Source of the DNA: a virus
Taxonomy: Duplodnaviria; Caudoviricetes
Length of the DNA stretch: 42,604 bases
IMG/VR virus record: IMGVR_UViG_3300016665_000377
Span: 1 to 42,604 of that record
Reading direction: 5' to 3' (one strand)
Shown here: piece after piece, positions 1 to 42,604 of the stretch
Position numbering within the stretch: the stretch's first letter is position 1
Layout of the letters: every line of letters starts with the position of its first letter
Notes under the pieces: model-generated
Database searches by the model: none
Told to the model about the DNA's origin: nothing
Seen by the model: the letters and a program-made list of their open reading frames with translations, nothing else
Translations under genes and position numbers: made by a program

Positions 1-462
1 GTGCGGAAGCTGTCGGATGCAGCTATTGGTATTTTGTATGAGCTTTCCAGTAATACAAACGCTAACAACGGCACATTTAATGCTGCTCCAAGTTATTCCG
101 GCTCCGGTAGTGCAACAGGCGCTTATTGGAGTTTCCAAAGCAAAGGAACCCTGATCTCCGGTGTAGTGAGCCCCGCCACCTTTCCAGCTCCTCAAACAGT
201 TGTTCATTCGCAGTTGGCAGACATCAGCGGAGACCTTGCTACCCTTCGCGTCAACGGCACCCAAGTCGGCCAATCCACAGCCGACCAAGGCACAGGCAAC
301 TTCCTCGCCTATCCGCTCTACGTTTGCTCTCGCGCAGGAACATCTCTGTTCTTCAACGGCCAACTCTACTCCTTGATCCTCCGCTTCTCCGCAGCCAACC
401 TCGACGCCGCGACGATCACGGCCACGGAGACGTGGGTCAACGGCAAAACGCGAGCATTCTGA
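1..462 (+). CDS. C-terminal 153 aa (LamG/concanavalin-like) of the virion fibre protein that starts at 41285 and wraps the origin
   Basis: 41285..42604 is exactly 440 codons and continues in frame into GTG at base 1. Beta-rich C-terminus ('LRVNG','FFNGQLYSLILR','TETWVNGKT'). Confidence 0.8.
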   Translation: MRKLSDAAIGILYELSSNTNANNGTFNAAPSYSGSGSATGAYWSFQSKGTLISGVVSPATFPAPQTVVHSQLADISGDLATLRVNGTQVGQSTADQGTGNFLAYPLYVCSRAGTSLFFNGQLYSLILRFSAANLDAATITATETWVNGKTRAF

Positions 463-463
463 C

Positions 464-886
464 ATGGCTGACACCTTCGCCACCTTGATCATCGCGGCCC
501 AAGACGCACCGCTGGCCCGCGAAATCGCTGCGGCCTTCGGGCCGGGAGGCTCTGGCATGTTTACGACCCCGCTCAACGCATCCGGCCTCGACCCCGCGTC
601 TCACTACATCTCCTCTGGCTACATCCCGTCCGAGTTCGTGTCCCTCGCCCCGTCCACCACATGGACGCAGGACGAGGAGGGCAACTGGATCGTCGTGGAT
701 CACTACCCCGGCGATGCGGCCACGGTCTACGCCTACGCCACACAGGCGGGGATCCAGTGTTCGCTGGCCGATGTTGAGGGCGTGTTCAGCCGCAGCGATT
801 GCAGCCCGCAGGAGCCGTTCGTGGCTATGGGGCGGCTCGGGCTGATGATTGTCAATCCGCCGATGGACACGAGCGATGGCCACTAA
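464..886 (+). CDS. Hypothetical virion-associated protein, probable partner of the fibre gene
   Basis: ATG 1 nt after the upstream stop, phage-like codon usage, lies in the structural operon. Confidence 0.7.
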   Translation: MADTFATLIIAAQDAPLAREIAAAFGPGGSGMFTTPLNASGLDPASHYISSGYIPSEFVSLAPSTTWTQDEEGNWIVVDHYPGDAATVYAYATQAGIQCSLADVEGVFSRSDCSPQEPFVAMGRLGLMIVNPPMDTSDGH

Positions 887-1478
887 GACCGAGATATTCA
901 ACCGGGCCCTGATCAAGCTCGGCGTGAACACTGTCACCAGCCCTGACGATCCGTCAGAGCAGGCGCGAAAGTGTTCTGCGGTCTATTCGTCACTGCTCAA
1001 GGCCGAACTGCGCAAGAACCCCTGGACCTTCGCGATCAAGCGCGAAGAGTTGGCTGCCCTGGCCGAAGCACCGGCCTTTGGCTGGCAGTACGCCTATCAG
1101 CTTCCCTCCGATTTCATCCGCGTGGTGCAGATCGGGGAATACTGGGGCTTTAACCAGATCCGCGTGGCGACCGACCAGCCGACCGTGCCCTACACGCTGG
1201 AAGGCCAAAAGATCCTCACCAACTACGCGGCGCCTTTGCGCGTGCGATATGTCCACAACGTCGAGGACGACACCGAGACGTGGGACGACCTGTTCACGGA
1301 GGCCTTCGCCTGCCGGCTGGCGCAGGAAGTGTGCGACAGTCTCACCAAGAACCAGACGAAGATGGCCAACATGGTGCGGGTGTACCGTGACGCCATTGTC
1401 GAGGCAAAGCGGCTCAATGCCATCGAGCTGCCACCTGTCCCGCTGGCCGACAACTCTTGGATTACCACGCGCATATGA
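876..1478 (+). CDS. Tail tubular protein A / head-tail adaptor (T7 gp11-like)
   Basis: MATKTEIFNRALIKLG...PWTFA...YAYQLPSDF motifs, ~200 aa, directly before tubular B. ATG 876 preferred over 849. Confidence 0.85.
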   Translation: MATKTEIFNRALIKLGVNTVTSPDDPSEQARKCSAVYSSLLKAELRKNPWTFAIKREELAALAEAPAFGWQYAYQLPSDFIRVVQIGEYWGFNQIRVATDQPTVPYTLEGQKILTNYAAPLRVRYVHNVEDDTETWDDLFTEAFACRLAQEVCDSLTKNQTKMANMVRVYRDAIVEAKRLNAIELPPVPLADNSWITTRI

Positions 1479-3697
1479 GCAACCGTGTCGTACCAGCATG
1501 GAACAGCTTCAACGCCGGTGAACTCTCGCCCCTCATGGATGGGCGCACGGACCAAGAAAAGTATTTCGCCGGCACCAAGCAGCAACTGAACTTCATTCCG
1601 CGCATCACCGGCCCGACATCGCGCCGTGGCGGCACGCGCTATGTTGGCACGACCAAGGGCAACGGTCCTGTTGATCTTCGCACTTTCGAGTTCTCCGCAG
1701 TGCAGTCCTACGTGCTGGAGTTCGGTGACCAGTACCTGCGCTTCTGGGTCAACCGTGGCCAGCTTCTGAGCGGCGGCTCGCCCTATGAGATCTCGACGCC
1801 CTTCACGGCGGCCAACCTGATCAACTCCGAAGGCACCCCTGCGCTGCGCACGGCGCAGTCGGGCGATGTCATGTGGATCTGTCACGCCGAAGGCGCCGTG
1901 GCCCCTCAGAAGCTGCAGCGGTTCGGGGCCACGAACTGGACAATAACGCCGTCGCCCTTCCTCAACGGCCCGTTCAATGACGTGAACCCGACACAGACGA
2001 TCACCGTCACGGCTTCTGCGGCCACGGGCACGGTCACGCTGACGGCCTCGTCCGCGATCTTCAGCGCCGAGATGGTGGGCACGTCCTTCTACATGGAGAG
2101 CGTCAATCCTGCGGTCATCAAGCCGTGGAAGAGCGGTGCTGCCTACTCGACCCTCAATGCGATCATCCGCTACCAAGGCAACGTCTATCAGGTTACCACC
2201 ACCGGCACGTCTGACGGTGTTCCGCCCGTTCATCTGCGCGGCGTCAGCTCCGATGGCGGTGCGCAGTTCACCTACCTGCATTCCGGCTATGGATGGGTGC
2301 AGATCACCGCCGTGGCCTCTGGAACGTCTGCGACGGCCACGGTCATCAGCCGCCTGCCCGACGAATGCGTCAGCCCGAACACCACCACGCGGTGGGCCAA
2401 GGCGGCCTTCGACAGCGTGCAGGGGTGGCCCACCGCCGTCAGCTTCTACCGCGAGCGCCTTGTCTGGGGCCGCGGGCGCAGCCTGTTCTTCTCGACGGTC
2501 GGCAGCTTTGACGACCACACCACGCGCGAGGGGCCCGACATCACCGTCGCGTCCGCCATCAAGCTCACTTTGGCGGTGGACCGCCTCGACGCGATCCGCT
2601 GGTTGAGCAACAACAACGCCCTGATCCTTTCAGGGTCTAGGAACGAGGTGGCCGTCTCGGAGCAGACGGCGCAGCGCGTGTTCGCCGCCGACAACGTGAA
2701 GGGTGTTCCGCAGACGGAATACGGCGGCCGCCTGTTGCCGGCGCTGCGCGTGGCCGACGCCATCCTGTTTGTGCAGCGCGGCGGCAAGAAGCTGCGCGAG
2801 ATGAAGTATTCTTTCGAAATCGACCGCTTCAAAGCGGACGATCTGACGGTCCTGGCGGACCACATCCTGCAACCGGGTGTGATCGACATGGACTTTGCTC
2901 TGGAGCCCGACAACCTGCTCTGGTGCGCCTTGTCGGATGGAACCGTGGCCGTGCTGATCTATAACCGCGAGCGCGGTGTGGTGGGCTGGGTGCCGGTGAA
3001 AATCGGTGGCGCGACAGAGACAACGGATTATGGCTTCGTGGAGAGCGTTGCTTCTATCGCAGCGCCCGATACCACGCGCGATGATGTGTGGCTGTGCGTG
3101 CGCCGGGTGATCAACGGTTCAACCGTGCGGTATATCGAAGTTGTCGAGAGCAACCGACTTGTGGAGACAGACTCCACAGACGCCTTTTATGTCGATTCCG
3201 GCCTGACCTACAGCGGCACGCCGGTGACGACAATCACAGGCTTGGGCCACTTGGAAGGGCAGACCGTCCAGGTCTGCGCCGATGGCGGCGTCCACGCGGA
3301 TTGCGTGGTGTCGATGGGCCAGATCAGCCTCAACCGGCCGGCGTCCAAGGTGCATGTCGGCCTGGGCTACGCCTCGATCTTGCAGACGATGCGCCCGGAG
3401 GCGGGCGCGCGGGATGGTTCCGGCCAGACCCGGCGCCGTTCGATCAGCAACTGCTTCTTCCGGTTCGACAGCACCATCGGCGGTAAGGTCGGGCCCTCGC
3501 TCGACCGCCTCGACCCGCTGCCGGGTGCCTTTACAAACGCCACGCAAATCGGCGAGATTCCCGGCCTGTTTACAGGAGATCGGGAAGTTACATGGCCTGC
3601 AACCTACGATACGGACGGGTATATCTACGTAGTTCAAGACCAGCCCCTGCCGATGACCGTCGTGGCCATCGTGCCGAGGATGGTCGTCGATGATTGA
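1475..3697 (+). CDS. Tail tubular protein B / nozzle (T7 gp12-like)
   Basis: N-terminal SFNAGELSP, internal GWPTAVSFYRERL, C-terminal QDQPLPMTVVAI; 740 aa; ATGA overlap with the upstream gene. Confidence 0.88.
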   Translation: MSNRVVPAWNSFNAGELSPLMDGRTDQEKYFAGTKQQLNFIPRITGPTSRRGGTRYVGTTKGNGPVDLRTFEFSAVQSYVLEFGDQYLRFWVNRGQLLSGGSPYEISTPFTAANLINSEGTPALRTAQSGDVMWICHAEGAVAPQKLQRFGATNWTITPSPFLNGPFNDVNPTQTITVTASAATGTVTLTASSAIFSAEMVGTSFYMESVNPAVIKPWKSGAAYSTLNAIIRYQGNVYQVTTTGTSDGVPPVHLRGVSSDGGAQFTYLHSGYGWVQITAVASGTSATATVISRLPDECVSPNTTTRWAKAAFDSVQGWPTAVSFYRERLVWGRGRSLFFSTVGSFDDHTTREGPDITVASAIKLTLAVDRLDAIRWLSNNNALILSGSRNEVAVSEQTAQRVFAADNVKGVPQTEYGGRLLPALRVADAILFVQRGGKKLREMKYSFEIDRFKADDLTVLADHILQPGVIDMDFALEPDNLLWCALSDGTVAVLIYNRERGVVGWVPVKIGGATETTDYGFVESVASIAAPDTTRDDVWLCVRRVINGSTVRYIEVVESNRLVETDSTDAFYVDSGLTYSGTPVTTITGLGHLEGQTVQVCADGGVHADCVVSMGQISLNRPASKVHVGLGYASILQTMRPEAGARDGSGQTRRRSISNCFFRFDSTIGGKVGPSLDRLDPLPGAFTNATQIGEIPGLFTGDREVTWPATYDTDGYIYVVQDQPLPMTVVAIVPRMVVDD

Positions 3698-4115
3698 GGT
3701 CATCCCCGCGCGACCGGAAATGGCGAATGCCATTGATTTGCAAGCGGTTCAGCGCATCAGCGGCATGGCCGTAACACCCGAAAACCTGGCCGAGTTCATC
3801 AAGATGGGACCGGCTTTTGCGTGCGTGGACGATAGCGTACTCGCTATCTTGGGCGTGTTTCCGGCGTGGGAGGGCCGCTCTGTAGCATGGGGGCTGCTTT
3901 CTCATAGCATTGGTGCTAGAATGCTCCCCATCCATCGTGCCGTGCTGCGTGGGCTCGATGATCTGTTCAAGGTCCGCCGTGTCGAGGCCTACGTGGCGGC
4001 GGGTCACGAGGAGGGCGCTCGGTGGGTGCGGATGCTGGGGTTTGAGTACGAAGGGTACATGAAGAGCTTTTACGGCGAAGAGGACTACGCGCTCTTCGCT
4101 CGGATCAGGAGTTAG
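3690..4115 (+). CDS. GNAT-fold protein (position of T7 gp13-like virion assembly protein)
   Basis: 'RVEAYV...GARWVRMLGFEYEG' GNAT C-terminal signature; lies between nozzle and ejection genes. Confidence 0.75.
   Translation: MIEVIPARPEMANAIDLQAVQRISGMAVTPENLAEFIKMGPAFACVDDSVLAILGVFPAWEGRSVAWGLLSHSIGARMLPIHRAVLRGLDDLFKVRRVEAYVAAGHEEGARWVRMLGFEYEGYMKSFYGEEDYALFARIRS
3833..3922. promoter_or_regulatory. Cluster of TAGC-N6-GCTA sites with a candidate internal promoter
   Basis: Perfect sites at 3833-3846 and 3905-3918, 1-mismatch site at 3883-3896; extended -10 TGcTAGAAT at 3914-3922. Confidence 0.6.
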
Positions 4116-4117
4116 GG

Positions 4118-4585
4118 ATGGCTTTCATCGGATTGATCGCCTCGCTCGCCGGGAGCGTTGTAAGCGCGATGGGCGCGATGCAGCAGGCAAACGCTGCAGC
4201 CGCAGCCGCAAACTACAATGCCAAGATCCAAGAGCAGAACGCGCAGGTTGCCAAAGAGCAGTCTGCCGCCGTGGCCGGTCAGAAGATCCGCGAGAGCCGC
4301 CAGCGCAGCGCCAACATCGTCGCCGGCACCATGCAGAACGGTTTCGAGGTGGCAGGCTCGCCGCTCGACGTGCTGGGGCAGGCCGAGACGCAGGGCTACA
4401 TGGACTACCTGACGGCCCTCTATGACGGCAAGGTCGCGGCCACGGGTTATCAGAACAACGCCAACCTCTACCGCATGGAAGCGAAGAACGCCAAGGCCGC
4501 CGGGGCTATTGGCGCCGCTTCGGCCATGCTCGGTGGCCTCTCCAGCGCGTACCGCAGTGGCGGTTCGGTTTCTTTGACGGTGTAG
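4118..4585 (+). CDS. Small internal virion (ejection) protein, T7 gp14-like
   Basis: Ala/Gly/Gln-rich, hydrophobic N- and C-terminal segments, 'GSPLDV' motif, first of three increasing-size genes. Confidence 0.75.
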   Translation: MAFIGLIASLAGSVVSAMGAMQQANAAAAAANYNAKIQEQNAQVAKEQSAAVAGQKIRESRQRSANIVAGTMQNGFEVAGSPLDVLGQAETQGYMDYLTALYDGKVAATGYQNNANLYRMEAKNAKAAGAIGAASAMLGGLSSAYRSGGSVSLTV

Positions 4586-4586
4586 C

Positions 4587-7292
4587 ATGGTTCAGACTGT
4601 TCAGATCGAAGATACCGTCCGCCGCACGGTCAGCCCGCAGGTGGGGCTGGCGCCCAACATGGCGGCGAGCAGCAATGCCTTTGGCGGCCAAGTCGGTCGC
4701 GCGCTGCAGGGGCTGGGATCTGAGATCAGTCAGGCGGCCAACTTCTTCATGGCCGAACAGAAGCAGCGCCAGGACTTCGAAACCTCGACCCGCTACATCG
4801 AGCAGCAGAGCGCGAATGCCACGTTGCTGGATGAGAGCGCACGCGCGGCCGAAGGCACCACGGCCAAGGACTTCACCAAGAGCTACATGGCTGAAGTGCG
4901 CAAGCGCAACGAAGCCTTCTTGGCCACGGTGCCCGAGGCTGATCGTCCGCGTTGGAAGTCGAAGCTTGCCGCGGCCGAAGCGCAGCTCTCCCAGCAGGCG
5001 CTGACGACCGAGTTCCAGACCTACGACAAGTTCCAGACGACCAAGCTGATCGAGGCGCAGGACGGATTCCTGAAGGGGATCGACCAGGCGCCTGACGCGC
5101 TGCAGACCTATGTCCAGAACGGCGAATCCTTGATTGACCAGACGAACTGGTCTGACGGGGTGAAGGCGCAGAAGAAGCGCGAGTGGCGCGAGAACGCGAC
5201 ACGCGCCTATGCGCTCGCCCGCATCCGCCAAGATCCCAAGGCCGCAGCGCGCAGCCTTGGCGCTCCTGGCTACAACGTCGGGCCCGCGAACGAGCGGCAG
5301 GCGTATGCCATGAAGAAATTCATGGCGGCGGGCCTGACCAAGGAACAGGCCGCTGGCCTTGTCGGCAACATGATCCAAGAGAGCGGCGGCTCGCTGAAGA
5401 CAACCGCGCGAAACCCGGGCGATGGCCGCGACGGCTCTGACAGCATCGGCATCCTGCAGTGGAACGCCGACCGCGCGCAGCGGCTCAAGGCCTATGCCGC
5501 CTCCAAGGGCACGAGCTGGGACGATTACGACACCCAGCTTGAGTTCATCATTGTCGAACTGAACACGACCGAGAAGGCGGCAGGCGACAAGCTCCGCGCC
5601 GCGCGCACGGCGGAAGAGGCGGCAGGCGCGGCTACCGCCTACATCCGCCCGCAAGGTTCGAACTCCGGTGCCACCGCTTCTCACGGCTGGGTGAACCGCC
5701 GCAACAATGCTTTGCGCCTCGCAGGCGTGGATGTCGGCCAAGTCGAAGTCGATCCGAATCTGGCGGCGCTGTCTTACAAGGATCAGCTTGTCCTGCGCGA
5801 TGCCGCAGTGCAGCAGGATCAGCAGCGGATGCGCGAGCAGAGCGCCGCCGACACCGCTGCCTACAACGAGTTCCGCAATCAACTCTACAGCGATCTTGAT
5901 TTTGGTGACAAAGGCCGCGCTTACGTGGATCAACTCCGCGTCACCGGCGCGATGACAGATTACGAAGACCTGGCCAAGGCGTACTCCATCGTTGACCGTC
6001 GCGAAAAAGAAACCGCCGACTACACGATGTTCTCCAACAAGATCGGAACACCCGGCGCGACCTGGATTCCCTTCGACAAGGCTGATCAGGATGCTGTCGA
6101 GGCGGGTGTGAAGCAGCTTGGCGGGACGCCGCAGGCAGCGTTCGACGTGTGGTCGAAGACGGGCATCTTGGCCAACTCCGGGTCGGCGGCGTTGCGCGGA
6201 GCGTTGATCAGTACGGACATCAATCGGGTCATGTCTGCAGCCACCATCGCTGGCAACATGATGGCCACTAATCCGAATGCCTTTGCTGGTGTTCCAGGGC
6301 AGTCCGAACTCGAAAAAGCCGGCGCGATGTTCAACCAAATGGTCAACGAACGCGGCCTTACGCCGGAAGAGGCTGCAAAGCGCATCGCGCAGGAAAACGA
6401 CCCGCAGTACCGGGCGAAGATCAAGGTCACCGATCAGGCCGTCGCGGACTTCCAGAAGGATCTGTTCAAGTCCGACCAGACAGCGACGATCCTCGACGCC
6501 TTCGACCCCGGCTACCTGTCGAGCGAACCCTTGATGCCGGTTCCGCCTGCCCAGCGGAAGGCGTTGCTTGACGATTTCGTTGAAGCCGCCGCTGACGCCT
6601 ATCGTGTGACGGGCGACCCGGACGCAGCGAAGGCGATGGCCACGGCGGAAATCAAGAAGCAGTGGGGCGTGTCGCGCGGGGCGCTGGTCAAGTTCCCGCC
6701 CGAGAAGGCGTACCCTTCTTCCGGCTCGGAAGACGATCCGCACGGCTATGTCTACGCCCAAGCGGCCGCGGAGGTTCTCGCGGCCACGGGCAAGCCTGTC
6801 ACGTCCGACGATGTGTTTCTTGTGCCGCTCCCCGGCGGCCAAACGGCAGAAGCGTATCGGCAAGGAAAGCTGGCTCCGTACCAGATAATATACCGCAGCG
6901 GCGACTACGGAGCTTTCGACGTGTTGCCCGGGTCCAAGGCCTTCGTGCCTGACGTGAAGGCGGCCCAGGCCGCCGTCTCGACGGAGCGCATGAAGAAGCT
7001 GCAGGAAGAGAACGCGGTCGCCCGGTATCAGGCGTGGCAGGACCAGAAGAAGCAGTACGATCTCCAGAAGGAGATGCAGCAGAACATCATCGACATGGAC
7101 AAGCAGCTTCAGATGCAGAACTTCGGCAGCTACGACCCGACGCGCGGGCCGCAGATGACGCCGCCGCCCGATCTGCCGCCTGAACCGCCCATGCCGCCCT
7201 CGCTGGCCAACCCGCCCGCAGCAATCAATCCGGTGACCGGCGCTCCCGCGTTTGACGCCTACTCCGACCCGATGACAGGATTTATGCCCTGA
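4587..7292 (+). CDS. Internal virion (ejection) protein with phage tail lysozyme domain
   Basis: At ~5290-5720 'QAAGLVGNMIQES...SIGILQW...TQLEFI..EL' lysozyme-like signature; rest helical; Pro-rich C-terminus. Confidence 0.8.
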   Translation: MVQTVQIEDTVRRTVSPQVGLAPNMAASSNAFGGQVGRALQGLGSEISQAANFFMAEQKQRQDFETSTRYIEQQSANATLLDESARAAEGTTAKDFTKSYMAEVRKRNEAFLATVPEADRPRWKSKLAAAEAQLSQQALTTEFQTYDKFQTTKLIEAQDGFLKGIDQAPDALQTYVQNGESLIDQTNWSDGVKAQKKREWRENATRAYALARIRQDPKAAARSLGAPGYNVGPANERQAYAMKKFMAAGLTKEQAAGLVGNMIQESGGSLKTTARNPGDGRDGSDSIGILQWNADRAQRLKAYAASKGTSWDDYDTQLEFIIVELNTTEKAAGDKLRAARTAEEAAGAATAYIRPQGSNSGATASHGWVNRRNNALRLAGVDVGQVEVDPNLAALSYKDQLVLRDAAVQQDQQRMREQSAADTAAYNEFRNQLYSDLDFGDKGRAYVDQLRVTGAMTDYEDLAKAYSIVDRREKETADYTMFSNKIGTPGATWIPFDKADQDAVEAGVKQLGGTPQAAFDVWSKTGILANSGSAALRGALISTDINRVMSAATIAGNMMATNPNAFAGVPGQSELEKAGAMFNQMVNERGLTPEEAAKRIAQENDPQYRAKIKVTDQAVADFQKDLFKSDQTATILDAFDPGYLSSEPLMPVPPAQRKALLDDFVEAAADAYRVTGDPDAAKAMATAEIKKQWGVSRGALVKFPPEKAYPSSGSEDDPHGYVYAQAAAEVLAATGKPVTSDDVFLVPLPGGQTAEAYRQGKLAPYQIIYRSGDYGAFDVLPGSKAFVPDVKAAQAAVSTERMKKLQEENAVARYQAWQDQKKQYDLQKEMQQNIIDMDKQLQMQNFGSYDPTRGPQMTPPPDLPPEPPMPPSLANPPAAINPVTGAPAFDAYSDPMTGFMP

Positions 7293-10200
7293 TGCCGCTG
7301 ATCGATGTCGAGCCGCTTCCCTACGACTTCCCCACCGGGCAGACGCGCGTGGCTGAACCGCCGCCTGCGGACGACACGGCGGCGTGGAACATCGGTGACA
7401 CGGTCGCAGCGGCGTTTCGGCAGAACAACGCAGTGGCCTCCTTCCTGTCGAACAAGACGCTCGGCGTGGACAATTCCATCGATCCGACCTTCGACGTGGT
7501 GAAGGACATTCAGGGCACCAAGTATGAGCCCTATGCGGACGCCTTCGTTGATGCGCTGAACCCGCGCTACGCCGCCGCGATCAAGCAGCAGATCGACATG
7601 GAAGAGGATGACCGGAAAACCCTGATGGGGTCGGGGTGGGCGGGAACGCTGGCCGGTATTGCCGGCGGCGTTCTCGACCCTTCCATCCTCATCCCCTATG
7701 TCGGCACGGCCAAAAAGGTTGCCGGCGGCTACAGCATAGCAAAAGGGCTACTTCTCGGCGCAGGCAATGCAGCCTTGGGCGTGGCCGCGCAGGAGGCCAT
7801 GCTGCAGGGCTCTCAGGCCACGCGCACGGCTGAAGAGAGCGCCGTCAACATCGGGTTCGGCGTGGTGCTGGGCGGGCTTGTCGGCAGCGGCGCCGCAGCT
7901 TTGATGAGCAAGGCAGAGCAGAAGGCTGTGCAGGGGGCTTATGACCGCCTGCTGGCCACCGGGGGCAGGAACCCCGGTCAGCCTGCCGGTGTCGGCGCGG
8001 ACGCCGTCTGGAAGCCCACCGTCGAGGATCTTACCATCGCGGGCACCGCCGCAAACAAGGTCGCCGCGGCGACACAGTTCAACCCCGTCCTCCGCTCCAA
8101 CTTCCGGGCGTCCGCAGGGGTGCGCGAGGCCGCGCAGCTCCTTGCGGAAAACACCGTCTACCAAGGCATGCACGCCGAAGGGCGGACGCTGGGCGCGGCG
8201 GCCGAGACGCTGGCGCGCATGGAATCCGAGGCTGCTCTCGCGCGCGCCACAACTTCCAGCGATGACCTCTTCAGGAACATGCGCAAGGCGGGCGTAAAGA
8301 TGTCGCGCCAGGACTTCGAAGACGCCATCGGGCAGGCTCTGCGCAACGGCGATCAGGGTGTGAACGAGTTCGTCACGCAAGCCGCGCGGGCGTGGCGCGA
8401 GCAGGTGTTCGACCCGTTCAAGAACCGCGCCATCGAGGCGGGGCTGCTTCCCGAAGACGTGAGCATCGACACCGCCATGTCCTACTTCTCCCGTCGCTAC
8501 GATCAGGAAATGATGACGGCGCGCGAGCAGGAGTTCAAGGCGCGGGTCATGCCCGTGATTGAACAGCAGGTGCGCGAAAAATTTACCGCGGATGTCGAGC
8601 GCGTGAACCAGAGGCTGGCGGACATCGACCAGCAGCTTGCGGACATCAAGCTGTCGCCCGAGGAACGTGCCGCCGTGCTGGCCGATCTGGAGAAGCAGGG
8701 CAACGACCTCGATCTCGCCAATGTCGAACAGGTCGAGAAATGGTCTGAGGTGACGGCGCTTCGCCAGCAGGCAAAAGCCGCGAAGGAAAGCGGCGACACG
8801 GTCAAGGCGGCCACGCTGCTGAAGCAGGCCAAGGACATCCTCGATGGGGCTGGCGATCCGCTCAAGCGTTACCTGAAGGCCCGCACGAAGCTGCGCCGCC
8901 GCTTTAAGACGGTGGACCTGAACTTTGCCGGTCTGGAGGATCGCGCGCAGCGCATCCAGCAGCGGCTGGTCGATCTGGAGGACCGCACTCAGCGCGGCCT
9001 GCAACGCCTCATCGCCCGTGGCCGTGTCGCTGAACGCAAGCTCTCGCGAATGCCGTCTGAAGAGCAACTCGCGGCAGAACTCGACGGGATGGAGCAGGCC
9101 TTCCGCGACACGCTGGGCCGCTCGGAGAAGGCACAACAGGCGCACGTCGAGGCCATCGAGAAGATCCGCGAAGAGGGCCGCGCCCGCCAGCTTGAACTGG
9201 AAAAGCAGGCGAAGGATCTCAAGACCCGCGCGAAGGAGGCCAAGGGCAAAGGCGATCTGAAGCAGCCCGAACTGGAACAGCGCGCCTACGAGGCCAGGGT
9301 CAAAGCCGCGGAGGCGAAGACCAAGGCAGAAGAACGCATCATCGCGCGCATCGAGCGCATGGCGCAGGCGGAAGCCAACCGGGCCGGCCAGCTTCGCCGG
9401 CTGACGGAGCGCATCGAGGCGGCCAAGGGTGTCGATCTGCAGGCCATGCGGGAAGAGGTTCAGCGCGGCATTGACCAACTGGTGGCCGAGACGGCTGACA
9501 CGGCGCTTGCGCGCGGTGAGCGCGCCCAGCGTCTGCAGGAGAAGCTCGCAGATCTCGACCCTGAAAAGCTGAAGGAGCGCGCAGCTTCGCTAGAACGCAT
9601 GAAGCGCGAGGTGGAGCAGAAGTTCTACGAGAACTGGGAACAGCGCCACATGGGCGAGGGCGTGAGCCTGGGCGCGAAGCGCGCACCGGCTGAACCGCCG
9701 CCGAAAGCGGGCATGATTCGCGTCTATCATAGCGGTTCGGCGGGCGAAGGATCGTCTGGTCGCTGGGTCAGTTCCGACCGGCGCTATGCCTCCGATTATC
9801 GGCCAGATCTCCCGCTGTACTATCTGGACCTTCCGGCAAACGATGCGCGGTTGGCTCCTGATGAGTTTTCTCCAGAGCAAACCGTGGCCAACGGTTTCAC
9901 CCGGAATTTCGAACTCACGCCGGATGAAGCTGCACGCTTGCAGGAGATTCGTCGGCCTGACGATCCATTGAGCGTCGGCAGCAAGATGGAAGCTGAAAAA
10001 GGAGCGGCGCGCACCCCTGACTTCAGCGAGGCGGCGCGCATGGTCGTGGACGAGGTGTTCGACAAGATCACCGGCCGCGCCGTCAGCCCCGATGGCAGTT
10101 CTCTGCCCGAGTACATCACGCCGATCACGCGCGGACCCATGAAGGACCGCACCTTCAACGTGCCCGATGCGCTGCTCGTGGGGAACCGGGATCTCGGCGA

Positions 10201-11815
10201 GACGAACTTCCTGATCGACAACGTCCGTGAAGTCGGAGAGCGGTACGCCCGCATCATGTCCGCCGAGATCGAGCTGTCCCGCAAGGGCATGCTCGGCAAG
10301 GAGTGGAACATGCGCATCGAGGGCATCCGGCGCGAATACGCGGACCTGCGCGAGGCCGTGGCCAATGCGGCCACCCCGGAGGAAGCCCGCGCCTTGCTCG
10401 GCCAGAAACCCGGCAGGCTCGACAGCTTCGAAGCGTGGCGTCGGAACGTGGACAAGGGGCAAGCCACGAAGGAACGCATGCTGGCCTTCCTGCGCAAGGA
10501 TGAGCAGGACGGCCTGGAGGATCTTCACGCGCTGCGGGATCTCGTGCGCGGCACCTACAAGGCCAAGGAGAATGCCTCCGATTGGGGCCAGCTCACCCGC
10601 ACGCTGATGGCCTTCAACTACATCCGGCTGATGGGAGGCGCGGTCCTCGCCAACTTCACCGAAGCCTACCGGCCCGCGATGGTTCACGGGTTCGGGGCGT
10701 TCTTCAAGGGCGGCATCAAGCCGCTCATCGGAAACCTCGACGGCATGAAGCTCTCGGTGAAGGAAGCGCAGCAGGCGGGCCTCGTGACTGAGCGCGTCCT
10801 CCAGCACCGCATGATGTCTTTGGGGGAAGTTGCGGACCCCTACGCCCGCAATACGGCCCTGCAGCGGATGCTCGTGAACGGCTCCCGCGTGGCCAGCAAG
10901 TGGAATGGGCTGTCGCTTTGGACCGACACGATGAAGTCCGTCTCTTCCATCATGTCACAGAACCGCATCCTAGAGGGTGCGGTGGGCGAGAAGGACGGGC
11001 GATTCCTCGCCTATCTCGGCATCGACAAGGAGATGGCCGACCGCATCGCGAAGCAGTTCGTCCTCTATGGCGAAACCCGCGATACCATCAAGGTCGCAAA
11101 CACCGGGCGCTGGGACGACGAAGCTGCCGTCCGCGCATACCGCGCCGCTTTCCGCAAGGACGTGGACAGCATCATCGTCACCCGCGGCGTGGGCGATGTG
11201 CCGCTCTTCGCTAACACGCCCACCGGCAAGCTGATCCTGCAGTTCCGCTCGTTCAGCCTCGCCGCCCACCAGCGCGCCACCTTGCGCGGCCTGCAAGAGA
11301 GCAAGGCGCGGCTCCTCAGTGGCATGGTGATCATGACAAGCCTTGGCATGATGGCCAGCGCGCTCCGCGCTTGGCGCAACGGCGAACAGGGCTGGGAGCG
11401 TTGGAAGAACGCGGCCGAGAACCCCGGATTCCTGATCGGTGAAGGCCTCGACCTGTCGGGCATCTTCCCTGTCGCTTTCGAACTGGCGAACACCACAGAA
11501 AAGCTGACCGGCGGTACGGGCATGGCGTTCAACCCGATCAAGACGCCCCTGATGGCCGCTTTCCCCGGTGCCTCACAGCAGGGCTCCAGCACGCGCTTCG
11601 CGACCCGCGATCCGCTGGCGGCGGTTCTCGGGCCCAGCGCCGGTCTGGTCACCCAGGTTATTCGGGCGGCGGGTTACCCGCTGTTCGTGATTGCCGGTGA
11701 AGATCCGAGTAAAGCCCAAACAAAGGCGGCGGCTGGCCTGATCCCGTTCAATAGCTATCTCGGGATGAAGGAATTGATCCAGCTTGGGCTTGGTGATAGT
11801 CCTTACACGCAATAG
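7292..11815 (+). CDS. Large internal virion (ejection) protein, 1507 aa
   Basis: Size and position before the tail fibre; coiled-coil middle; C-terminal 'GDVPLFANTPTGKLILQFRSF' typical of podovirus ejection proteins. Confidence 0.8.
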   Translation: MPLIDVEPLPYDFPTGQTRVAEPPPADDTAAWNIGDTVAAAFRQNNAVASFLSNKTLGVDNSIDPTFDVVKDIQGTKYEPYADAFVDALNPRYAAAIKQQIDMEEDDRKTLMGSGWAGTLAGIAGGVLDPSILIPYVGTAKKVAGGYSIAKGLLLGAGNAALGVAAQEAMLQGSQATRTAEESAVNIGFGVVLGGLVGSGAAALMSKAEQKAVQGAYDRLLATGGRNPGQPAGVGADAVWKPTVEDLTIAGTAANKVAAATQFNPVLRSNFRASAGVREAAQLLAENTVYQGMHAEGRTLGAAAETLARMESEAALARATTSSDDLFRNMRKAGVKMSRQDFEDAIGQALRNGDQGVNEFVTQAARAWREQVFDPFKNRAIEAGLLPEDVSIDTAMSYFSRRYDQEMMTAREQEFKARVMPVIEQQVREKFTADVERVNQRLADIDQQLADIKLSPEERAAVLADLEKQGNDLDLANVEQVEKWSEVTALRQQAKAAKESGDTVKAATLLKQAKDILDGAGDPLKRYLKARTKLRRRFKTVDLNFAGLEDRAQRIQQRLVDLEDRTQRGLQRLIARGRVAERKLSRMPSEEQLAAELDGMEQAFRDTLGRSEKAQQAHVEAIEKIREEGRARQLELEKQAKDLKTRAKEAKGKGDLKQPELEQRAYEARVKAAEAKTKAEERIIARIERMAQAEANRAGQLRRLTERIEAAKGVDLQAMREEVQRGIDQLVAETADTALARGERAQRLQEKLADLDPEKLKERAASLERMKREVEQKFYENWEQRHMGEGVSLGAKRAPAEPPPKAGMIRVYHSGSAGEGSSGRWVSSDRRYASDYRPDLPLYYLDLPANDARLAPDEFSPEQTVANGFTRNFELTPDEAARLQEIRRPDDPLSVGSKMEAEKGAARTPDFSEAARMVVDEVFDKITGRAVSPDGSSLPEYITPITRGPMKDRTFNVPDALLVGNRDLGETNFLIDNVREVGERYARIMSAEIELSRKGMLGKEWNMRIEGIRREYADLREAVANAATPEEARALLGQKPGRLDSFEAWRRNVDKGQATKERMLAFLRKDEQDGLEDLHALRDLVRGTYKAKENASDWGQLTRTLMAFNYIRLMGGAVLANFTEAYRPAMVHGFGAFFKGGIKPLIGNLDGMKLSVKEAQQAGLVTERVLQHRMMSLGEVADPYARNTALQRMLVNGSRVASKWNGLSLWTDTMKSVSSIMSQNRILEGAVGEKDGRFLAYLGIDKEMADRIAKQFVLYGETRDTIKVANTGRWDDEAAVRAYRAAFRKDVDSIIVTRGVGDVPLFANTPTGKLILQFRSFSLAAHQRATLRGLQESKARLLSGMVIMTSLGMMASALRAWRNGEQGWERWKNAAENPGFLIGEGLDLSGIFPVAFELANTTEKLTGGTGMAFNPIKTPLMAAFPGASQQGSSTRFATRDPLAAVLGPSAGLVTQVIRAAGYPLFVIAGEDPSKAQTKAAAGLIPFNSYLGMKELIQLGLGDSPYTQ

Positions 11816-11824
11816 AGGTGGGCG

Positions 11825-13459
11825 ATGGCTGTTCAAACGACTACTAACCGCATTACTCACACGGGCAACGGAACAACTACCGTTTTTCCGTACAACTTCC
11901 GTGTTCTCGCGGCCGACCACCTGAAAGTCTATGTTGACGGCAATCTGTTGGTTCTCGGCACCGACTACACCTTGAGCGGCGTTGGGAATTCTTCCGGTGG
12001 CAGCGTCACGTTCATCGCGCCGCCCGCCAACGCGGCGCCGGTGGTGCTTGTCCGTGAGGTGCCCCTCACGCAGCTCATCACAACCGAAAACAACGAGTCG
12101 ATCTTCTCTCAAGTTTTCGATGACGCTCTCGACAAGCTGACGATGATCACTCAGCAGTTAAACGCGATCACCGGACGCTCGATCTACTTGGCGGAAAACG
12201 ATCCGACCACGGGGGCAATGGTGCTGCCGCTTCTGGCGGCGCGCGCGAACAAGTACCTGCGCTTCGACGCCAATGGGCTTCCCACTGCGGTGGACAGCCA
12301 GATCGATGAGCAATACTACGGCGCACTCACCGCAGACCCCACCACGCGCCCTGACGGTTCCGCGCGTCTTACAGGCGACCTCTACTATAACTCCTCGACC
12401 GGCTTCTTCAGGGTGTTCAACGGAACGGGTTGGGCGAATTCCATCGCTCCCGCGAGCCTCACTCTGGTCAATTACGCAGAGACGGCGGCGACGGCGAAGA
12501 CCACGTTCACGATCCCTGGCGGATACACTGCAGGAACGGTTTTCGTTTACTTGAACGGCGTGCTTCTCCCGCCTTCGGAGTTCACAGCATCGAACGGCAC
12601 GACGGTCGTTCTGACGGCCGCGTGCGCCATCGGCGATGATTTCCGGTGTGTGGGCTTCAGCCCCCTGTCCGTGGCCGATACGCTTGCTCGCAGCCAGAAC
12701 CTGGGCGACCTTTCCAGTGTCTCGACTGCACGCACGAACCTGGGTCTTGGCAGTGCAGCCACGCAGAATGTCGGCACTGCGGCGAACAACGTGGTGCAGC
12801 TTGACGGTTCTGCGCGGCTTCCGGCGGTAGATGGCTCGCAGCTTACGGGCTTGCCCGGAGGAGGCGGACGCCTGCTGCGCGCCCCGCAGATCCTGACATC
12901 CGGCACCAGCTACACCACGCCAGCCGGTTGTAACGGCATCTATGTTGAAGCAGTCGGAGGAGGCGGGGGTGGCGGCGGTGCGACAAACGCGCAAGCCGCT
13001 GGCGGCGGCGGCGGTGCAGGTGCGTATTGCGCCAAGTATTTTTCTGTTTCTCCCGCCACGGCCTACAGCTACGCCATCGGCGCGGGAGGCTCAGCCGGTT
13101 CATCGGGCGGCAACACCACTTTCACTGTAGGCGGTACGACGATCACGGCGGGTGGCGGTGGCGGCGGGAACAGTTCTGGTGCCACAGCCGCGCAAGGAAC
13201 TATTGGTGGGGCCGGAGGTACGGCCACCAATGGCGACGTGAACACTCCTGGCAGCGCCGGCGGAACAGGTGTGTGCGCGACCACGTCAAACGCCATTGGC
13301 GGCGCGGGCGGTAATTCGTTTTTCGGAGGTGCAGGGCGAGCCAGCGGCACCACTGGCAGCGCAGGTTCAACTGGCAGCGGCGGCGGTGGTGGCGCGGGCA
13401 ACTCGGGCACGGGCGGCGCTGGCGGTGCCGGCCTCATTCGTATTTGGGAGTACGCATAA
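11825..13459 (+). CDS. Tail fibre protein (T7 gp17-like N-terminal adaptor, glycine-rich C-terminal domain)
   Basis: 'GNGTTTVFPYNF...ALDKLTMITQQL' adaptor, 'SQNLGDL..ARTNLGLG' fibre motif, Gly-rich end 'GAGGAGLIRIWEY'. RBS GAGG. Confidence 0.85.
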   Translation: MAVQTTTNRITHTGNGTTTVFPYNFRVLAADHLKVYVDGNLLVLGTDYTLSGVGNSSGGSVTFIAPPANAAPVVLVREVPLTQLITTENNESIFSQVFDDALDKLTMITQQLNAITGRSIYLAENDPTTGAMVLPLLAARANKYLRFDANGLPTAVDSQIDEQYYGALTADPTTRPDGSARLTGDLYYNSSTGFFRVFNGTGWANSIAPASLTLVNYAETAATAKTTFTIPGGYTAGTVFVYLNGVLLPPSEFTASNGTTVVLTAACAIGDDFRCVGFSPLSVADTLARSQNLGDLSSVSTARTNLGLGSAATQNVGTAANNVVQLDGSARLPAVDGSQLTGLPGGGGRLLRAPQILTSGTSYTTPAGCNGIYVEAVGGGGGGGGATNAQAAGGGGGAGAYCAKYFSVSPATAYSYAIGAGGSAGSSGGNTTFTVGGTTITAGGGGGGNSSGATAAQGTIGGAGGTATNGDVNTPGSAGGTGVCATTSNAIGGAGGNSFFGGAGRASGTTGSAGSTGSGGGGGAGNSGTGGAGGAGLIRIWEYA

Positions 13460-13642
13460 ATGCGCTGCGCACTGGTCAACAATAGCACGAATACCGTCGA
13501 GAACGTCATCGTTGCAGACCCGATGCACGATCCTGCACCCGAAGGCTACACGCTCGCGGAACTGCCTGACGACAGCCCGGTGGCCATCGGGTGGATCTGG
13601 AATGGCGGGGCTTTCGTGCCGCCTGAAACCCCTTCTGAATGA
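13460..13642 (+). CDS. Small tail-fibre-associated protein
   Basis: 'VENVIVAD...IGWIWNGGAFVPP' type that commonly follows Gly-rich fibres; abuts the upstream stop. Confidence 0.7.
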   Translation: MRCALVNNSTNTVENVIVADPMHDPAPEGYTLAELPDDSPVAIGWIWNGGAFVPPETPSE

Positions 13643-13650
13643 GGTAGGCT

Positions 13651-13821
13651 ATGCCCCGCTCAAGAAACACCGCTGACCTATTCATTTCCGGGGTCAACTC
13701 CCAGCTCGGTTTCATCAACGGGCTGACGCTCGCGCGCGTCTCGACCACGACTTACTCCGTGGCCACGGACGTGCTGCGAGCCGTGACCCACGGCTGGATT
13801 GACCCCCGCGGCAGGAGCTAG
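13651..13821 (+). pseudogene. 56-codon ORF, probable internally deleted second tail-fibre/spike gene
   Basis: GAGG RBS then MPRSRNTADLFISGVNSQLGFINGLTLARVSTTTYSVA|TDVLRAVTHGWIDPRGRS*. Below the ORF-track cutoff; ends resemble the N- and C-termini of longer phage tail proteins. Confidence 0.5.
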
Positions 13822-13845
13822 CCAGAAAGCCGATCTCAGGGTATG

Positions 13846-13873
13846 GGTGATCCTGCTACATAGCAGGATCGCC
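13846..13873 (+). promoter_or_regulatory. Inverted repeat covering the endolysin RBS
   Basis: ggtGATCCTGCTA-ca-TAGCAGGATCgcc; the 3' arm contains AGGA and ends 2 nt before ATG 13876. Confidence 0.55.
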
Positions 13874-13875
13874 AC

Positions 13876-14301
13876 ATGCTTTCAGAAGGCAGCATTGCTA
13901 CACTCCGCGAGGCCCACCCGCACCTGAAAAAGCTGGCGCTTGCCGTTGCGGCCAAGGGCGTGGCCTTCCGGGTCTACTGCGCCTATCGCGGTCGCCGCGA
14001 TCAGGAAAAGGCTTTCGCCACGGGCATGTCCAAAGCCCGCTGGCGGCAGTCTCCGCATAACTACGTACCTTCCCTCGCCATCGACGTGGCCCCCGGTTGG
14101 AGCGGGCCGATCCGCTGGTCCGACCTCAAGGCGTTCGACGCCCTGGGGCGTGCCTTCGTGGCCACCGCTCGGGAACTCAAGATCGAGATCCGCTGGGGTG
14201 CCGATTGGGACCGGGACGGCGACATCACCGATGAGCGGTTCGTGGACCGCCCGCACATCGAGCTGCACCCCTGGCGGTCCTTCACCGGAGAACCAAGATG
14301 A
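13876..14301 (+). CDS. Endolysin, M15-family (L-Ala-D-Glu) peptidase
   Basis: 'YRGRRDQ','SPHNYVPSLAID','IRWGADWD','FVDRPHIEL' zinc-peptidase motifs. Confidence 0.9.
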   Translation: MLSEGSIATLREAHPHLKKLALAVAAKGVAFRVYCAYRGRRDQEKAFATGMSKARWRQSPHNYVPSLAIDVAPGWSGPIRWSDLKAFDALGRAFVATARELKIEIRWGADWDRDGDITDERFVDRPHIELHPWRSFTGEPR

Positions 14302-14606
14302 AAGCCACTGACCTGACAAACACCGCCAGCACCATCACTGCGGTGCTTACCCTGCTCCTCGGGGTGATGACGCAGGTGCTGGGTTGCACCAGCGTTGGCG
14401 ACCTTCAGGCGAACTGCACAGCGGCTTTCCTGCCGCCTGAGTACGCCGGGTATGCCGCCCTCTTCTTCGCCGCCACCACGCTGATCCTGAAGCTCATGCG
14501 CCCCGGCGGCGCGCTGCACTCGCTGTTCGGCCCGACCGCCGTTGTCGTGCCTGAAGCGAAGGCTGGTCCCGGCACCGTAACCCCTGAACAAGTCGCATCG
14601 CCGTGA
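14298..14606 (+). CDS. Putative holin (2 TM segments)
   Basis: Two hydrophobic helices; ATGA overlap with the endolysin. Confidence 0.6.
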   Translation: MKATDLTNTASTITAVLTLLLGVMTQVLGCTSVGDLQANCTAAFLPPEYAGYAALFFAATTLILKLMRPGGALHSLFGPTAVVVPEAKAGPGTVTPEQVASP

Positions 14607-14827
14607 GCCTCGCGCTATGGGGGATCATTATCGCCATGATCGGGGTCTTGTACGTGGTGGTTCTCTCCGCGATGCGAGCCGCCGGCAAGGCCGATGCCGA
14701 GATGGAGGCCGCGCAGCATGATGCGTATCTGGCCAGAGAAGCGGCGCGGGCTCGGGATGCTGCTCGCGCTGACAGCCTGCGCAACCCTGACGGGGTGCGC
14801 GACGATGACGGCTTCCGGCGGGACTGA
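14603..14827 (+). CDS. Putative i-spanin (Rz-like)
   Basis: N-terminal TM, helical Ala/Arg-rich body, C-terminal 'DDDGFRRD'; overlaps a lipoprotein ORF. Confidence 0.7.
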   Translation: MSLALWGIIIAMIGVLYVVVLSAMRAAGKADAEMEAAQHDAYLAREAARARDAARADSLRNPDGVRDDDGFRRD

Positions 14828-14936
14828 ATGCACCCGCTGGCGGCCGATCTACTGGAGCAAGTCCGACACCGATGACACGATCAGGCAGGTGAAGGAGCAT
14901 AACGCGGTCTTCAAGAAACTGTGTGGGCGGCCATGA
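14718..14936 (+). CDS. Putative o-spanin lipoprotein (Rz1-like), overlapping the i-spanin
   Basis: GGAGG at 14704-14708, ATG 14718, lipobox LTG-C, then 'C..WRPIYWS..DT..TIRQVKEHNA...LC'. Confidence 0.75.
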   Translation: MMRIWPEKRRGLGMLLALTACATLTGCATMTASGGTECTRWRPIYWSKSDTDDTIRQVKEHNAVFKKLCGRP

Positions 14937-15184
14937 CTGAGACGAACAACGACATCCTGCTGGGCAAGCTGCTGGCCAACCAGGAGGCCATGCGCATCGA
15001 GCAGGAGAAGATGGCCGCCAAGCTGGACGACATCGACAGCACCCTGCGCGAGCACCGCGACCTGTTCACCTTCCTGAAGGGGCAGCGCAGCGCGCTGGTC
15101 TGGGTCGGCTCCGCGATCATCGCATCGGCCACGGCAATGGGCCTTACCGCCAACAAGATCCTGATGTGGTTCACGACGAAGTAG
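14933..15184 (+). CDS. Coiled-coil plus C-terminal TM membrane protein (lysis-associated)
   Basis: ATGA overlap; heptad region followed by hydrophobic helix. Confidence 0.65.
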   Translation: MTETNNDILLGKLLANQEAMRIEQEKMAAKLDDIDSTLREHRDLFTFLKGQRSALVWVGSAIIASATAMGLTANKILMWFTTK

Positions 15185-15482
15185 GCCTGTCGTCCGTTCC
15201 CACCTGGCGCTGCTCATAGGCGATCAGGAAGGCCAGACAACAGGCGGCGTGCCAGAGGTGGCTGTAGCCCGTCTCCGGGTCCACCTTCTCCCCTCTCCAC
15301 CACGCCCACATGTGCCGCATCAGCGCGCTGAACACGCGGCTCCACGCCATCCCTCGCTCCCAGTTGCGCGGCTCATATTTCCTGGCGCCGAACTCAAGGA
15401 CCGTGGCCACCCCGGTCATCAATTCCGGCGGCAGCAAGTGCCACGGCAGCTTGCCAGTGTCGTCTTTCCGGCCCTCAGACAT
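15171..15482 (-). CDS. dATP/dGTP diphosphohydrolase domain protein (DUF5664-like)
   Basis: 'GRKDDTGKLPWHLLP...FGARKY..RNWERG...DPETGYSHLWHAACCL' signature. Confidence 0.88.
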   Translation of the reverse strand: MSEGRKDDTGKLPWHLLPPELMTGVATVLEFGARKYEPRNWERGMAWSRVFSALMRHMWAWWRGEKVDPETGYSHLWHAACCLAFLIAYEQRQVGTDDRPTSS

Positions 15483-15696
15483 CTATCGGCCCTGGATCAC
15501 CGGCAAGGCCGCAGTAGCCTAGCTCGTCGGATTTTTCTGTCTTAACCCCGTTCGTTACCGTGGCCCACCGCCACGCCATGCAAGCCGCACCACGGCAGCG
15601 CATTCCTTCGGGAGGGGAAGCGTCTTCGTCGGAAAGGTTTAAGGCAAGAGTCCTGACACAATAATATTCGTTGGCGTCATCGCGGTTAACAATCAC
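15475..15696 (-). CDS. Small Cys-containing hypothetical protein
   Basis: 'CRGAACMAWRW...GYCGLAG' motif; overlaps both neighbours. Confidence 0.7.
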   Translation of the reverse strand: MIVNRDDANEYYCVRTLALNLSDEDASPPEGMRCRGAACMAWRWATVTNGVKTEKSDELGYCGLAGDPGPIDV

Positions 15697-17717
15697 GGCA
15701 GTTTCTCCATTTCAACAAAGTGTTTCGTTTCGCCTTTCTTCGGATCTGATTCCGGCTTGCGCCTGATCAGGAACGAGCCTTCATCGGTGTCGATCTTGTA
15801 GCCGTCGAAGCCGATGTGCTTGTTGATCGACTGCTTTGCAGCTTCGATCTTCTTTGCGGTTGTTTCATTCTTCCCCGGCACGCCCCAGATCGGGTCACGG
15901 TCGTTCACCTGCTTCGCCACTTCGTGCAGCAGCAAGCGCATCGTGCCGTTGTCCACCATGATCGCGCGGATAAGGCGCGCGAGTTGCTCTGCCGATGCCG
16001 TCCGATCAACCTTTATGGCCACGGGCTTCATCGCGAAGGACGTTTCGGTATTCGGCAGCGTGACCTCTTCCTTGATGAACCAAGTCGGCACCTTGTTCAT
16101 CTTCACGAGGTTGGCCTTGGAGATGTCGAGGCGAACGTAGGCATCAAGAGCCGTGCGCGGTACACCCAACTCCACGTCCTTCTCTTCGGCGTTGACCAGC
16201 GTATAGGCGAGGCGGGCTGCATCGATGATTGAGGAGGCGCCGCGCGCCGCGCCAGCGTCACCGGCAATGCTCGACTTGTCCGACCGCTTGCCGACGTGGT
16301 GGCAGACAAGGATCGCCGCATTGGCCTTGACGGCCAACCGCGTCAAAGCCTCGACAACCATGTCCATCGAGGTCGTGTCGTTCTCGTCGCTCTGGTGGAT
16401 CTTTCTGAAGGGGTCCACGAGGATCACGCCGATTCCGGCGTTCCGGCAGAAGGTGGCGAGGGCGTCGATCTCCTCGTTCTGGATGACGGGGTTCCGGCCC
16501 GTCGCGATCTTCCAGCCGCCATCCGTGCGCGGCACCATCGCCACGCTCGCCGCGACCACAGCGGGGTCCATCCCGAACACCTGACAGGCGGCGTACATGC
16601 GCTGGTCGAGGTCCGTCATGTCCTCTTCCAGGCTCAGCAGGAGCACCTTGCAGCGGTCGGCGATCTCGAACCCCGCATAGCCCTGCCCGGTGGCCACATG
16701 GGCCGCCAGCGCCGCGGTGAGGCCCGTCTTGCCCGACCCGCCCTGCGCCGAGAGCACCGTCACCACGCGCCGGCAGAGCAGGCCCTTCAGCACCCACGGA
16801 CGCTTCGGCAAATCCTTGGCCGGGGTAAAGGGCCGGAACGACAGATAGTCCGCGATGGAGGAGCGGAAGACAGGCTGCTCGGGCAGAGAGATGCCGCCCA
16901 TCGTGGCCGTCCCGGCCTTGGTCCCGGGCTGGTTCTGGGCGTAGCGGTAGGCATTGGCGACCTTCTTCGCGAGATCCTCGCGATCCCACGGCGGGCTGCA
17001 CCGCTCGTTCCACTCCTCCAGCAGCAGCGTCAGGCAGGTGTTCTCGGAAACGGCGTAGTCGCGCAGCTCACTTGCGACGGCAAAAGTCGTGGCGTCACCG
17101 CCCTGCCCTTCGATGGCCAGCGGGGCCGCGCGCAGGTATTGACGGGCCTGCTCGATGTTCGCCGGAAGATCCCACGCCACGAGCGGAACGTCCGCCATGA
17201 CGGATCGCTCCCCAGGCTTGTCGCACTTGTCCACGAGGTGCTGCGGGGCGCGCAACGGGGGCGCGTCCGTTTCGAGCCGATACTCCCGACCGTCAACGGT
17301 CGAGCCGGGGGCCAAAGTGTAACCGTGGTAACTACGGATATCGATGCCCGGGCCCAGCTTGCGCGTCGATAGCGAGACGTTGGCGCCGTGGTAGTAGACA
17401 TGCAGACCGCCGGAAGGGGTCCGCACCGTCAAAGTGTCGAGCGGGATGTCGAGATCGAGAAGCGCCTCCATCGCGCCCTCATGCTTCACGTCCACGTCCA
17501 CCACGACGAAGTCATCACAGAGGACGCCGATGTTGCCGTCGAGATAATCCCCGGTGGCCTCATCGGTCCACATGGCCGTTATGGCCACCGGGTCCGAACT
17601 GGCAGTCGTGACCCATTGGCTCCCCGGCAAGGGGAACTTGCTGTTCTCCTTGAGCCGAAAGACACGGAACCCGCGCGCGGCCCACTGCATGGCCGCGCAG
17701 TACTGCTCATAGCTCAT
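15693..17717 (-). CDS. Bifunctional primase-polymerase fused to AAA/RecA-type helicase
   Basis: Prim-Pol motifs 'VVDVD','TPSGGLHVYY','GIDIR'; 'WNERCSPPW'; Walker A AQGGSGKT, Walker B ILVDP, 'HHVGK','ARGASS'. ATG at 17717. Confidence 0.88.
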   Translation of the reverse strand: MSYEQYCAAMQWAARGFRVFRLKENSKFPLPGSQWVTTASSDPVAITAMWTDEATGDYLDGNIGVLCDDFVVVDVDVKHEGAMEALLDLDIPLDTLTVRTPSGGLHVYYHGANVSLSTRKLGPGIDIRSYHGYTLAPGSTVDGREYRLETDAPPLRAPQHLVDKCDKPGERSVMADVPLVAWDLPANIEQARQYLRAAPLAIEGQGGDATTFAVASELRDYAVSENTCLTLLLEEWNERCSPPWDREDLAKKVANAYRYAQNQPGTKAGTATMGGISLPEQPVFRSSIADYLSFRPFTPAKDLPKRPWVLKGLLCRRVVTVLSAQGGSGKTGLTAALAAHVATGQGYAGFEIADRCKVLLLSLEEDMTDLDQRMYAACQVFGMDPAVVAASVAMVPRTDGGWKIATGRNPVIQNEEIDALATFCRNAGIGVILVDPFRKIHQSDENDTTSMDMVVEALTRLAVKANAAILVCHHVGKRSDKSSIAGDAGAARGASSIIDAARLAYTLVNAEEKDVELGVPRTALDAYVRLDISKANLVKMNKVPTWFIKEEVTLPNTETSFAMKPVAIKVDRTASAEQLARLIRAIMVDNGTMRLLLHEVAKQVNDRDPIWGVPGKNETTAKKIEAAKQSINKHIGFDGYKIDTDEGSFLIRRKPESDPKKGETKHFVEMEKLP

Positions 17718-17785
17718 CCTGAAACCCCCGCCCGCCGCAGCAGGCAAATCACTGCCAATCGAAATGGTATTGGTTCGGAATAGTC

Positions 17786-19879
17786 TTATTTCACGTATCG
17801 CTTATCTTCCCATGCGGCCGCAGCAAGAGGCAACCCCTGCGCCCACCCAGGTACTTCTGACATCACTCGTCTAAGTTTATCTGCACAAGTTCCTGTGTGT
17901 TCTTCGCCGACCTCACACAACAACTCGTCATGCACTGTAAGCACGACCGGCATGCCGTTTTGTTCTGCGTTCAGCATGGATTCGGCCATCAGGTCGCGGG
18001 CTGCGGCCTGAACCACGTTATTACACTGCTTGCCGCCGTACAGAGTCTGCGGGCACCAGCGGTTCGTGACGCTGTCGAGGCCGTCGTACTCGACCTGGTA
18101 CTTGAACCCCTTCGGGATCTCGATGATGTCGCCGTCCTCGTCGATGTAGGTGTCGAACAGTTCCAGCTTCTTCAGCCGGGGCTTGGCATAGGCCAGCACG
18201 CGGCCTGACGGCAGGCGGCAGAACAGGAACCCGTTGGCCGCCAAGTAGGTCACCTTGCCGTCCAGCACGACGATCTTCTCGCCGGGATCGCCCACGGCGG
18301 CGATGGCGGCGTCCTGCAGCGCCCACCAGCTTTGCGTGATCTTCGGGTTGGCGCTGCGCCACGCCGCCTTCAGTTCGTCCGCCCGCTCGTCCGAGACGTG
18401 AACGCCGTAGTTGGCGCCCATCTTCTGGAAGGCGTGCTTTCCGCCCTGATAGCCCAAGGCCAGTTCCATCACCTTGCCGACCTGCCTGTCCGACTTGCCC
18501 ACCTTCTCGATGGGCACGCCGAACGAACGGGCGAAGGCGAGGTTGTAAAGGTCGGGCCCCTTCCTGATCTCCTTGCCCTTGGCATCGACGCCGATGATGG
18601 TGTCGTAATCGCGGAAGGCGTCGAGCTTCCACTCCTCACCGGCGAACCAAGCGTTCAGGCGGCCCTCGATGTTGGAGAAGTCGCCGCCCGCGAAACGGCG
18701 CCCAGGGGCCGCAAGGAGCATCGCCCGCAGGCATTTCGAGAGCGTGCCAAGAGGATCACCCGTCAGCACGTCGAGGGCCTCCACGATCTCCTCTGGCGCT
18801 TCGTTGCGCTCCAGCATGGCCACCACGAAGTCCACGTCCGCGCCGTCCTTCTCGTGGTCGAGGCGGGGCAGGTTCTGGGGCTGGAACAGGCGGCCCGCCC
18901 ACCGGCCCGAATGGGCGGCGTGATAGGCGAGCGTGCCCCTGACGCGGCCATCGGCGCAGGCCGACCGGGTCATGGCGACATACTTGTCGTTGGAGGTCTT
19001 AGCTGCCGCGCGCCGCAGCCGGATCACCGTCTCGGCATCGGCGTCACCTACGACGGTTGACTTTAAAATCAACTCCTCCATGTCGCCCTTCTGCATGCTG
19101 GTGCAGGGCACGCCGCGCTTGTTCAGCCACGCGACGATCTTGGCGATCTCGGAGGTCTTCTTCACGTCACCGCCGGTCACGTACCAGATGCGGTCGTTGG
19201 CGCGCTTGCGGGCATACTCGACCGCGCGCTCCGCGGCCTCGCAGGCCGTGACATCGACAGCCACACCGCGTTCGTTGACCGTTTGGTCAAGAATCCAGAG
19301 CCTGCGCTCTGCCGGCGAGAGGGGCGGCAGGATCAGGTCGATCTCCGATTCGGCGCGGATGTCCTGATCGCAATACTGCTGGAGGCGCTCGATCTTTTCG
19401 GGCTCCTCCCACCAAATGATGGTGCCGTCCTCGCGTACCTGCCGCGGCCGACACATCTGCATCATCAGCCGGTGGCCATCCTTGTCCTTCGTGACCTTGG
19501 CGCCCAGCGCATGGCCGAGCAGGTCGAGGGAGGCGGGAAGGCCGAGCGCCAGCGCGCGAGCCATCGTGCAGTCGGTCTGCTCGATCTTGATCTCGGGCCA
19601 GTGTGGATGATCGCGCCGCACGACCTTGTTCCAGATGGTGCGGTCGAAGGCGACATTGTGCGCGACCATGCGGCCACCATCGGCCACGAAGTCGAGAAGC
19701 TCCTGCGGGTCGGGATCACCCGGCCGCCACCGCTTTACGGGGAGCAACGGATTGCTCGACCCGATCTGGTAGGACAGGCACCAGACGCCTGTCGATGCGT
19801 GTTCGGCGTAGCGGTGGACGCCCGCTTTCGCGAGGTCCACCGCAGACCGGGTTTCGAAGTCGAAGTGCGCAACGAGCAT
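17786..19879 (-). CDS. DNA polymerase family A (phage type)
   Basis: 3'-5' exo 'DFETRS','AHNVAFD','YCDQD'; pol motifs 'DFSNIEGR','RQVGKVMELALGY','TVHDE'. Confidence 0.95.
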   Translation of the reverse strand: MLVAHFDFETRSAVDLAKAGVHRYAEHASTGVWCLSYQIGSSNPLLPVKRWRPGDPDPQELLDFVADGGRMVAHNVAFDRTIWNKVVRRDHPHWPEIKIEQTDCTMARALALGLPASLDLLGHALGAKVTKDKDGHRLMMQMCRPRQVREDGTIIWWEEPEKIERLQQYCDQDIRAESEIDLILPPLSPAERRLWILDQTVNERGVAVDVTACEAAERAVEYARKRANDRIWYVTGGDVKKTSEIAKIVAWLNKRGVPCTSMQKGDMEELILKSTVVGDADAETVIRLRRAAAKTSNDKYVAMTRSACADGRVRGTLAYHAAHSGRWAGRLFQPQNLPRLDHEKDGADVDFVVAMLERNEAPEEIVEALDVLTGDPLGTLSKCLRAMLLAAPGRRFAGGDFSNIEGRLNAWFAGEEWKLDAFRDYDTIIGVDAKGKEIRKGPDLYNLAFARSFGVPIEKVGKSDRQVGKVMELALGYQGGKHAFQKMGANYGVHVSDERADELKAAWRSANPKITQSWWALQDAAIAAVGDPGEKIVVLDGKVTYLAANGFLFCRLPSGRVLAYAKPRLKKLELFDTYIDEDGDIIEIPKGFKYQVEYDGLDSVTNRWCPQTLYGGKQCNNVVQAAARDLMAESMLNAEQNGMPVVLTVHDELLCEVGEEHTGTCADKLRRVMSEVPGWAQGLPLAAAAWEDKRYVK

Positions 19880-20592
19880 CAGAACAAGCTGGACGGCTGG
19901 ATGTCTTGGCTGATGTTCACGCCGCCAAAGGCCGTGCGCGGATCGACGCTCGACGTGCCCTGGAACTCGTTGTCATCCGCGACCTTCAGCATCTGCTGCA
20001 GGCCCGCGAAGACGCCGGGGTTCTGGGCGTTGGTCGAGGCGTAGAAGTTGATCACCGCGATCACCCAGCAGCCGCTGTAGAACTCGCGCTCGATCTCCTT
20101 CTCGCCGCCCACGAACACGGTCGGGATGCCGTTGACGATGGGCGGCACGAAGAGCTGCACCGGGCGGTTCGACGTGGGGGCCATGAAGACCGAACCCGGC
20201 ACATAGCCCGACGTGGACTGTCCCTTCGGATTGCGTCCGCCCTGCGCCGGCGCGACACGGTCGGCCTGATCGCGGAACGGATCTTTCATGCCCATGCCCT
20301 GCGGGTTGTTCGGGAACTTCTCCGCAAGGACGCGAGCCCTGGCCTGACGGGCGGCATTGAGATCCGCGTTCGGCAGGAACAGCAGGTTGGCGCCGTACTT
20401 GCCCTCCTTCGACGGATCGAGGTTGTTCTTGCCCGGGCGCGCAAGGTTCGCAAAGGACAGTCTGGCCACGGGCAGGCGCACGTTGCCGTTCGGGCGGCCC
20501 GCCGCATCCTTGAACTCCATGCAAGGGTTCGCAGCGCCAAGCTGCGTCAGGAACTCAGGGGAGAGGCGGGTCTTCATCATCTGGATATTCAT
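19879..20592 (-). CDS. Single-stranded DNA-binding protein (DUF2815-like)
   Basis: 'RLSFANL','EFYSGCW','GVFAGLQQMLKVADD'; lies between nuclease and polA. Confidence 0.8.
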   Translation of the reverse strand: MNIQMMKTRLSPEFLTQLGAANPCMEFKDAAGRPNGNVRLPVARLSFANLARPGKNNLDPSKEGKYGANLLFLPNADLNAARQARARVLAEKFPNNPQGMGMKDPFRDQADRVAPAQGGRNPKGQSTSGYVPGSVFMAPTSNRPVQLFVPPIVNGIPTVFVGGEKEIEREFYSGCWVIAVINFYASTNAQNPGVFAGLQQMLKVADDNEFQGTSSVDPRTAFGGVNISQDIQPSSLF

Positions 20593-20605
20593 CGCTGTAG
20601 TTTCC

Positions 20606-21934
20606 TTAGAGGTTGGAGGGGAGCTGCACGGTGCCGAGGGTGTTGGCCACCGGGGGCGGCACCGCTTGCCCCTTGTGGCTCTCGGGCACGAGGTTCACGC
20701 CCGAGGATTCTTTCGTGGTGAAGCGGAAGCGCAGATCGTCCTTGGCCGCCTTCAGTGCGCCCTTGTCCTTGATCTGCTCACCGAGGAGCTTCTCGGCCTC
20801 GCCAATCGTGACGAGCTTCGGCGGCATGACCATCGCGGGTTCGATGCCGTAGGTGAGGCTGAGATACGCGGCGATCTCATCCTCCGTACCCTGCCACTTC
20901 GCCCGCGCGACCTTTGCCACGAGCTTGTAGCCGGGGATCTGCGTGCCGCCTTCCGCCAGACCGAAGGCGTAATCGCGCACCTGTCCCATCCAGTGGTCGA
21001 GCAGTTCGAAGGCGTGCAGCAGCTTGCCGAGGCGCTCCAGACTGAACAGTTCTGGCTTTTCGAGGGGCGAAGGCATCAGGTCGGTCGTGACGAGTGCCAC
21101 GTCCTTGAACTGCAGCGCGCCGTTGGCGACGATCTGCTGCTGGCGCGCAGGGCACGCAGCCGCCGCGTCACACCACTTGCACCACGCACCGGGCGCCAGG
21201 TTCTCCGCGATCCACGAGTTCCAATCGGATTCCGTGGTGAGGTGCGGGAAGAGGCGCGCTGCGGCTTCCGCCTTGGCGACGGCGCGGTCAGTGTCCTCAA
21301 CGAAGTCCAGCAGTTCCGGCACAGACCAGACCCACCGCTTCACCGCGCCCTTCTCCTCCGCATCGCGGGAGTTGGGCTGCACGATGAAGATCTCGATCTC
21401 CGACAGTGGCCACTCGGCGGACAGCGCAGCACCGGCCGCGTAGAACTTGGCCTGCTCGTTGTCCTCCGCATCGACCGGCTGGAACCCGTGCTTGTAGTCG
21501 AACACGGCCAGCCGGCGGCGCGATGCGCTATAAATCATAGCATCGTTGTGACCGAACACGACACCCGATGGCACACTTGCTACATCGAGGACAAACCTCT
21601 GCTCGACATACAGGTCGGCATCGGGGCTGGCGTCGATCTCCTCCCAGACCGCTTCCAGGTACACATCCACGGCCTCGCAGATGTCGCCGGTCAGTTCGAC
21701 CTTCTTGCCGTTGGTGTCGAACCACGGGTGGTTATCGGGCATCAACGGCCACGAGGAGCGCATCTTCTGGCGCAGGCAGTACTCGCCAACCATGTGGGCA
21801 AAAGTGCCGCGCTGCGCATGCTCAGACGATGGCAGCTTTGGAACGCTGTCGATCAACGCCACGCTGCCGGGGCATTCGCCCCAACGCTTGCGTTTCGAAC
21901 CGCCGTAGCGGCTGTGCTGCAGGTCGTCGCTCAT
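20606..21934 (-). CDS. Cas4-like PD-(D/E)xK nuclease (DUF2800-like)
   Basis: 'HSRYGGS..KRW..CPGS','GTFAH','FGHND','DYKHG','QAKFYAAG','WCKWC.....CP'. Confidence 0.85.
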   Translation of the reverse strand: MSDDLQHSRYGGSKRKRWGECPGSVALIDSVPKLPSSEHAQRGTFAHMVGEYCLRQKMRSSWPLMPDNHPWFDTNGKKVELTGDICEAVDVYLEAVWEEIDASPDADLYVEQRFVLDVASVPSGVVFGHNDAMIYSASRRRLAVFDYKHGFQPVDAEDNEQAKFYAAGAALSAEWPLSEIEIFIVQPNSRDAEEKGAVKRWVWSVPELLDFVEDTDRAVAKAEAAARLFPHLTTESDWNSWIAENLAPGAWCKWCDAAAACPARQQQIVANGALQFKDVALVTTDLMPSPLEKPELFSLERLGKLLHAFELLDHWMGQVRDYAFGLAEGGTQIPGYKLVAKVARAKWQGTEDEIAAYLSLTYGIEPAMVMPPKLVTIGEAEKLLGEQIKDKGALKAAKDDLRFRFTTKESSGVNLVPESHKGQAVPPPVANTLGTVQLPSNL

Positions 21935-22146
21935 GTGTCCCTCCACACCCGCCAATAGGTGTCCAGCTTGCGAGTGGTGAAATGACGGCCGGTTTCCTGA
22001 TGGATCTTCACGATCATCACCCGAACCGTCTCGTTGCGTTCGTGGGGAAAGGTGAAACTGTCTCCCACCTCCAACCGCATCAGGGCGTCTTTGAGCCCCG
22101 TGCGGAGAGGGGGTATCGGCACCCCCTTCTCAATCTTGTATTCCAT
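21931..22146 (-). CDS. Small putative DNA-binding protein
   Basis: 'KIEKGVPIP...LEVGDSF...RVWR' conserved small phage protein pattern. Confidence 0.7.
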   Translation of the reverse strand: MEYKIEKGVPIPPLRTGLKDALMRLEVGDSFTFPHERNETVRVMIVKIHQETGRHFTTRKLDTYWRVWRDT

Positions 22147-22147
22147 G

Positions 22148-22705
22148 TCAGGTGGCCAGTTCGGCGTTGATGGCAGCGAGCGCCGCGCCGTACTTGTCGG
22201 GCGGCGTCGAGGACAGCGAGCCAAAGCCCACGGACTTCTTCAGCGTTTCCTGCGCGACCTTGGCCGACTTCTTCTCCATCAGCTTGGTCAGCGCCGCCTT
22301 GAGATCTTCGTAGGTAACGGCCGCGCCGTCAGAAGGGGCCTGTGCCGCAGGCGCAGTCGTCCCAGTAGCCGCCGCAGCCGGGGCAGGGGTGGGCGATGTC
22401 GTGGCGGGCGCGGAGGTCTGCTCGCCACTGGTGGTCGCAATAGCCGCAGTGGTGGCGGACTCGGCGGGCGTCTCGGTCTGTGACACGTCCGCAGCCGGGG
22501 CAGGCGACCCAGACAAAGGGGTGTCCTTCGACTTCCTGCCGCGCTTGGCGACTTCTGCGACGGGCGCAGCTTCAGGCATCGCAATCTCGCCCGAATAGAC
22601 CGCGTTGGCCACCGGGCTCGTGCCGGAAAGCCCCGCGAGGCGGTTCGAGATCGACGCCAACTCGTGAACGTCTTCACAATCAATATGCAGTGTGTACTTA
22701 GCCAT
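22148..22705 (-). CDS. Replication-module protein with Ala/Pro/Thr linker
   Basis: RBS GAGGG; low-complexity middle and helical C-terminal domain; usual position upstream of DUF2800. Confidence 0.7.
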   Translation of the reverse strand: MAKYTLHIDCEDVHELASISNRLAGLSGTSPVANAVYSGEIAMPEAAPVAEVAKRGRKSKDTPLSGSPAPAADVSQTETPAESATTAAIATTSGEQTSAPATTSPTPAPAAAATGTTAPAAQAPSDGAAVTYEDLKAALTKLMEKKSAKVAQETLKKSVGFGSLSSTPPDKYGAALAAINAELAT

Positions 22706-22721
22706 GTTTCCCTCTGGTTGA

Positions 22722-22772
22722 TAGCGTGATAGCTACAGTTCGCGTTCTATGCGGTCGGTGTAGCAAAGTCAA
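22722..22772 (-). promoter_or_regulatory. Sigma70-like promoter of the replication operon with operator
   Basis: Minus strand TTGACT (22772-22767), 17 nt, TAGAAC (22749-22744); TAGC-gtgata-GCTA at 22722-22735 just downstream. Confidence 0.65.
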
Positions 22773-24084
22773 TACCTAGTTGCGCGATGTTTGCAGTCTT
22801 TCGCGCTACAGTATCCGTCACCACTTCATCGATGCTGTCGATCAGCGAGATGAAGCGGGCCCGAACATTGCGGCTCTGGCCGATGCGATGCACGCGCATC
22901 AGCGCCTGGGCATTCTCGGCAGGTGACCACGAGCTTTCGAACATATCGATGCTGGCGCTGGCCGTCAGGGTAAGGCCGGTGCCGGCTGCACGAATGTTGC
23001 CGATGAACACGCGCGTGTCAGCATCGTTCTGGAAGCTTTCCACGGCCAGCGTGCGCTGTGTCTCGGACGTGTCGCCGTCGATCATCACGCAATTGAACCC
23101 GCGGGCCTCCAGCCCGGTGCGGATCATCCGCAGGGCCTGCCGGTGCGCTCCCATGATGACCAGCTTGTCGAGGCCGCCGGCAAGCTCCTCTGCCACCAGT
23201 TCGATGTAGGCGGGCGCCTTGGCCTCCCCCACCAGACGGCGCAGGGTGGCGATGTGCTGGGCGTCGAGGAAGGACAGGCCGCCCTGTTCGATGGCCTCAA
23301 GGATGGCCGCCTCCAGCCCCGGCCACTCGCGCAGCAGGTTGACGATCTCGGCCGCGTCACCGTCCACCGTGGCGGTCGTCAGCCAGACCGGCGGAAGCTG
23401 GATGCCGATGTCAGCTTTTGTGCGGCGCAGCGAAACGCTTTCGATCAGGGCCCGGAGTTCCGGCGCCAGTTCCTTCTTGACCTCCTGCCGGGAGGAGAAG
23501 GTGCCCATCATGCTGTGGAAGTAGCGCCGGGTGAAGGCCGCGTGCGTGAGTTGCGTGGCCCCGGTGAAACGCATGAAGGACCAGATGTCGGTCGGGTCAT
23601 TCGGGATCGGGGTACCCGTAAGGAACCACGTCTGGGCGGCCTTGTGCGCCAACCCCTTGTGGCCATCGCAGTGGGCGCCCAGGATCTTCTTCGTGCGCTG
23701 CGCGTCGGGGCTCTTCAGGTAGTGGGCCTCATCGAGGACCAGCACGTCGAAGATGTCATCGATGAAGTGACCCCACTTCGCGGCCTTCTCGTAGCTCGTG
23801 ACGTAGATCTCACAGACGCTCTTTTGCGACCACTGCTTCAGGTTATAGACATCCTTGTCGAACAGCACGCGCAACTCGCGCTGGCTGAACTTGCGGATCT
23901 CGCCCAGCCACACCTGCTTCACGGCCGCGGGGCAGACGATCATCACCTTCGACGCGCCGAGCCGGTCGATGGCGCCAATGGTGGTGGCCGTCTTGCCCGT
24001 GCCCATCTCGTCGAACAGGCCGGCGCGCTCGCGATCCGACAGGAACTCCGCGCCGGTGATTTGGTGAGGAAGGAGGGGCTTCAT
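22747..24084 (-). CDS. SNF2-family (DEAH) helicase
   Basis: 'DEMGTGKT','DEAHYLK','LTGTP','GTGLTLT','QALMRVHRIGQ'. ATG 24084 overlaps the upstream stop. Confidence 0.92.
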   Translation of the reverse strand: MKPLLPHQITGAEFLSDRERAGLFDEMGTGKTATTIGAIDRLGASKVMIVCPAAVKQVWLGEIRKFSQRELRVLFDKDVYNLKQWSQKSVCEIYVTSYEKAAKWGHFIDDIFDVLVLDEAHYLKSPDAQRTKKILGAHCDGHKGLAHKAAQTWFLTGTPIPNDPTDIWSFMRFTGATQLTHAAFTRRYFHSMMGTFSSRQEVKKELAPELRALIESVSLRRTKADIGIQLPPVWLTTATVDGDAAEIVNLLREWPGLEAAILEAIEQGGLSFLDAQHIATLRRLVGEAKAPAYIELVAEELAGGLDKLVIMGAHRQALRMIRTGLEARGFNCVMIDGDTSETQRTLAVESFQNDADTRVFIGNIRAAGTGLTLTASASIDMFESSWSPAENAQALMRVHRIGQSRNVRARFISLIDSIDEVVTDTVARKTANIAQLGIDFATPTA

Positions 24085-24500
24085 TCCTGCACCATCACAA
24101 CGTCCGCCTCCAGCAGCATCCAGCGCGCCGCTTCGAACTCCTCCGCAGGCATCGATGTCGTGCCCCTTCCGTGGACGATCTGCTTCACGCCCGCCTGAAT
24201 GAGCGTGCGCGCGCAGGAAGCGCAGGGGGCGTGCGTGACATAGACTGTGCATCCCGCAGTCCTGATCCCCTCCCTGGCCGCGAAGGCCACGAGGTTGGCC
24301 TCCGCGTGGCTCGCGTAGAGATACTTGGCAGGGCGCTCGCGGCGCTCAGGGGTGTCGAGCACGCCGCGCGGCGGGCCGTTGTAGCCGGTGAGGCGGACCT
24401 CGCCATCGGGGCCGACAAGAATCGCGCCGACCTTCGTTGTGTCCTTCGACTTCTGCGCCGCCCAGTGCGCGAAGCCCATGTAGTAGGCAGTCCAGTTCAA
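24081..24500 (-). CDS. dCMP deaminase
   Basis: 'HAEAN' and 'PCASC' zinc motifs, 'GYNGPP'; TTG start at 24500 after GGAGGG. Confidence 0.9.
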   Translation of the reverse strand: MNWTAYYMGFAHWAAQKSKDTTKVGAILVGPDGEVRLTGYNGPPRGVLDTPERRERPAKYLYASHAEANLVAFAAREGIRTAGCTVYVTHAPCASCARTLIQAGVKQIVHGRGTTSMPAEEFEAARWMLLEADVVMVQE

Positions 24501-24736
24501 TCGTCCCTCCTGTGAACGGGTTTCAGTTCCATGCCCAGCACGTTGAAGCATGCCTCCAGGTCACCCACGCGCGGGTTGTGTTTCTTGCACCAGCCTTGAA
24601 AGGTGTTTCGCGCAATGCCCGCTCTCTCGGCCACGTCGAACAGGCCGATGCGCTGGTAATTCATCTGCACGAAAAGCTCTTGCACCAGCGGGTGCGCGTG
24701 CTGCGGGATCTTGAGCGTGCGAAAGCGGCGCATCAT
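24497..24736 (-). CDS. XRE-type HTH protein, paralog 2
   Basis: 'DVAERAGIARNTFQGW...P....LEACFNVLGMEL'; ATGA overlap. Confidence 0.8.
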   Translation of the reverse strand: MMRRFRTLKIPQHAHPLVQELFVQMNYQRIGLFDVAERAGIARNTFQGWCKKHNPRVGDLEACFNVLGMELKPVHRRDD

Positions 24737-24969
24737 TCCCTTCCCCGGTTCTTCGCGGTCAGTTCCAGACCGACCACGTTGAGGCACGCCTCGATGTTCG
24801 TGACATTCGGGTTGCGCTGCGTGCGCCACGCGATGATGGTTTTCGCTGCCACGCCGGAACGCTCCGCTAGATCCTCGACGCGGATGCGGTGGTGGTTCAT
24901 GGCCTCCCATAGTTTCTGCACGAGAGGGTGCGCTTTCCGGGGAATCGAGAGGGGGCGGAAGTCACGCAT
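24733..24969 (-). CDS. XRE-type HTH protein, paralog 1
   Basis: 'DLAERSGVAAKTIIAW...P....IEACLNVVGLEL'. Confidence 0.8.
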   Translation of the reverse strand: MRDFRPLSIPRKAHPLVQKLWEAMNHHRIRVEDLAERSGVAAKTIIAWRTQRNPNVTNIEACLNVVGLELTAKNRGRE

Positions 24970-26278
24970 CCGCGTACTCCATGAAGGCTGAAATCACTTC
25001 TGCCGCGACTTGCGGGACGATGGCGTTGCCGTAGGCGCGCAGTCGTCCCACGCGGGCGGGAGCCCCATGAGCCAGCGGGAATGTGCCGGGCTCAACTGGC
25101 CGCCACTTTCCATCCCGGCAGAAGAGCCAGTCCGCAGCTCGCCAGTGGCCGTTAGTCGGGCAGGGCCGGTCATCGCCGCGATCTGCGTCAGGCTGGTGCC
25201 TGTCATCTTCGGCGTGATCCCTGTGCCTGCTCGCTCTCCGTCCGTGGCTGAGGCTGTTGGCCACCCCGTGATCTGCGCCGTCACGTCCAGCCTGTCCGTC
25301 GAAAGCCGGCCGTCCCTCATCCGGCCCCCCTGATACCCACCCTTGTGATCCGTCTGAGCGGGTGTCGGCCAGCCCGCCATCTGCGCCGCTCCGTGCATCA
25401 GCAGTTCGTCTTTCCGGTCGCCACCCCGGCTCGACTGCCCGCCCGTCATCGTGTTCGGCGTTGGCCAGCCCGTCAGAGCCGCCGCGTCCGCAGGATTCAG
25501 GCCGGGGTTCATGCCGCGCCGGATCTTCGCTTCCCGGTCTTCCCCCGTCCCGTTGTTCGTGCAGTTCGGTGTCGGCCATCCCGCCACCGCTGCCGCCGCT
25601 GGCAGACGATCCGTCCCTTGCGAAGGGCCCCCGTTCGGCCCGTCCTGCGAGCAGGGGGTTGGCCACCCGGTCAGGTCCGCTTCCCGCACCAGGCACGCGC
25701 ATCCGTGCTTCGTCCCGTGCTTCTCCTTCTGCCCTTGCGAGCGCCCCGAGGTGTCGTGCGCCTGTGGCGTCGTCCAACCTTTCTCCAACAAACCAGAGAC
25801 GCTGACGGATGTGCGGTGCGCCGAGGCCCGCAGCGCACAGATCTGCCGCCCCGATGGCGTAGCCCTCTCTTTCCATGTCAGCGCATACAGTGTCGAGCCA
25901 CTGGAGGCCGTCCTTGCTTGCAACCTGTTCGCCAAAAACGACTGCAGGGCGACACTCGCGGATGAGCCTATGGAACTCAGGCCAGAGGTGCCTTTCGTCT
26001 TCCTCGCCCTGCCTCTTCCCCGCGGCGCTGAAGGGCTGGCAGGGGCAGCTTCCGGTCCAGACGGGACGGGTGTCTGGCCACCCCGCAAGTCTGAGGGCAT
26101 GGCTCCAGACGCCGATCCCGGCGAAGAAGTGGCACTGGGTGAAGCCTCTGAGATCGTCGGGCTGAACTTCGGTAATGGATCGGTCATCAACTTCCCCCTC
26201 TGCGATGTGACCCATCAGGATCAAACGGCGCAGCCACTCGGCTGCATACGGATCGAACTCGTTGTAGTAGGCGGCCAT
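24962..26278 (-). CDS. C5 cytosine DNA methyltransferase, alpha polypeptide (motifs I-VIII and X)
   Basis: FFAGIG (I), GSCPCQPFS (IV), EQV (VI), HIRQRLWFV (VIII), RLRAYGNAIVPQVA (X). ATG 26278 overlaps the upstream TAA. Confidence 0.9.
   Translation of the reverse strand: MAAYYNEFDPYAAEWLRRLILMGHIAEGEVDDRSITEVQPDDLRGFTQCHFFAGIGVWSHALRLAGWPDTRPVWTGSCPCQPFSAAGKRQGEEDERHLWPEFHRLIRECRPAVVFGEQVASKDGLQWLDTVCADMEREGYAIGAADLCAAGLGAPHIRQRLWFVGERLDDATGARHLGALARAEGEARDEARMRVPGAGSGPDRVANPLLAGRAERGPFARDGSSASGGSGGGMADTELHEQRDGGRPGSEDPARHEPRPESCGRGGSDGLANAEHDDGRAVEPGWRPERRTADARSGADGGLADTRSDGSQGWVSGGPDEGRPAFDGQAGRDGADHGVANSLSHGRRASRHRDHAEDDRHQPDADRGDDRPCPTNGHWRAADWLFCRDGKWRPVEPGTFPLAHGAPARVGRLRAYGNAIVPQVAAEVISAFMEYADA
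24994..26100 (-). CDS. Nested alternative-frame beta polypeptide of the methyltransferase (six GWPTP repeats and motif IX)
   Basis: Open frame 24994..26190 inside the MTase; ends in 'QLSPAHSRWLMGLP', which resembles motif IX missing from the main frame. Likely start ATG 26100 after GGAG (26190 possible). Confidence 0.75.
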   Translation of the reverse strand: MPSDLRGGQTPVPSGPEAAPASPSAPRGRGRARKTKGTSGLSSIGSSASVALQSFLANRLQARTASSGSTLYALTWKERATPSGRQICALRASAHRTSVSVSGLLEKGWTTPQAHDTSGRSQGQKEKHGTKHGCACLVREADLTGWPTPCSQDGPNGGPSQGTDRLPAAAAVAGWPTPNCTNNGTGEDREAKIRRGMNPGLNPADAAALTGWPTPNTMTGGQSSRGGDRKDELLMHGAAQMAGWPTPAQTDHKGGYQGGRMRDGRLSTDRLDVTAQITGWPTASATDGERAGTGITPKMTGTSLTQIAAMTGPARLTATGELRTGSSAGMESGGQLSPAHSRWLMGLPPAWDDCAPTATPSSRKSRQK

Positions 26279-26577
26279 TAGCGCACCGCCCCGTTCAAGG
26301 CGGCGACGATCTTGTTCGCCGTCTGCACGCACCAGCAGATGGCGATGCTCCGCGTGCGCCAAGTGGAATAGCCATCGGCAGGAAGACGGCGGTCGAGGAT
26401 GGCAATGCCGCCTCCATCCTCGTCGCTGAAAAACTCCCAATGGAAGCGATCTAGTGCGGTAACTGGTGCAGGATCATCCTCGGTGGCCGGCGAATCCCGC
26501 AGGATTCCGCCATTCTCCAAGACCTCAGAAGACTCGTGATGCGCGAGATACTTCTCTGTAAGTGATTGAAATGACAT
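26278..26577 (-). CDS. Hypothetical protein
   Basis: 99 aa; TAATG coupling to the MTase start. Confidence 0.6.
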   Translation of the reverse strand: MSFQSLTEKYLAHHESSEVLENGGILRDSPATEDDPAPVTALDRFHWEFFSDEDGGGIAILDRRLPADGYSTWRTRSIAICWCVQTANKIVAALNGAVR

Positions 26578-26592
26578 GATAGTTTTTACCGT

Positions 26593-26903
26593 CTATGCTG
26601 TGTTTGTTCGCTTTTGTTCACGGTTATCTGGTGCGGATGTGGTGCGCGTTCTTCCTCCCCGGGCCAACGCCTCTGCCGCCCCTGCCTGATGTTCTGGATG
26701 GTGGTGGCCGTATGTGCCCAGCAGCGTCTTGACCGTCATGCCGAGAAGGCCAGCGGCCTTCCACGGATCTTCGCCCTCCTGCATGAGCCATGTCGCGGCG
26801 GTGTGGCGCAGGACGTGAGGCGTGACCCCCTTGAGGCCCGCCTCCTCCGCGCAGATCACGAACCCTTGGTAGATGTGCCTGAGACGTTTCCCTCGAAATT
26901 CGA
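26593..26903 (-). pseudogene. C-terminal fragment of a tyrosine integrase
   Basis: 'VTPHVLRHTAATWLMQ...AAGLLG......TYGH' has HxxR and the catalytic Tyr; no N-terminal domains or first Arg box present. Confidence 0.85.
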
Positions 26904-26969
26904 CCGCATGGCGTGTCTGGGAAGTTGCAACTACACTCATGGCGCAGCCTTTCCACAATGTCATTCATC
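26904..26969. repeat. 66-bp repeat copy A (MxDIVERLR..CSCNFPDTPCG cassette head)
   Basis: 55/66 identical by hand alignment to 27979-28044; partial third copy at 27653-27677. Confidence 0.85.
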
Positions 26970-27149
26970 GCGCGCCTCCAGTACTTCCTTTTGCGCGTCA
27001 GACAGCGGCTTGCCCTTTACGGCCTTGCCCCACGCCACACACTTAATGCAGCGCACGACAAAGCGGCCAGCACGCCGCTCAAAATAGCCTTCGCCAACGC
27101 CAACCTTCTCCCTGCAATGGATGCAGCAACCGGGGTGTTTGTTTCTTAT
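26961..27149 (-). CDS. Small Zn-finger-like protein with ATA in the start position
   Basis: GGAGGAGG RBS then ATA-AGA-AAC (xRNKHPGCCIHC...CIKC); overlaps the upstream TAA. Confidence 0.5.
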   Translation of the reverse strand: MRNKHPGCCIHCREKVGVGEGYFERRAGRFVVRCIKCVAWGKAVKGKPLSDAQKEVLEARDE

Positions 27150-27676
27150 GCTTCCTCCTCCCCCGGCGCGGGCGGCAGGGGCATCCAGTGGGTGAACGCA
27201 TTCCAGTAATCCATGATTTGGTGATCGTGCGGGTTCACCCACCCCCAGCGGCCACACCGCTCGCCCCAATATCCGATAGCCCAATATCCGATAGCCCAGT
27301 GTCCGCTGGTGCTTGCCAGCACGATGAGCGGGCCAAATCGGTTATCGTCTCGCGTTTTGGGTGCCGTTTCTATCGGCCTCCAGCCGCTCGGCGCGGGCTG
27401 GCTGTCGAGGGCGGCGCGGGCAATTAGGTGGGGTTGGTCGTTCTCCGCCTGCCCCCAAGCGATATGGTGCAGCGCCTCCCGCAGCATCCTGTTCTCGGCG
27501 CGGAGGCCGGTGATCTCCCCAGCGGCGTTCCCCACATCGCCGCGAAGTCTCTTGATTGCTCCTGCGGCATCCAGCACTGCATTTGACACTTTGTCCCAAT
27601 CCTCCATGCTCAGGTTCATCTGAGTGGTGGCTAGGGTTTGAACCGTGTTGCACAGCCTCTCCACAATGTCAGTCAT
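27146..27676 (-). CDS. Cassette gene: DIVERL head, coiled coil, DUF551-like C-terminus
   Basis: 'MTDIVERL','EITGLRAEN','WRPIETAPK...THWMPLPPAP'. Confidence 0.75.
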   Translation of the reverse strand: MTDIVERLCNTVQTLATTQMNLSMEDWDKVSNAVLDAAGAIKRLRGDVGNAAGEITGLRAENRMLREALHHIAWGQAENDQPHLIARAALDSQPAPSGWRPIETAPKTRDDNRFGPLIVLASTSGHWAIGYWAIGYWGERCGRWGWVNPHDHQIMDYWNAFTHWMPLPPAPGEEEA

Positions 27677-28043
27677 CTTTCCCCTCCAGCGCGGCGTCAA
27701 TGCGCGCAAGGTCGCCCTTCAAGTCCCACTTCTCCTTAATGTAATCGGAGGCATAGTCCGCCCAGCCCTCAACGCTCACACGGGCGTCTTTCAGCGCCGC
27801 CCGCAGCCGCTCGTTCTCCTGCTCCACCAGAGAGCGGTCAGGCATCACGTTCTGCGGTGCGATGTCAGGAAACACGGACTTCCACGTGTCCAGCTCTTCG
27901 CGCAGCCGCTCGTTCTCGGCGCGGAGGCGGGTGATCTCGTCAGCGGCATCAAAGGCAGCGCGGCACTCTTCCTCTGCGCCGCATGGCGTATCTGGAAAGT
28001 TACAACTACAACTATTGCGCAGCCTCTCCACGATGTCAGACAT
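27669..28043 (-). CDS. Cassette gene: DIVERL head plus coiled coil
   Basis: 'MSDIVERLRNSCSCNFPDTPCG...ADEITRLRAENERLR'. Confidence 0.75.
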   Translation of the reverse strand: MSDIVERLRNSCSCNFPDTPCGAEEECRAAFDAADEITRLRAENERLREELDTWKSVFPDIAPQNVMPDRSLVEQENERLRAALKDARVSVEGWADYASDYIKEKWDLKGDLARIDAALEGKDD

Positions 28044-28044
28044 C
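27979..28044. repeat. 66-bp repeat copy B
   Basis: Matches 26904-26969. Confidence 0.85.
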
Positions 28045-28341
28045 ACTGTAACCCATCGCAGCCCGCGCCTGCTTTGCAGACTCGGCGTAGCCGAAGTGGT
28101 GCAGGCGATCCGCCGCGACCTTCAACGCCGCCTCAAGTCTCTCGATCTTCTCGACGGCGTCCGTTGCGTCGAGGCAGCAGTCTGGCCACGGGCGGTCGAG
28201 CAGGATCCGTAGACGGCGGTTCTCCTTGTCGGCCGCGGCGAGATCCGCCATCAGCTTCTGGACCGTGACAGACAGCGCCCGCTCGACGGGCCGCTCGCCA
28301 TTCAGCACCAGCAGCAAATTCTTCCATCGTGCCCTGATCAT
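28036..28341 (-). CDS. Hypothetical coiled-coil protein
   Basis: ATGA overlap; 'IERLEAALK' related to neighbouring cassettes. Confidence 0.65.
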   Translation of the reverse strand: MIRARWKNLLLVLNGERPVERALSVTVQKLMADLAAADKENRRLRILLDRPWPDCCLDATDAVEKIERLEAALKVAADRLHHFGYAESAKQARAAMGYSDV

Positions 28342-28538
28342 CCCCAAGTCGCTCCCTCGTAAAGTGAAATGCTGGCCACCGCGCCCGCCGACAGCGCGAT
28401 GGTTTTCTTCTTGTCCACACGCTCGACGGTGATGAGCCCACCACGGTTCAGTGCCTGCACGAACGCTTCGACATCATCGTAAGGCGCCCGCACCGGATAG
28501 CCGACGTTCACGCGGTCGCCGCTCCGCAGTGTCGTCAT
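28338..28538 (-). CDS. Hypothetical protein
   Basis: 66 aa, first gene after an AT-rich intergenic gap. Confidence 0.6.
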   Translation of the reverse strand: MTTLRSGDRVNVGYPVRAPYDDVEAFVQALNRGGLITVERVDKKKTIALSAGAVASISLYEGATWG

Positions 28539-28600
28539 GGCGTTGGTTGCTACCCAAAAAACTTTATTGCTTGCTGATATGTTGACCTCCCGTTCAACAG

Positions 28601-29107
28601 CTAAATAGCTGCCCCACGGCGGCGCGCGGCGTAAAGCGCAATTAAACTTGCTTCGGCCCTGCCAGACCTCTGAGCCTCCGCTCCACCCGCAAGGCCGTTG
28701 AATTTTTCGGCCATCGAGGGGATCAGTTCACAAGCGCGCGAGATCGCGTCTTTCTTGTCCTTCGGAACACGCAGCGCACTTTTCCACTCCTGCGGACGCA
28801 CGGGCTCGATCACAACGCCGCCGGCGGCAACCAGAGCCATCCGAATCAGTCCGCACCCGAACCCGAAGTTGAAGGCGCGCGGGGCGCTCTGGCCCGGGAT
28901 GCCACCCACGTCCTCGACGCAGGCAACCACGTCACCAATGACGGCCCTCCTGCGCACTAGCTCGAGCAAGGCCGTCTCGTCATAGATCGAACGGCGCTTG
29001 CCGTTCACGGTGCGCGTCAGCACAGGCATGTCGTCAATCAGCCAAGCTCCGCTAGCATATACTGCTATCGCGCCAGTAACACCGGGGTCGATTCCCATGA
29101 ATATCAT
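28601..29107 (-). CDS. RuvC-like Holliday junction resolvase
   Basis: 'MGIDPGVTGAIA','CVEDV','AFNFG','PQEWK','GRAEASLIALY'. Confidence 0.88.
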   Translation of the reverse strand: MIFMGIDPGVTGAIAVYASGAWLIDDMPVLTRTVNGKRRSIYDETALLELVRRRAVIGDVVACVEDVGGIPGQSAPRAFNFGFGCGLIRMALVAAGGVVIEPVRPQEWKSALRVPKDKKDAISRACELIPSMAEKFNGLAGGAEAQRSGRAEASLIALYAARRRGAAI

Positions 29108-29213
29108 GTAATCCTGCTATAGAGTCCAATGAGTTGCTATGTGGGGTGAAGCAATGTTGATATTAGCTATGCACGGCGATTCGCTGGATGTCAATGCTAC
29201 CCAGCAAAGGTGT

Positions 29214-29606
29214 TCAGTGACTGCGCTTGATCTTCTTTTCGAGCAGGTCCGAGAGCGTGGCCAATTCGTCTACCCGCGCACGGATCATCTGGCGCAGGTT
29301 GCGCGCGGCCTCTTCCGTGAGCTGCTCGCGGAGGCGGCCACCGATGTAGGCCTGGACGGTCGGCCTCGACTTGCCGATCAACTCGGAAAGCTGGTCGTCG
29401 GTCACGCCGAGCGCCAGTTTCACGCGCGGCAGAACGAGGTTCAACTGTTTCTCGATCTCTTCGACCACGACCATGTTGTCAGGGTCTTCGTTGTCCAGGT
29501 CCATCAGCGCCATCTGGATCTCGTGCCGCAGGGCCCGCGATGACATGCGGGCGATATCAGGGCGGCGGCGCAATCGCTCGACCACGGGGGTCAGCTCTCT
29601 TCTCAT
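29214..29606 (-). CDS. HTH protein (recognition helix KSRPTVQ), paralog B
   Basis: 'DQLSELIGKSRPTVQAYIGG'; ATG 29606 chosen because a terminator lies upstream. Confidence 0.7.
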   Translation of the reverse strand: MRRELTPVVERLRRRPDIARMSSRALRHEIQMALMDLDNEDPDNMVVVEEIEKQLNLVLPRVKLALGVTDDQLSELIGKSRPTVQAYIGGRLREQLTEEAARNLRQMIRARVDELATLSDLLEKKIKRSH

Positions 29607-29652
29607 GTGGCAGAATCCGTCATCAGGAATAGGAATACTGCCACCATAAGCG

Positions 29653-29683
29653 AAAAACCCGCCACGGGGCAAGTGGCGGGTTT
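29653..29683 (-). terminator. Rho-independent terminator
   Basis: AAACCCGCCAC/GTGGCGGGTTT stem followed by T5 on the minus strand, just after the 29701 stop. Confidence 0.75.
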
Positions 29684-29700
29684 GCAGATGGAGCAGCGCG

Positions 29701-30384
29701 CTATTCTTCATCGAGGGGCGCGTTGGCCGCCAGGTCGTTGAACTCAGCCAAGCTTGTCTCGACCAGTTGCTGCTGAGATTGCAGGATGTCGCGCATCTTC
29801 ATCAGATCTTTCTTTGACGGAGCCCAGTGAATGGCCCCCGTGAGGTAGAGCTGCACGGTGGGGCGCGACTTGTCGAGCAACCGCGAGATGCTTTCGGCCG
29901 TCATGCCAGTGGCGGTCTGGAAGGCGTTCAGGGTGCCGCTCGACACGCGCCGGGACTTCCGCTTGTCAGAGACGGATAGGCCACGGGGGCGCTTCCTGGG
30001 TGGCCGAGGGGGCTGGCGCACGGGGATGCCAAGCTTGCGCAGCCTCTTGTCTGAGACGGGCATAGCCGGCGGCGCGATCTCAGCCAAGAAGGGGTCACTC
30101 AGTTTCGGGCGCCGCACGACAACCTTGCGCTCTTTCCAGACACCCGCGTTATAGTCGGCCTTGGCCACCGCGATTTCCGTGGGCCCCTCATCGACGGAGG
30201 CAAGCTCAAGGGCCAGCATGATGGCCTCATCGGCATCGCCGGGATCGCCACCGGGGATGCCCTGCAGCAGCAGCCGCGCCTCCGCGCGCTGCTCCTCAAG
30301 GTTCGACACGTACTTGAACGAGGGGTCGTCAGCCAAGCAACGGGCGGCCTGCTGGACGGGGGTTGCGAAGGGCGAGGCCTCCAT
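29701..30384 (-). CDS. HTH protein (recognition helix KSRPTVQ), paralog A
   Basis: C-terminal 'ESISRLLDKSRPTVQLYLTG'; basic Pro/Arg linker. Confidence 0.7.
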   Translation of the reverse strand: MEASPFATPVQQAARCLADDPSFKYVSNLEEQRAEARLLLQGIPGGDPGDADEAIMLALELASVDEGPTEIAVAKADYNAGVWKERKVVVRRPKLSDPFLAEIAPPAMPVSDKRLRKLGIPVRQPPRPPRKRPRGLSVSDKRKSRRVSSGTLNAFQTATGMTAESISRLLDKSRPTVQLYLTGAIHWAPSKKDLMKMRDILQSQQQLVETSLAEFNDLAANAPLDEE

Positions 30385-30557
30385 CACAGTAACCCCGCCT
30401 CACGCAGCCGCTCCTCGATGCTCACCGGCTCCCACGAAACCTCATCAGTCACAGGGTCGCGGCGGATGAATCGCGCGTTGGCCAGCCGGTCATAATCAGG
30501 GCGCAGCATCCAGCGGCGCAGGTCGTAAAGGGTTTCATCGATTTTCAGGTGCGGCAT
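30384..30557 (-). CDS. Hypothetical protein (57 aa)
   Basis: GAGGAG RBS before ATG 30557 (MPHLKIDETL...). Confidence 0.65.
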   Translation of the reverse strand: MPHLKIDETLYDLRRWMLRPDYDRLANARFIRRDPVTDEVSWEPVSIEERLREAGLL

Positions 30558-30580
30558 ATTGTCTCTCCTCGGGTGTTGAT

Positions 30581-30622
30581 GTAGCAGAAACGACAGTAGC
30601 AGAAACGACAGACAACCGTCAA
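30581..30622 (-). promoter_or_regulatory. Sigma70-like promoter overlapping a 15-bp tandem repeat
   Basis: Minus strand TTGACG, 18 nt, TACTGT with TG extension; GTAGCAGAAACGACA x2 at 30581-30610. Confidence 0.55.
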
Positions 30623-30941
30623 CGGGGTGCGGTTTTGCGGTAGGAAAACTTGCCCAGCCAAGTAGGAATAAAAGGCAAGCTGGCCAGCAAAAGGGGCCTA
30701 AAAATAGCTCAGGAATGGCGAGGTCCGGGGGACACCCTAAAGGGGCCCCCGGCCCTGCCATATCCTGACCGGGGAAGAAGAAAACAGCGGAGTGTCTCAG
30801 CCGTGGCCATAGCGGCGTGTCTCAGGGCAGGGCGGGAGGGGGATTGTCGGGTTGGAGCAGGGGTGCTAGGTAGGCGGACACCTGACCGGATGAGAGCCGA
30901 TCAGGTGTCCTCACCAAAGCCAAGCAATGGAGCTGCCCGAC

Positions 30942-31343
30942 ATGGCTGACAGCAATCTAATCTTTCTCGCAATCCGTGGCCAGAGGTTCATTCACCTGGA
31001 AGGGAAGAACTGGCGCTCGTGGTGCCGCGTGTGCGGGTTCGAGTACGTGGCGACGGAAAATCGATGGGGCACCCGAAGCCTGCCCATGACTTGCCCGAAA
31101 CATCGTGACACCTCGATTGGCGGTCATTCGGAGCGGCATCACAATGCGAAGGCCGGTTCGGGGAGTTTGATCGGGTGGAACGGTGAGCGGTGGGTTGGCC
31201 GTCCCGCCCCGCATCTCGTTTCCGGTTTCGGGTATTATGACCACCTGCCCGAAGGCCTCCAGCCAAGCTACAGCCTGCCAGGAAGTCCTGCACCGGCTGC
31301 GCCGCGTCGAGCTGAAATCGAGGAGCCGGATTCCGACACCTGA
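30942..31343 (+). CDS. Hypothetical protein with Zn-ribbon-like motif, opposite strand to its neighbours
   Basis: GGAG before ATG 30942; CRVC...CPKH; followed by a bidirectional terminator. Confidence 0.6.
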   Translation: MADSNLIFLAIRGQRFIHLEGKNWRSWCRVCGFEYVATENRWGTRSLPMTCPKHRDTSIGGHSERHHNAKAGSGSLIGWNGERWVGRPAPHLVSGFGYYDHLPEGLQPSYSLPGSPAPAAPRRAEIEEPDSDT

Positions 31344-31489
31344 TGGCCAGCCCGGATGCATGCACGGTTGTGCGTGTTGCAGGTGCGAAAAGTCACGCGG
31401 CGTCATTTGTGCGCCGCGTCAAATTTTGAGGCATAGGCCTGTACCTGGCATGCGGCCGCAAGGCCTCACAGGCTCACAGGCTCAAAAGT

Positions 31490-31520
31490 AAAACCCCGCA
31501 ATTCGTCATTGCGGGGTTTT
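31490..31520. terminator. Bidirectional rho-independent terminator
   Basis: AAAACCCCGCAA-ttcgtca-TTGCGGGGTTTT between convergent genes. Confidence 0.85.
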
Positions 31521-31544
31521 CGCTATGGGCTCAAAGCGTGGCCA

Positions 31545-31730
31545 CTATGCCGCGATAGGACGGCCGTACACCACGCGGCCGCGCCACCCTGCTAGCAAGC
31601 TTGCGGCCGTCGCGGCCGCGCGCCGCGTGGCATAATGGCCTAGCGCGCACGAGCTGCCATCTTCAAACACGCGGGAAAGATTCCAGCGCGCGGCGCCGCG
31701 AAAGCTTTCTTTCTGTATCAGATAGTACAT
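31545..31730 (-). CDS. Early hypothetical protein (61 aa)
   Basis: ATG 1 nt after the upstream stop; ends before the terminator. Confidence 0.6.
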   Translation of the reverse strand: MYYLIQKESFRGAARWNLSRVFEDGSSCALGHYATRRAAATAASLLAGWRGRVVYGRPIAA

Positions 31731-31731
31731 T

Positions 31732-32046
31732 TCACCATGCTCCCATGCGAGCAAGTTTCATCCGATCTAGGTCAAGGCAGACACCCTGCTTTGCCAATGC
31801 CTCACAATAGGATTCGCACCATTGGGCGAATTGCCGTTGTTCGGAATCCCAGAACAAGCGCGCGGCGATTGAGGCCTTGTAGGGATTGAAAACGAGCATG
31901 GCGGATTGCCAAAAGATTGCCGCATCCGTTCCCATTGTAGGGCATTTGGAAAGCAGGAATCCCTTACGTTTTCCCTTGGTGGCCAATGCTTCTTTTCCGG
32001 CCGCGCGCACGCGGGTTTTCATTTCCGCAGGGCAATCAAATCTCAT
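31732..32046 (-). CDS. Early hypothetical protein (104 aa)
   Basis: GAGGAGG RBS before ATG 32046. Confidence 0.65.
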   Translation of the reverse strand: MRFDCPAEMKTRVRAAGKEALATKGKRKGFLLSKCPTMGTDAAIFWQSAMLVFNPYKASIAARLFWDSEQRQFAQWCESYCEALAKQGVCLDLDRMKLARMGAW

Positions 32047-32266
32047 TGGAATTTTCCTCCTCACGTTCGAATTCATAGTTTGCAGCGCCGCGCCGAATAG
32101 CATCCGCCGCGTTCCCGTATTTTTCAGGATTCATGTCGCACAAGTGAAGCAGGTCACAGATCAAATCAGGGATTGCGTCGCAATCATCCGTTCTGCATAC
32201 ACGCTGGAATGTCTTTAATGCTTCGCGCGCCCATAAAGCGCGCATTCCGTTATTCACATCATACAT
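32036..32266 (-). CDS. Early hypothetical protein
   Basis: GGAAGG RBS; 'R...A..AL...DLICDLLHLCD...NYEFE' small phage protein pattern. Confidence 0.7.
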   Translation of the reverse strand: MYDVNNGMRALWAREALKTFQRVCRTDDCDAIPDLICDLLHLCDMNPEKYGNAADAIRRGAANYEFEREEENSNEI

Positions 32267-32297
32267 TGCAGTTTCCTTCCGTTGCTATGGTTCACCA

Positions 32298-32322
32298 ATG
32301 GGGCGGAAAGCATCCGCCCCAT
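32298..32322. other. Intergenic hairpin (attenuator or processing site)
   Basis: ATGGGGCGGA-aagca-TCCGCCCCAT; no U-tract. Confidence 0.5.
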
Positions 32323-32400
32323 GACGTGAGCTCTAGTGGTCAAGGTAAAGAGCAAGGCAGGCTATAAGCGTTGCGCCTGTGATGTAGGCCAACAGAATGC

Positions 32401-33171
32401 TCATGCTGCAAACCGTGCTTTGGTGGCGCCGTGTGCATTGATGACGATGGAAACCCGCGCTTTTGCTGAAGTGCCGCCACAAGCGCGGCAATCGGCGCAA
32501 GTGGTTTTCTTGCCACTTTCTTCACTTGCGGGGCATGCAATTTCGATCTTTGGATTGATCGGCATAAGAGCCGATTTCACGCGGAACGTTCTCCAGCCTT
32601 GCGCATGCGCCGTGGCCATTTCCGCCTCATTATCTACGCTCGCCATGCAAAGCGCGGCGAATTGCGGGAAATCACGCCATTGGTGTGTGTAGCCATTGCG
32701 AGCGCGCGCGAATTGCGTGGCATGTGCCCAAACGCGGAATGGTGCGGCCGCTGGGTCTCCATATGAACCAAGGCGGAAAATGCTATCGCGGAACAAGTCC
32801 GGCAGGATTGCCGGATCAAAATCAATGTGCGGCCTTGCATATCGCGCGCGCTTATATGCGCCAAAGACACTTTCGACACTTCGGCCGATGTTAACATAGC
32901 AAGAGCCCATATTCGTGGGCCTGTGGGGGCAATGGCCACAAATCGCGAAGTCATAGCCCAGCCGCGCGGCATCGAGCGGCCGCATGTCCTGCCGGATGAT
33001 GAAAGTCTGAATCATTGCGCCCGTCTTTGCATTGTCACTATCGGACACAATGCGATTGGCAATCACGACGATTGGCGCACCGTCAATCAATGACGGGCCT
33101 TCGTACAGTATCACGCCACAATACTTGTCGCGCTTCAAGGCCTTGAGCATGTCGGAAACGGAATTGATCAT
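32401..33171 (-). CDS. Cys-rich early protein, possibly Fe-S/radical-SAM-like
   Basis: 'CGHCPHR....CYV','RLGSYGDP','GYTHQW','MASVD','CPA...CADCRAC'; RBS AGGA. Confidence 0.75.
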   Translation of the reverse strand: MINSVSDMLKALKRDKYCGVILYEGPSLIDGAPIVVIANRIVSDSDNAKTGAMIQTFIIRQDMRPLDAARLGYDFAICGHCPHRPTNMGSCYVNIGRSVESVFGAYKRARYARPHIDFDPAILPDLFRDSIFRLGSYGDPAAAPFRVWAHATQFARARNGYTHQWRDFPQFAALCMASVDNEAEMATAHAQGWRTFRVKSALMPINPKIEIACPASEESGKKTTCADCRACGGTSAKARVSIVINAHGATKARFAA

Positions 33172-33202
33172 TGGAATTGTCCTGTATCGAAATTGCTACT
33201 GA

Positions 33203-33379
33203 TTAGACGCAATAGGCGCGGAAAGCGGCGGCCGTTTTCATGTCAGCATATGCGCGCATGAGGCCGTGGCCGATATCTTCCAAACGCAATCCGAATTGCG
33301 CGGCCGCATCAATGGCGAATTGATCGGCGCGCGGAAACTCGACTAGCACCATGTTTCCATACCAAGCTTTTGTTTTCAT
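33203..33379 (-). CDS. First early gene (58 aa)
   Basis: AAGGA RBS; directly downstream of the early promoter. Confidence 0.6.
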   Translation of the reverse strand: MKTKAWYGNMVLVEFPRADQFAIDAAAQFGLRLEDIGHGLMRAYADMKTAAAFRAYCV

Positions 33380-33426
33380 TGGTGTTTTTCCTTTCTTGCG
33401 CGTTCGGCGTGATTGCCTTGTCTCAC

Positions 33427-33468
33427 ATAATAGCGTTTTCGCTATCGCATGCAATAGCGCAATTGCTA
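33427..33468 (-). promoter_or_regulatory. Major early promoter with two TAGC-N6-GCTA operators
   Basis: Minus strand TTGCAT (33454-33449), 16 nt, TATTAT (33432-33427); palindromes at 33431-33444 and 33455-33468. Confidence 0.75.
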
Positions 33469-33503
33469 GTTTGACCAGTTGGTAAAACTTTGCAGCGTTC
33501 GGC

Positions 33504-33562
33504 GCGTTATTCCCGCTCGCACATAACGCCTGCCCCGTTATTCCCGCATCGCCATAACGCCT
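33504..33562. repeat. Two tandem ~27-bp units, each an inverted repeat CGTTAT-N12-ATAACG
   Basis: cgttattcccgctcgcacataacgcct and cgttattcccgcatcgccataacgcct. Confidence 0.75.
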
Positions 33563-33959
33563 TTCCGCATATATCAGTCTGGCATATGAGTGCGCTTGCT
33601 ATGCTGCATTACGGCATTGCTGCGATGCGGCATTGCGGCCGCATTGCCGCAAGCAATCGAGCTATTCGGCGCTTCGGCGCTTCGGCCGCATCGCCCGCCC
33701 CGCCCCGCCCCGCCGCGGCATCGACCCCCGCCCAGGGGTCCGGCGATGCGGCGACCAGGCCCCCACCCCCCGGGGTACCCCCAAAGCGGCCACCAAGGGG
33801 CCCCGGCCCCAAAACCCCCTAGTACTAGCGCATGCTGGGACTCCTGCCGCATCGCCTCCTCTCCCGCAGCGGCGGACCTCCTACACGAGGCCAACACCGC
33901 CCCTGAACCCGCAGGCCGTAACGCCGATATCGAAATTCCGCTATCGGACAGCACCACCC

Positions 33960-33987
33960 TTGCCAGCGCGAGCAGCCGTGCTATCGT
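33960..33987 (+). promoter_or_regulatory. Sigma70-like promoter of the sRNA
   Basis: TTGCCA (33960-33965), 16 nt, TATCGT with TG extension; overlaps 1-mismatch site GAGC-agccgt-GCTA. Confidence 0.65.
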
Positions 33988-33991
33988 GACG

Positions 33992-34070
33992 GCGCTCTCA
34001 TGCACGAGGGCGTTTCCTCCCTGGGAACCAACTGCCCCGGTGGCCGCCCCGACCATCGGGGCTTTTCTTT
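33992..34070 (+). ncRNA. suhB/MmgR (alpha-r8)-like small RNA
   Basis: 5' hairpin, single-stranded TTTCCTCCCT, then GC stem and TTTTCTTT terminator; ~78 nt; no credible ORF. Confidence 0.65.
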
Positions 34071-34098
34071 GTGCGGCGCATAGCGTAAAAGCTACATC

Positions 34099-34587
34099 AT
34101 GTCAGAAGAAGTAACCCCCGAAGACGTGCTGGGCGAGAAGCCCAAACGCACAGGACCGTGGCCGAAAGGCACCGGACCTTTATGCGACCCGGAGATCAAG
34201 GCGAAGGCAGTGGCCGCTCGCAAGGCGAATGCCGCCGAACGGCGCAGGCGTGCGGAGTTCGCCCGGGCGGATCTCAACGGGGCGTTCCTCGATGACCTCA
34301 ACGAGCTGTGGCGGGAACACGGGAAAACCATCCTTGCGCGGGCGGCGTTCGCGCACCCCGAGAAGGTCGCGAAGATCCTGGCGGACCTCGTGCCCAAGCA
34401 GATGGAAGTGAAGACCTCCAGCGTTCAGGATCTTGAAGATGACCGACTTGCCGACCTCATCGACGCCCTCTCTGAACGCCTCGGAAGAGGAGCTGAAGCT
34501 GCTCTTGGAGCGGCTCAAGGCAGAGCAAACGCGCAGACAATCGACGCAGAAGCTGTCGAGTTACAAGCCCTACCGAAAGCAACATGA
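34099..34587 (+). CDS. terS: Terminase small subunit (putative)
   Basis: Directly upstream of and overlapping terL; 'FLDDL...WREHG...P....KILADLVPK'. Confidence 0.7.
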   Translation: MSEEVTPEDVLGEKPKRTGPWPKGTGPLCDPEIKAKAVAARKANAAERRRRAEFARADLNGAFLDDLNELWREHGKTILARAAFAHPEKVAKILADLVPKQMEVKTSSVQDLEDDRLADLIDALSERLGRGAEAALGAAQGRANAQTIDAEAVELQALPKAT

Positions 34588-35917
34588 ATTCCATGCCGCC
34601 GGCAATATCCGCGAGCGCCTGTTCATGGCGGGAAACCAGTTGGGGAAGTCGCTGGCCAACGCGGCAGAGATCGCGTTTCACCTGACAGGGCGCTACGACC
34701 TGTACAAGGGACCGAACGGAGAACCGTGGCCGGGGCGGCGATGGGATAGGCCCGTACGCGTGATGTGCGGATCAGAGTCTGCGGAACTCACGCGCGACGG
34801 CATGCAGAGGCTTCTTGTGGGGAACCCTGAAGCCGAAGAGGATTGGGGCACGGGGTACATTCCGCTTGATGCGATATCGGGCTGGAACAGGCGCCAGGGC
34901 ACGCCGAATGCGCTGGATTCGATCAGCGTCAAGCACAAGAACGGTGGCCTGAGTACCGTCCTGTTCAAGTCCTACGACCAGGGGCGCACGAAGTGGCAGG
35001 CGAACACGGTTGACATCGTGTCCTTCGATGAAGAGCCCAAGGAAGAGATTTACTCAGAAGGCATCACGCGCACCACGGCCACCAAGGGCATGGTCCTGAT
35101 GACCTTCACGCCGTTGCTTGGAATGTCGAACGTGGTGCGCCGCTTCCTCAACGAGAAGAGCCCTGATCGCACGGTCGTCCGCATGACGATCTACGATGTC
35201 GATCACATCTCCAAAGAGGATGTCGAGCGTGAGATTGCTAAGTATCCAGAGCACGAGCGTGACGCCCGAGCGAGTGGTATTCCAATTCTTGGATCAGGAC
35301 GGATTTTCCCTTACGCTGACAGTCAGGTCGTTATCACCCCAATTCGAATCCCTGACTTCTGGCCTCGCATCGGGGGATTGGACTTCGGTTGGGACCACCC
35401 TACGGCTGCTGTTGAACTGGCCTGGGATCGGGATACAGACACGATATACCTGATCCGCGAACACCGCGAGAAGGCCAAGACCCCTGTTCAGCACGCGGCG
35501 ATCCTGCGCCAGTGGGGAGAGAGCCTGCCCTGGGCGTGGCCACACGACGGGTTGGCGCACGACAAGGGATCGGGCGAGCAGCTCGCGAAGCAGTACAAGA
35601 AGGCGGGCCTGAAGATCACGGCGGAACGAGCCCAGTTCCCCGATGGCAGTTCCGGCGTCGAGGCCGGCCTGTTCGACATGACGGAGCGCATGCGAACCGG
35701 GCGCTGGAAGGTGTTTTCGACGTGCCCACTTTGGGTTGAGGAGTTCCGCCTTTACCACCGCGAAGACGGCAAAGTCGTCAAGGAACACGACGATTTGATA
35801 TCCGCTAGCAGATACGCTACAATGATGCTCAGGTATGCGAAACTGCCATCCGACGCCCGCGGTGGCCGTTCCAAACCCGTCACGATTGCAGAGGGCGTGG
35901 GCGAAGTCGTCTGGTAA
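34439..35917 (+). CDS. terL: Terminase large subunit
   Basis: 'PYRKQHEFH','AGNQLGKS' Walker A, 'FDEEP' Walker B, 'TFTP', nuclease 'GLDFGWDHP' and 'DDLISASRY'. Confidence 0.95.
   Translation: MTDLPTSSTPSLNASEEELKLLLERLKAEQTRRQSTQKLSSYKPYRKQHEFHAAGNIRERLFMAGNQLGKSLANAAEIAFHLTGRYDLYKGPNGEPWPGRRWDRPVRVMCGSESAELTRDGMQRLLVGNPEAEEDWGTGYIPLDAISGWNRRQGTPNALDSISVKHKNGGLSTVLFKSYDQGRTKWQANTVDIVSFDEEPKEEIYSEGITRTTATKGMVLMTFTPLLGMSNVVRRFLNEKSPDRTVVRMTIYDVDHISKEDVEREIAKYPEHERDARASGIPILGSGRIFPYADSQVVITPIRIPDFWPRIGGLDFGWDHPTAAVELAWDRDTDTIYLIREHREKAKTPVQHAAILRQWGESLPWAWPHDGLAHDKGSGEQLAKQYKKAGLKITAERAQFPDGSSGVEAGLFDMTERMRTGRWKVFSTCPLWVEEFRLYHREDGKVVKEHDDLISASRYATMMLRYAKLPSDARGGRSKPVTIAEGVGEVVW
35795..35823 (+). 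promoter_or_regulatory. Internal sigma70-like promoter in the terL 3' end with operator
   Basis: TTGATA (35795-35800), 17 nt, TACAAT (35818-35823); TAGC-agatac-GCTA at 35806-35819. Confidence 0.7.
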
Positions 35918-35927
35918 GGGAAAAGCT

Positions 35928-36122
35928 ATGGGTTTCAGCAAGCCGAAGACGCCGAAGATAAAGCCACCGCCGCCTGTTCCGCAGGTCGATGAGGCGATCA
36001 AGATGCGCAACGAGCAAGACCGTCTGTACCGGCGCCGCGCCCAGGGCACGACCGTCCTGACCGCCGACCAAGGCCTGCCGAATCTGGGCGCAGTTTCCAG
36101 CTTGACTGCCGGTGGCATGTAA
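35928..36122 (+). CDS. Small virion-associated protein, paralog 1
   Basis: MGFSKPKTPKIKPPPPVP...RAQGTTVLT; typical small pre-portal gene. Confidence 0.75.
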   Translation: MGFSKPKTPKIKPPPPVPQVDEAIKMRNEQDRLYRRRAQGTTVLTADQGLPNLGAVSSLTAGGM

Positions 36123-36343
36123 TGGCCATGCTCGCTTCGCTTCGCGCCTCCCCTGTGGCGAAACTCATTCCAGGCATGTCACCGTCCGCCACAACGGCGT
36201 TGTCACCCGCGCAGCAGGGTGAGCAGATGCTGAAGCGAACGGCTTCTCCGAACATACGGGCACAGGGAACCGCCGTTGTGACCAGCGACCGTGACCTCCC
36301 CGACCTCGGCTCCACCAGTAACCCCCGGTCAGGATCGTTGTGA
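36122..36343 (+). CDS. Small virion-associated protein, paralog 2
   Basis: TAATG coupling; C-terminal motif shared with the previous gene. Confidence 0.7.
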   Translation: MAMLASLRASPVAKLIPGMSPSATTALSPAQQGEQMLKRTASPNIRAQGTAVVTSDRDLPDLGSTSNPRSGSL

Positions 36344-37974
36344 TGGATCAGAAGCCCGAGTACGTTCAGGAGATCATCCAGCGTTTCGAACGCATGCGGA
36401 CCTACCGCGCGAACTTCGAACGGACGTGGTCGGAGATCGCGCTTCGCGTCCTGCCCCGCGCAGACGACTTCATCGTCAAGCGCACGCCCGGTGTGAAGCG
36501 CGAAGAGAACGTCTACGATTCGACGGCGCAGCTTGCCCTTCCGGCCTTCGCGGCCGCGATGGAGAGCATGCTCACGCCGCGAACCCAGAAGTGGCACAAC
36601 CTGCGCCCCGCCGATCCCGCCCTCCTCGAAAACGAAGAGGTGATGGCCTATTGCGAGTTCGTGCGGGATCTCATGTTCCGCCTGCGCTATGCGCCTTACG
36701 CCAATTTCGCCTCGCAGTCCTATGAGGCCTATATGTCTCTGGGCGCGTTCGGCACCGGCGCGATCTTCGTGCAGGACGGGCTCTCGCAGGGCATCCGCTA
36801 CCAGTGCATCCCACTCAACCAGGTCTATGTGCAGGAAGACGCGCAGGGCGTGGTCGATACGGTCTGCCGGCGCTATGAGTTGACCACGAGGCAGGCGTAC
36901 CAGAAGTTCGGTGACGCGCTGCCCGAGAATATCTCCAAGTTCGTGGAGAAGGAGCCCGACCGGAACTGGGAATTCATCCATTTCGTCCAGCCGAACGAGG
37001 ACCGCGACCGCCGCTACGACAACGCCAAGGGGATGGCCATCAAGGCCTGTGACGTGGCGCTGGAAGGCCGCAAGCTGATCCGCGAGGGCGGTTATCGCGT
37101 CATGCCTTACGCCGTGTCGCGCTACACCACGGCCCCGCGCGAAGTCTACGGACGCTCGCCGGCATGGGACGCCCTGGCCGACATCAAGACCCTCAACGAG
37201 ATGTCCAAGACCAGCCTGCGCTACGGCCAGCTCGTGACAGATCCTCCGTGGATCACGGCGGACCTCGATGGGCTCGCCCCCTTCGCCGTGCGCCCCGGCG
37301 CCGTGAACGCGGGCTACATGAACGAGCAGGGCCAGGTGCTGGCCAAGACGGTCGCCCCGGAAGGTGACCCGCGCCTGACGCTGGAGATGGCGCAGCAGCG
37401 CCGCGAGAGCATCAACCGCGCCTTCCTCATCACCCTGTTCCAGATCCTCGTGGACACGCCCCAGATGACGGCGACAGAGGCGATGCTGCGGGCCCAAGAG
37501 AAGGGTGCGCTGCTGGCTCCCACGATGGGCCGTCAGCAGTCCGAGTTCCTTGGACCCATCATCCGCCGGGAACTGGACATCCTGCAGGCTGCGGGCGCGA
37601 TCCCGCCGCCCCCGGAGGCGCTGGTCGGTCGGGGCGGCCAGCTTGAGATCATCTACGATTCCCCTCTGACGCGGGCCCAGCGCGCGGAGGAAGGCGTCGG
37701 TATTCTGCGCACCTTCGAAGCCATCGGCCAGATCGCCCAGTTCGACCCGACCGTCACCAAGGTGTTCAACGCGGAGCGCGCCGCGCGCCGCCTTGCCATG
37801 ATCAACGGCGCCCCGATGGACATCCTGAACAGCGCAGAGGAACTCGCAGCGCAGGAAGAAGCTGCTGCCCAGCAGGCGCAGCTCGCGGCCCTCGTCCAAG
37901 CGGGCCCCGCTCTCGGCCAAACGGCCAAGACCTTGGCGCAAGCGAACACTGAGGCGCAGAAGGCTCCGTTCTGA
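36343..37974 (+). CDS. Portal (head-to-tail connector) protein
   Basis: 'YDSTA','FGTG','YGRSPA..AL.DIKTLN','MTATE...R..EK...L.P'; 543 aa. Confidence 0.93.
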   Translation: MDQKPEYVQEIIQRFERMRTYRANFERTWSEIALRVLPRADDFIVKRTPGVKREENVYDSTAQLALPAFAAAMESMLTPRTQKWHNLRPADPALLENEEVMAYCEFVRDLMFRLRYAPYANFASQSYEAYMSLGAFGTGAIFVQDGLSQGIRYQCIPLNQVYVQEDAQGVVDTVCRRYELTTRQAYQKFGDALPENISKFVEKEPDRNWEFIHFVQPNEDRDRRYDNAKGMAIKACDVALEGRKLIREGGYRVMPYAVSRYTTAPREVYGRSPAWDALADIKTLNEMSKTSLRYGQLVTDPPWITADLDGLAPFAVRPGAVNAGYMNEQGQVLAKTVAPEGDPRLTLEMAQQRRESINRAFLITLFQILVDTPQMTATEAMLRAQEKGALLAPTMGRQQSEFLGPIIRRELDILQAAGAIPPPPEALVGRGGQLEIIYDSPLTRAQRAEEGVGILRTFEAIGQIAQFDPTVTKVFNAERAARRLAMINGAPMDILNSAEELAAQEEAAAQQAQLAALVQAGPALGQTAKTLAQANTEAQKAPF

Positions 37975-38249
37975 TGCCGAAGCCCACGTACCGCGATCAT
38001 CAGGTCGCGATCCGGCGCATGTGTCTGAACGGCAAGGGCGGCCTGACACCCGACGCGAAACTACTCGCGGTCGCCCTGAAGCGGTTCTGCAGGGCTGACC
38101 GCTCCAGCCTGATGTACTCGCCCCAGACAGGGACGATTGACCCGGTGGCCACAGCGGCGGCGGTGGCACGCCGGGAAGTCTACGACTACCTGCGCCGCCT
38201 TCTGAATCTCGATGACTATGTCGAGGTCAACCTGAGAGAGGATGATTGA
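37974..38249 (+). CDS. Small protein between portal and scaffold (Bbp19-like position)
   Basis: 'LKRFC...DP......RREVYDYL...LNL'; coupled at both ends. Confidence 0.75.
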   Translation: MPKPTYRDHQVAIRRMCLNGKGGLTPDAKLLAVALKRFCRADRSSLMYSPQTGTIDPVATAAAVARREVYDYLRRLLNLDDYVEVNLREDD

Positions 38250-39190
38250 TGTTGAGGTCCATGTCGTTCATGGGCAACCTCGTCCGCAACGCCGATGGCG
38301 CTGCTGGCGGGGCTGCTCCCGCTCCTGCGCCCGCACCGGCCCCCGCCCCCGTCATGGCGGGCGCTGCGGCGCTGGCGAAGCCGCCTGAACCCGGCGCGGC
38401 ACCCGCTGCAGCCCCGGCTCCCGCAGCCCCCGCGCCAGCGGACAAGCCTTGGTGGGACGCCCTGCCGGAAAACCTGAAGACCACGGCGGCCGCGAAGCAG
38501 TGGAAAGATCCGGCTGCGGCGGTCGAGAGCTACGTGAACCTTGAGAAGATCATGGGCGCGGACAAGGCGAACCGCACCGTGATGCTGCCCAAGGATGACG
38601 CCTCGCCTGAAGAACTGGCGGGCTTCTACAAGGCGCTCGGCGTGCCGGAAGCGGCCGACAAATACGAGATCAAGGTGCCGGAAGGCATGTCGCCCGAGAT
38701 CATCGATGAGGCCAAGGGCTGGATGCACCAGGCCAACGTCCCGTCGAAGCTTGCCCAGCAGCTCGTGGACGCCGTGGCCAAGTCGGAAGCGGCCAAGATG
38801 GAGCAGTGGGCAAAGCAGTCCAAGGCCGACATGAACGACCTTGCTGTCGAGTGGGGCTCCAAGTTCGAAGACAACGCCGAAATCGCGCGCCGCGCCTTCC
38901 GCGCCGCGGGGCTTACCCCTGAACAGAGCGAGCGCATCGAGATGGTCGTCGGAACTAAGACTTTCATGTCGATGTTCCACAAGTTCGGCATGAACATGAG
39001 CGAGGCTGCTGCGCCTGCACCCGGTCAAGGCGGTGGCCAGTTCGTGATGAACAAGGCGGAAGCGGCGCGGAAAGCAGATATGCTACGTGCCAGCCCCGAC
39101 TTCCAAGCGCGATACCTGTCGCCCAACAACCTGATCCGCCAGCAGGCGATCTCGGAACTGGAAGAACTCACGAAAATCGTAGCGGGTTGA
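38249..39190 (+). CDS. Capsid scaffolding protein
   Basis: Pro/Ala-rich N-terminus, 'SYVNLEK','YKALGVPE..DKY','EWG..FE.N'; precedes the capsid gene. Confidence 0.82.
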   Translation: MLRSMSFMGNLVRNADGAAGGAAPAPAPAPAPAPVMAGAAALAKPPEPGAAPAAAPAPAAPAPADKPWWDALPENLKTTAAAKQWKDPAAAVESYVNLEKIMGADKANRTVMLPKDDASPEELAGFYKALGVPEAADKYEIKVPEGMSPEIIDEAKGWMHQANVPSKLAQQLVDAVAKSEAAKMEQWAKQSKADMNDLAVEWGSKFEDNAEIARRAFRAAGLTPEQSERIEMVVGTKTFMSMFHKFGMNMSEAAAPAPGQGGGQFVMNKAEAARKADMLRASPDFQARYLSPNNLIRQQAISELEELTKIVAG

Positions 39191-39217
39191 CATTCACGCT
39201 GTGTAGCGATAATGCTA
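39187..39217 (+). promoter_or_regulatory. Candidate capsid promoter with operator
   Basis: TTGACA at 39187-39192; -10 GATAAT (15 nt) or TAATGC (17 nt) lies inside TAGC-gataat-GCTA (39204-39217). Confidence 0.6.
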
Positions 39218-39300
39218 GACGCGAGGCACACGGGTGTCTCGCGTCGGCCCTAACGGACAACCGCGCCAAAGTCCAACCCTAAAACAGGAGGATAGGCGCT

Positions 39301-40209
39301 ATGTCCTTTGCGGTGCCTACTCATTTCGTACAGCAGTACACGCAGAACGTGATGATGCTGCTCCAGCAGAAGGGCGGCAAGCTCGCGTCCAGCGTGTCGC
39401 AGCAGTCCTTCACTGGCAAGGGTGCCAAGGCCGTCGAACAGGTCGGCCTCGTGACCCCCGTCAAGAACCTCGGCCGTCACTCGGATACCCCGCTGATCAG
39501 CACTCCCGCTGACGCGCGATGGATCTTCCCGAACGACTATGACTGGGCTGACCTGATCGATAATCAGGACAAGCTCCGCATGCTGATCGACCCGCTGGGC
39601 CCCTACACCCAGAACGGCGTCAACGCCATGCGCCGTGCGCAGGATGAAGAGATCCTGCTCGCCTTCTTCGCATCTGCGAACACGGGCGAAAACGGCACGG
39701 TGGCCACCGCTTTCCCCGCCGGCCAGCAGGTCGGTGTGAACGTCGGCGGCACCAACTCCAACCTCAACGTGGCCAAGCTGCGCGCGGCTCGCCGCCTGCT
39801 CATGGCGGCTGGTGTTGACCTGGAGTCGGAATCGATCTACTGCGCCATCACCGCCTCTGACCACGATGCGCTGCTGAACGAAATCCAGATCGCAAGCCTG
39901 GACTTCAACAGCCAGCCCGTCATGGTTGACGGTCAGGTGCGCCGCTTCCTCGGCATCAACTTCATCCCCGTCGAGTTCTCCGACACGGCTTCTTACCCGC
40001 AGGCTTCCGCCGCGCTGGTCAGCGGCGGTGTGCGTTCCGTGCCCGTCTGGGTGCCCTCGGGCATGCAGCTTGGCATGTGGAACGATGTGACCGTCAAGGT
40101 CGCGGAGCGCCCTGACAAGCGGCACTCGGTGCAGTGCTATATCTCCACGACGGTCGGCGCGACCCGCATCGAAGAGAAGCGTGTCGTCCAGATCGCCACC
40201 ACCGGCTAA
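39301..40209 (+). CDS. Major capsid protein
   Basis: AGGAGG RBS; 'FVQQY...LLQQKG.KL','DKLRMLIDP','GATRIEE..VV'; strongly biased codons. Confidence 0.92.
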   Translation: MSFAVPTHFVQQYTQNVMMLLQQKGGKLASSVSQQSFTGKGAKAVEQVGLVTPVKNLGRHSDTPLISTPADARWIFPNDYDWADLIDNQDKLRMLIDPLGPYTQNGVNAMRRAQDEEILLAFFASANTGENGTVATAFPAGQQVGVNVGGTNSNLNVAKLRAARRLLMAAGVDLESESIYCAITASDHDALLNEIQIASLDFNSQPVMVDGQVRRFLGINFIPVEFSDTASYPQASAALVSGGVRSVPVWVPSGMQLGMWNDVTVKVAERPDKRHSVQCYISTTVGATRIEEKRVVQIATTG

Positions 40210-40223
40210 GGAGGACTTCCCTT

Positions 40224-40679
40224 ATGGCTCTTTTCTATGCACCCTCGGTAGCCGGTCTGCGGCAGAATCCGCCGGTCAAGCCGGCTGACGCTGCTTACGG
40301 CGGCCGTCAGTTCCGGTTCCGCTCGATCATCAACCTTGCCACCATCAACGGGGGCTCGGCGGTGACCACGTCGGACCAGATCCAGCTTGCCACCATCCCG
40401 GCGGGCTACGTTCTGGACGCCTGCGAGATGATCTCCTCTGTCTCGCTGACGACCTCCGTGCAGGCCATCGGCACGTCGTCCACCCACGGCTCGAACGGGC
40501 AGCTTCGCCCCGCCGAAGCCTACGGCACGACGGCTGAAGCCCTCCAGCGCCGCTCGACCGCTGCGCAGAAGGCCGCGGGTCCGCTCACGGCGGACACTGC
40601 GATCTGGATGACGCTGGCCACTGCGAACCTGCCGACTTCTGGCACGATCGTCGTGGACATCATCTGCACCAAGCCCTGA
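40224..40679 (+). CDS. Capsid cement/decoration protein
   Basis: AAGGAGG RBS; beta-rich 151 aa ending 'SGTIVVDI'; follows the capsid gene. Confidence 0.75.
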   Translation: MALFYAPSVAGLRQNPPVKPADAAYGGRQFRFRSIINLATINGGSAVTTSDQIQLATIPAGYVLDACEMISSVSLTTSVQAIGTSSTHGSNGQLRPAEAYGTTAEALQRRSTAAQKAAGPLTADTAIWMTLATANLPTSGTIVVDIICTKP

Positions 40680-40686
40680 TGAACTC

Positions 40687-40710
40687 GCCACCCCGGTCCG
40701 CCGGGGTGGC
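40687..40710 (+). terminator. Hairpin after the capsid/cement genes (weak terminator or stabiliser)
   Basis: GCCACCCCGG-tccg-CCGGGGTGGC; poor U-tract. Confidence 0.55.
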
Positions 40711-40730
40711 TCACCTTCAAGGAGGCCGGA

Positions 40731-40952
40731 ATGGCTCTGAACCAGTTCGATCTGGCCGTTGGAACCGACAAGGTAGGCGTCACTTTCACGCAGACAGTCA
40801 CGGCGGTTTCAGGCGGCGCTACTTCTCTCGGCGGCACCGTCGCCATGCGGCTTCTCATCGATGACGCTGTCACGCCGTCGAAGCTTGAGGCGATCCGCCT
40901 GATCGAGATCCTCGAATACTACGTGACCGAAGATACCTGGCCGCCGGCCTAA
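40731..40952 (+). CDS. Hypothetical virion protein (73 aa)
   Basis: AAGGAGG RBS. Confidence 0.75.
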   Translation: MALNQFDLAVGTDKVGVTFTQTVTAVSGGATSLGGTVAMRLLIDDAVTPSKLEAIRLIEILEYYVTEDTWPPA

Positions 40953-40963
40953 AGGAGCGCAGG

Positions 40964-41284
40964 ATGGCCATCGGACATCTTTTCACGCCGATCTCCCCGA
41001 CCGTCAATCTATCGGCAACGTCATCGTCTTCCCGCGTGGCCAAGACGCCGTTGCCGACGAACAGCGGTGGGGCCACGCACGAGATCCGTCTCGTGAACAC
41101 GGGCACCGTCACGGTGTTCGTTGAGTTCGGCGACAGCACTGTAACGGCTGCAGTCGCCACGGGCTTGCCCATACTGCCGAACACGGTGGAGGCATTTATG
41201 CTCAGTGCTTCGCAGACACATATCGCTGGCATTACTTCTTCCGGCACCGCAACGCTGTACGCGACCACCGGCCTGGGAGTTTAA
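40964..41284 (+). CDS. Small beta-rich virion protein (possible head-fibre anchor)
   Basis: AAGGAG RBS; 'IRLVN.G...VFVEFG...LYATTGLG'. Confidence 0.75.
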   Translation: MAIGHLFTPISPTVNLSATSSSSRVAKTPLPTNSGGATHEIRLVNTGTVTVFVEFGDSTVTAAVATGLPILPNTVEAFMLSASQTHIAGITSSGTATLYATTGLGV

Positions 41285-42604
41285 ATGCTCAGGTTCCGTT
41301 CCCGCCTTCGGTGTGGTGGCCCCGACGTGCGCGCGGGCGGCTCCTTTTCTCCTCTCGCCCTCTTCGCGGCCAATGAGCCCGGCGGCTGGTACGACCCCTC
41401 CGACCTCACGACCCTGTATCAGGACGCCGCAGGCACCACGCCTGTGACGGCTGTGGAGCAGCCAGTGGGCCTTGTGCTGGACAAGAGCAAGGGGCTGGTG
41501 CTGGGGTCGGAACTGGTCACGAATGGCACCTTCGACACGAATGTAACGGGGTGGTCAACGCAGGCTAACGTGTCCATTTCGTGGGTGTCTGGTGAACTTC
41601 AAGCAGTCAGTACATCAACAGGCACGACAGCGGTATACCAAGACATCACGACAGTCGCAGGACGGACGTACAAACTTTCGATAACCGTCCGCCAGAACAC
41701 AGGCAACGCCCTGTTGCTTGTGTATAATGGGGCGTTTGCTACGCTCATCAGGGATTATACCGTCACGGCTCCTACTACCAATACCACTACGAGCCTTGTC
41801 TTTACTGCGACTGGAACAACAACACGTATAGGCTTCGCCCCTCTTTCCGTTGCGACGGCGTTTGCCGACAACATCTCCGTCCGCGAACTCCCCGGCAACC
41901 ACCTGTCTCAGTCCACCGCCGCCGCCCGCCCCGTGCTGTCAGCGAGGGTTAATCTGCTGACGTATAGTGAGCAGTTCGATAATGCAGTTTGGAGCAAGCT
42001 TCAGCAGAGCAGCACAATACCGGTTGTTACGGCTGATCAGGCTGCGGCACCCAACGGCACAAACACGGCTGACGAAATTGCCTTTGGTGCTTCAGGCACG
42101 GGCAGTCAAGGAAGCTACCTATTCTATAACACGACAAGCACCACAGCGTCCGTCAAGTCGCTTACGTTTTATGTAAAAGCAAAAGCCGCTGGTGATGTCG
42201 GCAAGGTTTTGACCTACTACAAGTTCGATGGAACGCGAAAAGACACAAAGAACGTTACGCTTACGGCCAATTGGCAACAGGTTGAGGCTTCTACTGGCAC
42301 CTTGTCATCCAACGAGCAAATCATCATCGGCAACATGGGGTCTGGATACGGCGGTGTTGATGGGCAGGCTGCGTTTTCTTGCTACATCTGGGGCGCAGAC
42401 CTCCGCCCCGCCAACGCTGGCGTGGGCCTCCCCGCGTATCAGAGGGTGGGCGCGGCGACATCCGGCAGCAGCACGGCGGCGGGAAATGCGGATTACGACA
42501 CGACCGGGTTTCCGTATTACCTCCGCTTTGATGGTGTTGACGATTTCCTTCAGTCCAGCACGATCACGCCGGGTTCCGTGGACAAGGCGCAGGTCTTCGC
42601 GGGT
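41285..42604 (+). CDS. Modular head/tail fibre protein, N-terminal 440 aa (593 aa total across the origin)
   Basis: Absent from the ORF track because it has no stop in the window. MLRFRS...'WYDPSDLTTLYQDAAGTTPV','ELVTNGTFD','RVNLLTYSEQFDN','YLRFDGVDD'. Confidence 0.82.
   Translation, partial: MLRFRSRLRCGGPDVRAGGSFSPLALFAANEPGGWYDPSDLTTLYQDAAGTTPVTAVEQPVGLVLDKSKGLVLGSELVTNGTFDTNVTGWSTQANVSISWVSGELQAVSTSTGTTAVYQDITTVAGRTYKLSITVRQNTGNALLLVYNGAFATLIRDYTVTAPTTNTTTSLVFTATGTTTRIGFAPLSVATAFADNISVRELPGNHLSQSTAAARPVLSARVNLLTYSEQFDNAVWSKLQQSSTIPVVTADQAAAPNGTNTADEIAFGASGTGSQGSYLFYNTTSTTASVKSLTFYVKAKAAGDVGKVLTYYKFDGTRKDTKNVTLTANWQQVEASTGTLSSNEQIIIGNMGSGYGGVDGQAAFSCYIWGADLRPANAGVGLPAYQRVGAATSGSSTAAGNADYDTTGFPYYLRFDGVDDFLQSSTITPGSVDKAQVFAG

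What the first reader, a model, noticed from the sequence alone, without database searches (positions are those of the whole stretch)
24962..26278. Dual-frame split C5 methyltransferase with a six-module TRD-like array
Seen: two same-strand frames stay open over ~1.1 kb. Frame A has motifs I-VIII and X, but its middle ~200 aa is unstructured R/G/D/A filler. Frame B has six 28-37 aa units (GWTTPQAHD, GWPTPCSQD, GWPTPNCTN, GWPTPNTMT, GWPTPAQTD, GWPTASATD; ~25165-25780), each ending L..(A/T)A, followed by the missing motif IX-like LSPAHSRWLMGLP. Known: M.EcoHK31I encodes motif IX on a beta polypeptide nested in an alternative frame, and Bacillus phage SPR/phi3T multispecific MTases use tandem TRDs. 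Inference: this locus combines both, a heterodimeric MTase with six swappable specificity modules, where each module must also keep frame A open. It would act as an expandable anti-restriction array.
Basis: partly seen in the sequence, partly recalled or inferred. Interest (0 to 1): 0.85.

Follow-up and report, generated by a model that had tools for sequence, protein, structure and literature searches.

The report
Hidden-frame cassette array in phage methylase
A phage DNA cytosine methylase gene holds a second conserved gene one base out of frame whose six short cassettes are gained, lost and swapped whole among related phages, and the two products likely form one enzyme in which each cassette would pick a DNA site to shield from host restriction.

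Summary
Confirmed and extended. In this 42.6-kb phage, alpha (26278-24962, minus, 438 aa) carries the C5-methyltransferase catalytic motifs and motif X; beta (26187-24994, +1 frame, 397 aa, own ATG and Shine-Dalgarno) carries a small N-domain, six 29-37-aa WPTP modules and a motif IX-like block. Both frames are intact in 156 of 167 loci, always +1. Across 118 distinct loci: 1-7 modules, 123 types, 113 architectures; array dN/dS is 0.17 in beta and 2.4 in alpha, yet alpha stays stop-free (about 466 stops expected). First, inner and last modules are equally conserved. A near-identical allele lacks exactly modules 3+4. Alpha+beta co-fold (ipSAE 0.91, best control 0.00). Relatives carry such modules in frame between motifs VIII and IX of single-chain or tandem-split enzymes, the TRD position. 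Beta shows no sequence likeness to the M.EcoHK31I-type beta outside motif IX. Untested: expression, activity, DNA reading by the modules, targets. The scan found this layout before on other DNA (8 notes); nine literature searches found no paper on it.

The parts
24962..26278 (-). alpha gene, 438 aa: C5-methyltransferase chain with motifs II-III-I-IV-V-VI-VII-VIII, filler, conserved pre-X block and motif X
24994..26187 (-). beta gene nested in the +1 frame, 397 aa
26194..26201 (-). Shine-Dalgarno-like AGAGGGGG 6 nt before the beta ATG (26187)
   Evidence: -11.0 kcal/mol in the window; family mean -5.9 vs -2.4 at control positions
26231..26269 (-). alpha motif II, placed before motif I
26165..26197 (-). 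alpha motif III-like
26105..26134 (-). alpha motif I (FFAGIG)
26027..26053 (-). alpha motif IV with catalytic PC (C80, invariant in 98 of 98)
25793..25819 (-). alpha motif VIII (R158, R160 invariant)
25160..25780 (-). alpha filler (residues 167-373): by-product of the beta array, kept free of stops
25013..25144 (-). alpha pre-X block and motif X (RLRAYGNAIVP at 25045-25013); overlaps beta motif IX
25963..26187 (-). beta N-terminal filler (about residues 1-75), S/T/P-rich by-product of alpha motifs, kept free of stops
25813..25962 (-). beta N-domain (helix 76-95, hairpin 101-123), predicted to pack on alpha 122-159
25666..25776 (-). module 1, 37 aa, type T4 (14 members)
25579..25665 (-). module 2, 29 aa, type T18 (5 members)
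25468..25578 (-). module 3, 37 aa, type T16 (6 members)
25372..25467 (-). module 4, 32 aa, type T43 (2 members)
25264..25371 (-). module 5, 36 aa, type T2 (17 members; also in the distant clade at 72-75% identity)
25168..25263 (-). module 6, 32 aa, type T7 (11 members)
25048..25095 (-). beta motif IX-like block
25361..25567 (.). 207 nt (modules 3+4, in register) missing from a near-identical allele; joint lies in the imperfect repeat at module junctions

Best explanation
One 1.3-kb phage gene keeps two overlapping reading frames under selection, and their products likely assemble into a two-chain DNA cytosine-C5 methyltransferase whose nested chain carries six exchangeable cassettes that are predicted to each read a DNA site. 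Steps: (1) shown in sequence: alpha has the SAM-binding and catalytic motifs and motif X, beta has its own ATG and Shine-Dalgarno site, an N-domain, the cassettes and a motif IX-like block, and each chain is filler where the other is functional; (2) predicted: beta's N-domain and motif IX block pack on alpha's motifs VII-VIII and X and complete the fold; (3) inferred from position and selection: any one cassette at a time docks in the TRD slot, its WPTP head and L..AA.LAG tail being the constant anchor and the G/R/K/S/N-rich middle the base reader, so one enzyme marks several sites as the Bacillus phage multispecific enzymes do; (4) shown as outcome, inferred as mechanism: cassettes come and go whole, by recombination at the ~30-nt imperfect repeat at their junctions, and only cassettes that leave the alpha frame open persist; (5) inferred: the marks protect phage DNA against Type II restriction. 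Odds: two chains made and needed about 0.9; cassettes read DNA given that about 0.78.
For: Both frames intact, always +1, in 156 of 167 loci (some contigs were fetched twice, 118 distinct); among loci fetched with beta alone alpha is intact in 77 of 80 (2 cut by contig ends, 1 with a stop), among loci fetched with alpha 72 of 80; 78 of 80 loci from bacterial genomes. Array dN/dS: B 0.17, A 2.37, third frame 1.73 (141 same-type pairs); T at beta position 3 before AA/AG/GA 0 of 3376 against 1275 of 11162 elsewhere; 466 +- 19 alpha stops expected, 0 seen (this set was filtered for intact frames). dN/dS 0.17 first, 0.17 inner, 0.15 last modules; 0.13-0.21 for the variable middles alone. Frame B: 216 stops over alpha codons 2-41, none over 42-165, in 112 loci; 0 seen against 107 +- 8 expected in beta's own filler; SD energy -5.9 against -2.4, p 3e-23, 109 loci. 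378 modules, 123 types, 113 architectures in 118 loci; only 3 of 107 pairs with alpha cores at least 90% identical share an architecture; contigs of two runs (one study) skip exactly modules 3+4 with an 11-nt overlap; junctions within an array are 63% identical, middles 32%. 55 of 260 modules of a distant clade are at least 50% identical to modules of this clade, 3 after shuffling. In 5 of 19 actinophage-type loci motifs I, IV, VIII, modules, IX and X lie in one frame, and in 6 more the modules share a frame with IX and X. ESMFold2 alpha + beta 62-392: score 0.91, best of 3 controls 0.00; the mark was reached by 116 of 157 solved complexes and 2 of 215 mismatched pairs; runs agree in at least 56% of contacts, partner pLDDT at least 57; beta 370-375 sits on alpha 416-422 and 154-156; the pass may rest on likeness to solved single-chain C5-MTases. 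An ungapped profile of the beta block picks canonical motif IX in 10 of 23 single-chain MTases (0.06 expected) and in the M.EcoHK31I-type beta. The window avoids 17 of 39 testable 6-bp palindromes, a sign of restriction pressure.
Against: No direct evidence of expression, methylation or DNA binding. The module head resembles the TRD 'TL' region only weakly: best hit there in 6 of 23 single-chain MTases against 2.6 expected, 5 of 23 against 3.3. A gapped HMM of canonical motif IX did not find the beta block (9 of 118). Modules are low-confidence in both AlphaFold2 models, and only module 1 is named in the predicted interface. No module type could be tied to a site once one marine clade is set aside, and module number does not track site avoidance (rho 0.15, p 0.36). 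In M.EcoHK31I the TRD is assigned to alpha, not beta (PMC2836561, PMC3404938 passages). Broken copies exist: L027, L068, L031, L034/L098, L303, L290, P0136, P0202, P0203.
Confidence: 0.7

Rival explanations
1. Beta is a real partner chain, but the cassettes do not read DNA: they are protein-binding or decoy peptides (for example against host defence proteins), and the enzyme has one fixed or relaxed specificity set by alpha.
For: No PDB, Pfam or NCBIfam match for the modules; weak TL-motif likeness; no module-site link; M.EcoHK31I keeps its TRD in alpha.
Against: Modules lie in frame between motifs VIII and IX in single-chain relatives; alpha's stretch between VIII and X is unconstrained filler, so it offers no TRD; types almost never repeat within an array (1 of 118), as expected if each adds a distinct specificity; lengths (median 37 aa) fit small TRDs (size of Bacillus TRDs recalled, not read).
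Confidence: 0.15
2. Only one position (first or last cassette) is active; the others are a silent store that recombination moves into the active slot, like a shufflon, so each phage is monospecific at a time.
For: Only module 1 is named in the predicted interface; cassettes recombine at junction repeats.
Against: Inner modules are as conserved as first and last ones, also in their variable middles (dN/dS 0.17 and 0.19, 48 pairs); a model can show only one docked state.
Confidence: 0.07
3. One polypeptide is made by programmed frameshifting from alpha into beta (and back), not two chains.
For: Frameshifted fusions alphaN-modules-IX exist on record (L068, P0136, P0202, P0203).
Against: Those fusions lack motif X in frame and shift at differing G runs; beta has an ATG with SD signal in 109 loci and a conserved N-domain that overlaps alpha VI-VIII; alpha stays open across the whole array, which a shift would make needless.
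Confidence: 0.04
4. The two-chain modular enzyme is real but its marks serve phage or host regulation, packaging or self/non-self recognition rather than escape from restriction.
For: No link between module number and palindrome avoidance; many carriers are prophages.
Against: Fast turnover of many types fits an arms race; strong palindrome avoidance in the window and in most of 41 genomes; known Bacillus phage precedent (PMC12707154 passage).
Confidence: 0.04

Closest known systems
M.EcoHK31I (YGGCCR), natural alpha/beta C5-MTase (PMC2836561: passages and supplement; PMC3404938: passages)
   Same: Beta encoded wholly inside alpha in another frame; alpha has I-VIII and X, beta has IX; +1 offset in the E. 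coli homologue L167 (309 and 176 aa); beta's N-terminal ~42 residues are dispensable, as beta's first ~75 are filler here.
   Different: One specificity, next to a restriction gene; TRD assigned to alpha; its beta has no WPTP module and no likeness to this beta outside motif IX; canonical motif order.
Bacillus phage multispecific C5-MTases (M.SPR, M.phi3T, M.H2I; PMC12707154 and PMC8936443 passages; Trautner 1996 seen as a citation only)
   Same: Phage-borne orphan C5-MTases with several short target-recognition units in tandem between motifs VIII and IX, used against restriction.
   Different: Single polypeptide, single frame. Their sequences were not compared here, so homology of the modules to their TRDs is untested.
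M.AquI (CYCGRG), two-gene C5-MTase (PMC3404938 passage)
   Same: Split between catalytic part and TRD-bearing part; matches the tandem-split relatives in actinophages (Kampy gp78/77, Juno112 gp41/42).
   Different: Motif X is on the small chain and the genes are not nested; no cassette array described in the passage read.
PHROGs phrog_363 (alpha) and phrog_1008 / phrog_31772 (beta); 'putative Mte8-like protein' of phage K1ind2
   Same: Same proteins; K1ind2's record lists both overlapping CDS.
   Different: No function or modular structure is recorded; epsilon15, RcIroh and Bas73 list only alpha, PMG1 only beta.
ShiLan out-of-frame HNH insertion in an actinophage methylase (PMC11855218: abstract and introduction)
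   Same: A second gene hidden out of frame in a phage methylase, with the host frame kept open as filler.
   Different: A homing endonuclease of patchy distribution, not a subunit; beta has no HNH match and is present in nearly all relatives.

Membership tests
C5 DNA cytosine methyltransferases (PF00145) | Motif IV PC, motif VI E, motif VIII RxR, motif I FxGxG, motif X GN | tested here: met
   PF00145 63.5 bits over cut-off 22; C80, E117, R158, R160, F52, G54, G417 invariant in 98 alphas; top fold hits M.HaeIII and M.HhaI
C5 DNA cytosine methyltransferases (PF00145) | Motif IX present | tested here: met
   On beta: ungapped profile 10 of 23, predicted contacts to VIII and X, superposition to M.HhaI 300; a gapped HMM missed it
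C5 DNA cytosine methyltransferases (PF00145) | Canonical motif order I to X | tested here: not met
   II at 3, III at 25-30, I at 48 across the clade; model residue 1 aligns to M.HhaI 35
C5 DNA cytosine methyltransferases (PF00145) | Makes 5mC in DNA | not testable with these tools
   no activity or methylome data
M.EcoHK31I-type nested alpha/beta MTases | Beta wholly inside alpha in another frame, carrying motif IX | tested here: met
M.EcoHK31I-type nested alpha/beta MTases | TRD on alpha; beta homologous to M.EcoHK31I beta | tested here: not met
   alpha middle is filler; no beta similarity
M.EcoHK31I-type nested alpha/beta MTases | Both chains needed for activity | not testable with these tools
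   co-folding supports binding only
Multispecific C5-MTases with tandem TRDs | Several non-identical short units in tandem between motifs VIII and IX | tested here: met
   in DNA order here; in protein order in L527, L529
Multispecific C5-MTases with tandem TRDs | Units carry the TRD consensus and fold | tested here: inconclusive
Multispecific C5-MTases with tandem TRDs | Each unit confers one target; single polypeptide | not testable with these tools
   targets unknown; the window's enzyme is two-frame, so the single-chain feature does not hold
Out-of-frame homing endonuclease insertions | Nested ORF is a nuclease with patchy presence | tested here: not met
   no Pfam hit for beta; beta present in 72 of 80 alpha-fetched loci intact and partly in all others

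The most novel reading that the evidence does not exclude
Thousands of phages across several bacterial phyla share one library of well over a hundred 30-50-residue DNA-reading cassettes that plug into a cytosine methylase; in this branch the library sits on an unannotated nested gene and works in trans, so a phage rewrites its methylation pattern by recombining cassettes under the rule that the overlapping catalytic frame stays open. It would be a natural programmable 5mC writer, and the family shows the stages single chain, tandem split and fully nested.
Probability: 0.55. Interest if true: 0.9.

Novelty: new variant of a known kind. Interest (0 to 1): 0.72.

Why it matters
Two designs known from a few textbook enzymes (a nested second subunit; tandem TRDs) appear joined and common: about 1,800 IMG/VR stretches match one motif pattern of a sister clade, 454 loci in species-representative genomes and 234 GenBank phage records match beta. 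Annotation mostly records only the outer gene, so cloning or codon-optimising it alone would destroy the enzyme and hide its specificity. If the cassettes read DNA, they are a ready catalogue for a recognition code of very small TRDs, a way to infer which restriction systems a phage meets, and parts for building methylases with chosen sites. The gene is also a clean model of overlapping-gene evolution, with insertions and deletions of whole units under a two-frame rule.

Tried and rejected
Beta folded alone: pLDDT 55, pTM 0.25, no fold match of Z 5 or more: uninformative. Module and beta profiles against PDB sequences: nothing meaningful. ESM Atlas: only unnamed viral clusters by features; two PF00145 clusters by structure under the bar. 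Model of the frameshift fusion P0202: modules below pLDDT 50, so their place in the fold stayed open. Alignment A5 put beta rows on alpha columns and was not used. Module-type versus site test in 41 phage records: T7 and T2 with CCGG depletion, family-wise p 0.0035 and 0.01, 7 other types not significant; it rests on one marine clade (L082 0.53, L085 0.48; other carriers 0.79-1.05) and is weak in the prophage set (p 0.05 and 0.18): a lead only. No RNA holder listed. Promoter and terminator scan: nothing on the minus strand. Single-chain forms were absent among 121 loci found with the W-type motif IX pattern (0 fused; 68 dual, 43 cut short with X in frame A, 3 duplicates, 7 other) but turned up with a second pattern. 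L540's in-frame 'module' is a false hit and is not counted. The 22 type pairs seen in both orders include several that come from one array with a repeated type and from loose clusters, so they are not leaned on. Papers: nine searches found none on this family; the library lacks most subscription journals and the 1988-1999 multispecific MTase papers, and REBASE was not at hand. The origin of the name 'Mte8' was not found.

Full report
Setting. The window is a 42.6-kb phage record, CheckV 100% complete, with podovirus-type head and tail genes on the plus strand and a replication block on the minus strand. The methylase lies in that block between small genes and a dCMP deaminase and SNF2 helicase; no restriction gene was found among the 30 ORFs scanned.

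Observation. Alpha runs 26278-24962 (438 aa) and hits PF00145 and phrog_363; beta lies in the +1 frame, 26187-24994 (397 aa), and hits phrog_1008 and phrog_31772 but no Pfam or NCBIfam family. Six modules of 37, 29, 37, 32, 36 and 32 aa fill 25776-25168, followed by a linker and the motif IX-like block at 25095-25048. One correction: position profiles from single-chain MTases place motif II at alpha 3, III at 25-30 and I at 48 throughout this clade, while the sister clade has the canonical order; in the structural alignment model residue 1 falls on M.HhaI residue 35 (Z 8.5, rmsd 3.7, 159 aligned, model 1-314 on chain 35-300, model of the relative P0202). PMC5944983 (passages) reports natural permutations only in the variable region, from a search for X before I, which would not see this order.

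Both frames are genes. Of 167 loci (160 IMG/VR, 6 GenBank, the window) 156 have alpha and beta each as one ORF, always +1; the rest are 4 cut by contig ends, 1 with the array deleted, 2 (one contig) with an alpha stop, 2 frameshifted, 2 whose beta C-block missed the HMM. 78 of 80 loci from bacterial genomes, mostly Pseudomonadota and Desulfovibrio relatives, are intact. Along alpha, frame B has 216 stops in codons 2-41 and none from 42 to 165 in 112 loci; 109 loci have an ATG in that zone with a Shine-Dalgarno signal nearly as strong as alpha's own (-5.9, alpha -7.0, control -2.4). Substitutions follow alpha over motifs I-V, both frames over alpha 122-151 and 376-415, and beta over the array: 1294 of 2130 differences at beta's third position, dN/dS 0.17 for beta, 2.37 for alpha, 1.73 for the third frame. 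Alpha's middle is thus filler, yet the 3376 places where a T would make an alpha stop never have one, against 11% T elsewhere. Where relatives do not need that frame, it has stops (1-6 per locus in 9 of 10 split or single-chain loci with in-frame modules besides L540).

The array is a shuffled library. 118 distinct loci hold 1-7 modules (6, 30, 36, 30, 13, 2, 1 loci), 378 in all, 123 types at 50% identity, 113 architectures; a type repeats within an array once. All six window types occur in other phages at other positions. Phages with identical alpha cores differ by whole modules, e.g. T2-T16-T32-T7, T2-T16-T7, T2-T32-T7. Contigs in two runs of one study match the window at 25933-25568 with 1 difference and go on at 25360, skipping 207 nt, exactly modules 3+4, with 11 letters that fit either side; the joint is in the 26-29-nt imperfect repeat at module junctions. 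First, inner and last modules are equally conserved, also in their variable middles, so all seem to act in place.

A wider family. Searching with a motif IX pattern alone gave 121 loci (about 1,800 estimated): none single-chain, 68 with IV and X in the -1 frame and modules in the IX frame. The common phage-methylase tail EPxVGRVAxGVP is simply the other reading of LNPxWVEWLMGFP. The layout also occurs in Paenibacillus, Lacticaseibacillus and (broken) Bacteroides plasmid records. 55 of 260 modules of this sister clade match modules of the window's clade at 50% or more, 3 after shuffling. A second pattern and three actinophage records showed other stages: single chains with I, IV, VIII, modules, IX, X in one frame (L527-L530, L538; one L527 module is 74% identical to type T8); tandem splits with modules, IX and X on the second gene (L525, L532 with 8 modules, L533, Kampy, Jarcob, Juno112); and nested forms in which IX and X are on alpha and the nested frame holds only the N-domain and modules (L526, L531, L534-L537, L539, L540, L291). 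The modules therefore sit in the TRD position whenever they share a frame with VIII and IX, and the last form implies that they are needed in trans for their own sake. No tree was built, so the order of these stages is not claimed.

Structure. ESMFold2 joined alpha and beta 62-392 at 0.91 against 0.00 for the best of three controls (116 of 157 solved complexes and 2 of 215 mismatched pairs reach the mark; runs agree in at least 56% of contacts; partner pLDDT at least 57). Beta 370-384 touches alpha motifs VIII and X and the first helix, beta 116-119 pairs with alpha 146-147, and module 1 is the only module named. Halves of a split gene can pass by likeness to solved enzymes, so this supports the layout, not binding in cells. 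An ungapped profile of the beta block finds canonical motif IX in 10 of 23 single-chain MTases and in the M.EcoHK31I-type beta; a gapped HMM in the other direction failed. Likeness of the module head to the TRD threonine motif (name recalled) is weak, and the modules were not modelled with confidence.

Function. The window avoids 17 of 39 testable 6-bp palindromes (GTCGAC, CAGCTG, AGCGCT, CCATGG, GACGTC all 0) while keeping GGCC-, GCGC- and CGCG-rich ones, which shows restriction pressure but not what the enzyme marks. The attempt to link module types to sites in 41 records gave only a clade-driven CCGG lead. Multispecific anti-restriction methylation is therefore the best reading by position, selection, non-redundancy and precedent (PMC12707154 and PMC8936443 passages), not a result.

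Relation to known enzymes. An E. coli gene found with a published M.EcoHK31I primer has the 309-aa alpha and a 176-aa +1 beta starting as that paper's beta primer does; it is a stand-in, not shown identical to M.EcoHK31I. It has no module and no N-domain likeness, and the papers place its TRD in alpha. So the window works like M.EcoHK31I in layout and likely like the Bacillus enzymes in target choice, but is a member of neither group as defined. GenBank shows the nested ORF was noticed once as 'Mte8-like' (K1ind2) and is usually missed. Eight earlier notes of this scan describe the same layout on other DNA; they are not independent support. A look-up for the permuted order and single-chain forms returned none. 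bioRxiv supplements were not seen.

Verdict. A real, strongly selected dual-coding gene with a recombining cassette array, one member of a large and apparently undescribed family; new variant of known kinds; interest 0.72; the single-module swap is the decisive test.

Noticed in passing
window 1-42604: Strong avoidance of many 6-bp palindromes (GTCGAC 0 of 53 expected on both strands, CAGCTG and AGCGCT 0 of 34, CGATCG 2 of 47, CTCGAG 2 of 37) while TGGCCA, GGGCCC, GCGCGC and CGCGCG are kept.
   Followed up: partly
window 26105-26269 (-): Motif order II-III-I-IV in the whole phrog_363 clade, a local permutation of the SAM-binding half not covered by the survey in PMC5944983.
   Followed up: partly
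window 26593-26964 (-): 123-aa ORF matching only the C-terminal part of a tyrosine integrase (PF00589, phrog_1): a remnant or the end of a longer broken gene.
   Followed up: no
window 24497-24969 (-): Two tandem, mutually similar small ORFs (78 aa with HTH_26 hit; a second starting MMRRFRTL) right after the methylase; apparent duplicated regulators.
   Followed up: no
L162:1001-3496 (EBPR siphovirus 2 gp44): Alpha is 831 aa; beta starts about 1.2 kb later than usual, so a large insertion or extra domain lies near alpha's start.
   Followed up: no
L290:1300-2560 (Bacteroides plasmid record): Alpha has three in-frame stops, at least two at Trp positions, while the nested beta with five modules is intact.
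   Followed up: no
L027 and L068, about 3135-3170: Two near-identical contigs frameshift in opposite directions at the same G run inside module type T2; assembly error or slippage.
   Followed up: partly
L289:1312-2802 (Paenibacillus plasmid record): Motif IX block appears twice in the nested frame, with the matching pre-X block doubled in alpha.
   Followed up: no
L167:2498-3427: RefSeq lists only alpha for the M.EcoHK31I-type gene; a TL-like stretch (GETYTLDS) lies in alpha; the primer matched 73 of 5426 E. coli genomes.
   Followed up: partly
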